64,000 bases of DNA from an uncultured Candidatus Saccharibacteria bacterium (GCA_964643955.1 CAZXUO010000001.1:78314-142313); one strand, 5' to 3'; shown: positions 1 through 64,000, counted from the stretch's first letter. Program-made: numbers and translations. Notes: generated from the sequence alone by a model not told the origin.

Positions 1-980
1 GACAAGATACGGTCACTTTCTTCAAAAACACGAGCGAACTCATCTGTAAACGGATCATACGAATATACCCCACCATCCCCAGATCTATAGATCTTATTTT
101 CTAAGACCTTATTTCCAAATGATCTATAACCGAATCCGCTTTCGGGTGGTCGTGCAACCTCAAATTTTTCGTTAGAACCATCTGGAAGAAAGACAAGATG
201 CTCGTAGACTCCTCGTGAGCGGACAGACTCAAGAAACATCGTGCCTTTGGATTCTTGAATCAGGTCAATTGGTTCGTAGTAAGCTTCACTTGATTCGAGT
301 AGCACATTAAAATCTCTGTTGCATTGATCTGGTACAGCAGTACTATCACTTGTGAAAAGAACAAATTCGATATAGTTTTCGTGCCCTCCTCCACTAATAT
401 AGCTAACGCCAGTATATCTAAATTCTCCAGATATATATTGTCTGGCGTCCTCTCGTTCCCTAGCAAATGAGTACTTTGCATTTTCAGTTGTCGACGGAAC
501 GGCCCAGCGACTATCAAACTGATTATTATCTGCACCAAATACACGATCACCAAATGATATAAATTTAGATGGGATTTCCTCATCCTGTTCAGCTTTTGTT
601 CCGAAAATAACGCACGAATTATTGTCATTTTCTAATACGAAAAGGAAGTGGCCATAACTTGAATATGGATACGGAAATGACTTTTTTGCTTGTGTACTCT
701 CAAACCATCCATCAGGAATATCAAAACTTATGTTTATAGTATTTGATTTCCACTTAGTGCGACTATGTGTCTCTGTTGTAGAAGCATTGTTTCCCTGATC
801 TTCAGTTAAAGCATCTTGTGACGGAGTGCGAGCAGTTCGAAATATACTGTCAGCGAAAAGATTCCATGACAGAACAACGGCGACAAGCGTACAAATGAAT
901 ACTAAAAACGCTGAGTCTTGGATTCTTATTCTTTTCCAAAATGGAGAATAGGGTGGTTTTGGAGATTCAGTATCGAGCAT
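1..980 (-). CDS. hypothetical protein, membrane-anchored or secreted (3' end beyond window edge)
   Basis: Manual reverse-complement translation gives a continuous open frame from the ATG at 978-980 to the window edge (MLDTESPKPPYSPFWKRIRIQDSAFLVFICTLVAVVLSW...). It has an N-terminal hydrophobic helix. The 122-aa ORF 260..628 in the track is an alternative frame inside it. Confidence 0.4.
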   Translation of the reverse strand, partial: MLDTESPKPPYSPFWKRIRIQDSAFLVFICTLVAVVLSWNLFADSIFRTARTPSQDALTEDQGNNASTTETHSRTKWKSNTINISFDIPDGWFESTQAKKSFPYPYSSYGHFLFVLENDNNSCVIFGTKAEQDEEIPSKFISFGDRVFGADNNQFDSRWAVPSTTENAKYSFAREREDARQYISGEFRYTGVSYISGGGHENYIEFVLFTSDSTAVPDQCNRDFNVLLESSEAYYEPIDLIQESKGTMFLESVRSRGVYEHLVFLPDGSNEKFEVARPPESGFGYRSFGNKVLENKIYRSGDGGVYSYDPFTDEFARVFEESDRIL

Positions 981-1116
981 CTGTTGATTTAATTATTACA
1001 CAGAGAAGGATCATTTCGATGTTTTTCAACAGTACTGGCGTCTTCCCTATTGATTCTTAATTTATTCCAATGGATATGGTCACAAGTATTTTTTCAAATG
1101 GAAAAAACTCGCTACT

Positions 1117-1132
1117 CCCGAGAGGATTCGAA
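1117..1132. repeat. 16-nt direct duplicate (cccgagaggattcgaa) of the T-arm/acceptor segment of the downstream tRNA-Ala
   Basis: Exact 16/16 match to 1269..1284 inside tRNA-Ala. The flanks do not fold into a second tRNA. Confidence 0.4.
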
Positions 1133-1230
1133 GCTTACAGCTTCAGTTCAGGTTGTATGACCTTTTCTCCCTCAGGTCGAAAAGTTCGACAACCTCTTCG
1201 AATCACCTCCCGAACGCCCCGTCCACTAAA

Positions 1231-1260
1231 AAACGCCGGAAAGAATCCGGCGAATTTTTA
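1231..1260. terminator. bidirectional rho-independent terminator (GCCGGA-aagaat-CCGGC flanked by A- and T-runs)
   Basis: Seen in sequence: a 5-6 bp GC stem with a U-tract on both strands, immediately 3' of tRNA-Ala on the minus strand. Confidence 0.5.
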
Positions 1261-1261
1261 G

Positions 1262-1337
1262 TGGTGGACCCGAGAGGATTCGAACCCCCCGCCTCCTCAG
1301 TGCAAATGAGGCGCTCTACCAAATGAGCTACGGGCCC
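1262..1337 (-). tRNA. tRNA-Ala (anticodon UGC), CCA encoded
   Basis: Manual cloverleaf: acceptor GGGCCCG/CGGGTCC with the G3:U70 Ala identity pair; D-arm GCTC/GAGC; anticodon stem CCTCA/TGAGG with loop TTTGCAC; T-loop TTCGAAT; 3' ACCA. Confidence 0.85.
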
Positions 1338-1482
1338 TTAAGATTTCTGGGAGAAATATTAAGTTCTGCTTACAAAACTTAAGTTACCCCTGAGTACTGC
1401 GCCGTATCGTTGGATACGGGCCCTGCTTTATGTCTCCAAGAGACAGCCACTATAATACGTATTTCTCCACTTTCAGTCAATC

Positions 1483-2463
1483 CTACCTCCGGCGGCTCAA
1501 AAGGGCGTCATCGATCAAATGATGGACGAATTCTTGATATGAACAGCCGACGGCACCGAGCGCCTTTGGAATAAGCGACTCAGGCGTGAGGCCGGGCAGT
1601 GTATTGATCTCAAGGAAATACACGCCATCGTCTCGGATGATGAAATCAGAACGCGAGTACTGTGAGAGTTCGAGCGTTTCGTGCACCATTTTTGCAAGGC
1701 GCTCAATCTCCTCTTTCTCTGCATGCGAAAAACGCCCCGGGCATATCTCTTGCGTCTCACCGTTGTATTTTACTTCGTAGTTAAAGAAGCCGGCCTTCTG
1801 AGGTGGAATGATCTCAACAACAGGAAGTGCGTAGATCGATTGATTGCGGAAATTGTTGAGTACGCCACATGTTGCTTCCTTGCCTGCGATAAACTCTTCG
1901 ACAAGTACTTGCTCGTACTGCCCTAAACTTTTACGCAGAGCAGCTGCAAGCATATGCGGGTTATCTGCAATAATCGTGCCGATCGACGAGCCACTCGAGA
2001 CTGGCTTCACCACATAGCGCGGCCCGAAGAGCTCGTTGATCGATTGGGCCATACCGTCGATATTTGAGCACGCATCTGAATTGACGAGCATGTGGCGCGC
2101 CATGTTGATGCCACTGTCACGCAATCGATCTTTCGTCATCGCTTTATTGAGTGCAATTGCTGATGGAAATGCGCCGCTGCCGGTATATGGCACACCGAGC
2201 GTATCAAGAAGGCGCTGCACCGTACCGTCTTCGCCGTATGCGCCATGGAGCGCGAGAAAAACAACGTCTACGCTGCACGCAATATCCTGCGGCGTTCGTA
2301 CACGACCACCGAGCAGCCATTCACCAGACTTCGTGATCACGACATCAAGTGGTTGATATCGATCGGTGTCGATCGCGGAAAGTACGCCGGCACCGGTCGC
2401 GATTGAAACATCGTATTCTTCACTTGGTCCGCCACGTAATACGGCAACACGGTATTTGTTCAT
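1483..2463 (-). CDS. ddl: D-alanine--D-alanine ligase
   Basis: 326 aa with ATP-grasp Ddl hallmarks (VAVLRGGPSEEYDVSI..., FIAGKEATCGVL, EINTLPGLT). Confidence 0.9.
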   Translation of the reverse strand: MNKYRVAVLRGGPSEEYDVSIATGAGVLSAIDTDRYQPLDVVITKSGEWLLGGRVRTPQDIACSVDVVFLALHGAYGEDGTVQRLLDTLGVPYTGSGAFPSAIALNKAMTKDRLRDSGINMARHMLVNSDACSNIDGMAQSINELFGPRYVVKPVSSGSSIGTIIADNPHMLAAALRKSLGQYEQVLVEEFIAGKEATCGVLNNFRNQSIYALPVVEIIPPQKAGFFNYEVKYNGETQEICPGRFSHAEKEEIERLAKMVHETLELSQYSRSDFIIRDDGVYFLEINTLPGLTPESLIPKALGAVGCSYQEFVHHLIDDALLSRRR

Positions 2464-2519
2464 ATATGGTTACTACTATACCCCATCAGAAAAAGATGCG
2501 TGTGGATACCTGCGTATTG

Positions 2520-3749
2520 CTAGATAAATTTCCCGCGCTTCTGGCGGTGGTAGTTGATCGCAAAGCGATGCGCTTCGGCGTTTGCAAGGAGGATCGCTGT
2601 TTCTTGTTGCGCAATAAGCACCTTTGAACCAATGAGCCGCTTCGGACGATGAAATTCATCCTTTACGACACCAACGACCGGTATTGTTACGCCGTATTTC
2701 TTAAGTACGAGCTCGGCAGCATTTTTTTGCGCTGTACTACCATCAACAACAATAATCTGCGGCATACCCCACTCATGGTGTGCGAGGCGACGATCGAGTA
2801 CTTCCTTTAATGCAGCTGGGTCGTTTGAGCTTTGTACGCTTTGAATTTTAAACTTTCGATACTCGCTCCGAGCCACATCGCCATTCTCTACAACGGTCAT
2901 CACCCCAACCATATCTTTTCCTGCAAGATGCGCGATGTCATACGCTTCAATACGCACTCCTGACGCTTCATCATTGCGGTACATATCACGCTTCACTAGT
3001 GCTATATCTTGGATATGTGTGAGCGCAAATATTTTTCGCTTCACATCATTTGCTTTCTCAAACTCCTGATTTTTTGCAAGCTCCTTCATGTCACGTTCAA
3101 GCTCTTTGATGAGCTCATGCTTCCTCCCTTCAAAGAAAAGTTTGATATGACGAATGGTCTTGTTGTACTCATCTTTTGATTGCTCGCCTGGATAAAGACC
3201 GATCTGGCGGTTGAAGTCTATTTTTCCGCGACCCATCTTGGTCTTGATTTCGGCGAGCGGCTTTTCCGTATCGTAAAATTTAAAAATCTTTCGTACGATC
3301 GCAAGCGCTTCTCGAAAAAGCATGCCGCTCGGAAATGGGCCGAACACGTATTTGAGATCCTTATCGGTAAATTTTTCTGTAATATCTTTGCCGCGGACCA
3401 CAAGTACGCGCGGATATTCTTCATTGGTAATTACCAAATGATTGAAGCTCTTGTCGTCTTTTTCGCGCGTATTATATTTTGGCTTGTGCGTGCGGATGAG
3501 ATTTGCTTCGAGAATGAGCGCCTCGAGCACAGAATCTGTCTCTGTACACTCTACTGAGAGTGCCTCGGCAACCATTTGCTCAATCAGCGGACTGCGTTTA
3601 TCGGCGATATCATGTGAAAAGTAGCTCCGCACGCGAGACTTAAGCGACGTTGCTTTACCTATGTATAAAATACGTTTTCGGGCACCAAGAAAAAAATACA
3701 CTCCTGGTGCATCGGGCAATTCATTTGTTTTAAAATCTTCGATAGTCAT
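2520..3749 (-). CDS. uvrC: excinuclease ABC subunit C, short form lacking the C-terminal (HhH)2 domain
   Basis: N-terminal GIY-YIG motif (PGVYFF...ILYIGKATSLKSRVRSYF), a UVR-type helix, RNase H-like region (IEAYDIAHLAGKD) and the conserved EAHRFAINYHRQKRGK. The protein ends directly after this motif at 409 aa. Confidence 0.75.
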   Translation of the reverse strand: MTIEDFKTNELPDAPGVYFFLGARKRILYIGKATSLKSRVRSYFSHDIADKRSPLIEQMVAEALSVECTETDSVLEALILEANLIRTHKPKYNTREKDDKSFNHLVITNEEYPRVLVVRGKDITEKFTDKDLKYVFGPFPSGMLFREALAIVRKIFKFYDTEKPLAEIKTKMGRGKIDFNRQIGLYPGEQSKDEYNKTIRHIKLFFEGRKHELIKELERDMKELAKNQEFEKANDVKRKIFALTHIQDIALVKRDMYRNDEASGVRIEAYDIAHLAGKDMVGVMTVVENGDVARSEYRKFKIQSVQSSNDPAALKEVLDRRLAHHEWGMPQIIVVDGSTAQKNAAELVLKKYGVTIPVVGVVKDEFHRPKRLIGSKVLIAQQETAILLANAEAHRFAINYHRQKRGKFI

Positions 3750-3803
3750 TTTCTCTATAGTAACCGAAAAAAGGAACCGCGCGGCATGCCGCGCGGCGAT
3801 CCC

Positions 3804-4277
3804 TCAACTATTTTTCTTAGACAACCTCATGAACCACGGGAGCCTTCGATGAGCACGGAAGCTTGCTGCATACGAACGCGCACCGACACAGATCTCCTCA
3901 TTGCTCGGCATGCCGCCGACTTTTTTGTGGTTATGTACAAACCACTCGAGTGCAGCGAGATGCAGTAGCGCTTCAAGATCGTCGAGATCTTCCGTACCGT
4001 ATTCTTCCTCACACACAATCTCAGATTGTTCAGAGAACAGATGCCGCGATGCAGCAAGAAACCAATTCGGCAGAACGCCCATCAACTCAAACTCCGCGTA
4101 TGAGTCGGCGATCTTCTTTACAGCTTCCTCCATGACGTGTGGCTGACGAGGTACGAAGTACCAGTCGTACAGCTTTTCGAACGTATGCTTGATCCAAAGA
4201 GGATCAATGGTAGCTACCCGAAACTTCTGAGCGCATTCGAAGAGAACGAGTGGAATCTCTTTCGGTTGATCGAGCAT
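3804..4277 (-). CDS. hypothetical protein (possible DinB/YfiT-like His-rich helical protein)
   Basis: 157-aa ORF between uvrC and uvrA with several His-containing predicted helices (KHTFEKLYDWY, LEWFVHNHKK). The family assignment is a guess. Confidence 0.35.
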   Translation of the reverse strand: MLDQPKEIPLVLFECAQKFRVATIDPLWIKHTFEKLYDWYFVPRQPHVMEEAVKKIADSYAEFELMGVLPNWFLAASRHLFSEQSEIVCEEEYGTEDLDDLEALLHLAALEWFVHNHKKVGGMPSNEEICVGARSYAASFRAHRRLPWFMRLSKKNS

Positions 4278-4339
4278 GGTGCCCCCTCCATGAGAACCTC
4301 TAAGTCTTCACCATACCACCCTCTTTTGCGAGCGGCAAC

Positions 4340-6988
4340 TTACTTAAGTGCCTTCTTCAAATAGTGTCCCGTGTACGAGCCTTTCGTATCGGCGACTTCT
4401 TCAGGAGTACCTTTTGCCATGAGTTCACCACCATTCTTTCCACCTTCAGGGCCGATGTCGATGACATAATCCGCGCACTTAATAAGGTCGAGGTTGTGTT
4501 CAATCACTACCACCGTATTGCCGTGATTGACGAGCTGCTGAAGAATCTCGATTAGCTTTTTGACATCTTCATAGTGAAGACCGATGGTTGGTTCATCGAG
4601 AAGGTAAATAGTTTTTTCTGTGTGACGACGATAGAGCTCTGCCGAGATCTTTACACGCTGTGCCTCGCCACCTGAAAGAGTCGTCGCCGATTGTCCGAGC
4701 TCAAGGTATCCCAATCCTACTTCTTGAAGCGAGTGGAGACGATCATATACCGCAGGAATGTCATTGAAAAATTCAATCGCCTCTTCGATCGTCATATGCA
4801 ACACTTCGTCAATATTCTTCCCCTTGTAGGTCACCTCGAGCGTTTCTTTTGTAAATCGCTTACCATCACACACATCGCACGTCACATACACCGTCGGCAA
4901 GAAGTGCATCTCAACCGCAATCTCACCATTTCCCTGGCACGCTTCACAGCGACCGCCTTTTACGTTGAAAGAAAAGCGTCCCGATTTCCAGCCGCGCGCT
5001 CGCGCTTCGGTCGATGCCGCAAAGAGGTCGCGGATATGCGTAAATGCGCCCGTATAGGTCGCAGGGTTTGATCGCGGTGTGCGTCCGATCGGCGATTGGT
5101 CGATGAGTACGGTGCGGCCGAGATACTCAGAGCCGGTAAATGATGCGGCGTTGTACGTATGCGGCGTGCGGTAGCGCTTCTCGAGGCGCGAGCGGAGGTT
5201 GCGGTGGAGAATCTCGTACATAAATGTCGACTTACCCGAGCCCGACACACCGGTGATGGTGATGAGTCGTCCAAGCGGAATATCGACATGCATATTTTTA
5301 ATATTAAATGCCTTTCCGCCGCGTATTTTAATAGTGCCCTTTTCTCCTTCACGACGCTTTTCCGGTACTTCAATCTTGCGGTCGCCGCGAAGATAGTCGA
5401 GCGTGATAGAACCCGAGGTGTTTTTCTTTGCTTCAAGCAAATCCTTAAGATATCCATCAACGACCACATTGCCGCCGTGCACTCCTGCGCCCGGGCCAAT
5501 GTCGACAAGATAGTCAGATGCAAAAATAGTATCTTCATCGTGCTCCACGACGAGAATAGTGTTGCCGAGATCGCGGAGGTTCGTGAGTGTCTTAATGAGA
5601 CGCTCATTGTCGCGCTGGTGAAGACCGATTGTTGGCTCATCGAGCACATAGAGTGCGCCGACGAGGCCTGAGCCGAGCTGTGACGCGAGGCGGATACGCT
5701 GTGCCTCGCCACCTGAGAGCGTATTGGCGCGACGATCGAGTGTGAGGTACTCGATACCGACATCGATCATAAACTGCAAACGATCGATGATTTCACGGAT
5801 CGCCGGCCACGCGATCTCCTGCTGCTGTTTTGAAAGCTTGATATTGCCGATGAAGTCGTATGCATCACGGATCGTCATACCGGCAAAATCAACAATGTTT
5901 TTCCCGAGTCCTTTTGCATCTTTTTCATCTGACTGGAGATACACACGGAGTGCCTCAGGTCGGAGTCGAGCACCGTGACACGACGGACACTCGTCATCAT
6001 GGAAAATACCGATGGTACCAAGTCCATTACACTCAGGGCATGCGCCGTATGGAGAGTTGAATGAAAAGAGACGCGGCTCTACCTCGGGAAATGACGAGCC
6101 ATCAATCGGACAAATAAACTTAGCCGAAAGCGTACGCTCGCTTCCATCAGGACTTTCGATCTTAATGAGGCCAGACGACTCCTTGAGCGCATGTTCGATC
6201 GCTTCCGAGAGTCGTTCGCGCGAACCTTTTGGATCATCTGAAAACTCACTCACGTAAATTTCATCAACGAGCACGTCGATGTTGTGTCGCTTTGTCTTTG
6301 TCAGAATGATGCGCTCGCGGAGTGGCTTCAATTCTCCATCGATCTTCACCGTCTCGTATCCTTTTCCAAGGAGATCGTAGAGAAGTTGGTAGTGCTCACC
6401 TTTTCGGCCGACGATAAGTGGCGCAAAAACGCGTACCTTTGCGTCAGATATTGGTACACCCATCACTTCTTGCTTCACCCCTTTCTTAAACTCCTTATCT
6501 TCTACTGATTTCAAAATGATACGGAGAATCTCATCTTGTGAGAGCTTTTGAATCTCGACATCAACGCCGAGGCAGTACGGCTGACCAACACGCGCATAAA
6601 GAATACGAAGGTAGTCGTAAATCTCGGTGATAGTTGCGACAGTTGATCGTGGGTTGCGTGAAGCAGACTTCTGATCAATCGAAATAGCGGGCGAAAGGCC
6701 TGAAATCTCATCGACATCCGGCTTCTGCATTTGGCGCAAAAACTGTCGCGCATATGCAGAAAGCGACTCCACATACCGGCGCTGACCTTCTGCAAAGATA
6801 GTATCGAATGCGAGCGAAGATTTACCAGAGCCTGAAAGGCCCGTAAACGCAACCATCGCATCGCGCGGAAGCGTCAAGGAAATGTTCTTAAGATTGTGCG
6901 TGCGGGCACCCTTAATTACGATCTCATCAGAAGACCGTACGTCTGTCCGCGTCACTTTCTTTTTATCTCCCGAAGTGTTCTTTGCCAT
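4340..6988 (-). CDS. uvrA: excinuclease ABC subunit A
   Basis: Two ABC ATPase modules with Walker A (GLSGSGKSS, GVSGSGKST), signature LSGGE motifs and zinc-finger cysteines. The track ORF extends to 7003 via an in-frame GTG; the ATG at 6988 (MAKNTSG) is the likelier start. Confidence 0.95.
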   Translation of the reverse strand: MAKNTSGDKKKVTRTDVRSSDEIVIKGARTHNLKNISLTLPRDAMVAFTGLSGSGKSSLAFDTIFAEGQRRYVESLSAYARQFLRQMQKPDVDEISGLSPAISIDQKSASRNPRSTVATITEIYDYLRILYARVGQPYCLGVDVEIQKLSQDEILRIILKSVEDKEFKKGVKQEVMGVPISDAKVRVFAPLIVGRKGEHYQLLYDLLGKGYETVKIDGELKPLRERIILTKTKRHNIDVLVDEIYVSEFSDDPKGSRERLSEAIEHALKESSGLIKIESPDGSERTLSAKFICPIDGSSFPEVEPRLFSFNSPYGACPECNGLGTIGIFHDDECPSCHGARLRPEALRVYLQSDEKDAKGLGKNIVDFAGMTIRDAYDFIGNIKLSKQQQEIAWPAIREIIDRLQFMIDVGIEYLTLDRRANTLSGGEAQRIRLASQLGSGLVGALYVLDEPTIGLHQRDNERLIKTLTNLRDLGNTILVVEHDEDTIFASDYLVDIGPGAGVHGGNVVVDGYLKDLLEAKKNTSGSITLDYLRGDRKIEVPEKRREGEKGTIKIRGGKAFNIKNMHVDIPLGRLITITGVSGSGKSTFMYEILHRNLRSRLEKRYRTPHTYNAASFTGSEYLGRTVLIDQSPIGRTPRSNPATYTGAFTHIRDLFAASTEARARGWKSGRFSFNVKGGRCEACQGNGEIAVEMHFLPTVYVTCDVCDGKRFTKETLEVTYKGKNIDEVLHMTIEEAIEFFNDIPAVYDRLHSLQEVGLGYLELGQSATTLSGGEAQRVKISAELYRRHTEKTIYLLDEPTIGLHYEDVKKLIEILQQLVNHGNTVVVIEHNLDLIKCADYVIDIGPEGGKNGGELMAKGTPEEVADTKGSYTGHYLKKALK

Positions 6989-7009
6989 ACAAATGCGCCT
7001 CACGCACGT

Positions 7010-7057
7010 CTATAGCATGAGGTAATGTGCGCACATTATACCACATTTATGCTATAG
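7010..7057. promoter_or_regulatory. nested inverted repeats in the uvrA/small-ORF divergent intergenic region
   Basis: Outer arms CTATAGCAT (7010-7018) and ATGCTATAG (7049-7057) are exact reverse complements. They enclose a perfect 14-bp palindrome AATGTGCGCACATT (7024-7037). Confidence 0.35.
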
Positions 7058-7079
7058 TGCCCGTCGGAACATCTGGGAG

Positions 7080-7295
7080 ATGGACATGATTCTTCGTTGG
7101 TTCTCGGAGTTGCTCCGATTCGCATTTCCTCCACGCGTCTCTGTCTACGACATGTGGAAGCGCAACGAACGGGCATTTCGACCCGGCACGATGCTCTATC
7201 CGGACGATCAGGCTCGCGAGCATGAAGAGGCACTCAAGATTGCCAGGAACTGGCAGACTAAGTGGGGTCCGAAGACGAGACGGGGTCAGAAATGA
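7080..7295 (+). CDS. small hypothetical protein (71 aa) or untranslated small transcript
   Basis: The only plus-strand ORF in this block. A plus-oriented intrinsic terminator immediately follows it and it lies divergent from uvrA across the palindromic region. No recognisable domain. Confidence 0.25.
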   Translation: MDMILRWFSELLRFAFPPRVSVYDMWKRNERAFRPGTMLYPDDQAREHEEALKIARNWQTKWGPKTRRGQK

Positions 7296-7305
7296 CCCCG
7301 CTTTT
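7278..7305 (+). terminator. rho-independent terminator (GGGGTCA-gaaa-TGACCCC + GCTTTTTT)
   Basis: Perfect 7-bp GC-rich stem followed by a T-run on the plus strand only. It abuts the uvrB stop codon on the other strand. Confidence 0.5.
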
Positions 7306-9327
7306 TTATTTCATCTCCTCGAGTGCGCGGATCTCATCGCGCAGGATGGCAGCAGTTTCAAAATCAAGCAGCTTCACCGCCTCATTCATCTGTCGTGTCT
7401 TTTCCTTAATCACCTTCTTTGGATTTTTTGCGTAGAGCGCGCGATCGATGGTGAGAAGTGTATCAACCGTCTCTTTATGTACCGTGCGGAGTTGATCGGT
7501 AATGTCTCTGATTTCTTTAAGAATAGTCTGTGGCGTAATGCCATGCTTCGTGTTGTACGCAACCTGTATAGCGCGGCGGCGGTTGGTCTCATCAATCGCA
7601 TTTTTCATTGAACCGGTGATGCCGTCGGCATAGAGAATCACGCGACCATTCACGTTGCGGGCAGCACGACCAATAGTCTGAATGAGCGACGTCTCCGAGC
7701 GAAGAAATCCCTCTTTGTCTGCATCGAGGATCGCGACGAGCTCCACCTCAGGAAGATCGAGGCCTTCTCGAAGCAAGTTCACACCCACGAGACAGTCGAA
7801 GGTGCCTCGGCGAAACTCAGTAAGTGTCGTAATACGATCGATTGTTTTGATTTCGCTGTGGATATACTCAGCTTTGATATTGCGCGCCTTCAAAAATTCC
7901 GCGAGGTCTTCTGCCATCTTCTTGGTGAGCGTCGTCACGAGTACACGCCCACCGCCTGCGATCACTTTTTCAGATTCTTCAATGAAGTCCTGTACCTGTC
8001 CGGGGTAACCCTCCTCGTCTTTTGCTACGCCCAAAATAGGACGGATGATAATCTCCGGATCGATGAGGCCTGTCGGACGAATGATCTGCTCCACCACCTG
8101 CGTACTATGTTCCTTTTCGTACACACCCGGTGTCGCTGAAGTATAGATCGTCTCACCAACGCGCGTCTCGTACTCATCAAACATGAGCGGGCGGTTGTCG
8201 GCTGCGCTCGGCAGGCGGAAACCATGCTCTACGAGGGTCTTCTTGCGCGACTGATCTCCTGCATACATACCGCCGAGCTGTGGGATCGTCACGTGCGATT
8301 CATCAATAATCGTGAGGAAATCCGGTGTACCGTCTTCCTTGTGTGGAAAATACGAGAGGAGCGTATAGGGCGCTTCTCCCTTTTTTCGTCCATCAAAGTG
8401 TCGCGAATAATTTTCAATACCGTTGCAGTAGCCAATCTCACGAATAAGTGCGAGGTCGTGCTGCGTACGACGCTTCAAGCGTTCTGCTTCAAGTATCTTT
8501 CCTTCCTTTGCAAATTTTGCGAGCTGTTCTTTGAGCTCAGCATCAATATCAGCAATCGCACGCTTGCGCTCAAGCTCCGGCGTAACGAAGTGCTTGGCTG
8601 GAAAGAGGTAAAACGTCTGAACTTCTTCAATAATGGCGCGCGAAACAGCGTCGATCTTCGTGACTGCAGAAATAGTGTCGCCCGAAAACGTAAGGCGATA
8701 GATGACACGCTCGTTGGTTGGCATGATTTCGATATGATTGCCAATAGGGCGGAAATGCCCGGGTGTGAGATCGGCAGGAGTACGCTCGAAATAGAGCGCG
8801 ATAAGCTCTCGCACCATATCGCGTCGCGTGATGTTGGTACCTACTTCAATGCGCTTATGGACCTTTTCGTATTCAATCGGTGAACCGAGACCGTAGATAC
8901 ATGAGACAGACGCAACAATAATGACATCATCTCGAGTAAGGAGTGCTTGTGTTGATGCATGACGAAGTCGATCAATTTCCTCATTGATCTGCGCCTCTTT
9001 TTCGATATAGGTATCAGACACCGGCATGTACGCTTCCGGCTGGTAGTAGTCGTAGTAGGAAACAAAGTAATGCACAGCATTCTCAGGAAAGAAATCGCGA
9101 TACTCCTGCGCGAGCTGCGCTGCAAGCGTCTTATTGTGCGCAATCACCAAAGTCGGCTTCCCTATCTGCGCAATTACATTTGCTGCAGTAAACGTCTTGC
9201 CGGAGCCGGTGACACCGAGAAGCGTCTGATGTCGATCACCGCGACGAACACCCTCCACAAGCTTTTCTATAGCCTGCGGCTGATCGCCCGCAGGCGCATA
9301 CTTAGTTGAAATCTTAAAATCCGCCAT
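7306..9327 (-). CDS. uvrB: excinuclease ABC subunit B
   Basis: Helicase motifs (GVTGSGKTFT, DESH), C-terminal UVR domain (ETAAILRDEIRALEE) and N-terminus MADFKISTKYAPAGDQPQAI typical of UvrB. The track ORF extends to 9381 through an upstream in-frame ATG inside a palindrome. Confidence 0.95.
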   Translation of the reverse strand: MADFKISTKYAPAGDQPQAIEKLVEGVRRGDRHQTLLGVTGSGKTFTAANVIAQIGKPTLVIAHNKTLAAQLAQEYRDFFPENAVHYFVSYYDYYQPEAYMPVSDTYIEKEAQINEEIDRLRHASTQALLTRDDVIIVASVSCIYGLGSPIEYEKVHKRIEVGTNITRRDMVRELIALYFERTPADLTPGHFRPIGNHIEIMPTNERVIYRLTFSGDTISAVTKIDAVSRAIIEEVQTFYLFPAKHFVTPELERKRAIADIDAELKEQLAKFAKEGKILEAERLKRRTQHDLALIREIGYCNGIENYSRHFDGRKKGEAPYTLLSYFPHKEDGTPDFLTIIDESHVTIPQLGGMYAGDQSRKKTLVEHGFRLPSAADNRPLMFDEYETRVGETIYTSATPGVYEKEHSTQVVEQIIRPTGLIDPEIIIRPILGVAKDEEGYPGQVQDFIEESEKVIAGGGRVLVTTLTKKMAEDLAEFLKARNIKAEYIHSEIKTIDRITTLTEFRRGTFDCLVGVNLLREGLDLPEVELVAILDADKEGFLRSETSLIQTIGRAARNVNGRVILYADGITGSMKNAIDETNRRRAIQVAYNTKHGITPQTILKEIRDITDQLRTVHKETVDTLLTIDRALYAKNPKKVIKEKTRQMNEAVKLLDFETAAILRDEIRALEEMK

Positions 9328-9359
9328 TGATTGAATGAGGTCAGTATAACAAAAATTTT

Positions 9360-9387
9360 GCCGCGATGAGGTTTCCCCCATCGCGGC
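9360..9387. promoter_or_regulatory. inverted repeat GCCGCGATG-N10-CATCGCGGC over the -35 region of a putative uvrB promoter (extended -10 TGTTATACT on minus strand)
   Basis: Perfect 9-bp arms. TGnTATACT sits ~10 nt downstream on the minus strand, about 25 nt upstream of the likely uvrB start. Confidence 0.3.
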
Positions 9388-9400
9388 ATTACTTCGCCTT

Positions 9401-9859
9401 TCAGACTGTTCGCCACTTCTCGCGAGTTATTCTTTTTTTCTCGCGTGCCTCACGCCAGGACGGCGGCATTGGCGTACATGCAACGAGATAGTGGAACAAT
9501 GCTACAGAGATAGCCCAAATCGTTATCCAATCAAGAAAGAGTGAAAGAACTGCGACGGAAAACAAATGTCCAATGCGATGTTGTACGCTTTCATACTCAT
9601 CCCTCAAAGGATTCCGCATTCCTCGATAAGTGGTACCTTCTGCCCGAAGACTCCGTCCAAGATATGCAATCATTAGTATCATTCCGAGAATGAGCACTGT
9701 CGGAGTGTCTCGGAATTCCGCGTAGAACGAAATACCACTACATAACGCGCAGATTTTTGCGTAGAAGAAATTGTTCTTGGTGGTATGGTATTCCACCCTC
9801 CACATGATGACTTCCAGATTATCAAGAAGCCAAGCGTCTACCTTTTCCAAGGACATCAC
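9401..9859 (-). CDS. hypothetical integral membrane protein
   Basis: 152 aa with three to four hydrophobic segments; no recognised motif. Confidence 0.4.
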   Translation of the reverse strand: MMSLEKVDAWLLDNLEVIMWRVEYHTTKNNFFYAKICALCSGISFYAEFRDTPTVLILGMILMIAYLGRSLRAEGTTYRGMRNPLRDEYESVQHRIGHLFSVAVLSLFLDWITIWAISVALFHYLVACTPMPPSWREAREKKRITREKWRTV

Positions 9860-9937
9860 CGCCTCCCAGTTTGAGATGATTGGAAAAAACTCTGATGAGA
9901 ACTATGCCACATAAATATTCATTTTGGAATACTTATC

Positions 9938-11185
<1,248 letters not shown>

Positions 11186-11722
11186 CTACTGAATCGAGAC
11201 GAGCTCTACAAGAAAAACAAGTGATGAGTTGGGAAGAATACGTCCTACTTTTTCTGCACCATACGCAAGCTGCGCCGGCACAACAAGTACGCGAATACCT
11301 CCCTCTCTCATTCCTACAACGCCACGTTCAAAGCCAGCGATCATTTCTCCTTCACCAACCACAAAGGTAAGTGGCTCGCCGGTCTTGAATGTGTTATCAA
11401 ACTCCTTTCCGTCCTTGACCTCGCCCGCATAGTTTACGGTGATGGTATCGCCGGTACGGACCGTCTTCTCTGTCGTTGTCCCTACTACGACATCGTCAAC
11501 GATGAGCTTGGTGATGTTTCCAGCTGCATTACTTCCTGCAGAGAGTGCTTGTGCGAGCGCAATTTCCTGATTGGGGAGCGAAGAATCGACGATAATGACA
11601 TCATCACCTGATGGTCCCTTTTCAAACAATGGTGGCAAATAGCGAATACCCGCCAAAACGGCAATGAGGATTAAAAGGCTCGCTCCAATCCCGATAATTT
11701 CGTAGCGTGAAAGTGATCTCAT
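11186..11722 (-). CDS. FKBP-type peptidyl-prolyl cis-trans isomerase, membrane-anchored
   Basis: FKBP domain (GDTITVNYAGEVKDGKEFDNTF...GEGEMIAGFERGVVGMREGG...LVFLVEL) with an N-terminal TM helix. Confidence 0.8.
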   Translation of the reverse strand: MRSLSRYEIIGIGASLLILIAVLAGIRYLPPLFEKGPSGDDVIIVDSSLPNQEIALAQALSAGSNAAGNITKLIVDDVVVGTTTEKTVRTGDTITVNYAGEVKDGKEFDNTFKTGEPLTFVVGEGEMIAGFERGVVGMREGGIRVLVVPAQLAYGAEKVGRILPNSSLVFLVELVSIQ

Positions 11723-11757
11723 AATTAGTGCACTACTATAGCATATGTACCTTATTT

Positions 11758-12828
11758 TTACAGGGCAGAAAGCGCGTCATAGAGCTGTGAGACTTGCCCA
11801 TTTTTTATCGCATCAGCGACAGAATCATCGCTCCGCTCGGCAAGTGCATCAAGAAATATAGTTCGTTCTGCACGTGTCATTGGTCGTGGCGCGCTGCGCG
11901 TATCACTACTCGTCACCGGAATCAGTGCGTAGTGCACGTACTCATTATCAAAAGAGATAGAAACAGTGAGTCCTTCTCGCACTGAAGCCTCCCAATACTG
12001 ATCAAACACGAAGTTGCCGAGCGAGTAGAAGATAGGTGCGCCGCGATAGACTTCTATGTTCTGTACGACATGCGGATGGTGTCCAATAACCGCATCTATT
12101 CCCGCATCAATCACGCCGTGCGCAAATGCCTGCTGTGCTTTGTTGGCGCGGAGCTCATATTCTGCACCCCAATGGATATACAAAATCTGCATGTCACTTT
12201 GTGCTCGTGCGTGCGCAAATACATCTTCAAGAGACGCAATGCTCAGCATCGAGTATGTCGCATTTACCGGAATGATCGCGATGCGCACACCGTCAACCTC
12301 ACGGAACATAAGGTCAGTAATACTCGTCGTCTGGGGATTTCCTCCTGAAGCAAGTCCTGAAGCACTCAGTACTTCTTGTGTATGCGCATGACCGGCCGCT
12401 CCATAATCATATGCGTGATTATTTGCAAGGGAAAAGTCCGTAAAGCCGACGTCCTTAAGGGGAGGAATAAATTCTGCATCCACAGAAAACTTAAAGGTCA
12501 TCATCGGAGTCGGTGCGTGCTTCTCGGGAATACTTGCCTCAAAATTCCCCACCACCGCACTATGTTCTAGAAAAAGGTCACGTACTTCGCGAAACGGGTA
12601 GTACGCACCTTCAGAGCGCATGAGGCGCTCTACATTTCGAGCAAGCATCACATCTCCTACAAAAAGTATTCGCTCATCACCGTTGCGCTCCCCCGTGAGA
12701 GAAATAGAAGCAACTTTGGGCGCAAAGAAAAAAACTGCACCCGCTATGAGGATTACTATAATCCACGTTATTTCGCTTGCCGCAATTCGTACTAAGAGAC
12801 TGCGGGATTGGTCATGGCTTTTTGCCAT
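11758..12828 (-). CDS. CapA/PgsA-family metallophosphoesterase-like protein, membrane-anchored
   Basis: Motifs of the CapA (poly-gamma-glutamate capsule) metallophosphatase family: FVGDVML, NFEASI, SLANNHAYDYG, IHWGAEY, GHHPHVVQ, SLGNFVFDQ. Confidence 0.6.
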   Translation of the reverse strand: MAKSHDQSRSLLVRIAASEITWIIVILIAGAVFFFAPKVASISLTGERNGDERILFVGDVMLARNVERLMRSEGAYYPFREVRDLFLEHSAVVGNFEASIPEKHAPTPMMTFKFSVDAEFIPPLKDVGFTDFSLANNHAYDYGAAGHAHTQEVLSASGLASGGNPQTTSITDLMFREVDGVRIAIIPVNATYSMLSIASLEDVFAHARAQSDMQILYIHWGAEYELRANKAQQAFAHGVIDAGIDAVIGHHPHVVQNIEVYRGAPIFYSLGNFVFDQYWEASVREGLTVSISFDNEYVHYALIPVTSSDTRSAPRPMTRAERTIFLDALAERSDDSVADAIKNGQVSQLYDALSAL

Positions 12829-12891
12829 AGGCTTGATTTCGCGCCATCATAGCACATTTCCACCATTTGTCTCCCCACTCGTCAACAGCGT

Positions 12892-13632
12892 TTAGAGCAG
12901 ACTATCTGCGTGTATATAGAACGGACCTATTTCAAAAAACCACATGAGGCCAAGGCCCACTCCGGCCGCAACACTTACCGCAAGGAGCATCGTGCCGATA
13001 GCAACTGCGATACGGCGGATCATGTGCTTCGGTTCTCGCTTCCGTACAACTTTTGATATTTGAAATGCTTGCGGATCGACAACAATATCCGTCCCGACAT
13101 ATTCCGAACGCCAAAACTTCCGCTGCTTTTTCTTAATAACAGGCGCTGCCTCACTTTTCTTTTTCTCCTTCTCTATCGGCTCTTTCTTTTCTTCTTTGCC
13201 TTTAGTCTTTTCTTTTTCTTCGTCATCTTCATCCTTCTCTTCGTCTTTTTCAACTCGCTCCTCTATGTCAACATCTTCGTCACCATGATCAGTCTCCTCT
13301 TCGGATGACTCATCGGTATCAGCATCAGATTCTTTTTTCTCCTCATCTTCCTCTTTCTCGTCGTCTCCTTCTTCATTGCCGCTTTCTACTGGCATTTCCT
13401 CTTCATCAGGATCGGCTTCTTCTTTTTCTTCACTACTTTTTTTATCATTAACTTCCCGCTCTTCTTTTTTCTCTTTAGAGACCTCTTCACAAATCTTGAG
13501 TGCAGCTTTTACTTCGTCATCAGACCAGCGTGCCTCAAGGAAAATAGTTTTAAGCTCGCTTTCGGGAGCACGCGCATCGAGATGATTGATGCGAAGAAAT
13601 GATTCGACGAGCTTACGATCAATGAGTGCCAT
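12892..13632 (-). CDS. acidic low-complexity protein (Glu/Asp/Lys-rich) with C-terminal transmembrane anchor
   Basis: 246 aa with a ~150-aa E/D/K-rich stretch. The C-terminus (IAVAIGTMLLAVSVAAGVGLGLMWFF) is hydrophobic. Antisense ORFs in the track are mirror artefacts. Confidence 0.5.
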   Translation of the reverse strand: MALIDRKLVESFLRINHLDARAPESELKTIFLEARWSDDEVKAALKICEEVSKEKKEEREVNDKKSSEEKEEADPDEEEMPVESGNEEGDDEKEEDEEKKESDADTDESSEEETDHGDEDVDIEERVEKDEEKDEDDEEKEKTKGKEEKKEPIEKEKKKSEAAPVIKKKQRKFWRSEYVGTDIVVDPQAFQISKVVRKREPKHMIRRIAVAIGTMLLAVSVAAGVGLGLMWFFEIGPFYIHADSLL

Positions 13633-13634
13633 GA

Positions 13635-14723
13635 TTAGTCTCCCGAAGCTCTACGCGCGATCATGTGCTGACTATAGAGCTCAAGCAGTACCAAAAAGAG
13701 ACTGAGGATCGCTGGTCCGAGAATAAATCCAATCGGACCGAAGAGCGCGAGACCTCCGAGGACAGCAAGCAGGATGAGGAATGGATGGAGTGCGGCTTTA
13801 CGTCCCATGAGATAGGGACCGAGGAGGTTGTCGATAAGTCCTACCGCAAGTGTCGCCCACACCGCAAGCCCCGCCGCCATACCGAAGGTACCCTCAAAGA
13901 CAAGGTATGCGACTGCGGGAATAAATACGATTGATGTACCGACACCCGGGATCAGTGCGCCGACGGCTGCGACTGCTCCCCAGAGAATCGGCTGCTCAAA
14001 ACCAAAGACGGTGAGACCGATCGCAGTGAGTGTCCCTTGGATGAGTGCGACGGCGAGTGTGCCGAGGATAACCGAGCGCACTGAGCTCGCGAGCTTTGCC
14101 AAAATAAGCGTGTCCTGATCATCTGAGAGCGGGCTGAGGTAGACCACGTACCGCACAAAGCGTTCTCCATCGCGGAAGAAATAAAAGAAACCGATGATTG
14201 AAAGGAACAAGGTGAGAAGCGTCGATGCCGTTCCCGCAAAGATAGTGCCGATATGCGAGGCAACCCATCCCGCTGCTTGCTGCGCGTAGCTTGTGACATC
14301 GACTGAAAAAGAAGGCGCGACGGTCCGCACGAGCTCTTCGATACGCGCAACTGAGGTGTCTATTCCGAGGCCCTTGCCTTGACTCAAGCTCACATAGAGC
14401 GACAACGTCTCCGTAAACAAAAGATACCCGAGGAAACCAAGCGGTGTGAGCACCAAAAGTGTAATGAGGAGCGTCGTTACAATCGCTGCGATACTTCTGT
14501 TTTGTCGTGGCGTATATCGGAGCACCTTCCGAAAGACCGGATAGCTTACCGTCACAACCACCGCAGCAATAGCGAGCGCAGTAAAAAACGGCTCGATGAT
14601 CTGCCACATGAAGTATCCTGTTACACCGAGGATACCGAAGAAAAATACGTACTCGACAACGCGCGTATGTGCCATGCCACTATCATATATAGTTTCAAAC
14701 CAAAAACATAGTGGAGAACTCAC
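13635..14723 (-). CDS. AI-2E family transporter (UPF0118/PerM-like)
   Basis: About 8 TM helices with AI-2E family topology and conserved C-terminal region (GLIDNLLGPYLMGRKAALHPFLILLAVLGG). Confidence 0.8.
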   Translation of the reverse strand: MSSPLCFWFETIYDSGMAHTRVVEYVFFFGILGVTGYFMWQIIEPFFTALAIAAVVVTVSYPVFRKVLRYTPRQNRSIAAIVTTLLITLLVLTPLGFLGYLLFTETLSLYVSLSQGKGLGIDTSVARIEELVRTVAPSFSVDVTSYAQQAAGWVASHIGTIFAGTASTLLTLFLSIIGFFYFFRDGERFVRYVVYLSPLSDDQDTLILAKLASSVRSVILGTLAVALIQGTLTAIGLTVFGFEQPILWGAVAAVGALIPGVGTSIVFIPAVAYLVFEGTFGMAAGLAVWATLAVGLIDNLLGPYLMGRKAALHPFLILLAVLGGLALFGPIGFILGPAILSLFLVLLELYSQHMIARRASGD

Positions 14724-14741
14724 GCTGTGGACATGCGCTCG

Positions 14742-15638
14742 CTACGGAGTACTCAGATATTTTAGGAGCGCAGTGCTTCCCGCGAGGTTTCGTTCCCACT
14801 CGATCGTCTCATGTGTCGAGAGCTCTACGGTAATTGCGGGAATATCTATGGATGCAAGCCACCCTTCCGCATCACCGGTGATCTCATACGCATCAAAGGT
14901 ATCGACTGCCGGATACTGCGCAGCAGTTGCGTACGTATTCATCACTGCGCGCGTAGCGGGCAAAATCCCCTCCTCACACTCAGACGCATACACCGCATTT
15001 GACTGACTATGCCAAAAAACAACTGCAACAGGGTCATGCGCGAGTACGAAATCACGAATCGCTTGCGCTTCAGGCTCTGAAAAGGCAGAGGTGCCGGCAC
15101 TTACTATGTTTCCGCGCCATGTACTCTCTGGCTTCCATTTGCAATCAAAGTTTCTGTTGAGATCAACACCGTTTGCATTAAACCGCGCGGCCGCAGCTGT
15201 GACAGAATTTTCAACGACATCTGCAGTGGTGAACTGTCCTTCCTTTCCTGTGATCCTGTAAAGACCATCAGGATTTGCAGAGGGAATTACCGTCACACTT
15301 ACTCCCGCAGGAATGGTGGAAAGATTTTTGGCGAGGTAATCCATGTAGGTGTATGCGAGCAATACGCTATTCCACTCATAGCCCCCATGAATACCACCGA
15401 CAAAAAGCACACGCTTTGCGCCATCGCCGTACGTATACGCGTTGATATTTCTTCCTTCGACAGAAGTACCAACGACACTATGGCGGACTTCAGACTTTAC
15501 CGGAGTTTCAGGTACTGGTACGGGTGGCGGTATAAATACTTCTTCCTCACGAGTAAGAAAAAAATAGAGAGTACCCACGACAAGGCATACACTCACCAAC
15601 ACACCCCCGACGATCAGTTTTTTAGAAGACGGCGTCAT
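14742..15638 (-). CDS. M14-like zinc carboxypeptidase family protein (AstE/AspA/gamma-D-Glu-DAP peptidase-like), membrane-anchored
   Basis: GGIHGGYEWNS (His/Glu metal ligands), VIPSANPDG and VDLNRNF motifs; N-terminal TM helix. Confidence 0.65.
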   Translation of the reverse strand: MTPSSKKLIVGGVLVSVCLVVGTLYFFLTREEEVFIPPPVPVPETPVKSEVRHSVVGTSVEGRNINAYTYGDGAKRVLFVGGIHGGYEWNSVLLAYTYMDYLAKNLSTIPAGVSVTVIPSANPDGLYRITGKEGQFTTADVVENSVTAAAARFNANGVDLNRNFDCKWKPESTWRGNIVSAGTSAFSEPEAQAIRDFVLAHDPVAVVFWHSQSNAVYASECEEGILPATRAVMNTYATAAQYPAVDTFDAYEITGDAEGWLASIDIPAITVELSTHETIEWERNLAGSTALLKYLSTP

Positions 15639-15643
15639 CAGTC

Positions 15644-16567
15644 TTAGTCTGCGTACTGCGCGAACAACGCCTTAATACCTTTCAAATTTTTATCCCACTC
15701 AACATCTTCGTGGTTGGTGAGAAGGACGCTGATTGCTGGAATATTTTCTTTTGCAAACCAGTTCACCATATCGCCCGTAATGTCGTAGAAATTGAATTCC
15801 TTATACGCTTTGTATCCTGAAGCTTCTGCATATGCGGTCGTCAGTGCCGCAGTTTCTTCAGAGACGCCGTTGTAGCAATTTGAAGAGAATACGCCTCCTG
15901 CTGCTGAGTACCACACCACAACGCCTGCAGGTGTATGCGCCTCTACATACGAGCGCACGGCCTTGCTTTCAGGCTCAGAGAAGACTTCACTTCCTCCACT
16001 TACCTTTGTGTTCTGCCACACACCTTCTTCTTTCCAGTCACAATCAAAATTTCTGTTGAGGTCTACATTGTTGCCGTTGTACCGGCCCGGAATACGTTCA
16101 CTGAGGACAGAAGGCACGTCAGCGAGTGCAAAGCGTGTGGTAGTGCCAGTTACTTTTTCGAGTCCGTCCGGATTCATGACGGGGATCACCGTTACTTTTA
16201 CATTCTCAGGGATTTCACTTTTATTTTTTTCAAGATAATCCATGAGCTCATAGGCGACGAGTACTGTGTTCCATGAGTAGCCTCCGTGAATACCGCCGAT
16301 GAAGAGGAGCTCCTGCTCACCTGTTCCGAAGTGGTATGCCGTAATATCGTGATTATCAGCGGATGTTCCAATCACTGTTTTCGTCTCGTCCTTTACTTCC
16401 TGTTGCTCATTGTTCGTCTGAGTTTCTGTAGATGTAGCTGTTGGTGTCTCTACTTGTTCTGTCTCCTTTTCGCGGAGAAATGTATCGAATGAACCTTTTA
16501 CGAACAAAAAATAACCAGCGGCCCCGAGTACGACAATAGCAACAAGCGCAATGATGGCAATTTTCAT
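15644..16567 (-). CDS. M14-like zinc carboxypeptidase family protein, tandem paralog
   Basis: Same motifs as the downstream paralog (GGIHGGYSWNT, VIPVMNPDG, VDLNRNFDCDWK) and the same architecture; only 5 nt separate the two genes. Confidence 0.65.
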   Translation of the reverse strand: MKIAIIALVAIVVLGAAGYFLFVKGSFDTFLREKETEQVETPTATSTETQTNNEQQEVKDETKTVIGTSADNHDITAYHFGTGEQELLFIGGIHGGYSWNTVLVAYELMDYLEKNKSEIPENVKVTVIPVMNPDGLEKVTGTTTRFALADVPSVLSERIPGRYNGNNVDLNRNFDCDWKEEGVWQNTKVSGGSEVFSEPESKAVRSYVEAHTPAGVVVWYSAAGGVFSSNCYNGVSEETAALTTAYAEASGYKAYKEFNFYDITGDMVNWFAKENIPAISVLLTNHEDVEWDKNLKGIKALFAQYAD

Positions 16568-16586
16568 ATACCCTATTCTACCACGT

Positions 16587-16620
16587 AAAAAACAACAAAG
16601 GCCGACTGAAAGTCGACCTT
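16587..16620 (-). terminator. rho-independent terminator on minus strand (AAGGtCGAC-tttca-GTCGgCCTT + TGTTGTTTTTT)
   Basis: Imperfect GC stem followed by a U-tract on the minus strand, ~300 nt downstream of the gdh stop. Confidence 0.4.
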
Positions 16621-16630
16621 GCCTTCGTGC

Positions 16631-16789
16631 TTAGCGCGCGACCATTTCGGATTGCGCAAGTAGTGCGGCAGTCTCGATAGTGCCAAAAACGGCATTCGAG
16701 GCCTGAGAAAAACTTGCAAGCATTCCAGAAAATAGGAATTGCGCTATGAAAATAAACATGAGAAGGCCAATTGCTCGATTGATCTTCAT
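16631..16789 (-). CDS. candidate small hydrophobic protein (52 aa) inside a promoter/terminator-bracketed transcription unit
   Basis: Manual translation: MKINRAIGLLMFIFIAQFLFSGMLASFSQASNAVFGTIETAALLAQSEMVAR. It lies between the consensus promoter at 16892-16920 and the terminator at 16587-16620. Not in the ORF track (<60 aa). Confidence 0.25.
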   Translation of the reverse strand: MKINRAIGLLMFIFIAQFLFSGMLASFSQASNAVFGTIETAALLAQSEMVAR

Positions 16790-16891
16790 AACATGAAGAT
16801 ATTGCGACCATGAACCATTCCTTCGAAAGAATGGCCTTGCTAATACAAGGATGGACGCCGAGCAAACCCTTCTTGTACTTAATCTATTTAT

Positions 16892-16920
16892 ATTATAGCA
16901 CGTTTATATCTATAAGTCAA
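16892..16920 (-). promoter_or_regulatory. near-consensus sigma70-type promoter (TTGACT-17 nt-TATAAT) reading on the minus strand
   Basis: -35 TTGACT (complement of 16915-16920), a 17-nt spacer, and -10 TATAAT (complement of 16892-16897), directly after the gdh stop codon. Confidence 0.4.
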
Positions 16921-18195
16921 CTATCCAATACGACCGCGTAGTTGCATCGCAGTATAGATGCGTTCCATGCCGATCCGGTAGGCAGCTTGACGGTACGTGA
17001 TTGAATCAGCTGCTACTTTGCGTGCAAGCGCACCGTACGCATCGAGCATAATGCGCTTGAGGCGTTCTGCCACTTCTGATTCAGTCCAATAATACTGCTG
17101 ACGGTTTTGCACCCACTCAAAATAAGAGACCGTCACACCCCCGGCATTCGCAAGAACATCAGGAATGATCGTGACGCCGCGCGCGGCGAGTGTTGCGTCT
17201 GCTTCAGGAGTTGTCGGATTGTTTGCAAGCTCGAGGATGAGGCGTCCCTGCACTTTTTCTGCGTTATCACTTCTGATTTGATTGTCGAGCGCAGCCGGAA
17301 TCAATACATCACACGCGATGCCGAGCACTGCTTCTGGAGGAAGAATCTGTGCGCCGTCTTTCGCAAGCATCGACTCGTCGCACACACTTCCTTGGCAGTA
17401 TAGCGACGTGACGCTTCCCTCACGCTTCGCCTCTTCAACACGATGCGGATCAAGACCATTTGGATTGTAAAGTGTTCCTTTTGAATCTGAGAGCGCGACA
17501 ATCTTGTAGCCTGCCATATGTAGCAGCTTCGCCATCACCGCGCCCGCATTACCAAATCCTTGAATGGCAACGGTTGTATTTTTTGGCAAAAGATTATGTT
17601 CTTTTGCATACGCATCGAGGACATAGACGCCGCCTTGTGCTGTCGCTGTATCGCGACCAATACTTCCGCCGAGCGCAAGCGGCTTTCCTGTAATAACTCC
17701 CGGTTCGCTTTTCCCTATTTCCTTTTCATATGCATCAAGCATCCAGCCCATGATCTCGGGTGTGGTGTATACATCGGGCGCGGGGATGTCGCGATCAACG
17801 CCGATATATGGCGCCATCGCGCGCGCGTATGCGCGCGCGATTGTTTCAATATCATTTCGTCCATACTGTTTTGGATCAAATGCGACACCGCCCTTTGCTC
17901 CGCCGAGGGGAATATTCACGACCGCACATTTCACCGCCATCGCCGCAGCAAGCGCCTTTACTTCTTCAAGGTCTGCATGCGGATGAAAACGAATACCGCC
18001 TTTATACGGGCCACGCGCATTATTAAACTGCACTCGGTACGCAGAAAGCTGCTCATTTCCCTTTTCTGTCTGTACCGAAAGCGTTGCTTCACGTACCGCG
18101 TCAGGCGTCATAAGCTTCTCTTTTGTTTGCTCATCAATCGAAAGTGCATCGAGCGCATCGCCAATGTGGTGTTTTACTTGTTCAAATGGTGTCAT
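16921..18195 (-). CDS. gdhA: NAD(P)-specific glutamate dehydrogenase
   Basis: Glu/Leu/Phe/Val dehydrogenase signatures (KGGIRFHP, VVNIPLGGAKGG, GFGNAGAVMAKLL). Confidence 0.9.
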   Translation of the reverse strand: MTPFEQVKHHIGDALDALSIDEQTKEKLMTPDAVREATLSVQTEKGNEQLSAYRVQFNNARGPYKGGIRFHPHADLEEVKALAAAMAVKCAVVNIPLGGAKGGVAFDPKQYGRNDIETIARAYARAMAPYIGVDRDIPAPDVYTTPEIMGWMLDAYEKEIGKSEPGVITGKPLALGGSIGRDTATAQGGVYVLDAYAKEHNLLPKNTTVAIQGFGNAGAVMAKLLHMAGYKIVALSDSKGTLYNPNGLDPHRVEEAKREGSVTSLYCQGSVCDESMLAKDGAQILPPEAVLGIACDVLIPAALDNQIRSDNAEKVQGRLILELANNPTTPEADATLAARGVTIIPDVLANAGGVTVSYFEWVQNRQQYYWTESEVAERLKRIMLDAYGALARKVAADSITYRQAAYRIGMERIYTAMQLRGRIG

Positions 18196-18238
18196 ATTTC
18201 AATATCGAGTTAGGACACTATTATATGCGCAAACTGTA

Positions 18239-18278
18239 CGACGCAAAAATGCCCGCGAATGCGGGCATTTTTGCGTCG
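18239..18278. terminator. bidirectional intrinsic terminator (A5-GCCCGC-gaat-GCGGGC-T5 within an 18-bp perfect inverted repeat)
   Basis: CGACGCAAAAATGCCCGC / GCGGGCATTTTTGCGTCG are perfect arms, between a hypothetical gene and gdh. Confidence 0.6.
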
Positions 18279-18287
18279 TTTCTCTCC

Positions 18288-18752
18288 CTATCCCTTAATA
18301 AACACTTCAAAATCTTCTGGGGTCTCGTTTGGTCCTGCAGGAATGAGATTAAGAATTGCAGGCTTGCCTTTGTACGTTGCATCAATCGATGCTCCTTCGC
18401 TTGCTGCAAAATCAACCTTGAAACGCTGTGCAGTCATTACTTGAGCACACATCTCGGAATTGTTAACGACTTCAAATGCTACGGTGACTTGCTCAGGCAT
18501 TGATTCACGGACAATCGCATCAGTCTCGAGCAGATCACACGGCGTCGGCATCATAATCTCGCCTGCAAGTGTGTGGGTGCCATTTATAAAGAAGTGCTTT
18601 GCATCAATGCGCATCGCATCTTCTTCGACGATTGGTTCTTCAGGCGCAGGCTCTTCTTTGATAAGCGACTTCTTGTATTCTGCAAACGCGAACATGCCGA
18701 GTACAATCAGTACAAAGAGTATCCCTGCAATAAGTAGAGCTCGAGTATTCAT
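18288..18752 (-). CDS. hypothetical membrane-anchored secreted protein
   Basis: 154 aa with an N-terminal TM/signal (ALLIAGILFVLIVLGMFAFA); no recognised domain. Confidence 0.4.
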   Translation of the reverse strand: MNTRALLIAGILFVLIVLGMFAFAEYKKSLIKEEPAPEEPIVEEDAMRIDAKHFFINGTHTLAGEIMMPTPCDLLETDAIVRESMPEQVTVAFEVVNNSEMCAQVMTAQRFKVDFAASEGASIDATYKGKPAILNLIPAGPNETPEDFEVFIKG

Positions 18753-18803
18753 AGAGAAAAGATTACAGCCGCTAACCTCAGACGGCCATTATACCACGCG
18801 GAG

Positions 18804-19763
18804 CTATATGATGAGTGCGCCGCCAACGAGCCATGTATGCGCATAGAAAAGCACTCCAAGGAGTCCGAGCATACCGATACCGTATGCAATCTGTACGGGA
18901 TGCTGTCGGCGCCACTCGATAACGATAGCAAGTACAAGTGATACAAAGACAAAGACGGCGATGAGTGAGTAAAGAATCGCAAGCCACGCTGAAGGCTGTC
19001 CGAGCGCTCGCGTAAACAAGTTTGTCGCTCGTACCGGCTCTGATATTTCTTCGGCTGCTGCAGAAGCGGCCTCAGGAACACTTGGCCCATCGTCTGAAAT
19101 CACCGGTGTATCTTCAGCAGCGAGCACTTCTCCGACTGTCGACAAAAATGAAGGTGGTGCTTCTTGCGTATCATCGGCACGCGCAACAGGCGCAGGCACT
19201 GCACCTGCAGGTGTACCAAACATCTGCACTACAAAAATGGTGTCATACCCTTCGTACGTACCCTTTGCAGTACCGATGCCGATCTCGGTATAGCGATCAT
19301 GCATGATGTTTGCGCGGTGGCCCGGCGACTCGAGCCATGCATCAACAACCTCTCCTGAATCAAAAAAATGTACGGCGAGATTTTCTCCTGCATACGCATA
19401 CTTGTATCCTGCCTTTTCAAACCACGTCCACGGTGTCTCTCCGCGCGGACTCTCATGCGCAAAATAACTGTACGCAGCCATGTCCTCTGCTTTGAGGCGT
19501 GCCGCCTCATCGAGTACTGGATTGCGGCGCAGCGGGAAGTGCGCCTCAGCGACTCGTGATTCGTTGGTTAGATCAAAAACAACCGCAGGAATGACGTTTG
19601 CAGCAAGCCATGCCGAGTGTTGGAGAATAAGGACGTGGATGTTTGCAGCGGCAAACGAGATACCGACAAGCACCGCCATACCAGAGAGCGCGACGCGCCG
19701 AAGAATGTATGGTTGAAAATCATTCCGCGCATGAGGAATAAACGCGCGACGGAAAAAGCCCAT
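18804..19763 (-). CDS. CAP (SCP/PR-1/YkwD-like) domain protein with flanking transmembrane segments
   Basis: CAP-domain motifs (SYFAHESPRGETPWTWFEKAGYKYAYAGENLA ... WLESPGHRANIMHDRYTEIGIG) with N- and C-terminal hydrophobic helices. Confidence 0.7.
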   Translation of the reverse strand: MGFFRRAFIPHARNDFQPYILRRVALSGMAVLVGISFAAANIHVLILQHSAWLAANVIPAVVFDLTNESRVAEAHFPLRRNPVLDEAARLKAEDMAAYSYFAHESPRGETPWTWFEKAGYKYAYAGENLAVHFFDSGEVVDAWLESPGHRANIMHDRYTEIGIGTAKGTYEGYDTIFVVQMFGTPAGAVPAPVARADDTQEAPPSFLSTVGEVLAAEDTPVISDDGPSVPEAASAAAEEISEPVRATNLFTRALGQPSAWLAILYSLIAVFVFVSLVLAIVIEWRRQHPVQIAYGIGMLGLLGVLFYAHTWLVGGALII

Positions 19764-19797
19764 GTGAAAAGTATATCACTTTTCACATGGGCTTTTT
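19753..19797. promoter_or_regulatory. perfect 15-bp inverted repeat flanked by A5/T5, overlapping the annotated start codon of the CAP-domain gene
   Basis: AAAAA-GCCCATGTGAAAAGT-atat-CACTTTTCACATGGGC-TTTTT. The arms include the ATG at 19761-19763. Confidence 0.5.
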
Positions 19798-19814
19798 CAC
19801 AATACCGTGACTAT

Positions 19815-20828
19815 CTACTCGAAAAGTACCGGCAGTTCAAATGCATCGTCGTGCTCAGGAAGTCCTGATGGATTATCTTTTTTAAAGATGACCGCACCAC
19901 GACGATAAGGAGTGTCCTCGGGTACCGTAAAGGTAATGGTGCCCTCAAATGGCACGTACTCAGTCGTCATCCAGTCACCTTGTGCTTCTGCATAGCCCTC
20001 TCCAATAATGACGCCATCCCAATCAACGACAGTAATAGGAAATGAAGCTTCAAAATACCACTGGCCTCGCGCTTCTCCGCGCACCGTCATGGGTGAAGCG
20101 ACCATACCATTTGCAGGAGGCAACGATACCGCGATCAGATCTTTGTAACGCGATACCGGCTCGGCAGGTGTGACGATTGAACCCTCTCCAAAAGCATGTG
20201 CTCCGACCGAGACCTCAAGACGCTTCGGCACAGTTGGTGGCATCGCCATCGCATCTTCTTCGCGACGGTCTCTAAAATCAACGCGCGCAGTGTACATTTG
20301 CTCTGCGCCATCGATCGATACCCCGTCAATCGCAATACGATCGCCGAGTAGGTAGCTGTCACGCAGCACAAGTGCATTCGTACCTTCACGCGCAAAGAGA
20401 CCAAGTGATGCAAATGATCCGCTGCCGCCATAATTTGCAAAATATGGAATGAGGACATCACCAGATGCTTGTTGGTACGCAACGTGCATGTCGATAAGTA
20501 CCACATTTCCGGTACCTGCCGGCTCTACCTCAAAATCAGAAGAAAAGGGCTGACCTGATGAGGGATCGCGCGTAAGTACGATCTCGCGCTGTGGGGTATC
20601 CTCAAGCGCCATGGTGATAGTAGAAATATCAGAGAGCGAAAAAGTCGCTGGGTATTCTTGCTCAGGACCCCCATCGCGCGGCACACATTTATTTTCCGTA
20701 TCACTCCAGATGGTTGTCTCGTCACTACAGCAGTTTGTGCACGTAAAAAGACCAACGAGTGTGTCGCGATAGACATATGCAAGTATGCCCGCTGCTACCA
20801 AGACAACAAGAATGATGATTTTCTTCAT
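19815..20828 (-). CDS. secreted Gmad2-like immunoglobulin-like domain protein
   Basis: N-terminal signal/TM (MKKIIILVVLVAAGILA). The C-terminal region resembles the Gmad2 Ig-like fold (MTVRGEARGQWYFEASFPITVVDWDGVIIGEGYAEAQGDWMTTEYVPFEGTITF). Confidence 0.45.
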   Translation of the reverse strand: MKKIIILVVLVAAGILAYVYRDTLVGLFTCTNCCSDETTIWSDTENKCVPRDGGPEQEYPATFSLSDISTITMALEDTPQREIVLTRDPSSGQPFSSDFEVEPAGTGNVVLIDMHVAYQQASGDVLIPYFANYGGSGSFASLGLFAREGTNALVLRDSYLLGDRIAIDGVSIDGAEQMYTARVDFRDRREEDAMAMPPTVPKRLEVSVGAHAFGEGSIVTPAEPVSRYKDLIAVSLPPANGMVASPMTVRGEARGQWYFEASFPITVVDWDGVIIGEGYAEAQGDWMTTEYVPFEGTITFTVPEDTPYRRGAVIFKKDNPSGLPEHDDAFELPVLFE

Positions 20829-20873
20829 AGATATTAGTATACCGGCCTACCCATGGGATAGCCACTTACGTCA

Positions 20874-22139
20874 CTATTTAACGGTAATCTGCACCAATTG
20901 TTCAACACGACGTACATCTGCAAGAAGTTTTGCACGATCTTTGTTTGCGAGTGTCACATTAAATACAGCACCACCACCACTTGTCGCAAAACGAGACCTA
21001 TCGCCGATCTTTTTATGAATAACAATGCTATCAAATGAAGCAAGCTCTTGGATTTTCTTGATGCCTTTAAGTTCTGTAATGATTCCCTCTTTGTCTGGGT
21101 AGTACTTCAATACCGTTGCATACGCCTTAATCTTCTTTGAGATAACCGGCTTCTGAGGAATACGAATTAAAATATCATTTATTGAGTGATCGAATCCATA
21201 CCCGAGTTTGTAGAGCTTGTGGCGATACCCACCAACGCGCGGCCCCACCTCAATAATGCGCCAATCATCATCGACTTTCATCAGCTCCACATGCACCGTC
21301 GTACTTCGAAGACCAAGTGCACGCACCGCAAGCTCGACCGTCTTTTCAGCACGCTCTATAGAAGCTTTTTTGAGCTGATGCACTGTCGTGTGGAGATAAT
21401 TTGAAAAATCTTCGCGGCCGCGACTTCGGCTGGTGAGCACCTTGATGATCGGGCATGTATACACTTTGCCGCGCGCCGTCACATACGCATCGATCGAGTA
21501 CATGTCTCCATCCATGAAACGCTCAGCAATAATAGTTGGCGGGCGCTCATACTTCCGCTCTTCATATATCTTCTGAATCTTCTGGAATGCCTTCGTCAGA
21601 GTCTTTTCAAATTCTTCTTCGTGATAACAAATAGACACCAACATGCTTTGTGCGAGATTGGTCGGCTTGATGATGAGCGGAAAACCGACTTTCTCTGCAA
21701 TGCGGACGCGCTCTTTCTTGCTATTCTCACGAACAACTGTAAATACTGGTGTGCCCTTTTTATCAAAAATACGAAGTCGCTTGCGCATTGCAAGCTTATC
21801 GGTCGCCCAATGAATTGATTCCGCGGTCGGCGTGCGGAGATACGGCACATGCGGAATGATCTTTGCAAACAATTCCATGTGCGACTCAGAGCGGCATGAG
21901 ATAGCGAGCATCTCATCCATGTACGGCAAAAGCTCGGTCGTGATCGTCTCCGGCTTACTAAAATCACACTCAATAAAAATATCGAGATCGCTTGGTACCG
22001 GACTATGTTTCTGCTTAATATCACGAATAAGCATCACTCGGAACTTCTGCTTTGTGCGCTTTCCGTACGCACGTATTCCCGGAATGATATCTTCGTGCAC
22101 CAACGAAACGTACGTGATGATATTTTTTTTCTGCGCCAT
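20874..22139 (-). CDS. ATP-grasp domain protein (carboxylate-amine ligase-like)
   Basis: ATP-grasp core elements (GFPLIIKPTNLAQS, ERFMDGDMYSIDAYV, VHVELMKVDDDWRIIEVGPRVGG). The N-terminal ~130 aa are atypical. Confidence 0.6.
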   Translation of the reverse strand: MAQKKNIITYVSLVHEDIIPGIRAYGKRTKQKFRVMLIRDIKQKHSPVPSDLDIFIECDFSKPETITTELLPYMDEMLAISCRSESHMELFAKIIPHVPYLRTPTAESIHWATDKLAMRKRLRIFDKKGTPVFTVVRENSKKERVRIAEKVGFPLIIKPTNLAQSMLVSICYHEEEFEKTLTKAFQKIQKIYEERKYERPPTIIAERFMDGDMYSIDAYVTARGKVYTCPIIKVLTSRSRGREDFSNYLHTTVHQLKKASIERAEKTVELAVRALGLRSTTVHVELMKVDDDWRIIEVGPRVGGYRHKLYKLGYGFDHSINDILIRIPQKPVISKKIKAYATVLKYYPDKEGIITELKGIKKIQELASFDSIVIHKKIGDRSRFATSGGGAVFNVTLANKDRAKLLADVRRVEQLVQITVK

Positions 22140-22248
22140 ATTTTAGAGTCGAACAATACTACTGCATGACAGATCTAAGTCAAGCTACAAAGGAATATTC
22201 GGAGTCGGATGTCTAAATTATCCTATACTGTTCTCCATAAATCCAATC

Positions 22249-23013
22249 ATGTATTATGGCTCAATGCTTATAACATATGCGACCTCTCATGTTTGGGAGC
22301 GCTTAGTAACAGAAGATCCGCTTGCCTGCTTTGGTAAAAACACGAAGGCTCGGCTGCGCTCAACACTCAATCAGATTAGTAGCTTCGATATTCAAGCAAT
22401 CACCGCGCCTCTTAATGAAACTTTTCTAGACGAGTTTCTCCCGCTCTACCAGCGACTAATTCAAGAGAAAGATAATCCTCTCATTATAGATATACGAGAA
22501 ACAACCCTCGGCAATTCGGCTACGAAGTATCCATATTTCTATACAGCCTTGTATGAAGAAGGAGTGCTCCTTGGTGCTATTATTTTTTCTCTCCGAGAAA
22601 CGAGTGTATCAATCGCATATCGAGCATTTGAGTACGAATGGAATTCGGCGAAACTCCCTGCAAACCCAACCATGTATGCGGAGTACCTTATATCGCTCCA
22701 CGCTACCGAAATCGGTGTTGAGAAATTCATCCACGGAAAAGATCGCAATCCGTATGGACTGAATGCAAGTATCGGTCTCGCAATATTTAAGCTCGGCGTT
22801 GGTTGCTATCTACGCAAATCAAGAGAGTTTGAAATCAAAACACTTGATACCGAAATACTCACTACCGATATCTTTATACTCGAATATCCTGGTGATTCTG
22901 AAACTCGAATTAAGAAGGGATACTTAGTCACCTCTGCTGCGAATGAAGCGACATGGGATCGTGTTCGAAGATATCCCGATCAGATCGCTGTCGAAACCAT
23001 CTTCAGAGATTGA
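22249..23013 (+). CDS. hypothetical protein, possible GNAT-fold/FemAB-like acyl- or peptidyl-transferase
   Basis: 254 aa, divergently transcribed from the ATP-grasp gene. The central region (VLLGAIIFSLRETSVSIAYRAFEYEW ... NASIGLAIFKLGVGCY) is reminiscent of GNAT/FemAB beta-sheet cores. No unambiguous motif. Confidence 0.3.
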   Translation: MYYGSMLITYATSHVWERLVTEDPLACFGKNTKARLRSTLNQISSFDIQAITAPLNETFLDEFLPLYQRLIQEKDNPLIIDIRETTLGNSATKYPYFYTALYEEGVLLGAIIFSLRETSVSIAYRAFEYEWNSAKLPANPTMYAEYLISLHATEIGVEKFIHGKDRNPYGLNASIGLAIFKLGVGCYLRKSREFEIKTLDTEILTTDIFILEYPGDSETRIKKGYLVTSAANEATWDRVRRYPDQIAVETIFRD

Positions 23014-23400
23014 CTAGATAAGTCCAAAGCCGACTGCGGTGAGATAGCCACCGAGGAGCGCTGAGAAGATGCCTCCTGAGACATACCAGAGAGGGATGTT
23101 GAATGAGCGGATCATCTTTTGCATGCTCTTAAATGGTAGTGAAATGTACAAAATACCCTCAATAACCATCATCCAACCAACGAGAGAGATAATACCCATC
23201 CAATCGAGAGTGATATTTGGATACACAAGCAAGATGGCAAGACCAGCTGCAAGCTCGATAAATGCAAACATGACAACGATCGCCTTGTTTTGTGCAAGCT
23301 CAGTAATCGCAGGCATGAGTGACTTTCGGCGAACAGCCACAACCACACCGACGATGAGTAAATAGAGACCGATCAACTGCGCGAGGAACATTGACTCCAT
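23014..23400 (-). CDS. small integral membrane protein (4 predicted TM helices)
   Basis: 128 aa, dominated by hydrophobic helices. Confidence 0.4.
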   Translation of the reverse strand: MESMFLAQLIGLYLLIVGVVVAVRRKSLMPAITELAQNKAIVVMFAFIELAAGLAILLVYPNITLDWMGIISLVGWMMVIEGILYISLPFKSMQKMIRSFNIPLWYVSGGIFSALLGGYLTAVGFGLI

Positions 23401-23437
23401 AAAATAAAATGTGATGAATTAATCAACGACTTGCATT

Positions 23438-23467
23438 AAGAATAGCGCGGTGGTCCGCGCTATTCTT
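23438..23467. other. perfect 13-bp inverted repeat (AAGAATAGCGCGG-tggt-CCGCGCTATTCTT) without a U-tract
   Basis: Seen in sequence between the cupin gene and the small membrane protein gene. Confidence 0.3.
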
Positions 23468-23485
23468 CATCTCCTGTGTATAAAA

Positions 23486-23872
23486 CTACTCAGTGGTCGC
23501 ACCGTCGAAATGTTCTTCCTGTTCGTCTGCTTTTGTTTTTTGGACAATGCCGTCTTTGTGTTCGGGCGGTGCGTAAAGCGTGTAGAGCTTGAGATCCACA
23601 TCGCTCTCATTTACCACATTGTGGCGGACTCCTGCGGGAACTATGACTGCATGATCATGTTCTATTACATGCTTTTCGCCGTCGAGATACACCGTTGCGG
23701 TCCCCTCCTCAAAACGAATAAACTGATCAAGCGTATGCACTTCTTCTCCAATCTCCTCACCAGCCTTCAGTGACATGAGTACCAGTTGGCAATTTTTTGC
23801 GGTGTACAGCACGCGGCGATAGTCAGTGTTTGCAACGGTCTCCTTTTCAATGGGTGTGATATATCCTTTCAT
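23486..23872 (-). CDS. cupin domain protein
   Basis: Two-motif cupin pattern (G.EIGEEVH ... PAGVRHNVVN) in 128 aa. Confidence 0.7.
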   Translation of the reverse strand: MKGYITPIEKETVANTDYRRVLYTAKNCQLVLMSLKAGEEIGEEVHTLDQFIRFEEGTATVYLDGEKHVIEHDHAVIVPAGVRHNVVNESDVDLKLYTLYAPPEHKDGIVQKTKADEQEEHFDGATTE

Positions 23873-23895
23873 ATCACCCCAGTATATCAGAAATG

Positions 23896-25347
23896 CTATT
23901 TATTGAGGTCGAGCACTTCGTCGATGCGGATCTGCGCAACAAAGTCTGGCACGTGGCTCACGAGAATCATCGCTCCCTTGTACTCATCGAGTGCCTTTGC
24001 GATAACCGGCAGGTGGCGGAAGTTGATATGGTTTGTCGGCTCATCGAGAATAAGGAGGCCTGGCTCAAGCAGTACGAGCTGCGCAAAAGCAACAAGTCCT
24101 TTTTGGCCTTCAGAAAGATTACCGATCTTCGTGAAGATAAAGTCGCTCGAAATAAGGAAGCCAGCAGCAGTAGCACGCATGCGCTCTTCCTCTTTCTTTT
24201 CCATAACTGAAAGCAATGCTTCGGCAGGCGTCTGATCAAAATCAAGCGTAGAGAAATCTTGTCGGTAGTATCCGATCTTTACGCCAGGCGCGACGGTCTC
24301 CCCTTTCGCATGTCCCGAAGCGAGCGCCTCAAGGAGCGTTGACTTGCCGATGCCGTTTGGACCAACAAGCTGGAGGTGGTTGTTCTTACGCAACACAATA
24401 TGCGCTTTTTTCTCCGTTGGCTTGTGATCCTTGATGACCGTATATGAAGAAATCTTCAAAATATCAATCGGAAGATTTGATTGAACAGGGATCGTAAATG
24501 GCCGAATCGTCTTATCCTCACGTCGCACCTCGATCTTGTTTTCTTCAAACTCCTCTACTTCTTCGCGCATTTTCTTTGCAACGAGACGCATCTTGCCTCC
24601 CTTTTGTGCAAAGAAGTTTGCTTTGTCCTTGTTTTCTTGAATCTTCTTTGCCGCTTGAGCGTTCTTTCGATTTTCCTTTTCAATACGTGAAGCAATCTCT
24701 TCTACTACATCGTGGTAGTTTCCGTCGTACTGTTCAATCGTATGTGTATGTACATCGAGGTACAAGACGCCATGGGTAAACGCATTCAAGAATTCAGAAT
24801 CGTGGGAAATAACAAGACAGGTCTTTTTGTAATTCACCAAGAATTCTGTGAGGTGGCGAATACCTTCGACGTCGAGATTGTTAGTCGGCTCATCAAGAAG
24901 CAAAAGATCAGGGTTTTGAATGAGTGCCGATGCAAGGAGGAGGCGCGCCTGTTGGCCACCTGAAAATGAACGGACAATCCGATCATACGGCGCCTTCAAG
25001 TGCACTACCTCGAGTACCTCATCAATCCGCGGATCGATATCATATATCTTTTCAGGAAAACACTTTGCAAAAAACTCCCGAACGGTAAGATCGAGCTCGT
25101 CCCGCGGAATAATCTGGCGAGAGGTCGCAATGGTGAGCCGCGGCGCAAGATTGATCTCGCCACTCTCTATCTTAAAAGCACCGGTAATGAGGCCGAAAAT
25201 GGTACTTTTTCCGGCACCATTTTGACCCATGAGTGCCATCTTTGCTCCGCGGCGCACCGTAAAGCTCGCCTCATTCAAGATGCGGCGAGTGTGGGTGTGG
25301 CCAAAGGACACATTATCAAAACGTATAACTCCCTCGTTTCGAGACAT
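23896..25347 (-). CDS. ABC-F family ATPase (two fused ABC domains, no transmembrane domain)
   Basis: Two Walker A motifs (GQNGAGKST, GPNGIGKST), two signature motifs (FSGGQQARL, LSEGQKGLV) and a charged inter-domain linker. Confidence 0.85.
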   Translation of the reverse strand: MSRNEGVIRFDNVSFGHTHTRRILNEASFTVRRGAKMALMGQNGAGKSTIFGLITGAFKIESGEINLAPRLTIATSRQIIPRDELDLTVREFFAKCFPEKIYDIDPRIDEVLEVVHLKAPYDRIVRSFSGGQQARLLLASALIQNPDLLLLDEPTNNLDVEGIRHLTEFLVNYKKTCLVISHDSEFLNAFTHGVLYLDVHTHTIEQYDGNYHDVVEEIASRIEKENRKNAQAAKKIQENKDKANFFAQKGGKMRLVAKKMREEVEEFEENKIEVRREDKTIRPFTIPVQSNLPIDILKISSYTVIKDHKPTEKKAHIVLRKNNHLQLVGPNGIGKSTLLEALASGHAKGETVAPGVKIGYYRQDFSTLDFDQTPAEALLSVMEKKEEERMRATAAGFLISSDFIFTKIGNLSEGQKGLVAFAQLVLLEPGLLILDEPTNHINFRHLPVIAKALDEYKGAMILVSHVPDFVAQIRIDEVLDLNK

Positions 25348-25383
25348 CGCTACACAGTACCGTATGTTGCTTAAATGTAAACC

Positions 25384-25995
25384 TCAGCGACTCCTCCGTC
25401 TGCGCATAATATGAAGCGCAATACGCGTAAAATAAATACCAAAAATAAGCGCGATGATGCCGGTTGTAACGGGATCAAGATAATACTGGACGATGTGGTA
25501 CTCAGCTTTGAGAATAAATCCAATACTAAAAAGTATGCTGTTCCAGAGCGCAGAGCCGAGCGCAGTCAAAAGAAGAAAGAAGACGAGCGGCATTCGTACA
25601 CTTCCTGCAGGGACCGAAATGAGCGTACGAATAATCGGCATCAGTCGTCCAAAGAAGACTGCCGCCCACTGATGTCGCGCAAAGACAGCAGCTGCGCGCT
25701 CAGCGTCTTCAGCACTTACTGAAAGGAAAACGCCATATGTCTCAAAGAAGCGCGTGCGGCGCGCGCCACTTACATACACACCAAGGTAAAACCATGGCAA
25801 TGCGCCGAGCGTCGAGCCTGCAACACTGACCACGAGCGCGAGTACTGGATGCAAGACCCCATTTGCGATCAGAAAACCCGTCAGCGGTAAAATTACTTCT
25901 GAAGGAATCGGTGGAAATATGTTTTCGAGAAACATCATCAAAAACAGCCCGACATAGCCGGACTGCTCAATGGTCGAGATCACAAACTCATGCAT
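25384..25995 (-). CDS. DedA family (SNARE-associated/VTT domain) membrane protein
   Basis: DedA N-terminus (GYVGLFLMMFLENIFPPIPSEVILPLTGFL) and topology. Confidence 0.8.
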   Translation of the reverse strand: MHEFVISTIEQSGYVGLFLMMFLENIFPPIPSEVILPLTGFLIANGVLHPVLALVVSVAGSTLGALPWFYLGVYVSGARRTRFFETYGVFLSVSAEDAERAAAVFARHQWAAVFFGRLMPIIRTLISVPAGSVRMPLVFFLLLTALGSALWNSILFSIGFILKAEYHIVQYYLDPVTTGIIALIFGIYFTRIALHIMRRRRSR

Positions 25996-26018
25996 ATGCT
26001 CAGTATACCGTACCGCAC

Positions 26019-27698
26019 TTATGCTCCACTTTTGATGTGCGCAATTGCCTCTTCAGCCTTTGTGCAGAAGCGCCCCTCCTTCTCAAGTGTTGCGATCGCA
26101 GGGAAATGCATGAGGCGCTCGCGCACCTGCTCGCTCGCCGATGAAAGATACACGCGCTTACCACTTCCGATAAGATCCTCAACCGCCTGCACGAGCATTT
26201 CTTCACCTTCAAAATCAATTGAAAACAAATTGCGCAGACGAATAATCACCGTGTGTACATTTTGCGCACGTACGAGGTGGCGGAAGTTTGCTGCGTGACG
26301 GGTACTGTCGATGTACCCCAAGAAACCAGCGACGCTGTACGTAATAAAGGAATACTCGACGTCCTTTGGAATACTCAATACTTTTGCCTGTCGATCTTCT
26401 TCTTTTGTTCCATCAGGATAATTAAAGACCACGTCAAAGTATCCACGGCTGACGCGGTTTGCGAAGAGAAGAAGTGCGAGCACCGCTCCGATGAGCACTG
26501 CGATACCTGCGTCTTCAAGTACCGTGAGTACGAGGACGAGTATCGCGACCGCAAAGCTCTCCTTTTCACGCTTAAAGAATTCGACAAATTTATCAACCTC
26601 GATAAGTCCGATTGCAGTATTTACGAGAATCGCCGCAATAACCGCCATAGGAATAAATGAAAAAAACGGCAGCACCGCAAGCGAGATGACCGCGGTCGCA
26701 AGCGCAGCAACGAGCGCGGATGTTCGGTGCGTAGCTCCTGCTTTGATGTTTGCACCTGTACGAATAAACACCCCCGTTGCCGGCAAGCCTCCCATCGCAC
26801 CTGAACCAAGATTTGCAAGCGCAAGACCAAAGAGCTCCTTACGGCTCGAGAACTGCGTCTTTGTAATCTTGTCAGCAATCTGCGCAGTGATGAGCGTCTC
26901 AAGTACTGCGATAAGTGCGATGAGGCTAGCAGCATTGAGCACAAAGAGAAACATCTCACGATCAGCAAGTATGAGCGGGATAGCATCCCAGGCGACCGGA
27001 AGTGAGAGCGACGCAGTAAACGAACCAAACTTATCTCCAAGCGAGATGAGATTAAATGAAGTGAAGTGTGTCTCAAACCATCCGAAGATAATACCGAACA
27101 CTGCTGCTGGAATCACTGCAGGAATACGCTTAATCGAACGCTTCCAGACGAGAATGAATACCAAGAAAAGAATGAAGGTACCGACCGCAGGTCCGCTCGT
27201 CTCCGCCGCATGTGCGATATAGAGCTCGATGTCACCAATAAACGTACCGGTGCGCTTAAGTGCTGAGAGACCCGTCGCATCAAAGAGCTGCGAAGCAGCG
27301 ATAAGGAATGCGACGCCGCCTGCAAAACCGTACATCACACTCGAAGGAATGTAGTAGAGGAAACGATCGGCACGAATTGCCCAGATAAAAAGAATGATGA
27401 GACCTGACGCAATCGCAAGAATAGGAAGCGCGGCTGCACCAAGTCCGAGTGGTGCTGCGAGTGTCGCGGCAAAGAGGACTGTCGTGAGTGCTCCTGCCGC
27501 GCCGATGATGTTGTAATTACTTCCACAAAAGATACCTGCAATGAGGGTCGCCCAGATACCAGTAATAATACCGGGGAGCGGTCCTGCGCCCGAGGCGACC
27601 GAGAGCGCGATTGAGAGTGGTACTGAGATAAGCGCGACCGTAAGACCTGCCTTCCAATTTTCCTTTACCAGATTGAGTACCGCTTCTTTCTTTTGCAT
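26019..27698 (-). CDS. SulP family inorganic anion transporter with C-terminal STAS domain
   Basis: SulP membrane core with a C-terminal STAS domain. Likely start MQKKEAVLNL at 27698; the track ORF extends to 27830. Confidence 0.85.
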   Translation of the reverse strand: MQKKEAVLNLVKENWKAGLTVALISVPLSIALSVASGAGPLPGIITGIWATLIAGIFCGSNYNIIGAAGALTTVLFAATLAAPLGLGAAALPILAIASGLIILFIWAIRADRFLYYIPSSVMYGFAGGVAFLIAASQLFDATGLSALKRTGTFIGDIELYIAHAAETSGPAVGTFILFLVFILVWKRSIKRIPAVIPAAVFGIIFGWFETHFTSFNLISLGDKFGSFTASLSLPVAWDAIPLILADREMFLFVLNAASLIALIAVLETLITAQIADKITKTQFSSRKELFGLALANLGSGAMGGLPATGVFIRTGANIKAGATHRTSALVAALATAVISLAVLPFFSFIPMAVIAAILVNTAIGLIEVDKFVEFFKREKESFAVAILVLVLTVLEDAGIAVLIGAVLALLLFANRVSRGYFDVVFNYPDGTKEEDRQAKVLSIPKDVEYSFITYSVAGFLGYIDSTRHAANFRHLVRAQNVHTVIIRLRNLFSIDFEGEEMLVQAVEDLIGSGKRVYLSSASEQVRERLMHFPAIATLEKEGRFCTKAEEAIAHIKSGA

Positions 27699-27826
27699 AG
27701 GCGTAAATAAAGAGAAATAAAATAACTGTTTGTTTATACTCCTGTCCTCCCTTCTCTGCAAACCATTATCGTCCATAAAAGAAAGGGCGCCGCCGCACGT
27801 ATGCGACGACGACCCCACTACTACAC

Positions 27827-28570
27827 TCACACCACATCGAGGACCTCCGTGTGCCTCCCCTCGTTTTCACGCAGCCACGTCACCATCTTCTCCTTCGCGA
27901 CGTGCGCGATAACCATCTCACCGTCTCCGAAATCGAAATGGAGGAGAATAAAGATCTTGAGCTGCCGAATACCCACCGTACGCCAACAGCGGCCAATATA
28001 CTCCTTCGCCTTCGGTCCAGCCTTGAGCACCTCTCGCCGACTCTTACCCGCTTTACAGGCAAACCCGCACGGGAAATGGTAGATCAACGCAAAATTTTCA
28101 AGACCCCCTACCATCTGACCAATGAGCAGCTGCGCCATCACGTCTGCATCAGCGTCAGCCGAAAACGGCACGCGAGATGCATCGAGTCCATTACCGAGCA
28201 AGAGCGCCCCTCCGAACATTTTGACCGGAGAGTGGCGTCGACCAACATCGGTTGGACCGAAGAGCGACCGCGCGCACTCCTGCATGTGATCATGCCGATC
28301 AGGATCAGCACAAAAGAGGCTGCCCATACCCCCGGACACAGACGCCTTCGACGGGTCGAGAGGTTCACAAACTTCCCCCTCACGGAGAAGCACGTACAGC
28401 TCTCGAAGCCCGTCAAATGATGGCTTCCGACTATCGGTAAGTACTGCATGGAGACCGGTCAATCTATTGACCGCGATATCTACGTTCATACTGCCTGCCC
28501 CCTCAAAGAACCAATTGCACCGGAGGCGATAGTACTCCTGTCTATCGAAACCCGCAAGGGACTTATGCAC
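27827..28570 (-). CDS. hypothetical protein with a C-x5-R phosphatase-like P-loop motif
   Basis: 247 aa. The motif HFPCGFACKAGKSRR contains CKAGKSR (C-x5-R), resembling Cys-based phosphatase P-loops. No other recognisable motif. Confidence 0.35.
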   Translation of the reverse strand: MHKSLAGFDRQEYYRLRCNWFFEGAGSMNVDIAVNRLTGLHAVLTDSRKPSFDGLRELYVLLREGEVCEPLDPSKASVSGGMGSLFCADPDRHDHMQECARSLFGPTDVGRRHSPVKMFGGALLLGNGLDASRVPFSADADADVMAQLLIGQMVGGLENFALIYHFPCGFACKAGKSRREVLKAGPKAKEYIGRCWRTVGIRQLKIFILLHFDFGDGEMVIAHVAKEKMVTWLRENEGRHTEVLDVV

Positions 28571-28596
28571 CCGTCGTAAAGATTGGCGCGCTTTGC

Positions 28597-29355
28597 CTAC
28601 GGAATAGCACGGAAAATCATTGTGCCGAAATCTCGATTGAGATTGAGGTGGAGCTCGTCACCAATAATACGGTATGAGTTTGTCAGCGCGAGATCGCTTC
28701 CGTACTCGCCCTCGAGCGACCCTTCACAGTACATAAGTGTCGACATAAATGGACCAAAGCTTAACACCTCACCATCAATCACGAAATCTCCCGAAAGCGA
28801 ATTGCAATCAGTGGTACTTGTCATTGTGCCCGCTTCATTGAATGAAAGTACGAAATTGTCTTTGACTGGCTCAAGCTCCTCATCATCGAGATATTCTGTG
28901 CGGATCCACTTCCAACGATTATCAAATAATCCCGATGATGTCTCTACAATTGGTAGGTCATCGTTTGTTTCCTCAAGCACTTCGACTGAGTTTGTTACCG
29001 AGAAAATCCCTTCGATTGGATACTTTTCCCAGTAATTGGTACTGAGCTCTGCAAGTGGCGTGACAATACCATCAGCACGAATACGCGTTCCATCAGTAAG
29101 TACCGGCGGCAAATCTGACACCAATCCAAAATCAATCGCGTAATACTCACCCTCGTCTGTCTTGATGCCGAATGCGCATTCAGTAGTCACTGGCGCGGTC
29201 GTATCCTTTGGAGGTAAGCATCCGTACGTGCCCGCAAGCGTAGCGCGTACCGTCTCGCGTTCAGGTACAACACTTTCCGAATGCTTGTTCTTATAGATAA
29301 ACGCAGAAAGCCCAATGACTATCAAAACCCCCGCAATAGCAGCAATTATTCTCAT
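28597..29355 (-). CDS. META domain (HslJ-like, DUF306) secreted protein
   Basis: N-terminal TM/signal plus META-domain features (FGPFMSTLMYCEG, LHLNLNRD). Confidence 0.6.
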   Translation of the reverse strand: MRIIAAIAGVLIVIGLSAFIYKNKHSESVVPERETVRATLAGTYGCLPPKDTTAPVTTECAFGIKTDEGEYYAIDFGLVSDLPPVLTDGTRIRADGIVTPLAELSTNYWEKYPIEGIFSVTNSVEVLEETNDDLPIVETSSGLFDNRWKWIRTEYLDDEELEPVKDNFVLSFNEAGTMTSTTDCNSLSGDFVIDGEVLSFGPFMSTLMYCEGSLEGEYGSDLALTNSYRIIGDELHLNLNRDFGTMIFRAIP

Positions 29356-29392
29356 CCCTCCATCATAGCCACCACGCTTTGGATGTCAAAAC

Positions 29393-31840
29393 TTACTTAA
29401 AATCTTCAGCGGTGAAGGCGACAGAGTCGCCGAACTTGAGACTTCCGGCAATAATTTTTTCTGCAATCTTTTTTTCGACGACATCCTGAATGAGTCGACG
29501 CATTGGCCGTGCGCCAAACTGAGGACTGTACCCCTCCTGCGCAAGTGCATTGAGTAGCGCGTCATTGACGACGAGCGTATACCCTTTCTCTTTGATACGA
29601 GCAGAAAGTTCCGCGAGCATCAGCGTTGCAATCTGCTTTTGTTCATCTGACTTCAGCGGCTCAAAGATAATAACATCATCAAAACGGTTGATGAGTTCGG
29701 GAGCATAAAGCTTATCTGCGATAAGTGCATTAATGATCTCGTCTTTCTTCTCCGCAGGATTTTCCCCGCGCCCTACGATATCAAATATGAGCGAACTTCC
29801 TGCGTTTGAGGTCGCAATAATGATCGAGTTGCGCGCGTTTACTTTCTCTCCACGGCCATCAGTAAATATTCCCTCGTCAAGAATCTGGAGGAAAAGATTA
29901 TGGACGTCACGCGTTGCTTTTTCAAACTCATCGAGGAGCACAACTCCGTACGGATGCTCGCGCAGCATTACTGGAAGCGCGCCCGAAGATGCACTATCAC
30001 CCATAAGGCGCGAGAGCGCGTCAGCGCCGCTAAATTCGGACATATCGATGCGCGACATCTTTGATTCGTCTCCAAAGAAAACTGCTGCAAGCGCTTTTGC
30101 AGTTTCTGTCTTACCGACGCCGGTTGATCCAAGAAAAAGGAATGCGCCCATTGGTCGGTCTTTTGCGCCAACTCCCGCGCGTGCACGCCGCATTGCATTT
30201 GCAATCGCTTCGATTGCTGCATGCTGACCCACAACGCGCGCATGCAGCGTCTTTTCAAGATTCAAAAGCAGGTCACGCTCAGCTCCTCCGACGGGCCCTG
30301 TAGGGATGCCCGTCTTCCCTCCGATGTATGTTTCGACAAACTCCCGCGTGATGAGTACGGCGCCCTTTTGCTTTGCTACGGGCACAACCTCGACGAGAAG
30401 ATCGACCGCTTTATCGGGCATCACTCCCTCAACGATGTACCGATCGGCGCCCTCAGCGAGCGCGAGAATAGATGCGTAGGTAAATATCACACCATGTGTA
30501 GCCTCGTACCGGACAGCGACGTCTTCGAGAATACGCACAATGCCAGTAAGACCCGGAGACTCGATCCGTACGAGTTCAAAGCGCCCGACAAACTGCGGCT
30601 CACGTTCAATATGCTCGTGATATTGCGACGGATCGCTCGTTGCCACAATGTGCAGATCAGAAGAGGTGAGATAGCGATCAAGGATATCACCCGCATCAAC
30701 CCCGAGTGAAGCAGTGCTCGCGAAAAACTTTGCAATGTTTTCAATGACGATAATGATGTTGCCCGCACGTTCCGCCTGAGCAAACATTTTCATAAATGAA
30801 GCTTCAAACGTCTCTTTTGTTGGATGTGTCGCAATAAACGCTTCCCAGTCAAACAACATAAACTGCTTGCCAAGGGCCGACGCAACCGACTTTCCTTTTC
30901 GTATCTTCTCGTTTACTCGCACCAAAACATCCATTGTGCCAGCGCCTGCCTCGCCCACCACGAGGACATTTGCTTCTTTGGCACGAGACAATATCGTCTC
31001 TATCTTTACGATGGCCTCGTCACCATACGCAACATCGCCTGCAAGCGAAGAAAAGACTGTCGTGGTGCGGAGACTTCGTATATATTTCTGAAGTTCATAC
31101 GCAATGCCGTACGAAAAATCTTTTCCGAGGCCATTGATCGCACCGAGATTGTCTCTACTCCACCAGCGCGCTCGCTTCTTTTCCTCAAACGAAAGGCGCG
31201 CGGTCCACGCGAGCGCGCCACGATAGACTTCGTTTGTTACACCAAGCTTGAAAAGGAAATCACGCAAGCTCACATCATTTTCGTACACGAAGCGACCAAG
31301 ATGCTCCATTGTGAGAAACTCATTTGGCGGAATAGACAGTTGATCAGAAGAAAGTGCCGTACGAGTACTTTCACAATACTGATCAATAGCTTCATCAAAA
31401 ATCCCGCACCGGTACAAGATCTGCCGACCAACCGAAGATGAGAGAAACCCGAGGGTTACGTCAGTACGCGCGTGCGAGAGTGCTTCCGAAACTTCATACG
31501 TCATCCCTTCGGTATCGTGCTCGTCTTCGTGGAGAATTGATGCAACGCCACTAAAATAGCGCGACTGGTAGAAGAATATGAGCATTTTTACAAGTGCCAA
31601 AAAGCTCAATGCAATCATGAGTGCGCCAAGGTACACCGAATACGTGCCCTGAGGAGAAAAGAAGAGACTACGACTTTTTGGATCAGGATCAGTAATGAAA
31701 AAATACCCGAGTAATACCGCCAAAAAACCTACGGTAACAATCAGAGCGACCTGCACAATACGCCGCACACGTCGCGGAAATACACGATCGAGCATGAGTG
31801 CTCCACGGTATCGTATTAGTTCTGAGTCGATGCTTGTCAT
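29393..31840 (-). CDS. membrane-anchored Clp/Hsp100-family AAA+ ATPase with degenerate first nucleotide-binding domain
   Basis: Two N-terminal TM helices. D1 Walker A is GEAGAGTMD, with the conserved Lys-Thr replaced. D2 is intact: Walker A GSTGVGKTE, Walker B VVLLDEFEKA, sensor/arginine finger GARPMRR. No IGF/L ClpP loop and no long M-domain. Confidence 0.7.
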   Translation of the reverse strand: MTSIDSELIRYRGALMLDRVFPRRVRRIVQVALIVTVGFLAVLLGYFFITDPDPKSRSLFFSPQGTYSVYLGALMIALSFLALVKMLIFFYQSRYFSGVASILHEDEHDTEGMTYEVSEALSHARTDVTLGFLSSSVGRQILYRCGIFDEAIDQYCESTRTALSSDQLSIPPNEFLTMEHLGRFVYENDVSLRDFLFKLGVTNEVYRGALAWTARLSFEEKKRARWWSRDNLGAINGLGKDFSYGIAYELQKYIRSLRTTTVFSSLAGDVAYGDEAIVKIETILSRAKEANVLVVGEAGAGTMDVLVRVNEKIRKGKSVASALGKQFMLFDWEAFIATHPTKETFEASFMKMFAQAERAGNIIIVIENIAKFFASTASLGVDAGDILDRYLTSSDLHIVATSDPSQYHEHIEREPQFVGRFELVRIESPGLTGIVRILEDVAVRYEATHGVIFTYASILALAEGADRYIVEGVMPDKAVDLLVEVVPVAKQKGAVLITREFVETYIGGKTGIPTGPVGGAERDLLLNLEKTLHARVVGQHAAIEAIANAMRRARAGVGAKDRPMGAFLFLGSTGVGKTETAKALAAVFFGDESKMSRIDMSEFSGADALSRLMGDSASSGALPVMLREHPYGVVLLDEFEKATRDVHNLFLQILDEGIFTDGRGEKVNARNSIIIATSNAGSSLIFDIVGRGENPAEKKDEIINALIADKLYAPELINRFDDVIIFEPLKSDEQKQIATLMLAELSARIKEKGYTLVVNDALLNALAQEGYSPQFGARPMRRLIQDVVEKKIAEKIIAGSLKFGDSVAFTAEDFK

Positions 31841-31843
31841 ACG

Positions 31844-32230
31844 CTAAAACAAATATACGATTCCTAAAAAAATAAGATATGCGAATACGAACGGAGCAAC
31901 AAGCCAGAAAATAACGAAGGCAACAATGCCGGCAAACATCACTATGAGAATAATAAAACCGCAGAGAATGATCACGAGGCGCATAAGCGCGCCTACAATA
32001 CGAGTCATGATATTCACAACGAGTGCTTCGAAAAAGCGCTCGAGGCCATTTCGAACGTGGTATTCCTCCTGTACGCGCCGCCACGGAGAAAAAAGCGTTC
32101 GAAGCAGCATCGGAATAGAGAAAAAGTGGACCGCAAACCACATCAAGTTAGTCCAAATGGAGACGATGCTCCGAAACGCCGCACCGTAGTGCCAGCCGAT
32201 ATAATCGACCACGATAACACCGGGATTCAT
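31844..32230 (-). CDS. small integral membrane protein
   Basis: 128 aa with 3-4 hydrophobic helices. Confidence 0.4.
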   Translation of the reverse strand: MNPGVIVVDYIGWHYGAAFRSIVSIWTNLMWFAVHFFSIPMLLRTLFSPWRRVQEEYHVRNGLERFFEALVVNIMTRIVGALMRLVIILCGFIILIVMFAGIVAFVIFWLVAPFVFAYLIFLGIVYLF

Positions 32231-32285
32231 GTGCCCTTATTATACCCTCAAGTACCGTGCTCAAACAGCCACATCTGGAGATATA

Positions 32286-32855
32286 CTAGACCCTCAGTCC
32301 CCATGCGCTTGCGCTTGGCATACGCTCTTTGCGTGCAAGAAAAAACTGACTGAAACCAAAGCAGGCCATCAGAGCGGCAGCGATAAATCGGTACCAGACC
32401 CACACCTCGTATGAATACAAGCGCCATGCGAGCTCGCTACCAATTCCGCACACCAGAAAGAAAATTCCCCATCTGAGTGAGAGGCGCATCCAGCCGCGGT
32501 CGGTGATATCAAACATCGTCTCAAAGAGCGGCTTGAGTGCCGGCGTACCGCGCATATATCCTATAAACATCACGATTCCAAATACGCTGTTGTAAAGGGT
32601 GTACTCAAGTGCAATCCAAAAGGGATCATGCGTCAAAAGCGTAATGGCGCCAGAGAGAAGCACAAAGCTGCTCGCGATGAGTGAAAAAAGTGGCAAGCGT
32701 CGGTCACGCGAAAGTGAGACAAGTAATGAGAGCGTGGTCGCTGCCATGAGTGCCCATACCCCTGAAAAGAAATCCTCGAGCGTAGCAACGGCAAAAAATA
32801 CCACCACCGGGCCAAACTCGATACCCAACGAAACGAGAAAACGTCGCAGCGCCAT
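32286..32855 (-). CDS. inner-membrane protein, possibly intracellular septation protein A (YciB/IspZ)-like
   Basis: 189 aa with ~5 TM helices and a size/topology similar to the YciB family. Weak assignment. Confidence 0.35.
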   Translation of the reverse strand: MALRRFLVSLGIEFGPVVVFFAVATLEDFFSGVWALMAATTLSLLVSLSRDRRLPLFSLIASSFVLLSGAITLLTHDPFWIALEYTLYNSVFGIVMFIGYMRGTPALKPLFETMFDITDRGWMRLSLRWGIFFLVCGIGSELAWRLYSYEVWVWYRFIAAALMACFGFSQFFLARKERMPSASAWGLRV

Positions 32856-32860
32856 ACTTA

Positions 32861-33331
32861 TTATCGCAATACAACTGATCCGCTATCAAATTTCAAATCA
32901 AGAATGAGCTGGCCGTCGGGACTAAAATGATAACCGCTCGTATGTTCAAGCATCTGCACAAATTCTTGCTCTTGTGCTCCCTCACAGAATTTCTTTGTAA
33001 GACCAATAGGTCCGAACATAAGCTGTGTGCCATCTCGCGTGTATGTCCCGAAACCCGCATTGCAGTCTGTTGTTACTGAAAAATTCCCGTCTTCAGAAAA
33101 AGAGAGCGTAAAAGCATCGGCATTTCGCGGCGTGATGATGCGCTCGTCATTATAGAGTGACTCCTCCCACATCCATGTCTTGCCGGTAAGTGTCGGAGCA
33201 GTTGTCTCTGTTTCTTCCGTTTCCGTGACGGGCGCACCGCCTTGTTTTTCGTAGTAAATATAGTTATTTAAAAAGAAAAAACCGACAATGAGCGCAGCGA
33301 TGACGGCAAGTACAAAATATACAATTTTCAT
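32861..33331 (-). CDS. META domain (HslJ-like) secreted protein
   Basis: N-terminal TM plus META-domain features (LMFGPIGLTKKFCEG), paralogous to 28597..29355. Confidence 0.6.
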   Translation of the reverse strand: MKIVYFVLAVIAALIVGFFFLNNYIYYEKQGGAPVTETEETETTAPTLTGKTWMWEESLYNDERIITPRNADAFTLSFSEDGNFSVTTDCNAGFGTYTRDGTQLMFGPIGLTKKFCEGAQEQEFVQMLEHTSGYHFSPDGQLILDLKFDSGSVVLR

Positions 33332-33337
33332 ATCGAT

Positions 33338-33580
33338 TTATAATTTTTCAATTTCCTTTAAATCTTTGTCAGGAATGTAGAGGATAAACAGACCAAGTAC
33401 GATACCACCGATCGCTGTCCAGAGATGACTTCCGCTAAAAAAGAGAAGATCGATACCATCGAGAACATACCAGATACCGCGCCAGATCAATACAAGCCCC
33501 ACGACGACGAGGATATTTTTTGCAACATACCGCACCACTCCAAAACCACTTCGCTCACGCTGTTTCATATGATTCATCAT
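33338..33580 (-). CDS. small membrane protein
   Basis: About 80 aa with two hydrophobic helices. The likely start MMNHMKQ avoids overlap with the pirin gene. Confidence 0.3.
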   Translation of the reverse strand: MMNHMKQRERSGFGVVRYVAKNILVVVGLVLIWRGIWYVLDGIDLLFFSGSHLWTAIGGIVLGLFILYIPDKDLKEIEKL

Positions 33581-33584
33581 ACCA

Positions 33585-34313
33585 TCACCATGAGAGCGGC
33601 ACTTCGATAAGCAATATCTGCGCACCTCCTTTGCTTTCGATTAAGATATTCGGTTCTTCAGAAATACCAATCGCATCACGCGCAGAAAGCTGCTCACCGA
33701 GAACCTCGACCTCTCCTTCTATCGCAAAAAGGTACAAACCATGCGCTATATTTTTTAACTCATAGTCACATCGACCTTCCTTCCCGAGCACACCATACGA
33801 AATATACGCGTCTTGATGTACTAAAAGGCTTTTTTCCTGCGCATCAGGCGATACCAAAAGCACAAGTCCGTCATACTTCACATCAAAGCCGAAGGGATGT
33901 TGCGCATAGCGAGGAGTAATACCTTTTGATCGAGGCTCTATCCAAAGTTGAAAAAGTGCGAGTGGCTCATCGGCTGATGCATTTTCCTCGCTATGCACGA
34001 CACCCGTACCTGCCGACATCACCTGCACATCTCCTGCTGCGACGGTACCTGTATTCCCCATACTGTCTCCATGAGTCACGGTGCCTTTCATAACGATCGT
34101 CACAATCTCCATATCACGATGCGGATGCGCGCCAAAACCAGTACTCGGTGCAATGATGTCATCATTCAGTACTCGCAAAGCACCGAAGCACATCCTCGTA
34201 GGCTCGTACCAGCTCGCAAAGCTAAAACTATGGCGTGTCGTGAGCCATCCATGATCTGCACCGCCTCGCTCCTCTGCTCGATGAATAACTTTTTGCATAC
34301 CCGAAGTGTCCAA
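33585..34313 (-). CDS. pirin family protein (bicupin)
   Basis: Pirin N-terminal motifs (HPHRDMEIVTIVMKGTVTHGDSMGN ... GDVQVMSAGTGVVHSE). Confidence 0.85.
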   Translation of the reverse strand: MDTSGMQKVIHRAEERGGADHGWLTTRHSFSFASWYEPTRMCFGALRVLNDDIIAPSTGFGAHPHRDMEIVTIVMKGTVTHGDSMGNTGTVAAGDVQVMSAGTGVVHSEENASADEPLALFQLWIEPRSKGITPRYAQHPFGFDVKYDGLVLLVSPDAQEKSLLVHQDAYISYGVLGKEGRCDYELKNIAHGLYLFAIEGEVEVLGEQLSARDAIGISEEPNILIESKGGAQILLIEVPLSW

Positions 34314-34363
34314 AGTATAGCAAAAGCGCCCTGAGGGCGCTTTTGCATCATTTTGACCAGTCC

Positions 34364-34813
34364 CTACTCAACACCAATCACCTCTTGACCCGCTACATCG
34401 TTACCTCCATCTCCATACCATTGCTGCTGCCATCCCTGCATATCTGCGATCTCCTTATTTTGTGCAGCAATAATCGCATCTGCGAGGTCTTTTATTTCTT
34501 GATGTGCCGCATTTGTGCGCGCAAGCTCTGCCATCTCAACTGCACCCTGGTGATGCACGATCATTTCTTCGAGAAATGCTTTATCAAACTCATCTCCGCT
34601 TTTTTCGCGAAGTGCGTCGTTCATGTCTGCCATCATATCCGCCATACTCATGCCAGCATCGTCATGCATCATGGTGCCGTCGGCCATCATATGCTCCCCA
34701 CGTTCCTTTTTCTCACCATATCCTTTTCCATCTTTGTGGTCACCAATACTGTATCCAACAAAGCTGCCTATGATGAGAGCTACCAAACCAACCACAATGA
34801 GTTTTGTGTTCAT
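34364..34813 (-). CDS. DUF305 family protein (four-helix-bundle, putative copper-binding), membrane-anchored
   Basis: DUF305 signature (FDKAFLEEMIVHHQGAVEMA) in a Met/His-rich sequence with an N-terminal TM helix. Confidence 0.7.
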   Translation of the reverse strand: MNTKLIVVGLVALIIGSFVGYSIGDHKDGKGYGEKKERGEHMMADGTMMHDDAGMSMADMMADMNDALREKSGDEFDKAFLEEMIVHHQGAVEMAELARTNAAHQEIKDLADAIIAAQNKEIADMQGWQQQWYGDGGNDVAGQEVIGVE

Positions 34814-34848
34814 ATTCAGGAATGTAATTTCACTACGTTTATCGATGA

Positions 34849-36096
34849 CTAAAATTCACCCAATGCATCATCGATCAGATCTTCAGCTTCGTCAACGAGA
34901 TCGAGCGCTTCTTCTTCGTCGCCATCATCGAGGGCATCGCGAGCATCATCGAGAAGGTCTTCGGCTTCTTCGAGGAGATCTTGTGCATCACCAGTATCCT
35001 CACCGTCACTTTCTGCTTCGTCGTATGCATCCCATGCATCATCGAGCTCATCTTGTGCATCATCAATCGCCTCCTCTGCCTCGTCGCTATCACTACCACT
35101 TCCGATTGCATCAAGTGCATCATCAATCGTGTCTTCTACCTCATCAGCAAGATCCAATGCTTCGTCAAAATTTTCGTCATCAAATGCCTCCCATGCATCA
35201 TCGAGGAGATTTTGTGCATCTTCAAGTAATTCCTGCGCCTCATCAACATCCTCTCCATCATCGTCTGCATCTTCAATCTTTGATTCGGCAAGATCGATAT
35301 CTTCTTCAAGATTCTCGAGTCGTTCCTCAGCTGCATCTTCATCAGATTCTCCTCCTGCGTCTTCATATGCATCTTCCGCATTATCACGAGCGTCATCAGC
35401 TGCTTCGATTGCATCAGCATAATCACCATCAAAATATGCACGCATCGCTTCAAACAGATCATTCTTCGCGTCTTCGAGATTATTTTTTGCGTTTTCAATG
35501 CCTTCAGCACCTCCGTTGTCATCAATTTGTTCCTCTGCTTCCTCGATTGCTTCAAGCGCTTCTTCAATCACAGTCCGTGCACCTTTTTCATTTACAGCAG
35601 GTGTTGAAGCTGGATTTGAGCTACCGCCCGCATTCTTAAGCTTCTCCTGAAGCGCCGCAACTTGCGCAAGGAGTTTTGCAGCAAGATCAGTACCCGATGT
35701 TGTGCCGCCTTCTGAAGGAGTTGTAGGAGCTGGCGTTGCAGTACCGCTCGTGAGTGCCGTGTACTTAGCGCGAGATTGTGCGCCAAAGTAACCAATAGGA
35801 GGAGTGAGGCCATTTGCCTTTTGCCATGCAATGACTGCTTTTTGTGTCAGATCTTTAAACTGCGTCGTCTCACGTCCAGGAGACCCAACGCCACTTGTAG
35901 CAATGACAAACCCTGCGCCGTTGAGGTATTGCTGGAGACAACGCACATCCTCCCCCTCCATACCAAGTTCAAGATTGCGTGTAAAGGTACATGTCGCTGC
36001 ATGTGCAGACGATGGAAGACTAATAAAAAGAAATACTGCAGCAATTACAAAAAAACCACTGATAAAAACCCCTCGAGTTATTGATGCGAATGTCAT
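34849..36096 (-). CDS. secreted protein: peptidoglycan-binding domain followed by long acidic Asp/Glu/Ala repeats
   Basis: Signal peptide, PG_binding_1-like segment (CLQQYLNGAGF...QKAVIAWQKANGLTPPIGYFG), then ~250 aa of degenerate D/E/A-rich helical repeats (DDAxDAxDEA...). The 338-aa His/Arg-rich ORF on the opposite strand is a mirror artefact. Confidence 0.6.
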   Translation of the reverse strand: MTFASITRGVFISGFFVIAAVFLFISLPSSAHAATCTFTRNLELGMEGEDVRCLQQYLNGAGFVIATSGVGSPGRETTQFKDLTQKAVIAWQKANGLTPPIGYFGAQSRAKYTALTSGTATPAPTTPSEGGTTSGTDLAAKLLAQVAALQEKLKNAGGSSNPASTPAVNEKGARTVIEEALEAIEEAEEQIDDNGGAEGIENAKNNLEDAKNDLFEAMRAYFDGDYADAIEAADDARDNAEDAYEDAGGESDEDAAEERLENLEEDIDLAESKIEDADDDGEDVDEAQELLEDAQNLLDDAWEAFDDENFDEALDLADEVEDTIDDALDAIGSGSDSDEAEEAIDDAQDELDDAWDAYDEAESDGEDTGDAQDLLEEAEDLLDDARDALDDGDEEEALDLVDEAEDLIDDALGEF

Positions 36097-36133
36097 ACCT
36101 TTTTATTGTACCGCACACTTGAAGTCCACGTGC

Positions 36134-36694
36134 CTACATCTCCACAGAGCTTTTTTCGGATGATACTTCCGCATCTGGCTTTGCAATATTTTCTTTATAT
36201 TGCGCTGAAAGCAATCGATACGCATGTGAACGAAACGCGAGAAGTGTTACCAAAAGCCCTAAGATACCTGAGATTGAAAAGACGAGCGCGATACCTCGAT
36301 CAGCACCCGTACCAAACCAATCGCCAATGAGTGCGACGCCCGCACCTGTCGTCATAAACGGGATAAATACAAACTGTGCAATCGGGCCAATGAGAAATGC
36401 AGTGATCGGCATTGCTGCTGATTCGATACTTTGGGCAAATCCAAAAACACGCCCCTGCCGCTCGAACGGCACCAATGACTGAATGACGGTGTGCTCAGCG
36501 GCCTCAGCAAATGGAGCGAGCGTCATCCAGATCAACATGCCGACTCCAAGTAAGACGATCGACGGTTGAATGGTAAAAAAAATACACGTCGTCCAGAGCA
36601 CGACATTTACAAAAAACAGACTCCGCAGCGGTTGTGATCCAAGACCGTATCGAGCGATGTATGTGCTTCCAAAAATAAAACCCATACTCAACAC
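36134..36694 (-). CDS. MFS transporter-like half-size protein (6 TM), possibly truncated
   Basis: Resembles the C-terminal six-helix half of an MFS transporter (FERQGRVFGFAQSIESAAMPITAFLIGP). tatA begins 7 nt upstream, so no N-terminal half is encoded. Confidence 0.4.
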   Translation of the reverse strand: MLSMGFIFGSTYIARYGLGSQPLRSLFFVNVVLWTTCIFFTIQPSIVLLGVGMLIWMTLAPFAEAAEHTVIQSLVPFERQGRVFGFAQSIESAAMPITAFLIGPIAQFVFIPFMTTGAGVALIGDWFGTGADRGIALVFSISGILGLLVTLLAFRSHAYRLLSAQYKENIAKPDAEVSSEKSSVEM

Positions 36695-36700
36695 TGCAAA

Positions 36701-36877
36701 CTATTTTTTCTTCGTATCTCCACCTTGTTTCGGCTCATCTACATCTTTAAATGCGCTTCTCATGTGTTTTATAGCGTCAACAAGGCTTTTTGCCAACTCA
36801 GGAATTTTTTTAGCACCAAAGAGAAGGATGAGCAGTATCGCGAGTATTATCAGTTCTTTCGTTCCAAGTCCAAACAT
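36701..36877 (-). CDS. tatA: Sec-independent protein translocase TatA/E (58 aa)
   Basis: Manual translation: MFGLGTKELIILAILLILLFGAKKIPELAKSLVDAIKHMRSAFKDVDEPKQGGDTKKK, with the canonical TatA N-terminus and amphipathic helix. Not in the ORF track (<60 aa). Immediately downstream of tatC. Confidence 0.75.
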   Translation of the reverse strand: MFGLGTKELIILAILLILLFGAKKIPELAKSLVDAIKHMRSAFKDVDEPKQGGDTKKK

Positions 36878-36900
36878 GGTCGTGTCGTATTACTTAATAA

Positions 36901-37629
36901 TTATGATGTCTGTTCGCCTCTTACGCTGAAATCATTATACATGATAGTCGCCTCGTACATAACAAGAAGAGGTACCACCATCATTAGGAGTGATACACCG
37001 TCAGTGGGAGGAAGAAGCGCCGTCGATAGAAACATAAAAAACACTGCATGACGCCTTTTCTCCTTTAAAAAACTCCCACTTAGTATGCCTACTTTTATCA
37101 AAAAGATGAGTACGATGGGAAATTCGAAAATGAGCCCCAGAAGCGCCGATGTAGAGATGATTTGAGATAAAAATACTCGAATATCCCAAAGATTTTCAAA
37201 ACCGAGACTGGTATTTATGTCTGCAAACGTTTGCATTGCATAGTACAAAATAGAAAAACTATACGTAAACCCAAACAAAAAAAGAAAAAGAATCAGTGGT
37301 AATAAGAAAAAGAACATTTTTTTCTCTTTTTTTCGTAGTCCGTTCCCAATAAATGCATACAGATGGTATAAAAAAACTGGCGCTGTGAGCAGAACTGCGG
37401 TAAATAAACCTGCATCCATCGCAAGATCAAGAAGCTGAAATGGTGAAGTTGCCGCCAACACAACATCTTCAAAATGAAATATACGAGTAAGGAATTTTAT
37501 GATAGGTATGAAGCATAGAAATCCAAACGCGAAAGTAATTACAAAAAATATCGTCAGGAAATAGATTCTCCCTGACAGATCTTCTAGATACGGCGAGTAT
37601 TCGTCAATTTTTTTCTGCAATTCATCCAT
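36901..37629 (-). CDS. tatC: Sec-independent protein translocase TatC
   Basis: 242 aa with 6 TM helices and the TatC family pattern (FLTIFFVITFAFGF ... LLPPTDGVS). Confidence 0.85.
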   Translation of the reverse strand: MDELQKKIDEYSPYLEDLSGRIYFLTIFFVITFAFGFLCFIPIIKFLTRIFHFEDVVLAATSPFQLLDLAMDAGLFTAVLLTAPVFLYHLYAFIGNGLRKKEKKMFFFLLPLILFLFLFGFTYSFSILYYAMQTFADINTSLGFENLWDIRVFLSQIISTSALLGLIFEFPIVLIFLIKVGILSGSFLKEKRRHAVFFMFLSTALLPPTDGVSLLMMVVPLLVMYEATIMYNDFSVRGEQTS

Positions 37630-37675
37630 ACTCGAGCTACTGTAGATTACAATCGTTTGCTAGACCGGAAGAATA

Positions 37676-37861
37676 CTATTCTGACATGATGAAAATATTA
37701 CCTCCCCCACCTTCATCCTCTGGTATCTCATGGACAATTTGCTGGCTACCGTCCGCATCGGTGAGGATATCTCCGAGAGAACCCACATAAACCACTGAGG
37801 GAAGTTCTACTAGAAAATCCTGACCTTCACCTTCTGAGAAATATATATCCGTAAATGCCAT
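37676..37861 (-). CDS. small acidic hypothetical protein (61 aa)
   Basis: ORF tightly packed between neighbouring genes; no motif. Confidence 0.3.
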   Translation of the reverse strand: MAFTDIYFSEGEGQDFLVELPSVVYVGSLGDILTDADGSQQIVHEIPEDEGGGGNIFIMSE

Positions 37862-37864
37862 ACA

Positions 37865-38519
37865 CTATACGCGCAATTTCCTCGTTACCTTTTTCTTCAA
37901 AAGACTGATGACCTCCTCCGTCGTAGTGGCCTCCGGTACTACATCTGGCGCTATTGGCGTAGTTGTGGCTTCAAAAATCTCGGAGATGCTTGGCAATATT
38001 GTGGGAGACGTCGAAGTACCCAAAACCTCAGGGGTCGTAGAAGATGTATCTGGTAGGGAAATCTCAGGAAGTTGAGGTGAAACATCTTCAGATTCCTCCC
38101 CACTCTCTTCAAAAAGCTCAACTTCATCTTCTACTACTGTCTCTGTTGTGGGGTTCTCTGCCTGTTCTTCCATTACTGTCTGCTCCACGGCCATAGCGTC
38201 CTGAAGAGATGCAGGCTCAAGCGAACCACTATTCATCTGTGAAAGTAATTCATTGGTCATACGAACGTATGAAGCTGCAGAATGCGTCGATTTTGGATCC
38301 AAGGCGAGAATTGCCAAACCAAGTTCTTTTGGTTCATTAAAATAGTAGACCATATTGCCATACTTCACATACTGCGCTTGATACGCCCCTCGTGAGAGCG
38401 ATGGATCAGCCGAATCGTAACATTCAATGAGAGCCATATCCTCATAACTACCGGTCGGCGATGCGACCTTAAGATTCGTATCCTCCATTAACGCGGCATG
38501 TTGTTCTATGTAAATCATA
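37865..38519 (-). CDS. hypothetical protein with acidic Thr/Pro/Glu-rich C-terminal half
   Basis: Likely start MIYIEQHAAL at ~38519, adjacent to the 804-aa gene; the track ORF extends further upstream and overlaps that gene. Confidence 0.4.
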
Positions 38520-40934
38520 TTAGTTTTGCGTGAGAAGTGCGCGTACTTTAATATCATCCGCAAGAGATGGACAGACATAGCGAATATAGGTGGTCTCACT
38601 TCCTCCTTTATCAGTTGTATCATAGTCACCCCACGCCCCACCATCATTTGTAGATTTTTGAAATGTCCCCTCTTCAGGATCTACAGTAGTGTCATCAACG
38701 AGTAATGAGCCCGTCACCGCATTATAGAGGCGAATACGCAGCTCCGGCACTGTACTCCCAAAAGCTGTAGAGAAACGCCATGCAAATGTCTTAGTGCTTA
38801 TCGAAGAATGTGCAACCGACGGTTGGTAATGACTATCGGTAGTGTTGTCCTCATATACAACACACACGTTATATACACGATTCGGCAGACAAAAGGTGCC
38901 TATGGTACGGAATTCAAATGCAAATTGGATTGCGGATGCACCCGCAACACTTGAAAGATCACCCGATTTGTCTATGAGAGTCCACGCCCCACTATCATCA
39001 CTAATTCCCAACGTACGATAGTATACACGCACTGGCTCAGTTGGCAGCGTCAGAGAGCCTTCGCCCAGATACTGCGCAGTATTGAAGTACGCACGTACAA
39101 ACTTTTCTGCATTCGGCGTTGCAAGAGACGGCGTGTAAAGACGTTGTTTCACTGATTCATCGGCATAATCCCAATCTGCGCCAAGTGGAACGGCATACAG
39201 TGCATTTGTTATCGCAGTAGTACCCGCGCGTACGATATAGGTCAGTCCCTCTTCCGACCACACATTGATGATACCTGCTTGGACGCTTGGATGTGGAACA
39301 GAGTTTGAATCAGCGGCAGACTGATCAATCTGCTTAGAATCAATGAGAAAAATGTGATCAAATGGATCGGAGTTCGTATTGTATTTGGTGATGTAGCTAC
39401 GCGCACCAGCTGAACCTGTCGAAGTAATTATCAGACGATCAATCTGATCGGAAATCTCAACACCTGTAAAAACGCCGCCGGCGCCATATGTACCAGCTCC
39501 TCCTGGGGGGACTTCTAGCATAGTGTCAGAAATATAGGTGGTCGAACCATTGACAATATTTCCCATTGCGACACGATAAATACGTGAAGCTGTTGCAAAA
39601 AAAAGCGATTTCTGCCCATTTGCCGGTCCATGCGCCAAGGTACCGATACGGCCGTTATTTGTCGCCGTGGTGTTACCAGTAACGGTCTGAATGCCGGTCG
39701 CAAAGACAAATGCTGAGGTGGTTTTCCCAGATGAAATAGAAGCGAGCGCACTACGAAAATTGTACTTATAAATAGATGGGGTCGTTGCAGCGACGCGCTC
39801 GATAACGTAACAGTACTGCTGCGTCCAGCTATCGCGATCATCAAGGGCAAGTCCAGAGTTTGCATCATTTGTGACGGTCGATGCGTCAGCAAGCCAGTAC
39901 ACAGCTTTCACTTTATCAACCGTTGTGGCCGCTGCGATAGTGACGCCTGCTGGGGTAAAGTCGTCGTATGAAAGACCCGATGCCATAAAAAGCCCACCGT
40001 TTGTTGCCGTTGCGTTCGTCGTTGTTGTCAGGCCGCGTAGGTCTTCGATCACATATGCAGTTCCCGCAGCGACAGTAATATTCGATGCGACACCGCCTGT
40101 TCCAGCAGCAGTGACATTGTTTTGAATAGTTATTGAGGTATTTGATCCGACAGCATTGATGTAGTACCACGTAGAGATCTGGGTGGGATCCGTAGAACCA
40201 AAACCAATGCGCGAACCTATAATAATGCGATCATCGGTCCATGTGGTACCTGATCCTGTCACAGTCGCCGTCGCGACTTCCACGGTTCCGGTCGTGTATT
40301 TGGCATAGACAGCGCGCATACCTGTAATCGTGTGATTGGTGGCCGCTGGATAGGTCATTATGATGAATCCTTTCCACGTAAAGATCGAGGTGCCTCTACG
40401 GAATTCGTAGCACGTGATGCGTCGTGTCGTGTTTGTCGCCGCACCGTCAGCAAGAAATACCCAGTCTATGTTGTAGTTCATATCAATCACGAAATTGGTG
40501 CTGCTCGGAATGGTTCCCGCTGTCGCGCTAAGTGTGATTGATGTATTTGATGCAATGGCCGTAATTGTATACCAATCCGTAACCGCAGTTGGATCTGTGG
40601 TTCCAAACCCAATACGTGCGTTGATTGGTACGCCAGCCGTATGCCACGCGGTCGTTGTGCCCGTAACTGCAGTCCCAGACACTGCGACCGTGCCTGTGGA
40701 ATAATATCCTGACTTATCTGCCCATCGCACTACGTGTGGATAGAGACCAGGCACCGAAACCGATGTCTCAAATGGACGGGCATTCCCCATCTTTATGGGG
40801 CCCGCAAACTTATCAGTGGCATCTTCACCCGTGTACTGTCGTATGAGGTCGCCTAAAACGGTTTTATTGGAATCATAAGCGTCATACATGACCGTACCTC
40901 CTGTGAATGTGTGTTCTGTAACGCGCTTTGCCAT
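38520..40934 (-). CDS. large Thr/Gly/Ser/Ala-rich beta-rich protein (fiber- or adhesin-like), no N-terminal signal peptide
   Basis: 804 aa with internal duplicated segments (TGTVAVSGTAVTGTTTAW...IGFGTTDPTAVTDWYTI and TGTVEVATATVTGSGTTW...IGFGSTDPTQISTWYYI). The composition is typical of beta-helical fibre proteins. Confidence 0.5.
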   Translation of the reverse strand: MAKRVTEHTFTGGTVMYDAYDSNKTVLGDLIRQYTGEDATDKFAGPIKMGNARPFETSVSVPGLYPHVVRWADKSGYYSTGTVAVSGTAVTGTTTAWHTAGVPINARIGFGTTDPTAVTDWYTITAIASNTSITLSATAGTIPSSTNFVIDMNYNIDWVFLADGAATNTTRRITCYEFRRGTSIFTWKGFIIMTYPAATNHTITGMRAVYAKYTTGTVEVATATVTGSGTTWTDDRIIIGSRIGFGSTDPTQISTWYYINAVGSNTSITIQNNVTAAGTGGVASNITVAAGTAYVIEDLRGLTTTTNATATNGGLFMASGLSYDDFTPAGVTIAAATTVDKVKAVYWLADASTVTNDANSGLALDDRDSWTQQYCYVIERVAATTPSIYKYNFRSALASISSGKTTSAFVFATGIQTVTGNTTATNNGRIGTLAHGPANGQKSLFFATASRIYRVAMGNIVNGSTTYISDTMLEVPPGGAGTYGAGGVFTGVEISDQIDRLIITSTGSAGARSYITKYNTNSDPFDHIFLIDSKQIDQSAADSNSVPHPSVQAGIINVWSEEGLTYIVRAGTTAITNALYAVPLGADWDYADESVKQRLYTPSLATPNAEKFVRAYFNTAQYLGEGSLTLPTEPVRVYYRTLGISDDSGAWTLIDKSGDLSSVAGASAIQFAFEFRTIGTFCLPNRVYNVCVVYEDNTTDSHYQPSVAHSSISTKTFAWRFSTAFGSTVPELRIRLYNAVTGSLLVDDTTVDPEEGTFQKSTNDGGAWGDYDTTDKGGSETTYIRYVCPSLADDIKVRALLTQN

Positions 40935-40962
40935 AGATGAGAATTATATCAAACGTTCGATA

Positions 40963-41586
40963 CTACACTTCCAAGTAATCAATATTTATCTGCACCGTGG
41001 TCGTTCCTGATATCACACAATATAACACCTGATCTACTCCTCCTTCGATATAGTTCGGGTGGTTATTTGATCCATAGAGGCCACCCGCCTTAGGAGCGAC
41101 ATATTTTTCATGATCTGTTCCACCTACGGTAAATCGAAACGATACGGATGTCGCATCCGCTGTGAGTGAGAATCGAGATGCATACACTCTAATCTTATTT
41201 CCAGATGCAGGTGTATGGACATTCCCTGAAGCTGAAAGATTGATAGAAAGTTTTGAGACCCCCTGCCCCGCAATGAGTGACTCGAGTGTCTCTTCTGTTG
41301 CCGGATTTATCCTATCGTTACTTGCATCTTTCACACCAATCACGCTCGAAGAAGGCGTACTTCCCATAATGAGCGCCTCTGCCTTATTGGGAAGTAGTTG
41401 CGAGGCCACGAGACCAACGCCAGCCACTCCTGCTATTTTAAGAAATGCTCTTTTTTTGTTATCTGGCGCTGTATCTGATGTTACGACCTCTGCATCAACG
41501 GCTCGAGGACGAGAAATGGTTGGAGCAAGCACATTCTTCTTTGAGACGAGTCTGAATGAGTGCTTCAGTGGGAGCTTTGTAAACAT
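40963..41586 (-). CDS. secreted hypothetical protein with a Tat-like (KR-variant) signal peptide
   Basis: N-terminus NKKRAFLKIAGVAGVGLVASQLLPNKAEA resembles a twin-arginine motif (S/T-R-R-x-F-L-K) with KR in place of RR; tatA/tatC lie 3.3 kb upstream. Confidence 0.4.
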   Translation of the reverse strand: MFTKLPLKHSFRLVSKKNVLAPTISRPRAVDAEVVTSDTAPDNKKRAFLKIAGVAGVGLVASQLLPNKAEALIMGSTPSSSVIGVKDASNDRINPATEETLESLIAGQGVSKLSINLSASGNVHTPASGNKIRVYASRFSLTADATSVSFRFTVGGTDHEKYVAPKAGGLYGSNNHPNYIEGGVDQVLYCVISGTTTVQINIDYLEV

Positions 41587-41661
41587 GGAATTGCGTTAGC
41601 CCAAGTATACCTGTGTGCTAAGCTATAGAAGAAATAATAAATGTTGATAGCATGAAGATGT

Positions 41662-44600
41662 GTGCATAAGTTCGAGCTTTCATACTTAAAAATGCACAAC
41701 CGTGCACAGAATATACGCAGTGTCCTTCTCCTTTCAAAGTTCGTCTTTGGGATTGCTTTTTTCTTTACACTCTCATATAGCAATGTGGTGCATGCTGCAT
41801 ACGAAAAGTTTTCTGCAGGAAGTACGGCGACTATCGGAGAGTTTGTGTACGAAGATGATTTCACTCCGTCAAGCGAGGACTGTATACTCTCAATATATAG
41901 TCCGAGCGGCAGCACTGAGGTGAACGCAGCCACAATGGATGAGGAAGCAAATGGCTGGCACTTCTATGAGTACGCGGTACCTTCAAGTGGGCCTGAGGGC
42001 ATCTGGCCTGCATTCATGAGTTGCGGTACGGCTCTCGACGGAGATCTCGTAAAAATGGACAAGACCTTTTCAGTTGGTGCGGTAAATGTCTCAAGTACAA
42101 CCATCGCAACAGCTGTATGGAATAGCTCGACTCGAACACTAAGTTCATTCGGCTCATTGGTATCTACTATTTGGTCAAATGCCACACGTACCCTCACTGG
42201 TGCAACGCTGGATTCTGGCTCACTTGCAACACAATCCGATGTGACTTCAGCATCTTCATCACTCAATGCTGCAATTAGCGCAAGTACCGCTACCATCAAT
42301 ACAAATACGGATAGCGAAATACTGAACGCAAGTACATCGCTCGCGTCAAATATTAATGCGAATACTAATAGCGCGACCGCGGGTATCACTTCAGCGGTGA
42401 ATGCGAATACCAATTCTGCAATTGCAACTGCATCATCCTCTCTTTTTGCAACACTTCCAGGAGCAATATGGTCGTATAGTGCTCGGACGTTGACCTCATT
42501 TGGAACGCTGGTCGCAAATGTGTGGTCAAATGCCACACGTACGCTCACGGGCGCAACGCTGGATTCTGGCTCACTTGCAACGCAGGCAAATATAACGACA
42601 GCGAGTTCTTCTCTCGGAGCAGCAATCACGGGAGGAGTGGCGACGGTGAATAGCAATACAAACAACGCAGTACTTGCAGCGAGTACGTCACTGGCTTCAA
42701 ACATAAATCAAAATACTGACAGCGAAGCTGCAAATATCACCTCAACAGTAAATGCGAATACGAATGCAGTAGTCCAGAGTGCTTCATCGTCTCTCTTTGC
42801 CAGTCTTCCGGGTGCGATATGGTCGTACAGCGCACGTACACTTACGTCGTTTGGAACACTCGTAACAAATGTCTGGTCAAATGCCACACGTACGCTCACG
42901 GGCGCAACGCTGGATTCTGGCTCACTTGCAACACAATCCGATGTGACTTCAGCATCTTCATCACTCAATGCTGCAATTAGCGCAAGTACCGCTACCATCA
43001 ATACAAATACGGATAGCGAAATACTGAACGCAAGTACATCGCTCGCGTCAAATATTAATGCGAATACTAATAGCGCGACCGCGGGTATCACTTCAGCGGT
43101 GAATGCGAATACCGACAGTGAGATAGCAGCAGCAAGTACATCACTTGCCGCAAGCATAAATGCAAACACGAATAATGCAATTGCAAGTGCCTCAACATCG
43201 CTTGCCGCAGCTATTTCTGCAGGTACGGCCGATATTAATGCTGAGATACAATCAGCAAGTTCATCGCTTGCGACGGGAATCCTCACAAATCGTGCCCTCA
43301 TTAATAGTCTCAACGATATTTCTGCAGCAGATGTATGGTCTGCGGGCACACGCACACTCACTGCATATGGGACATCTACTGGCGCGAGTGCGTCTAGCAC
43401 CGCAACTGCGGTTTGGAATATGGCGTCTGCTCAGCTCACGAGCGTAGGAAGCATAGGCAAGCTGCTTGCCGACAATATTGACGCTGAGATTTCTTCACGC
43501 GGTACAAGTAGTTTGACTGCAGCAGAAGTCTGGGCTGCAGGCACACGCACACTAAGTGATTACAACACATCAGCACTCTCCACTGCGGTAACAACCGCCG
43601 TCTGGGCAAATGCCGCGAGAACACTCACTAACTATGGTAATGATATTACTGCAGCGCAAGTATGGGACGCACTTACCTCTGGGCTCACGTCGGTGGATTC
43701 AATTGGAAAACTTCTCGTTGATAATGTGAACACGACCGTTTCCTCTCGTGCATCACTCGCAAACCAAACTGCTGGTTGGACTATTACAATGTCTGATTAT
43801 AGTTCGGTTCAAGCGGGCGAAACATACCGCGCGCGCATTGAAGTTAGAAATAGTAACAGTGTTCCCACAGCTCCCTTTGACACTCCAAACGTCACGCTCT
43901 ACGACGCAGAACGCAATATAACAGTATCAGCAGTAGATATGACGAGTGTCGCTACAGGCGTGTACGAATATACATACGCTGTATCGGATAGTGCCTCACA
44001 AGGTGTATGGGAAACTATCGTAAGTACTGAGGTAGAAAGTGGTAAAACACTTACAAACAATGACTACTGGATCGTTGCGGGCTCTCCAGCGCAAGTCATC
44101 ATTAATAGTGTGACTGGAGAAATACCAACGGCAACTGCAAACGTGACGATTACAAATGAAGGCCTTGCCGGCTACGAGTACCAATACGAATGGTGTGTCG
44201 TATCTGCTTCAAACAATCAGTGCGGGGGCGGAGATGATGTCTATCATGCCACCGGCGCAAAATTCATTAATCCTAGCGAGGATTGGAACACCAATCTTAC
44301 AGCAACCGTTTCTTCTGCTGGTTCATACTACTTTAAACTCATCGTCTACTTCGGCACTGATCGCTCAGGTTCTTCAAGAACCTTTATATTTGAGGGAGAC
44401 GAGGAAGATCCACCTCCACAAGGAGGCGGAGGTGGTGGTAAAAGCGGTGGAGGATCAGCTTCCGTAAGCGCGCCAAGGTCATGTGTGGGTGCTAACTTCA
44501 ATGGCGACCGGATTACTAATTCAATTGATTTCTCTATTCTCCTCTCCTACTGGAAACTCCCACCTCCTGCAACAAACAAATGTGTAGACATCAGCGGTGA

Positions 44601-44670
44601 CAATATTATCAACTCTGTTGACTTCTCAATTCTCCTTTCCCAGTGGGGTACCAAAGGATCTGCCCTATAA
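41662..44670 (+). CDS. giant secreted repeat protein with C-terminal tandem dockerin-like repeats
   Basis: Signal peptide, then three 117-aa tandem repeats plus ~10 short VW..TRTLT.YG motifs. The C-terminus has two calcium-loop-like segments, NFNGDRITNSIDFSILLSYW and DISGDNIINSVDFSILLSQW, that match the type-I dockerin pattern D-x-N-x-D-G-x-I-N-x-x-D-x-x-x-L. Confidence 0.6.
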   Translation: MHKFELSYLKMHNRAQNIRSVLLLSKFVFGIAFFFTLSYSNVVHAAYEKFSAGSTATIGEFVYEDDFTPSSEDCILSIYSPSGSTEVNAATMDEEANGWHFYEYAVPSSGPEGIWPAFMSCGTALDGDLVKMDKTFSVGAVNVSSTTIATAVWNSSTRTLSSFGSLVSTIWSNATRTLTGATLDSGSLATQSDVTSASSSLNAAISASTATINTNTDSEILNASTSLASNINANTNSATAGITSAVNANTNSAIATASSSLFATLPGAIWSYSARTLTSFGTLVANVWSNATRTLTGATLDSGSLATQANITTASSSLGAAITGGVATVNSNTNNAVLAASTSLASNINQNTDSEAANITSTVNANTNAVVQSASSSLFASLPGAIWSYSARTLTSFGTLVTNVWSNATRTLTGATLDSGSLATQSDVTSASSSLNAAISASTATINTNTDSEILNASTSLASNINANTNSATAGITSAVNANTDSEIAAASTSLAASINANTNNAIASASTSLAAAISAGTADINAEIQSASSSLATGILTNRALINSLNDISAADVWSAGTRTLTAYGTSTGASASSTATAVWNMASAQLTSVGSIGKLLADNIDAEISSRGTSSLTAAEVWAAGTRTLSDYNTSALSTAVTTAVWANAARTLTNYGNDITAAQVWDALTSGLTSVDSIGKLLVDNVNTTVSSRASLANQTAGWTITMSDYSSVQAGETYRARIEVRNSNSVPTAPFDTPNVTLYDAERNITVSAVDMTSVATGVYEYTYAVSDSASQGVWETIVSTEVESGKTLTNNDYWIVAGSPAQVIINSVTGEIPTATANVTITNEGLAGYEYQYEWCVVSASNNQCGGGDDVYHATGAKFINPSEDWNTNLTATVSSAGSYYFKLIVYFGTDRSGSSRTFIFEGDEEDPPPQGGGGGGKSGGGSASVSAPRSCVGANFNGDRITNSIDFSILLSYWKLPPPATNKCVDISGDNIINSVDFSILLSQWGTKGSAL
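42112..43165. repeat. three tandem 351-nt coding repeats, with a ~236-nt stretch identical between copies 1 and 3
   Basis: Seen in sequence: copy starts at ~42112, 42463 and 42814. 42175-42410 equals 42877-43112 exactly. Confidence 0.7.
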
Positions 44671-44677
44671 ACTCATT

Positions 44678-45559
44678 ATGCATAACGCACTGACATCATT
44701 TCTCATTATAGGCATAGCGCTCAGCGGCTTTGTAACGCCTCTCTTGACACATGCTATGAGTATATACGTAGAAATGCCCGAGAAGGCATTACGTGTGGGA
44801 AACACGACCTTTCTTGATGTCATGGTAGATACTGAAGATACTGAAATAAATGCAATTGAAGGAACGGTCACATTCGAAGATCCTCGATTTATTACGACGA
44901 TTTCCACAGGTGGCTCTATTTTTACGCTCTGGCCCCGAAGACCCTCAGTAGACGCAGATCGTATATCCTTTACCGGAGGAACAATTTCAGGAGTTTTTGG
45001 CAATGCACTCAAACTTTTTACCATAGTCGTGACTCCCACAACGCAAGACCTAGTCTCCATAAATTTTGGTGGCGTAACCGCGTATCTCAATGACGGAAAA
45101 GGAACTCCCGTCTCACTTTCCGGCTCATCACTTGAATTACCCGTATTCCCTATTGGTAACTCGGAAAATGAACTTGCTACACAGATTTCAACAGACATCA
45201 CTCCTCCACAAGAATTTTTAGTAGAACTTGGTAGGGATCCTTCGGTATATGATGGAAAATACTTTATAAGTTTTTTTGCAAGTGATAGTGAGTCGGGAAT
45301 TAATAGATACGAGGTTATCGAGAACGACTACCCCATGGTTCGTTCAGGAAATGCGTACGTGTTACAAGACCAATCACTACACGGAACGGTTGAAGTGCGT
45401 GCTGTCGATAATGCCGGAAATACACTCTCAAAAACATTAGCATTACAGGATACTGAAGAAATTGCGCCATCCTCATACGCAATAGTTCTTATCATAATCC
45501 TTGGCGCGCTCATTGTTGGGTGTATATTTTACATACGGTACATTCGTAGAAAAAAATAA
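44678..45559 (+). CDS. type-I membrane protein with N-terminal cohesin-like module and Ig-like domain
   Basis: Signal peptide (cleavage near THA-MS), ~140-aa module with a cohesin-like beta-sandwich pattern (TVTFEDPRFITTIS...GGTISGVFGNALKLFTIVVTPT...VSINFGGVTAYLNDGKGT), C-terminal TM helix and basic tail (RYIRRKK). The ATG at 44678 is the likely start. Confidence 0.5.
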   Translation: MHNALTSFLIIGIALSGFVTPLLTHAMSIYVEMPEKALRVGNTTFLDVMVDTEDTEINAIEGTVTFEDPRFITTISTGGSIFTLWPRRPSVDADRISFTGGTISGVFGNALKLFTIVVTPTTQDLVSINFGGVTAYLNDGKGTPVSLSGSSLELPVFPIGNSENELATQISTDITPPQEFLVELGRDPSVYDGKYFISFFASDSESGINRYEVIENDYPMVRSGNAYVLQDQSLHGTVEVRAVDNAGNTLSKTLALQDTEEIAPSSYAIVLIIILGALIVGCIFYIRYIRRKK

Positions 45560-47304
45560 TGAAACATTTCTTTATATTTGTTGTCGTTTGTGTACTTAGT
45601 GGTATCGCCTTGCCACTTTCAGCAGAAGCTGCAGAGATGTATCTCGTGCTCGATAAAACCCAAGTCACTGAGCAGGGCACATTTTCTGGAACGGTCTATG
45701 TATCAACAGGAGGTGTTGCGATAAACAATGCTGAAAGTACGCTGCATTTCCCTACCGACCTCATCAGTGTCGACTCAGTCAGTATCGTCGGTTCAATATT
45801 TAATATCTGGGTCGAGCAACCAACGTACTCAAATACCGCTGGCACCGTGTACTTCAACGGAGGACTGCCTACACCCGGTTATTCTGGAGAAGCAGGTAAT
45901 TCTTTACGTATTAATTTCAGAGCAAAGAAATCAGGAACTGCAAATATTACCTTTGGCACCTCAGCCATTAGAGCAAACGATGGAAAGGGTACCGACGTAC
46001 TCACAAATAGACGTGGAGGTAGTATCGCAGTGACAAGCGGATTCATTACTCTTCCCCAAACAACTCCCGTCGTACCTACCACACAACCTCAACCTGTTTC
46101 GGAAAACACAACGGATCTACGTGGTCCTGCAATTGTTTCAGAAGACATGCCCAACCAAGACGCGTGGTACAACAAGACAACGGGAAATTTCTCATGGGCA
46201 TTGCCTGAAGGTATTACAACCGTACAGTTGATTTTGAGTAGACTCTCAAGTACAGTCCCAACTGTAATATACGAACCTCCAATTAAGAATAAGACTCTCT
46301 CGGACCTCTCAGAAGGCATTCTCTACCTGAACGGTCGATTCAAAGATACTACCGGCTGGAGCAGGGTTAGCAGTAGAAAAATTCAGATCGACCTCACAGA
46401 GCCTGAGAGTCTTTTTGCAAAATCCACCATAACAAAGGACGACACTGTTTTAATTGAGGTATCAGCACTAGATACTCTTTCAGGAATCAAGAGTTACACA
46501 GTCTATGACGGTGAAGACAAGCTCGCCGAAGAAGCAGCGCACGACGGTGCTTCTGTCAAAATACAGCTCCCTCCACTTCAGCCTGGCACTCACTCCCTCA
46601 CTGTTCGCGTCTACGATAATGCAGAAAACTATGCAGAAACAAAAATTTCTGTAGATGCCCCAACAATGAAGCCACCGCGCATTACGCAGTATCCTCAGTT
46701 CCTCACCGCTGGCTCAAAAATAGAGATTACTGGTACAACACCATATAGTGACGGAGTTACACTCCTGTGGATAAAGGAAGAAAAGAAGGAAACCTTGAGC
46801 TATCCAGTCAGTCTCGATGCTCAAGGAACTTTTACATATACCACAGAGAAGATAAAGAACCCTGGGATAGTGAGTCTATGGGCAGAAACGATTAGAGAAG
46901 GACAGACAACAGGCATTTCATCTGAGAAAGTTTACATAGATGTTGAGGGCAAAGATGCATTGAGTCTGGGGACTGGAGCAATTCAAATAGTATCCCTCGT
47001 CATCACCCTACTCGTCTTACTATTCGGAGTTCTCGCACTCATATACCTTGGTATGAGAAAACTTAATAGATTCAAACGCACGCTTCGAAGGGATCTCATT
47101 CACACCGAGCGAGAAGTACATAAAATATTTAAAATCCTTAAGAGTGATACCAAGCGCCATCTAACGATGCTTGAGCGGGCACGGAAGAAAAGGAAGCTTA
47201 CACGAGAGGAGAATAAGATATTCACTGAGCTCTCAGAAAATCTTGACGAGACTGAACAATACCTCGCTGAAAAGATACAAAATATTGAAGAACAAAATCT
47301 ATAA
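45559..47304 (+). CDS. type-I membrane protein with N-terminal cohesin-like module, Ig-like domains and cytoplasmic coiled-coil tail
   Basis: Signal peptide (LSAEA-AE), cohesin-like module (TLHFPTDLISVDSVSIVGSIFNIW...GNSLRINFRAKKSGTANITFGTSAIRANDGKGT), an Ig-like region paralogous to the previous gene, a C-terminal TM and a ~80-aa charged helical tail. Its start overlaps the previous stop (TAATG). Confidence 0.5.
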   Translation: MKHFFIFVVVCVLSGIALPLSAEAAEMYLVLDKTQVTEQGTFSGTVYVSTGGVAINNAESTLHFPTDLISVDSVSIVGSIFNIWVEQPTYSNTAGTVYFNGGLPTPGYSGEAGNSLRINFRAKKSGTANITFGTSAIRANDGKGTDVLTNRRGGSIAVTSGFITLPQTTPVVPTTQPQPVSENTTDLRGPAIVSEDMPNQDAWYNKTTGNFSWALPEGITTVQLILSRLSSTVPTVIYEPPIKNKTLSDLSEGILYLNGRFKDTTGWSRVSSRKIQIDLTEPESLFAKSTITKDDTVLIEVSALDTLSGIKSYTVYDGEDKLAEEAAHDGASVKIQLPPLQPGTHSLTVRVYDNAENYAETKISVDAPTMKPPRITQYPQFLTAGSKIEITGTTPYSDGVTLLWIKEEKKETLSYPVSLDAQGTFTYTTEKIKNPGIVSLWAETIREGQTTGISSEKVYIDVEGKDALSLGTGAIQIVSLVITLLVLLFGVLALIYLGMRKLNRFKRTLRRDLIHTEREVHKIFKILKSDTKRHLTMLERARKKRKLTREENKIFTELSENLDETEQYLAEKIQNIEEQNL

Positions 47305-47928
47305 CGCTTCCTGATCAGATGGTGTCTCTACTTCTTCGGACTCAATCATATTGGTATCTACTGTTTCAGCCGATATCACCTCAGTGGGCGCTCTAAGCGA
47401 TGCGAATGTTGTCGTCGTTCCGATTTCCGTCAATGTCGTCTCCTCTACAACCAGTTCCTCTCCCGTAAGAGCAAGGGTAATTTGTAATGGTTCTGCATAG
47501 GGACCAGCTTCATCGCCTAAAATATGTAGTACACGCGTCTTTTCACTGAGATTGTCTGTAGTAGAAGCTACCCCATACCAGCTCATTGAATTGTCACGTA
47601 CACTCTCGCACTGTTTCGTAAGCGAAAAAGTATCGTCTTTAGAAAAGGCGAGCGCAAAAGACATATAGTAGGAATTTACACACAAGCCATCACTTTCTTT
47701 CTGTGGTCCTGAGTAATAAACCGCATTAAAAGCATCGCCTGTCTCCTGAACGGGCTTTCGATCAGAAAGCACAATAGGGACCAATCCTGATTGGGAAACT
47801 CCCCCTATACGCTCTTCCAAGAATGCAAATACCGCGGTATTTGTACTTAAATAACGATAAGCTAGAAATCCCGGTATAAGACCGAGTGTACTAACTAACA
47901 TAACGAGTGCGTATTCCTTGTAAGTCAT
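47299..47928 (-). CDS. hypothetical membrane-anchored protein
   Basis: 209 aa with an N-terminal TM helix; no recognised motif. Confidence 0.4.
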   Translation of the reverse strand: MTYKEYALVMLVSTLGLIPGFLAYRYLSTNTAVFAFLEERIGGVSQSGLVPIVLSDRKPVQETGDAFNAVYYSGPQKESDGLCVNSYYMSFALAFSKDDTFSLTKQCESVRDNSMSWYGVASTTDNLSEKTRVLHILGDEAGPYAEPLQITLALTGEELVVEETTLTEIGTTTTFASLRAPTEVISAETVDTNMIESEEVETPSDQEAL

Positions 47929-47950
47929 ATTGCCTAAGTATACATGGACA

Positions 47951-47983
47951 CGAAAACAGCGGCGAATGAAGCCGCTGTTTTCG
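47951..47983. terminator. intrinsic terminator (13-bp perfect stem CGAAAACAGCGGC-gaatgaa-GCCGCTGTTTTCG), likely end of the lexA-dinB operon
   Basis: Perfect inverted repeat with U-tracts embedded in both arms, ~200 nt downstream of the dinB stop on the minus strand. Confidence 0.5.
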
Positions 47984-48179
47984 TAGCCATAGTATTCTTC
48001 CCGTAATGTATCTCCCTCGTCAGGAATCTTCCACGGAGCAACTAGAATCAGTTTTGCGGCTTTGCGCTTAGTATTGCCAAGTCATCTAACCAAAAACGCA
48101 CCCCAAGCGTACTATGGTGCTCAACTTTTACTTTTTCCATCCTTCCATTCTATCAGAACACAGTGTGTGGAAAGTAAAG

Positions 48180-49472
48180 CTACATCACCTCACCGAGGAC
48201 CGGCATGCCGAGTCGTTGACGAAGATTTTCTCCACTGAGGAGACTCGATCTACGTGCAGGGACATCTACGCTTTTAACTGCCTGAGCGAGCGTCTTCAGT
48301 GTTGTACCAAGAAATACCGTATGTCGTCCAAACTTATCATCAAGAGAATCGACGACTGCATACACTCTCCTCCAGCGCGTGAGCTCAACGCTTGCACCAA
48401 AGAGATCCATCTGTTCGTTTTCGTACGGCGTCAGATTCATGAGTACCACACCCGTCGCGCGATACTCCGCCCCAGGTTTATAGACTTCACTAAAATCTTC
48501 TTTGATTATTTTAATAATCTCACTCGGGACTGAAAGTGGATTTGAGAGCGTAAATTCAAACCCTTTATACTCAAACTCCTGGGTCTTCAAAAAGAAGAAG
48601 ACCTTTTCTGCGGAGAGGCCGTGGCGACGTGCTTTAGCACAGGCATCCTCAACATTCTTTGAGAGCTGGGAGAATATGAAATCTTTGTCGGTCGAAGGTG
48701 GCGTAAATGTCCGTGTCTTACTGATGCTTTGGTAATCATGCTTTTCTACGGTATTGATCGCATGGATTGATACTCCCTGAAGCTCATACCATATTTCTCG
48801 ATACGGCTTACTCATATGCTTCTCAATCCACTCTTCGGACTTCTCGACATATTCAAGTGCCGTGCGCACTCCAAGCTTTTCAAGATACTCAGTCGTCTGT
48901 CGTCCGATACCCCACACATATCCAACAGGAAGTGTTTTTAAAAACGTTCGTATCTTATTACTTGGAATGCACGTGAGTCCCGCAGGCTTCTTCCACTTTG
49001 AGCCGACTTTTGCAAGTACTTTTGTTGAAGAGAGTCCGACAGAAAAGGTAATGCCGAGCTCATTCTCAAGATCGTGTTTGATCGCCGCAGCCATTTCTTC
49101 GTACGACATATGGAGCGGCCCTCGAAGTCCCGTGAGATCTGCAAAACATTCATCAATACTATATTCCTCAACATCAGGCGTATATCGCCTTACGATCTCA
49201 TACATGCGACGCGAAAACATACTATATGTCTCATAGTCGGACGGAAGAATAATGACATCAGGACATATCTTGCGAACTTCAGTGAGCTTCATTGCGCGTG
49301 TGATACCGCGCGCTCGCGCTTCATAGCTCATCGACGAAGCAATGCCGCGTTCTTTTCCCGTAACGATTGGCTTGCCACGCAATGATGGGTTCATCGCCAC
49401 TTCGCACGATGTGAAAAATGAATCGCCGTCGATGTGGAGGATAGCTCGTTTGAAAGGTTGTGGTGCTGGCAT
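48180..49472 (-). CDS. dinB: Y-family DNA polymerase (DNA polymerase IV-like)
   Basis: ILHIDGDSFFTSCEV, SIDECFADLTG and the SVGLSSTKVLAKVGS palm motifs. Start MPAPQPFKRAILHID at 49472, 1 nt after the lexA stop. Confidence 0.85.
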   Translation of the reverse strand: MPAPQPFKRAILHIDGDSFFTSCEVAMNPSLRGKPIVTGKERGIASSMSYEARARGITRAMKLTEVRKICPDVIILPSDYETYSMFSRRMYEIVRRYTPDVEEYSIDECFADLTGLRGPLHMSYEEMAAAIKHDLENELGITFSVGLSSTKVLAKVGSKWKKPAGLTCIPSNKIRTFLKTLPVGYVWGIGRQTTEYLEKLGVRTALEYVEKSEEWIEKHMSKPYREIWYELQGVSIHAINTVEKHDYQSISKTRTFTPPSTDKDFIFSQLSKNVEDACAKARRHGLSAEKVFFFLKTQEFEYKGFEFTLSNPLSVPSEIIKIIKEDFSEVYKPGAEYRATGVVLMNLTPYENEQMDLFGASVELTRWRRVYAVVDSLDDKFGRHTVFLGTTLKTLAQAVKSVDVPARRSSLLSGENLRQRLGMPVLGEVM

Positions 49473-49473
49473 A

Positions 49474-50037
49474 TTAGTATCGTCTGATGACTGCTTGTAC
49501 GACCGCTTCGATCTGCATCTCATTTTCTGGATAGATCGGCTTGAATCGTTTGTTTGCCGCCTCAAGGTATGTCTGCCCATTCCGCTGTCGGAGATATTTC
49601 ATCGTGTAACTCCCATCAACACACGCGATGACGATATTCCCCGGCTTCGGCACTTTGCCACGCTCGACGAGCACCATGTCGCCTTCCATAATTCCCGCGT
49701 CGATCATCGAGTCACCTTTCACCTTAAGCATAAACGTCGCTTCTTTATTCTTTATGAGAAACTCATCGAGACTCATCGTATCGATGAGCTCTTCTTCAGC
49801 CGCCGTTGGAAAACCTGCCTCTACATACCCGAGGAGAAATATTTCGTCAGTGAGCTGATTGGGAATAAGGCGACCCTGCTTATCTTTTGCGAGTACACCT
49901 TCCGCTATCAATTTCTTTACCGCATAGTGGACCGCGCTCTTTGTCTTGTAATGAAAGAGCTCGAGCATCTCAGAGTACGTCGGCATGCGACGACGCGCTC
50001 GGTAGAACATGAGTATTCTTTCTCGGTTCGAATTCAT
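49474..50037 (-). CDS. lexA: LexA repressor (wHTH plus S24 peptidase)
   Basis: The N-terminus aligns with the LexA DNA-binding domain. S24 catalytic residues are present: GDSM and the lysine in ...VDGSYTMK. Start ATG at 50037 (MNSNRERIL). Confidence 0.85.
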   Translation of the reverse strand: MNSNRERILMFYRARRRMPTYSEMLELFHYKTKSAVHYAVKKLIAEGVLAKDKQGRLIPNQLTDEIFLLGYVEAGFPTAAEEELIDTMSLDEFLIKNKEATFMLKVKGDSMIDAGIMEGDMVLVERGKVPKPGNIVIACVDGSYTMKYLRQRNGQTYLEAANKRFKPIYPENEMQIEAVVQAVIRRY

Positions 50038-50046
50038 ACCCACAGT

Positions 50047-50070
50047 GTATTAGAACGTTCGTTCTAATAC
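50047..50070. promoter_or_regulatory. LexA operator (Cheo-type SOS box): GTATTAGAAC-GTTC-GTTCTAATAC
   Basis: Perfect 10-bp inverted arms around a 4-nt spacer, containing the GAAC-N4-GTTC core of the Gram-positive-type LexA box. It lies 10 nt upstream of the lexA start codon. Confidence 0.6.
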
Positions 50071-50129
50071 AAGTGGATAACTACTTCATCACCTGTGTAA
50101 TAAAAGCAGCGAGTGCTTTTCATCAATAC

Positions 50130-50828
50130 CTAATCCTTCTTTGCAAACCAACCGCTTATCATAAACGACTGAAAGAAGTGCACCGGCAATTTGAAGCCGC
50201 CATCGCGGATGATGTCCTCGACTTCAGATGAGGGAAGCACAGTAAGTACTTCCTTAAATGCCCTCGGGAGCGACGCGATAGATTCGGGAGTTGCACCCAT
50301 GAGCGTTTGCACCTTCTCCCACTCTTTCATCATCAAAGGAAACTCGGGCGATTCCAAATCAAAACTGATTTCTGTATTGATGAAATATCCTCCTGTCTTA
50401 AGACGCTGATGAACATTTTGATAGAAAGACAATCGTTCCTCTTTCTTTATAAAATGTCCTACGAGAATACTGAGTACTGCATCAAAGGACGCCTCTGCCG
50501 GCACATCGTGTATGTACCCATGAATAAACTCGCATCTATCCGCGATCCCCGCCTCCGCCACGCGCGCCCGACACACTTCAAGCATCGCTTCAGATGGATC
50601 AACACCTACAAACGTATATTCTGGATATTCCTTTGCGAGCGAAAATATTTCAGCTCCTGTCCCCACACCTACGCAGAGAATACGGGAATTCTCCGGCACG
50701 TCTTTCAAAATAAGTCGAATGAGAAAATGCATGTTGTCAGCAATCGGTGCTAACGCGCGATTTTTCTCGTCGTATGATTTCGATGCGTTTGTATTGAAAA
50801 AGTCTGCCATGCACGCAGTATACCTCAA
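50130..50828 (-). CDS. class I SAM-dependent methyltransferase
   Basis: Motif I (ILCVGVGTGAEI) and post-I acidic residue (VGVDPSEAM) of Rossmann-fold methyltransferases. Confidence 0.8.
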   Translation of the reverse strand: MRYTACMADFFNTNASKSYDEKNRALAPIADNMHFLIRLILKDVPENSRILCVGVGTGAEIFSLAKEYPEYTFVGVDPSEAMLEVCRARVAEAGIADRCEFIHGYIHDVPAEASFDAVLSILVGHFIKKEERLSFYQNVHQRLKTGGYFINTEISFDLESPEFPLMMKEWEKVQTLMGATPESIASLPRAFKEVLTVLPSSEVEDIIRDGGFKLPVHFFQSFMISGWFAKKD

Positions 50829-50850
50829 CTAATACAGCGGCAGAATCAAT

Positions 50851-50902
50851 CACACAAAAACATAAAACCGTCCCGGAGGGCGATTTTATGCCTCCATGAC
50901 GG
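50851..50902 (-). terminator. compound hairpin terminator on minus strand (CCGTC/GGAGG...CCTCC/GACGG + TTTTATGTTTTTG)
   Basis: Seen in sequence directly downstream of the 50913..51305 gene. Confidence 0.4.
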
Positions 50903-50912
50903 TTGGTTGAAC

Positions 50913-51305
50913 TCAGAGCACGCGCATCTTCGCTTCCTCCACGAGTGCAGCATAGAAAGTGGGCCGTGCGCTCAGGTCACTATCGGTTGCCTCCCGAAGG
51001 AGCCTGAACAAAAGCTCATCCTCGTATCCCTGCACGAGTGCGCGATACTGCGAGATTTTTCGCGGGTTCTGTGGACTGGACAGCCCCGCAAGGCGAGATT
51101 CCACCGAAAGACAGGCACCCATACGTGTGAAGTGATTGTCCTTGCAGTGACTCTCCACCTTTTCTACGATCCCCATGATCATATCACCCACCGAAGACAA
51201 TCCGATTCTGAGAGTCGGACCCTTCGGCTGAGGCGTTGAGGCTGGTACAGTGGGAGCATTGCGCTCTTTTTTCCAAGCGGAAATGCTCACAACTTTCTTA
51301 TCCAT
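50913..51305 (-). CDS. hypothetical protein
   Basis: 130-aa ORF with its own terminator; no motif recognised. Confidence 0.4.
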   Translation of the reverse strand: MDKKVVSISAWKKERNAPTVPASTPQPKGPTLRIGLSSVGDMIMGIVEKVESHCKDNHFTRMGACLSVESRLAGLSSPQNPRKISQYRALVQGYEDELLFRLLREATDSDLSARPTFYAALVEEAKMRVL

Positions 51306-51382
51306 CAGCGATTCCTCCCCTCTATATCTGGCCGTAATATATACACTACAATGCCCTCTCCCGCCAGTACAGACTATTCGAA

Positions 51383-51922
51383 CTATTTTGACTTCAAGTA
51401 TTCTTCAAGAAAAGTAGTTTCTCTTTTTAAGATGAAATGACCTTTAGATTTTTTGGGCACATCACGCCTCATATTTTTCAGTACCTCCTCAGCTGGTAAC
51501 CAAAGTGTTGTATGACCTTCCTCGATTTCCTTCTCTTCCAAACGAGTCTCGCCGATTTCTCCAATCACTTTTGCAACAAAACAAAAAGATAGGTGGATCA
51601 TATTGTGTTCATTACGATACTCGATAACCATTCCCAATGCTTTCATAATCTCACAATCGCACCCAACCTCCTCTAAAACCTCTCTTTTCAAAGCTTCCTC
51701 TACAGATTCTCCCTGATTTACTCCACCGCCAGGTAATTTGTGATATGTATAAGTTTGCAAATATTGTGTTGCAATATTACCTTGCTCGTCCAACAAAATT
51801 GCTCGCGCACTTTTCCTTAATCGATATGGATGATCTATTCTTTCAAATTGATCACTCAGCCCTAAACTACCCTCGCTTATTTCTGCCAGAAGTTTCATCA
51901 CCTGAGTATACCAAACCAACAT
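51383..51922 (-). CDS. NUDIX hydrolase
   Basis: NUDIX box (GGGVNQGESVEEALKREVLEEVG). Confidence 0.8.
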   Translation of the reverse strand: MLVWYTQVMKLLAEISEGSLGLSDQFERIDHPYRLRKSARAILLDEQGNIATQYLQTYTYHKLPGGGVNQGESVEEALKREVLEEVGCDCEIMKALGMVIEYRNEHNMIHLSFCFVAKVIGEIGETRLEEKEIEEGHTTLWLPAEEVLKNMRRDVPKKSKGHFILKRETTFLEEYLKSK

Positions 51923-51950
51923 TTAAACCAATTCCGTGTTGAAAATGTAC

Positions 51951-52451
51951 TCAAAAGGCTGTCGCTCGTTGTCTGGAACGACCTTCGAACTTTTTTGAAC
52001 GCTCCCACTCGTGAATAACCACCAGGGCTTCTTCCTCTAATTCTATTTCATGTATAAGTTCAATGCTGCGACGCGATTTCTCATTCAGAATAAAGATATT
52101 ATGGTCTCCTTCATAATATTCACTAGCCACTTTGTCTCGTCCACACGCAAACACCACCCGTGGAATATGAGCCCAGAAAGACGATGTGTAACACATAAGA
52201 CAAGGTTCGAGTGAAGAGTAGAGCACTACATTCACCAAATCCCGCTCACCTAACTTTCGTGCCGCTTCTCGAATCGCGGCTGTTTCTGCATGACTGGTTG
52301 GATCATGTAATTGTTTTCCGTTACTGAGCCCGGTCGCGAGAATTTCACCATTACTGACAATAACTGCACCGACAGGATACCCTCCGACATCGACAGATTC
52401 TTGCGATAGTTCAATAGCCCTCTTTAGAAAGTCATGATCATCCATTCTCAA
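51951..52451 (-). CDS. cytidine/deoxycytidylate-type nucleoside deaminase (TadA/CDA-like)
   Basis: Zinc-binding deaminase motifs (HAETAAI...SLEPCLMC). Confidence 0.8.
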   Translation of the reverse strand: MRMDDHDFLKRAIELSQESVDVGGYPVGAVIVSNGEILATGLSNGKQLHDPTSHAETAAIREAARKLGERDLVNVVLYSSLEPCLMCYTSSFWAHIPRVVFACGRDKVASEYYEGDHNIFILNEKSRRSIELIHEIELEEEALVVIHEWERSKKFEGRSRQRATAF

Positions 52452-52511
52452 TAGTGTAGCAAGTTTGGGATTCGAATCGAATCTACATTAAGAAACAAAG
52501 CTGAAATGCTG

Positions 52512-52582
52512 CTGCCGGACTTGGATTCGAACCAAGATGACGACTTTCAGAGAGTCGCATCCTACCATTAGATGATCCGGCA
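52512..52582 (-). tRNA. tRNA-Gln (anticodon CUG); CCA not encoded
   Basis: Manual cloverleaf: acceptor TGCCGGA/TCCGGCA with the U1:A72 pair and G73 discriminator typical of bacterial tRNA-Gln; anticodon stem CGACT/AGTCG with loop CTCTGAA; T-arm CTTGG-TTCGAAT-CCAAG. The 65-aa ORF in the track over this locus is spurious. Confidence 0.75.
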
Positions 52583-52586
52583 AAGA

Positions 52587-52607
52587 GAGGCGCGCGGAGC
52601 GCGCCTC
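52587..52607. other. GC-rich perfect hairpin (GAGGCGCGC-gga-GCGCGCCTC) abutting the 5' end of tRNA-Gln
   Basis: Seen in sequence, 4 nt from the tRNA 5' end, with no U-tract. Confidence 0.3.
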
Positions 52608-52678
52608 AATCGCTCTATAGTGCCTAATTTCAGGCGCAAATTCAAGCAGGTCGCTCTGGCCACTTTTGCGGGTGGACG

Positions 52679-53317
52679 CTAGCAAAGATGCGCGCGGTTG
52701 TCTGCTTCGATTATTTTCCAGCTACAGGTCTCGCCAGCACACTCATATGAAAGGTGTGTGATGCTCCCATTCCCCACCTGAAACAGTTTGAGAATACCGA
52801 GTGCGTATGCAAAGACTGAAATCTTGCCGCGACGTAAGCGTGTGAGCATGAGGGTTATGAATACCGCATGAGAAACGACGACGACATGCTCGTGCGTTTT
52901 TGAAAGTGATTGGAGGTGTGCGAGCGCGCGCTCGATACGCATGGTGACATTATAAAGATTTTCTTCATCGCTGTGATGCCACGAATTGAAAAACGATCCG
53001 AGAAAAAGTTTGAAACCGACCCATAGTGAGTAGGGACCAAAATATGGTTTGCCAAAAAGTGAAGACGGGCGGCGCATCTCACGAAAAAGTGAATCCACAA
53101 GTACTTCTCTCTGAAGTGTTTTTCCGATGATGTCGGCGGTTTCGCGCGCTCGCGCAAGATCGCTCGAGACCAGATGCGGCTCCGCGAGATGCGCGAGCGC
53201 GTTTCCTGCACACTCCGCCTGTCTTCTCCCCTTCTCCGCAAGCGGCACACCCTCGTGCTGATGAATATGATTAGTATTGCAAAACGTCTCTCCGTGCCGT
53301 ACGAGGTACACCTGCAT
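52679..53317 (-). CDS. histidine phosphatase family protein (phosphoglycerate mutase-like)
   Basis: RHGE catalytic motif (VYLVRHGETFCN) and downstream Arg/His residues. Start MQVYLVRHGE at 53317; the track ORF extends into dnaX. Confidence 0.75.
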   Translation of the reverse strand: MQVYLVRHGETFCNTNHIHQHEGVPLAEKGRRQAECAGNALAHLAEPHLVSSDLARARETADIIGKTLQREVLVDSLFREMRRPSSLFGKPYFGPYSLWVGFKLFLGSFFNSWHHSDEENLYNVTMRIERALAHLQSLSKTHEHVVVVSHAVFITLMLTRLRRGKISVFAYALGILKLFQVGNGSITHLSYECAGETCSWKIIEADNRAHLC

Positions 53318-53318
53318 G

Positions 53319-54356
53319 CTATTTTTTCTCAGAAAGATCGATGATCGCGAGCTCAAGTGGGAGTTGCGCGAGATAGGTGCGGCCGATTTGTTCTGCAGCA
53401 AGAAGAAGTCGTGAAAGGAGTGCAGAATTGATCGGCGAAGCTGCATCCTTTGCAAGCGCCGAAAGTACCGCGCGATCTTCTTCACGCACATGCGCAAACG
53501 CGTGATCGTCATTCCCTCCATGCCGCGCAAGCATTACGGCGCGCACACGCTCAAGGATGAGTCGCATAAAAAGCTTCATGTCGATGTTTTCAGACACGGC
53601 CGACTGTACTGCCGCAAGTCCGCGTGCAGCATCACGAGCATGGAGCGCATCGATAATCCCCATCACGAGCGCTCCCTTTGGAGCTCCGATGATCGCTGCG
53701 GCCTCATCTGCATCAGCTTTGCCATCTTCGCTCGCCATGATGACTTTCTGAGTGATGCCGAGCGCATCACGAAATGACCCGTCTGCCGCGAGCGCAATGA
53801 GGTCAGCGGCATCCGGCGAGAGCTTGAATTTCTCCTTCTTCGCAACATCAAGCACCGTCTCACGCAAGAGATCGCGCGACGGCGCACGAAACTGGAAGAC
53901 CTGACAGCGCGAGGTGATCGTCTCAAGTAATTTTTCTGGTTCGGTCGTCGCGAGGATAAAGACCACGTGCGACGGCGGCTCCTCAAGCGTTTTCAGAAGT
54001 GCATTGAATGCCTCTTTGGTGAGCATGTGCACCTCGTCGATGATGTACACCTTTCGTTCTGATTCATACGGCAGCGTGTGCACCGCTTCGCGTAATTCAC
54101 GGATGTCATCAATACCGCGGTTTGACGCCGCGTCGATCTCGTAGGTATCAATCGCACTTGCACCTATCGCGCGTGCAAAGATGCGCGCAATACTCGTCTT
54201 ACCCGTACCGCGCGAACCAGTAAAAAGAAGTGCGTGTGGAATCTGCCCTGAACGTACCGCGCCTTCAAGCGTCTTCACGATAGCCTCCTGTCCGCGAACA
54301 TCAGTAAATGTGAGGGGGCGATACTTTCGGTAGAGCGCCGTATGCGTAGTTTCCAT
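53319..54356 (-). CDS. dnaX: DNA polymerase III subunit gamma/tau, short form
   Basis: DnaX N-terminus ([18 protein letters not shown] ... [21 protein letters not shown]), Walker B and sensor motifs ([12 protein letters not shown]). It ends after domain III at 345 aa. Confidence 0.8.
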
Positions 54357-54385
54357 AATGACCTATTGTACCAGACTGAAAAATA

Positions 54386-55237
54386 CTACCGATAATCGAC
54401 ATGGTCTCGCATAAATGAGCGGATCGCTTCAATGTCTTTTGGCAGATTGTCGCTTCCGAGCACGATAATACTGATTTCCGCTGATGTCCCCGATGGAAAG
54501 GTTTCAACAAAAATCCCTGCGAACGTACGGCTCGCCTCATCAGTATAGCCATGCTTGCCTCCTCGAAATGCCTCAGCATTTACAAGCGGATTTACATTCC
54601 ACCATGCATGCGCGGCACCGATGTAGGTCGGTAGGCTCGTGATGTCGAGAATGTATGGTTGGTAGTTTGCAAGATGTGCAATAAAAATTGCGAGGTCGTG
54701 CACGGTCGAGACGTTGTCAGGTGAGAGTCCGCTCGGATCAGCAAAATGCGTATCCTCCATCTTGAGCACATCAGCCTGCGCATTCATGTCCTCAATAAAC
54801 GTTGTGCGTCCACTGTATTCGGCAAGCGCTTCAGCCGCATCATTTGATGATTCGATAAGAAGTGGAAAAAGGAGCTCGCGCACATTCATGTGCTCGCCTG
54901 CGCGCAGACTTCCTGCACGCCCCTCGGTCGACACTGCGCGCCACGAGAGCGTCGTCGATGCCTCAAGCGCGAGGGTATCAAGCGCGATATCTGCAGTAAC
55001 GAGCTTCGTGAGCGATGCGATTGGAAGTACACTCTTCTCATCTTCTGCGATGAGCATCTCCCCTGTCCGCGCATCAAAGACTCCCCACGCACGCGCGCTC
55101 ACGTCAGGCAGAACACCGACATCGATCGTATACACACGTTCGTTTGAAATCGCGTCGTGCACGGAGTCTGACGATACGAGAAAAAATCCAATGCCAAGCA
55201 GCAAGGCCGTGATGAGGAGGACACGCATATCGTACAT
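54386..55237 (-). CDS. D-alanyl-D-alanine carboxypeptidase (S11 serine peptidase, PBP5-like)
   Basis: SxxK active site (IASLTKLVT), SxN (ESSND) and KTG-like (KHGYT) motifs with an N-terminal TM. Likely start MYDMRVLL. Confidence 0.8.
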   Translation of the reverse strand: MYDMRVLLITALLLGIGFFLVSSDSVHDAISNERVYTIDVGVLPDVSARAWGVFDARTGEMLIAEDEKSVLPIASLTKLVTADIALDTLALEASTTLSWRAVSTEGRAGSLRAGEHMNVRELLFPLLIESSNDAAEALAEYSGRTTFIEDMNAQADVLKMEDTHFADPSGLSPDNVSTVHDLAIFIAHLANYQPYILDITSLPTYIGAAHAWWNVNPLVNAEAFRGGKHGYTDEASRTFAGIFVETFPSGTSAEISIIVLGSDNLPKDIEAIRSFMRDHVDYR

Positions 55238-55245
55238 AGTATGAC

Positions 55246-55285
55246 ACGAAAAAGGCGCGGCTCCCAAAGGGAGCCGCGCCTTTTT
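55246..55285. terminator. bidirectional intrinsic terminator (A5-GGCGCGGCTCCC-aaa-GGGAGCCGCGCC-T5)
   Basis: Perfect 12-bp GC-rich stem flanked by A- and T-runs. Confidence 0.6.
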
Positions 55286-55296
55286 CTCACCGAGAA

Positions 55297-55710
55297 TTAA
55301 CCCGCGACCTTCTTCGCTACCTTCACAACTTTCTTTGCAACCTTCTTCGTGCGCTTCTTTGCAGAACGCTCAATATCCTTCCAGCGTTCATGCATTTCTT
55401 TTCCAAATTCAACCAATTCCTTTGCACTCGCGCCTTTTGCAGTCTTGTATCCCTTCATAACCTGATCGACGAGATCCTCGTACTCTTCTTTCGTCATGTG
55501 CTTTGCAGTCTCGATACCTTCGAGGACCTCAGCTTTTGCCTTGAGCGACCAGCTCTTTACCTGCTTGCGATTCTTCGCTGCGTTCTTACTCCCGTACAAG
55601 AAGTATCCGCCCGCTGCAGCAAGCGCAGTTGCGGTGAGCCCTACACCAATGCCGACTTTCTGTGTTTGCGAGAGCGACTTGCTGCTCTTCGCTGCTTTCT
55701 TTGTTGCCAT
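55297..55710 (-). CDS. YtxH-like (DUF948) membrane-anchored protein with lysine-rich tail
   Basis: N-terminal basic region, single TM, then a helical domain; likely start MATKKAAK. Confidence 0.45.
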   Translation of the reverse strand: MATKKAAKSSKSLSQTQKVGIGVGLTATALAAAGGYFLYGSKNAAKNRKQVKSWSLKAKAEVLEGIETAKHMTKEEYEDLVDQVMKGYKTAKGASAKELVEFGKEMHERWKDIERSAKKRTKKVAKKVVKVAKKVAG

Positions 55711-55720
55711 GAATGTGTAC

Positions 55721-56026
55721 TTATTCTTCGCTCGTAATATCCTTCTTTTTACGTGACGCTGCGCGGCGTGATTTCCCCGAGCCCATCGCAAGCATAAATG
55801 CACCGACGACACGACCCATAAAGCTTCCGCTCATGAGCTGCTCGCGCAATGCATGGATATCCTCGACAATAAGCTCAGTGCTCGACTGCACGCGCTCGAG
55901 TATTGTATGTGCAAGCTTGACCACGCGAATAACGTGATAGACCGCAACACACAAGAACGCCCCGACGACGAGAATAGCTGAACCAGTAATAATGAAAAAT
56001 ATATTGGCCAACAATGTCTCGCTCAT
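55721..56026 (-). CDS. small DUF948-like membrane protein
   Basis: One TM helix followed by an amphipathic helical region (HVIRVVKLAHTILERVQSSTELIVEDIHALREQL). Confidence 0.4.
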   Translation of the reverse strand: MSETLLANIFFIITGSAILVVGAFLCVAVYHVIRVVKLAHTILERVQSSTELIVEDIHALREQLMSGSFMGRVVGAFMLAMGSGKSRRAASRKKKDITSEE

Positions 56027-56082
56027 ACACATAGTGTACAACGAGCGTGATGAAATACGTGTGGAGAGATGTGAAAATCGAC

Positions 56083-57174
56083 TTAGGCAAGTCCAAACCG
56101 GTCTTTGAGTGCAAGGTAATTTTGGGTGACTTCTTCGTCCTCAAGGATCCGATCGTAAAAACGCACCACCGCGATATTGCCCTGAAAATACCCATACGTC
56201 AGCTCTGAACCGATACTGTTTGAACTTAAGTTCACCGTCTTCGTACTCGTGAGTCCTGTCCTCACGAGTGTGCCGTTGAGGTAGAGACGCGGTTGGTTTG
56301 CTTCATAAATGACCAGCACGTGTGAAAAATCTGATGCCGATATAGATGCTGTATATACAAGGAGCGCCGGAATGTATCCATTACTATGCTCATATACATT
56401 GATACTGTTGGTGCCTACCGAAATACCCGATCCCGCATTAGGATCTGCAACAAAGTTTGGTCCGATTACATACCGTTGTCCTGAAATACCACCGAAACCA
56501 GTCGTCGCTTCCGAATCAGAATCCTGAGTCGCTGTTGGCTTGCACCAAGCCTCCATCGTAAAGTTACTCGTCACACTCGTGCTTGTTGCCGCACATGTTG
56601 CATAGTCATTCGTGCCATCAAATACGATACTCCCGCGATTGCCACTATCAAATGTAGGCCCGTCGGTAAGGGTACTGTCGGCATAGGTACCCGTGAGATC
56701 GCTCCACGCAGTGCCCGTCCCCGGATAACTCGCTGTATTACCTGCATCAAGATTGAAAATCAAACCACTTGTAACGATTGGTGGTGGTATATTGCCCGCA
56801 GAAAAACCATACCAGTCGCTCCCTCCATTTGTCGTGATGAAATTGAGAATATCAGTTCCCGCTACCGTAAGTGTAGGCGCGGTGCCATCGGCCCAATTGA
56901 CTGCCGCAGGCCAGTTGACCGTCTGCGAGCCGCCGTTTGTCAGAAAGAGGGTAAAGCTGCACGCCGTGCCGCTTGCCGAGGGATTTGAAAAGGTAAAGGT
57001 ATTGGTCGAAGTCGACACCGTCGCAGTAACGACGTTCCCGAGACGAATGTCGATATCGCGCGTACCACCGCCCGCTCCGAGCGCGTTGACCGCTTCGCCA
57101 TAATCTTTGAGCATGGCCTTAACGACATTCTTGTCGTCCATGTCCATGCGGTTTGCCGACATTCGGATCGTCAT
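56083..57174 (-). CDS. LamG-like (concanavalin A-like lectin/glucanase jelly-roll) domain protein
   Basis: The Thr/Ser/Gly-rich N-terminal region and C-terminal part (FDGTNDYATC...SNFTMEAWCKPT...HVLVIYEANQPRLYLNGTLV) match the LamG jelly-roll pattern. Confidence 0.45.
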   Translation of the reverse strand: MTIRMSANRMDMDDKNVVKAMLKDYGEAVNALGAGGGTRDIDIRLGNVVTATVSTSTNTFTFSNPSASGTACSFTLFLTNGGSQTVNWPAAVNWADGTAPTLTVAGTDILNFITTNGGSDWYGFSAGNIPPPIVTSGLIFNLDAGNTASYPGTGTAWSDLTGTYADSTLTDGPTFDSGNRGSIVFDGTNDYATCAATSTSVTSNFTMEAWCKPTATQDSDSEATTGFGGISGQRYVIGPNFVADPNAGSGISVGTNSINVYEHSNGYIPALLVYTASISASDFSHVLVIYEANQPRLYLNGTLVRTGLTSTKTVNLSSNSIGSELTYGYFQGNIAVVRFYDRILEDEEVTQNYLALKDRFGLA

Positions 57175-58202
57175 GCAATCAGTGTAGCAGAGCTTGAAAG
57201 AAGCTCAGGCGATGCTTCGTGCATAAATTTTTCCGTAATACGCGCCACGTTGTCTGCCGTCGCAGCTTCCATGAGCTCAGCTCTAAGCTCACGCGCACCA
57301 TCAAAGCCGTGTACGTACGCTTTGTAGTGCTTTTTCATAATTGCAAAACTCTTGTGCGGCAACAGTTCTTCAAAAAGATGAGTATGCTCTACCATCACAC
57401 GAAGCTTCTCGCCAATAGCGACCGTGGTCGCGTCACGCTCTGGGTGAAAGAGCCACGGATTCCCAAAAATTGCACGCCCGAGCATCACGCCGTCAGCTCC
57501 TGACGCGCGCGCTTTTGCGCGCGCGTCGTCAAGATTCTGAGCATCGCCGTTGCCAAGAATAAGCGCAGATGATCCGAGTTCATTTCTAATCTCCACCGCG
57601 CGCGCGACACGTTCCCACCGAGCAAGCACCTTCGACATCTCCTTACGGGTACGTGCGTGGATCGTGACGGCAACAGGCTCTGCCTTGAGGAGCGCGGGAA
57701 GCCACTCATCGAGCTGATCTTTGTTGTAACCGACGCGCGTCTTCACTGAAACCGGCAACCCTGATCCGCGCTTAGCTGCCTCGATGACTGCCACGGCTTT
57801 CTCTGGATTCTTTATCATCGCGGCGCCACACCCCTGCTTTTCTATCGAGCGATCGGGACATCCCATATTGATGTCGATTCCGTCGAAGCCGAGCTCTTTG
57901 CATAGTCGCGCAGCTTTTTCCATATACTCGGGCGTCGAAGAAAAAAGCTGCGCGACAATCGGCCGCTCCTCCTCGCTATACAGAAGATCCGCCATGAGCT
58001 TGCGCTTCCCTTCCTCGCTTGCGCGCACGAGCCCATCTGCAGACACAAACTCAGTCCACATGACGTCAGCCGCGCCGATGGTGCCATCTCTACGTGTATG
58101 CGCCGAATACTTTGCGATCAGTCTGCGAAAGGCAACATCAGTGACATCCGCCATCGGCGCGAGCACAAAAAACGGTTTCTGAAGATTATCCCAAAACGTC
58201 AT
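57171..58202 (-). CDS. dus: tRNA-dihydrouridine synthase
   Basis: Dus family motifs (LAPMADVTDVAFR, DINMGCP, flavin-binding TIM barrel). Confidence 0.85.
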   Translation of the reverse strand: MTFWDNLQKPFFVLAPMADVTDVAFRRLIAKYSAHTRRDGTIGAADVMWTEFVSADGLVRASEEGKRKLMADLLYSEEERPIVAQLFSSTPEYMEKAARLCKELGFDGIDINMGCPDRSIEKQGCGAAMIKNPEKAVAVIEAAKRGSGLPVSVKTRVGYNKDQLDEWLPALLKAEPVAVTIHARTRKEMSKVLARWERVARAVEIRNELGSSALILGNGDAQNLDDARAKARASGADGVMLGRAIFGNPWLFHPERDATTVAIGEKLRVMVEHTHLFEELLPHKSFAIMKKHYKAYVHGFDGARELRAELMEAATADNVARITEKFMHEASPELLSSSATLIA

Positions 58203-58239
58203 ATATCGAGAAGATACCTGTACCGAGCGCCGAGCGCAA

Positions 58240-59130
58240 CTACTCTTCAGATTCTTGTATCAAAATCTCACCGCTTCCTTCCGCGTCCTCACCCGCCACC
58301 GGCTGCTTCACAAATATCTTATTCCCGAAACGCAAATCGATGTAGGAGAAATTTCCCGGACGCAAATGTCCAAACTCTTCTGAGGTCAAAATGGAGTTAA
58401 GATTTTCAAATATTTTCTGCATATCGGCGACGCGCGGCACGAGTATTTCTCCGCCACCACGAATCCGATAGTGCACGTCCCCACCTAAAGTCTCATACAC
58501 GGCATAGACGTCCATCCCATACTCGCGCGCCAAGACACGAGAAAATTCTTCCGTCACACGCATATACTCGACCGACACAAAAGGCGCAGCCACTTCGGGC
58601 GTACGACCTTCAGTCACATACCGCAAGAAAGTAGAGCCGAGGAGCGACGGAGCTGGGGCAAAGGCAAGTCCTGTATTTGAAACAAAAAGACAGCCGGCAT
58701 TCATCTCCTCAGTACTCTCTGCACACCACAGAGCGTGTGGCGTATATTCATCAATTGAAATGTAGAGCTCCTTGTTTGAAGAAAGCGACACACTCGCGCG
58801 CGACACGCGCGGAATATCTTTTACCATCTGCTCTATCTCTTCGTGCGGATACAGGTATGCAAAACGACGAGGAATAAAAAAACCGTAGGTACCATCGAGC
58901 AGCACTTGCGTGCGGGTTTTGATATCTTCTTGATTGATCGTGTCGCCACCTTCGACGGTGACCGCACGGATCGTAAATGCATCGAGCCGCACGAGGTACC
59001 ACAATCCAGTGCCAAGTGCGAGCAGAAAAATGAGAGAAAGCACTCTACGCACCATCATCACGCGCCGATAGCGCTCATGCGCATTTTTACTTCGAAAATT
59101 CTTTTTTGCTGGAGTTCCCCATGGAGCCAT
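58240..59130 (-). CDS. ftsQ: cell division protein FtsQ/DivIB-like (single TM plus POTRA)
   Basis: Basic cytoplasmic N-terminus, one TM helix, then a POTRA-like segment (IRAVTVEGGDTINQEDI...DIPRVSRASVSLSSNKELYISIDEYTPHALW). Confidence 0.5.
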   Translation of the reverse strand: MAPWGTPAKKNFRSKNAHERYRRVMMVRRVLSLIFLLALGTGLWYLVRLDAFTIRAVTVEGGDTINQEDIKTRTQVLLDGTYGFFIPRRFAYLYPHEEIEQMVKDIPRVSRASVSLSSNKELYISIDEYTPHALWCAESTEEMNAGCLFVSNTGLAFAPAPSLLGSTFLRYVTEGRTPEVAAPFVSVEYMRVTEEFSRVLAREYGMDVYAVYETLGGDVHYRIRGGGEILVPRVADMQKIFENLNSILTSEEFGHLRPGNFSYIDLRFGNKIFVKQPVAGEDAEGSGEILIQESEE

Positions 59131-59131
59131 A

Positions 59132-60406
59132 CTACGCCTGACCGATCACGGTCGTACCACCCATGTACGGCACGAGCACTTCTGGTACACGAATCGTGCC
59201 ATCTGCTTGCTGATAATTCTCAATAATAGGAATGAGGAGGCGCGGCGTCGCTGCGGCGGTGTTGTTGAGCGAATGCGCGAAACGCATTGTGCCATCTTCG
59301 TCACGATAGCGGATGTTGAGACGCCGCGTCTGAAAATCATGGAAATATGACGATGAGTGTGTCTCGCGATACGTCTTCTCGCTTGGTACCCACGCCTCGA
59401 TGTCGTACTTCTTCACCTGACCAAGACCGAGGTCGCCACCGCAGTTGGTGACCACATGGTACGGAATCTGGAGTGCCTGCATGATTGACTCTGCGTTTTC
59501 CGTCAATGCTTCGTGAAATGCGACCGACTGCTCGTGGCTCGCTTCACAAAGTATCACCTGCTCAAACTTAAAGAATTCATGCACACGCATGAGGCCTTTC
59601 GTGTCTTTTCCATGACTACCCGCTTCGCGACGGAAACATGGTGAGAATCCAAAAAATTTAACCGGCAGCATCCCGCGCTCGAGCACCTCATCCATATAGA
59701 AGCCCATCGCGCCCACTTCCGCAGTACCCGCGAGGTAGTCGCCGTCTTGCGTCTTGTAGAGATCCTCCTCACTCTGCGGAAGATACCCCGTACCAATAAA
59801 TGGTTCGCGTCGAATGAGTGACGGCACGAGCAGCGGCACAAAAGATGGATCGCGCTTCGTAATAAAATCAAAAACAAAATTCCAGACTGCGTAGTTGAGA
59901 CGCACACCCATTCCCTTTAAGAAATATCCGCGGAAGCCAGCGACTTTTGCGCCACGCTCGAAGTCCGCCATGTCATGCATCGCAACAAGTTCAACATGAC
60001 TTTTTGGTTCAAAATCAAAGACTGTCTTCTCTCCCCACACGCGCGTCTCGACGTTGCCGGCGTCATCGTCGCCATCCGGTACTGAAATATCCGGCACGTT
60101 TGGTACTTGGACCATGAGCGCGCGCCAGTCTGTGAGCACGAGCCGGAGCTCCTCCTCAAGCTTTTGAATATCATCCTTGAGGGTACCGACACTCGCGATG
60201 AGCGCCGGACGCGCCGCTTCGTCTGCCGCGCCGACGTCACGTGAGATTTTATTTTGCTCAGCTTTCTTCGCTTCGAGCATCTGCGTCAGTTCACGGCGCT
60301 TTTCGTCGAGGAGCACGAGACCATCGAGATCTACCGTGATGTGCTTTTTGAGCGCCCCTGCCTTTACAATCTCGAGATTTTCTCGAATGAATTTTATGTC
60401 GAGCAT
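59132..60406 (-). CDS. serS: serine--tRNA ligase
   Basis: N-terminal coiled-coil arm plus class II aaRS core motifs (FRREAGSHGKDTKGLMRVHEF, GTAEVG). Confidence 0.9.
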   Translation of the reverse strand: MLDIKFIRENLEIVKAGALKKHITVDLDGLVLLDEKRRELTQMLEAKKAEQNKISRDVGAADEAARPALIASVGTLKDDIQKLEEELRLVLTDWRALMVQVPNVPDISVPDGDDDAGNVETRVWGEKTVFDFEPKSHVELVAMHDMADFERGAKVAGFRGYFLKGMGVRLNYAVWNFVFDFITKRDPSFVPLLVPSLIRREPFIGTGYLPQSEEDLYKTQDGDYLAGTAEVGAMGFYMDEVLERGMLPVKFFGFSPCFRREAGSHGKDTKGLMRVHEFFKFEQVILCEASHEQSVAFHEALTENAESIMQALQIPYHVVTNCGGDLGLGQVKKYDIEAWVPSEKTYRETHSSSYFHDFQTRRLNIRYRDEDGTMRFAHSLNNTAAATPRLLIPIIENYQQADGTIRVPEVLVPYMGGTTVIGQA

Positions 60407-60499
60407 ACGTACCGGATACTATACCACAAGCATTTATGAAGCGACCGGTCATGCACAGCATGTGCTCGCCTACTCATTTTTTGGTGAGAATATAGGTCT

Positions 60500-61357
60500 A
60501 TGGACTATCCTATATATGAAGTAACGCCGGAAGCGTTTCCGGGAGCACTCACGGAAATCCCCGACCCTCCCAAAAAACTCTCCATCCGCGGCACACTCCC
60601 CCCAAAAGAGCATGTACTACTCGCCGTTGTCGGCTCACGCGCCTACAGCACTTACGGCAGACAAGCAGTCGAGACGCTCATTGGCGGACTTTCTGGCTAC
60701 CCCATCACAATCGTCTCAGGCCTTGCAATCGGCATTGACGCGCTCGCGCACAAGACCGCGCTTGCGCATCGCATCAACACAATCGCCGTGCCCGGATCAG
60801 GGATCAGTGACGCAGTGCTCTATCCTCGACAAAATAAAAGTCTCGCACGCGATATCCTCCAAAGTGGCGGCGCGCTCCTCTCAGAGTTTGCACCTGATTT
60901 CCGCGCAGTGCACTGGTCATTCCCACAACGCAATCGCATCATGGCTGGCATCGCACGCGCAACACTCGTTGTCGAAGCTACGTTAAAATCAGGCACGCTC
61001 ATCACCGCACGTCTCGCGGCCGACTACAACCGCGATCTTCTCGTCGTTCCGGGTTCTATCTTTTCTGAAAATAGCAAAGGTCCACACTTATTTATGAGGA
61101 TAGGTGCAACTCCTATCACTTCGCCAGAAGACCTCCTCGAAGCACTCGGCTTTTCACCCGAAAAGCCGAGTGCAAAGCAACTCGACCTCTCGCCAGCAGA
61201 GCAAAAAATATACGACGCACTGCAGGCCCCTCAAAGCCGTGATGCAATCATCGCCACGCTTGGTATGGCAGCAGAAGAAGCAAACGCTCATCTCATGCTT
61301 ATGGTCCTTCGTGGCCACCTCATCGAAAAAAACAGCATCTATTCACGCGCGCTATAG
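60500..61357 (+). CDS. dprA: DNA processing protein DprA (Smf)
   Basis: DprA Rossmann-like domain (AVVGSRAYSTYGRQ ... SGLAIGIDALAHKTAL ... LVVEATLKSGTLITARLAADYNRDLLVVPG). Confidence 0.85.
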   Translation: MDYPIYEVTPEAFPGALTEIPDPPKKLSIRGTLPPKEHVLLAVVGSRAYSTYGRQAVETLIGGLSGYPITIVSGLAIGIDALAHKTALAHRINTIAVPGSGISDAVLYPRQNKSLARDILQSGGALLSEFAPDFRAVHWSFPQRNRIMAGIARATLVVEATLKSGTLITARLAADYNRDLLVVPGSIFSENSKGPHLFMRIGATPITSPEDLLEALGFSPEKPSAKQLDLSPAEQKIYDALQAPQSRDAIIATLGMAAEEANAHLMLMVLRGHLIEKNSIYSRAL

Positions 61358-61434
61358 CCTCAGGAAAGCAGGGCTTTATTCGGGCATATTTTTAGGCTGT
61401 AATTTGACATATTCTCACTTCCCTAGTATTTGTT

Positions 61435-63810
61435 GTGAAATACATGGCCACATTAGTTATCGTCGAGTCTCCTGCGAAAGCGAAGACTATCGAAAAGTAT
61501 TTGGGTAAAGGATACCGCGTCAAAGCGTCGGTTGGTCACGTGCGTGATTTGCCCAAAAGCAACAAGGACGCCGTCGATATCGAGGGCGGCTTTATACCGC
61601 GCTACGTCATTTCGCGCGGTAAGGAAGCAGTCATCGAAGACCTGCGAAAAGAGGCAAAGAAAGCAGATGAAGTCCTTCTCGCAACCGACCCCGACCGCGA
61701 AGGTGAGGCAATCGCGTGGCATGTTGCCGAGCTCATCAAGAAGGAAAATAAAAACATCAAGCGCGTGGTCTTTCATGAGATCACCGAGCCTGCAGTAAAA
61801 GAAGCGATCGAGCATCCACGCGCAATCGACCAGCACCTCCGCGAAGCGCAGGAAGCGCGCCGCGTGCTCGATCGCCTCGTGGGGTACGACCTCTCGGGCC
61901 TCATTTGGAAAAAAGTTCGCTACGGACTTTCTGCTGGTCGCGTGCAGTCACCTGCACTCCGTATCATCATGGAGCGCGAGCGAGAAATCCGCGCATTCGT
62001 CCCCGAAGATTTTTGGGTTATTACAGCTGCAACAAAAACCGCGTCAAACGTACCGCTCGCGCTCACCTGCGTCGACGAGCCCCGTGAAGAAAAAATCGTC
62101 AACGATATCCTTGAGAAAGGTAAAAAAGGATCATGGGTAGTTACTGAGGTGAAAGAGACCGAGCAGAAGCGTGTGCCGCGCCCTCCTTTTACGACCTCCA
62201 CGCTCCAGCAGTCTGCGTCGACCCGACTTGGTTTCTCACCGGCGCGTACCATGGGCGCGGCACAAAAGCTTTACGAAGCAGGTCACATCACCTACATGCG
62301 TACCGACAGCACCTCAATGAGTGACATCGCCCAAAAACAAATCATCGCACTTTTGCATGTCGACTACGGAAAGGATTACGTGCAGCCTCGTACATACAAG
62401 ACAAAGAGTAAGTCTGCTCAAGAAGCACACGAAGCCGTACGTCCTACGAATTTTGCAAAGCACTCAGTTGGAGCAACTGACGATCAGAAGCAACTCTACA
62501 AGCTCATTTGGGAGCGTGCGGTCGCCTCACAGATGGCAGACGCGCAAGTGAAGCGCACGAAAATTATTGCAAACACAACCACGCATGATGTACCTGATTT
62601 TGCAACTACCGGATCACGCGTCATGTTTGACGGATGGCTCAAGGTAGATACGCGCGCACGAAGCGAGGACACTGAAGTGCCAAAAGTCGCTCAAGGTGAC
62701 GCACTCACCCTCGTTGATCTTTCAGCGCTCGCAAAACAAACCCAACCTCCGAGCCGCTACACCGAAGCCGGCCTCATCAAGGAGCTCGAGAAGCGCGGTA
62801 TCGGCCGACCGTCGACCTACGCATCGATCATGAAGACCATCATTGATCGCGGGTATGTACTCAAAGAAGGACGCACACTCATGCCGACCGACACGGGCGA
62901 TGTTGTCTCAAGTTTCCTCGAAGAACATTTTGCCGAGTACATCAGCGACACCTTTACAAGTGAAATGGAAAACGAGCTCGACGAAATAGCCGAAGGCGAC
63001 CGCGAGTACGAAAAGACACTCAAAGAATTTTATACTCCGTTTACAAAAGCTGTTGCAGCAAAAGAAAATATTGAAAAGCTCACCACACTCGGTGATGCGC
63101 CGAAAGAATTCCCGTGTCCAAAATGTAAGAGTGAAATGGTCATCAAGCTTGGCCGCGGTGGCAAGTTTCTCTCATGTGGACGATTTCCTGACTGTGATGG
63201 CGCACGCATGATCGACGGCAGCGAGATCAAGGCAGACACTCCGATTGGAACCCATCCTGAAACGGGTGAAGAAATCTACGTACTTGCCGGACGATTTGGT
63301 CCGTACGTACAACTTGGCAAAACTCCTGAAAAGCCAAAAGGTCGTGCGAAAAAAGGCGCACCGAAAGCAGAGACGCCGCGTCGTGCTGGCCTTCCAAAGG
63401 ACAAACGCCCCGAAGACGTCTCGGTCGCCGACGCTGTCCACTACCTCTCACTTCCCCGTGTTCTCGGACAACATCCAGACACCGGCAACGACATCACTGC
63501 AGGCATCGGACGTTTCGGTCCCTTTGTCGTTCATGATGGCGACTTCCGATCACTCAAAGGAAAAGACAATCCATACGATGTCACGCTCAATCGTGCGCTC
63601 GATATTCTTAAAGAAGAAAAGAAAGGCCGCAAAGGAGAAAAAGTGGTAAAAGATCTCGGTCCACACCCGCGCACTCGAAAACCAATCCGAGTACTTGAAT
63701 CAAAATCAGGCAAATTCCTCCGCAAAGGATTTAAGCGCATCTCTATTCCTGATTCTGTAAATATTGATACCTTCACCATCGACGACGCGGTTGAGCTCTT
63801 GAAACAGTAG
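61435..63810 (+). CDS. topA: DNA topoisomerase I
   Basis: TOPRIM N-terminus (LVIVESPAKAKTIEKYLG), active-site tyrosine region (GHITYMRTDS) and C-terminal zinc ribbon (CPKCKSEMV...CGRFPDCDG); directly downstream of dprA. Confidence 0.95.
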   Translation: MKYMATLVIVESPAKAKTIEKYLGKGYRVKASVGHVRDLPKSNKDAVDIEGGFIPRYVISRGKEAVIEDLRKEAKKADEVLLATDPDREGEAIAWHVAELIKKENKNIKRVVFHEITEPAVKEAIEHPRAIDQHLREAQEARRVLDRLVGYDLSGLIWKKVRYGLSAGRVQSPALRIIMEREREIRAFVPEDFWVITAATKTASNVPLALTCVDEPREEKIVNDILEKGKKGSWVVTEVKETEQKRVPRPPFTTSTLQQSASTRLGFSPARTMGAAQKLYEAGHITYMRTDSTSMSDIAQKQIIALLHVDYGKDYVQPRTYKTKSKSAQEAHEAVRPTNFAKHSVGATDDQKQLYKLIWERAVASQMADAQVKRTKIIANTTTHDVPDFATTGSRVMFDGWLKVDTRARSEDTEVPKVAQGDALTLVDLSALAKQTQPPSRYTEAGLIKELEKRGIGRPSTYASIMKTIIDRGYVLKEGRTLMPTDTGDVVSSFLEEHFAEYISDTFTSEMENELDEIAEGDREYEKTLKEFYTPFTKAVAAKENIEKLTTLGDAPKEFPCPKCKSEMVIKLGRGGKFLSCGRFPDCDGARMIDGSEIKADTPIGTHPETGEEIYVLAGRFGPYVQLGKTPEKPKGRAKKGAPKAETPRRAGLPKDKRPEDVSVADAVHYLSLPRVLGQHPDTGNDITAGIGRFGPFVVHDGDFRSLKGKDNPYDVTLNRALDILKEEKKGRKGEKVVKDLGPHPRTRKPIRVLESKSGKFLRKGFKRISIPDSVNIDTFTIDDAVELLKQ

Positions 63811-63863
63811 CGCGCAGACGCTCAATCTTGTTTTCACTACCTATCGAGACTAGAATGAGCATA

Positions 63864-64000
63864 TGACCGATCTCCAAAGCATCCTCGCTGTACTCTCCTC
63901 AAATGCCGCAGAAGACCGCGAGCTCATCACGCGTGCATACGAGTGTGCAAAAGCCGCACACGAAGGACACACACGCTATTCTGGCGAACCATATCTTACG
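63864..64000 (+). CDS. RelA/SpoT-family (p)ppGpp synthetase/hydrolase, N-terminal fragment
   Basis: Manual translation MTDLQSILAVLSSNAAEDRELITRAYECAKAAHEGHTRYSGEPYL matches the HD-domain N-terminus of RelA/SpoT proteins. Confidence 0.55.

Follow-up and report, generated by a model that had tools for sequence, protein, structure and literature searches.

A conserved cohesin–dockerin gene trio of Patescibacteria with a probable role in cell-surface display

Three neighboring genes on one strand of the window (the whole 64-kb stretch of DNA that was analyzed) encode a secreted protein with a C-terminal dockerin, here called A, followed by two membrane-anchored proteins with N-terminal cohesins, B and C (Table 1). 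The preliminary description of this DNA had reported three same-strand ORFs, and their coordinates are correct, as are the co-orientation and TAATG overlap of the last two genes, where the ATG of C and the stop codon of B overlap. The word "giant," which had been applied to A, is an overstatement for a protein of 1002 aa. The 64-kb window contains one dockerin ORF, that of A, and two cohesin ORFs, those of B and C, with no others of either kind being found. The B ORF itself spans 44597–45559, but the gene callers and all of its homologs start at the ATG at 44678.

Table 1. Coordinates of the trio, its modules, and the divergent neighbor operon
Feature	Position (nt)	Strand	Remarks
Gene A, secreted fiber protein	41662..44670	+	ORF, 1002 aa, GTG start
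Variable fiber/repeat region of A, aa 150–692	42109..43737	+	TRF, motif count, composition
Dockerin module of A, aa 937–1002	44470..44667	+	Pfam Dockerin_1, phmmer, 19-homolog alignment
Gene B, short membrane-anchored cohesin protein	44678..45559	+	Gene callers, 293 aa; 88 homologs
Cohesin module of B, aa 27–158	44756..45151	+	
Gene C, long membrane-anchored cohesin protein	45559..47304	+	ORF, 581 aa; 71 homologs
Cohesin module of C, aa 25–160	45631..46038	+	
Transmembrane anchor (aa 477–495) and coiled-coil-like cytoplasmic tail (aa 496–581) of C	46987..47301	+	
P207, predicted Tat-exported protein	40963..41586	-	207 aa; first gene of divergent neighbor operon
P804, highly conserved	38520..40934	-	804 aa; linked to trio; no signal peptide
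P217, conserved small protein	37865–38518	-	Same operon; real start probably MIYIEQ
P61, conserved small protein	37676–37861	-	Same operon
TatC	36901–37629	-	Pfam TatC, E 2.3e-37; near end of neighbor operon
TatA	36701–36877	-	Pfam TatA_B_E, E 4.5e-12; last genes of operon with TatC

The A protein, which would be 992 aa long if translation began at the ATG at 41692 instead, is built from a signal peptide, an MG2-like Ig domain, a series of Ala/Ser/Thr/Asn-rich repeats, another MG2-like Ig domain (Pfam MG2, aa 716–790), a Cys-containing beta domain, a Gly-rich linker, and the dockerin. Hydropathy analysis gives a single hydrophobic segment, at the N-terminus (aa 20–38). The repeat region contains a tandem repeat at 42172–43113 with a period of 351 nt and 2.7 copies (TRF), together with 11 copies of a W-x4-5-RTLT motif, and it is dominated by alanine (19%), serine (18%), threonine (16%), and asparagine (10%). 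In other loci this region is missing or substituted: the A proteins of loci L004, L015, and L020 are only 361–365 aa long, and that of L019 carries FN3 arrays. Scans of A and of its homologs revealed no enzyme domain, the domains present being MG2, FN3, and Ig-like ones only.

The dockerin had been called by eye from two 20-residue segments; both occur at the C-terminus of A and jointly give a match to Pfam Dockerin_1 (PF00404) at aa 947–991 (E 5.9e-5) that only just passes the gathering score, with 23.6 bits against a cut-off of 22.9. Ten of the eleven proteins at the A position of other loci also pass (23.1–39.5 bits), including eight at 26–39.5 bits as well as those of L003 and L004, while the L005 protein falls below at 20.7 bits. 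Phmmer comparison with solved dockerins returned 2y3n_B (E 1.6e-4) and 2vn5_B (E 0.008), both repeats being covered. The module consists of two 22-residue calcium-loop-plus-helix repeats with a Cys ahead of each, the first reading N-F-N-G-D-R-I-T-N-S-I-D and the second D-I-S-G-D-N-I-I-N-S-V-D, each followed by FSILLS(Y/Q)W. Across a 19-sequence alignment of homologs, the consensus of both repeats is D/N-x-N-x-D-x-x-x-N-x-x-D, and loop positions 1, 3, 5, 9, and 12 are conserved in both, so the ligand positions of the two predicted calcium-binding loops are indeed present and retained. Given the profile scores and the conservation in 19 homologs, a chance occurrence of the calcium-loop motif was rejected.

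By hydropathy, the B and C proteins each begin with a hydrophobic signal segment and have a single transmembrane segment toward the C-terminus, as had been described, with a basic stretch directly after the latter in both. In B, the order is signal peptide, cohesin, one Ig-like domain, transmembrane segment, and short basic tail, and the AlphaFold model has a pLDDT of 94.2 and a pTM of 0.81. In C, the signal peptide and cohesin are followed by a Pro/Thr linker, three Ig-like domains, a transmembrane segment, and a charged, conserved cytoplasmic helix of about 86 aa; a Pfam Big_7 match occurs in the same protein. The C anchor, IVSLVITLLVLLFGVLALI, has a Kyte-Doolittle score of 3.14 and is followed by the tail MRKLNRFKRTLRR, which has invariant positions across 22 homologs. 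The AlphaFold model of C (pLDDT 85.9) gives the layout of domains and helix, including a long helix at aa 466–580. Each anchor protein carries one cohesin and, by Pfam and hydropathy, is tethered by its transmembrane segment, not by SLH domains or sortase signals. The proposed paralogy of Ig-like domains in the two proteins is borne out for one such domain (hhalign, E 4.9e-47), and the N-terminal modules are paralogous too (32% identity, E 4e-10).

The assignment of the N-terminal modules as cohesins stands on transitive homology and fold, although the direct Pfam test that was to decide it fails for the two proteins of the window: PF00963 gave no match to B or C at E ≤ 1, and an NCBIfam scan for cohesin gave nothing at that threshold. 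Likewise, no cohesin appeared in single-sequence phmmer searches of B and C against PDB sequences, or among the hits at E ≤ 1 of a C-family profile against PDB sequences, which were Ig-like and apolipoprotein-like noise. Among homologs, the N-terminal module exceeds the PF00963 cut-off in 18 of 48 full-length C proteins and 11 of 73 B proteins. Ten C-family proteins scanned singly (eight from the 48-sequence alignment plus P0036 and P0065) reached 26–34 bits at about aa 25–165, against a cut-off of 24.1 bits. A B-family profile matched solved R. flavefaciens cohesins (5aoz_A, E 1.2e-4; 5m2o_A, E 1.7e-4), and one B homolog is named "cohesin domain-containing protein" by NCBI. The modules have the nine-strand jelly-roll beta-sandwich fold of cohesins. 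Residues common to the B and C families include an Asn at the start of strand 3, a Trp and a Pro in strand 5, F-x-G-G in strand 6, and D-G-x-G-T after strand 8. The residues conserved in both families map to the strand 8-3-6-5 side, the dockerin-binding face in the 1OHZ complex.

Related loci were retrieved with a 22-sequence alignment of close homologs. In 20 independent loci of Patescibacteria, B and C are preceded by an A homolog, and the order of dockerin protein, B, and C is the same in all of them, so that the trio does show the conserved synteny for which a check had been proposed. The cargo of A can be as short as 361 aa or as long as an FN3 array exceeding 2275 aa with no change in gene order, and each locus has one dockerin and two cohesins. 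Within the trio, conservation is highest in the dockerin (50–70% identity; 40% in L005) and in the cohesin of C (40–75%), as compared with 28–54% for the Ig stalks. Among the best 150 cluster representatives, some 10 are fusions of B and C, and their predicted topology puts both cohesins outside. The preliminary description had considered the arrangement unusual for CPR, but this type of cohesin has more than 2000 cluster representatives at 50% identity and is therefore common, not rare. A literature search on cohesins and dockerins in CPR, Patescibacteria, and DPANN found no account of such a module; the trio is a surface kit that is very widespread yet undescribed in the literature found.

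The trio had also been taken for a self-contained minimal unit. Instead, it sits inside a conserved cluster of nine genes, comprising P207, P804, P217, P61, TatC, TatA, A, B, and C, which adjoin one another, contiguously or in divergent orientation, in 11 loci and the window. The P207 protein matches the TIGR01409 Tat signal (18.0 bits, cut-off 16.7, E 0.0026); its motif is K-R-A-F-L-K, with (K/R)-R-x-F-L-K in homologs, and is followed by A-E-A, as compared with the (S/T)-R-R-x-F-L-K motif, hydrophobic region, and A-x-A cleavage site of a standard Tat signal. This gene adjoins the trio in 10 further loci, the eleventh (L018) being cut before the P207 position. The P804 protein shares 63–74% identity with its full-length homologs in other loci and is thus far more conserved than the trio, where most parts of B and C share 28–55%; its homologs fall into at least 1790 clusters, all unnamed. 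Pfam, NCBIfam, and PHROGs gave no match to P804, and Pfam gave none to P217 or P61. Against PDB, a P804 profile yielded no more than a marginal repeat match to a phage decoration protein (8eci, E 0.012), which was discarded. Homologs of P217 and P61 occur at the same positions in L004, L006, L008, L011, L012, L018, and L020–L022, and P61 and the dockerin gene directly flank TatC and TatA in L004, L018, L021, and L022. No hydrophobic segment was found in P804, P217, or P61, and no cohesin or dockerin in these three or in P207. PHROGs scans of all seven proteins submitted to them gave nothing meaningful, and a prophage or tail-fiber origin was rejected on that basis.

Taken together, the trio is probably a cell-surface display system built on a cohesin–dockerin plug and socket. 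In such a system, A would be exported by Sec as a non-enzymatic fiber, with Ig-like domains at its ends and a variable repeat shaft rich in Ala, Ser, Thr, and Asn, and its constant, type-I-like C-terminal dockerin would bind in a calcium-dependent manner to the N-terminal cohesin of either B or C, or to both. We infer this docking of A on B or C, as we do any preference for one cohesin over the other. B and C are bitopic membrane proteins that place their cohesins at two different distances from the cell, B by way of one Ig domain and C by way of its Pro/Thr linker and three Ig domains. The conserved cytoplasmic helix of C could connect the extracellular complex with some component of the cell interior. 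Judged from its architecture and length variability, the displayed fiber is most likely an adhesin for a host cell or a surface. The trio would do this as part of a conserved cluster whose other products include TatA, TatC, a predicted Tat substrate, and P804.

A simple display model does not account for the close linkage of the trio with TatA, TatC, P207, and P804.

Another way to read the locus is that the trio belongs, as one arm, to a larger envelope apparatus linked to Tat, with all nine genes building a single surface structure such as an envelope layer or organelle. Here, P804 would be exported folded, possibly piggy-backing on P207, and the cohesin–dockerin pair would tether or organize the structure instead of serving as an adhesin in its own right. 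The adjacency of the nine genes in 11 loci and the window, the high conservation and many homolog clusters of P804, and the pairing of a Tat-type signal on P207 with P804, P217, and P61 proteins that lack hydrophobic segments are all consistent with this. However, profile searches with P804, P207, P217, and P61 gave no domain or fold, and none of the four bears a cohesin or dockerin. Moreover, L005 has no Tat or P804 genes within 8 kb of the trio and L007 only a P207-like gene, the hitch-hiker export of P804 is pure speculation, and proximity could also reflect co-regulated envelope genes in a small genome. We regard this reading as unlikely.

A less likely arrangement still would have the three proteins as neighbors and not partners, with the cohesins of B and C taking dockerins encoded elsewhere and the dockerin of A binding another target, such as a cohesin-like or glycan structure of the host. 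The 64 kb examined are part of a genome in which other dockerin proteins may exist, L005 does have an extra, adaptor-like protein with both cohesin and dockerin, and non-cellulosomal dockerins without a known cohesin partner occur in Patescibacteria and Omnitrophota (PMC10633639, PMC10066038). Against this, the gene order is unvarying in 20 loci where the cargo is swapped and only the dockerin kept, each locus pairs one dockerin with two cohesins, and the dockerin and C cohesin are jointly the most conserved modules. The similarity of both module types to type-I cellulosomal ones, the closest found, might also suggest a miniature cellulosome-like enzyme scaffold for polysaccharide degradation. 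A cellulosome consists of dockerin-bearing carbohydrate-active enzymes on a multi-cohesin scaffoldin, but A and its homologs contain no glycoside hydrolase, carbohydrate-binding, or other catalytic domain, and B and C have one cohesin apiece on a transmembrane anchor in place of SLH domains or sortase signals. The cellulosome reading was rejected for want of enzyme domains and is extremely improbable.

Most Patescibacteria (CPR) presumably live in attachment to other microbes, and their attachment molecules are almost unknown, apart from the type IV pili of Saccharibacteria. The module is concrete and testable, combining a plug and socket of well-understood chemistry with species-varying cargo, two membrane receptors, and a fixed genomic linkage to the Tat system and P804, and it is short enough for recombinant expression, so experiments on binding, specificity, and localization are directly feasible. 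It also widens the scope of cohesin–dockerin biology, since the receptors here are anchored by a transmembrane segment, bear a single cohesin, and have a cytoplasmic tail, a combination of interest to those who engineer protein display. More tentatively, and in our view rather doubtfully, the nine genes might encode a lineage-wide surface organelle peculiar to Paceibacteria/Parcubacteria, in which a fiber of variable length is plugged through a cohesin–dockerin joint into a sometimes-fused pair of membrane receptors, the C helix relays attachment to the inner side of the membrane, and a dedicated TatAC exports P207 and the signal-less P804 as a folded complex of the same structure. If so, this large uncultivated group would gain its first defined machine of host attachment or of the envelope, and cohesin–dockerin systems their first example wired to a transmembrane receptor.

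Comparison with known systems begins with the type I cellulosomal pairs of C. thermocellum (CipA Coh2/Xyn10B Doc, PDB 1OHZ) and C. cellulolyticum (PDB 2VN5). Shared with these are a C-terminal dockerin of ~65 aa with two internally similar calcium-loop-plus-helix repeats, the matches of A to Pfam Dockerin_1 and to solved type-I dockerins, and a Pro/Thr-rich linker behind the cohesin, found here in C. Unlike cellulosomes, the trio resides in a Patescibacteria MAG, lacks enzyme cargo, CBM, and multi-cohesin scaffoldin, carries a variable fiber as its cargo, and presents single cohesins on transmembrane helices, not on SLH domains or by sortase. The A dockerin differs from cellulosomal ones in the conserved Cys before each repeat, and the window's B and C cohesins differ from theirs in falling below the detection limit of the Pfam model. 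In anchoring, B and C depart from the scaffoldins OlpA, OlpC, and SdbA of C. thermocellum (PDB 3UL4, 4DH2) by using a C-terminal transmembrane helix and, in C, by the conserved cytoplasmic tail, a feature not known from anchoring scaffoldins.

Non-cellulosomal modules provide a further comparison, and Peer et al. 2009 (FEMS Microbiol Lett 291:1) reportedly surveyed such cohesins and dockerins. Compared with the cohesins of Archaeoglobus fulgidus (PDB 2XDH) and of Clostridium perfringens glycoside hydrolases (PDB 2VO8, 2W1N), the genes described here form a fixed three-gene unit with two paralogous membrane receptors, set inside a conserved Tat-containing cluster and recurring in thousands of protein clusters; no description of such a fixed arrangement was found in the literature. 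A giant ORF bearing nine dockerins is also on record (PMC10066038). A further comparison is SEML1_0315 of Southlakia epibionticum (Saccharibacteria), which, unlike A, is flanked by an alpha/beta hydrolase gene and a tRNA, with no adjoining cohesin gene (PMC10633639). Like A, it is a dockerin-bearing, Ig-domain-rich envelope protein (~930 aa) of a Patescibacteria epibiont, and it is essential by Tn-seq, with a proposed role in host adhesion (Wang et al. 2023, PMC10633639).

Three open reading frames, all in the same orientation, occupy positions 41662-47304: A encodes a dockerin fibre protein, and B and C encode a short and a long membrane-anchored cohesin protein. By hydropathy, A carries a single, N-terminal hydrophobic segment; B and C each combine an N-terminal hydrophobic segment with one strong transmembrane segment near the C-terminus, behind which lies a basic stretch. 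This makes A a secreted protein and B and C bitopic membrane proteins that have most of the chain outside. From its N-terminus, A comprises a signal peptide, an MG2-like Ig domain, a shaft, a second MG2-like domain (aa 716-790), a Cys-containing beta domain, a Gly-rich linker and the dockerin. Ala, Ser, Thr and Asn make up 63% of the ~540-aa shaft, which includes 2.7 copies of a 117-aa repeat and 11 occurrences of a W-x4-5-RTLT motif. B consists of a cohesin, one Ig-like domain and the transmembrane segment, and C of a cohesin, a disordered Pro/Thr linker (aa 162-185), three Ig-like domains, the transmembrane segment and a C-terminal charged helix of ~86 aa with invariant positions. The 209-aa protein encoded at the end of C turned up in no contigs other than those of the same organism (L001, L002) and is therefore placed outside the conserved module.

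Genes of the trio and its surroundings (numbers after P are protein lengths in aa)
Feature	Position	Strand	Remarks
415-aa protein	34849-36096	-	secreted
TatA	36701-36877	-	Pfam E 4.5e-12
TatC	36901-37629	-	Pfam E 2e-37
P61	37676-37861	-	
P217	37865-38518	-	
P804	38520-40934	-	804 aa
P207	40963-41586	-	Tat-type signal, (K/R)R-x-F-L-K motif
A	41662-44670	+	1002 aa from GTG start; alternative ATG start at 41692
B	44597-45559	+	293 aa from ATG at 44678, the start in gene calls on identical public contigs and in all homologues
C	45559-47304	+	581 aa; ATG overlaps B stop codon as TAATG
209-aa protein	47299-47928	-	convergent with C, 6-nt overlap; one N-terminal transmembrane segment
DinB-type polymerase and LexA-like repressor	48180-50043	-	just downstream of the trio

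The preliminary description had recognized a dockerin at the tail of A by eye, and profile searches bear this out, with a Pfam Dockerin_1 match at aa 947-991 (E 5.9e-5) that narrowly passes the curated cut-off (23.6 versus 22.9 bits). When the 71-residue tail was searched alone, solved dockerins matched both repeats (2y3n_B, E 1.6e-4; 2vn5_B, E 0.008). An alignment of the last 78 residues of 19 proteins at the A position of other loci gave the consensus C-x-G-A-D-F-N-x-D-x-x-V-N-S-V-D-F-S-I-L-L-A-F-W-K ... C-V-D-I-N-x-D-x-x-V-N-S-V-D-F-S-I-L-L-S-Q-W-G, in which calcium-loop positions 1, 3, 5, 9 and 12 are kept in both repeats and each repeat has a Cys before it. Ten of 11 other A-position proteins scanned against Pfam also passed the Dockerin_1 cut-off (23.1-39.5 bits), the one at locus L005 falling below it at 20.7 bits.

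For the cohesins, the direct search that had been proposed, with PF00963, gave no Pfam match in B or C at E<=1. Nevertheless, the N-terminal modules of both proteins are cohesins, as three lines of evidence indicate. They are paralogous to one another (32% identity, E 4e-10), a relationship that at the profile level spans the N-terminal module and one Ig-like domain (hhalign probability 100, E 4.9e-47). Among the aligned homologues, PF00963 matches 18 of 48 from the C family and 11 of 73 from the B family, and all ten C-family proteins scanned singly scored above its cut-off, at aa ~25-165. Finally, the B-family profile matches solved Ruminococcus flavefaciens cohesins (5aoz_A and 5m2o_A, E ~1e-4). 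Every one of the homologues collected (71 for C, 88 for B) comes from a Patescibacteria-type metagenome bin. The residues that both cohesin families conserve map to strands 3, 5 and 6 and to the stretch immediately behind strand 8, the side that corresponds to the dockerin-binding face of 1OHZ.

The gene order of the trio is invariant. Among 20 independent loci, gathered from C homologues and, independently, from P804 homologues, all 20 show the order dockerin protein, B, C. Across loci, no modules of the trio are better conserved than the dockerin (50-70% identity; 40% in L005) and the C cohesin (40-75%); the Ig stalks reach 28-54%. The cargo at the A position varies, with proteins of 361-365 aa that have no shaft (L004, L015, L020), others of 843-889 aa, and one of more than 2275 aa (L019, 3-6830, +) that is truncated by the contig edge and contains at least 13 FN3 domains. 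Since this FN3 array shares with A only the C-terminal dockerin, the cargo has been swapped and the dockerin kept. At several loci (L004, 4367-7218; L011, 4987-6973; also L020 and L021) the A gene is represented by two successive ORFs, one with the repeats and one with the dockerin; such a split could be genuine or could reflect frameshifts or misassembly of the repetitive shaft.

The trio had been presented as unusual, yet its cohesin type is far commoner than was supposed: searched alone, the 137-aa cohesin module of C retrieved 4463 cluster representatives (50%-identity clusters) at E<=1e-3, 2267 of them at E<=1e-10, and in most of these it is the N-terminal module of a C-sized or B-sized protein. 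Some ten of the best 150 representatives are single ORFs of 686-886 aa (P0287, P0291, P0295, P0302, P0318, P0332, P0335, P0337, P0370, P0373) with a signal peptide, a B-type cohesin, a transmembrane segment, a hydrophobic segment, a C-type cohesin and a second transmembrane segment, the B transmembrane segment leading directly into the C signal-like segment. These could be natural B-C fusions or products of read-through at the overlapping TAATG junction. Such fusions, in which both cohesins are predicted to stay outside, support the idea that B and C act next to each other.

The best-supported reading of the trio is a surface display system, in which the A fibre would be held by its own dockerin on the membrane-anchored cohesin of B, of C, or of both. 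The fibre probably serves attachment, since the cargo is non-enzymatic and its length differs between species. The analysis shows the domain identities, the fold, the membrane topology, the gene linkage and the occurrence of fused ORFs; the binding, the choice of partner and the function of the system are inferences. A mini-cellulosome was rejected, as none of the A homologues showed a catalytic domain. It was also considered that the cohesins and the dockerin each serve other partners. Profiles built from the A and B/C families found no further dockerin or cohesin ORF in the window. Locus L005 encodes a 247-aa protein (10460-11203, +) with an N-terminal cohesin of the B/C family and, at the other end, a dockerin (E 1e-20 with the family HMM, 6e-4 with Pfam). 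This protein looks like an adaptor scaffoldin; more large unannotated genes (598 and 1522 aa) lie downstream of it.

Another alternative is that the trio forms part of a larger Tat-linked envelope apparatus. Its description as self-contained does not hold, for six conserved genes (P207 to TatA, 36701-41586) adjoin it on the minus strand, divergent from A. Eleven further loci keep this block as a unit beside the trio, in some cases inverted as in the window and in others collinear, with the dockerin gene directly after TatA. P804 has no signal peptide, and searches of Pfam, NCBIfam and PHROGs gave no match. Its identity is 63-74% to full-length homologues at other loci (versus only 31-55% for B) and 63-85% to homologues from numerous Patescibacteria bins, and its homologues form at least 1790 clusters, every one unnamed or "hypothetical". 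It contains internal repeats of the form GTVxVSGTxVTGxGTxW...IGFGxTDP...WYxIxAVxSxTSITI, and the only match obtained for it is a marginal one (E 0.012), to the phage decoration protein 8eci. Because TatAC shares the block with a putative KR-type Tat substrate and a large signal-less protein, the gene content suggests a dedicated, possibly hitch-hiker, Tat export route.

Elsewhere in the window, the 415-aa protein carries a peptidoglycan-binding domain at its N-terminus (PG_binding_1, E 1.4e-11), after which comes a long repeat region, extremely acidic and rich in Asp, Glu and Ala, with a DUF4398 match. The translesion polymerase (IMS family) and the adjacent S24 peptidase repressor, both assigned by Pfam, are a predicted SOS-type pair in a small genome.

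Cohesins and dockerins outside cellulosomes are known across all domains of life, as Peer et al. reportedly described in 2009 (cited in PMC10066038). The parts of the trio are ordinary, and what is new is their arrangement, anchoring and phylogenetic setting; the arrangement is rated new because full-text literature searches turned up no account of the trio or of the nine-gene cluster. In the saccharibacterium Southlakia, an envelope protein with a dockerin is essential (PMC10633639). No cohesin gene adjoins the gene for that protein, whereas A lies directly beside B and C.
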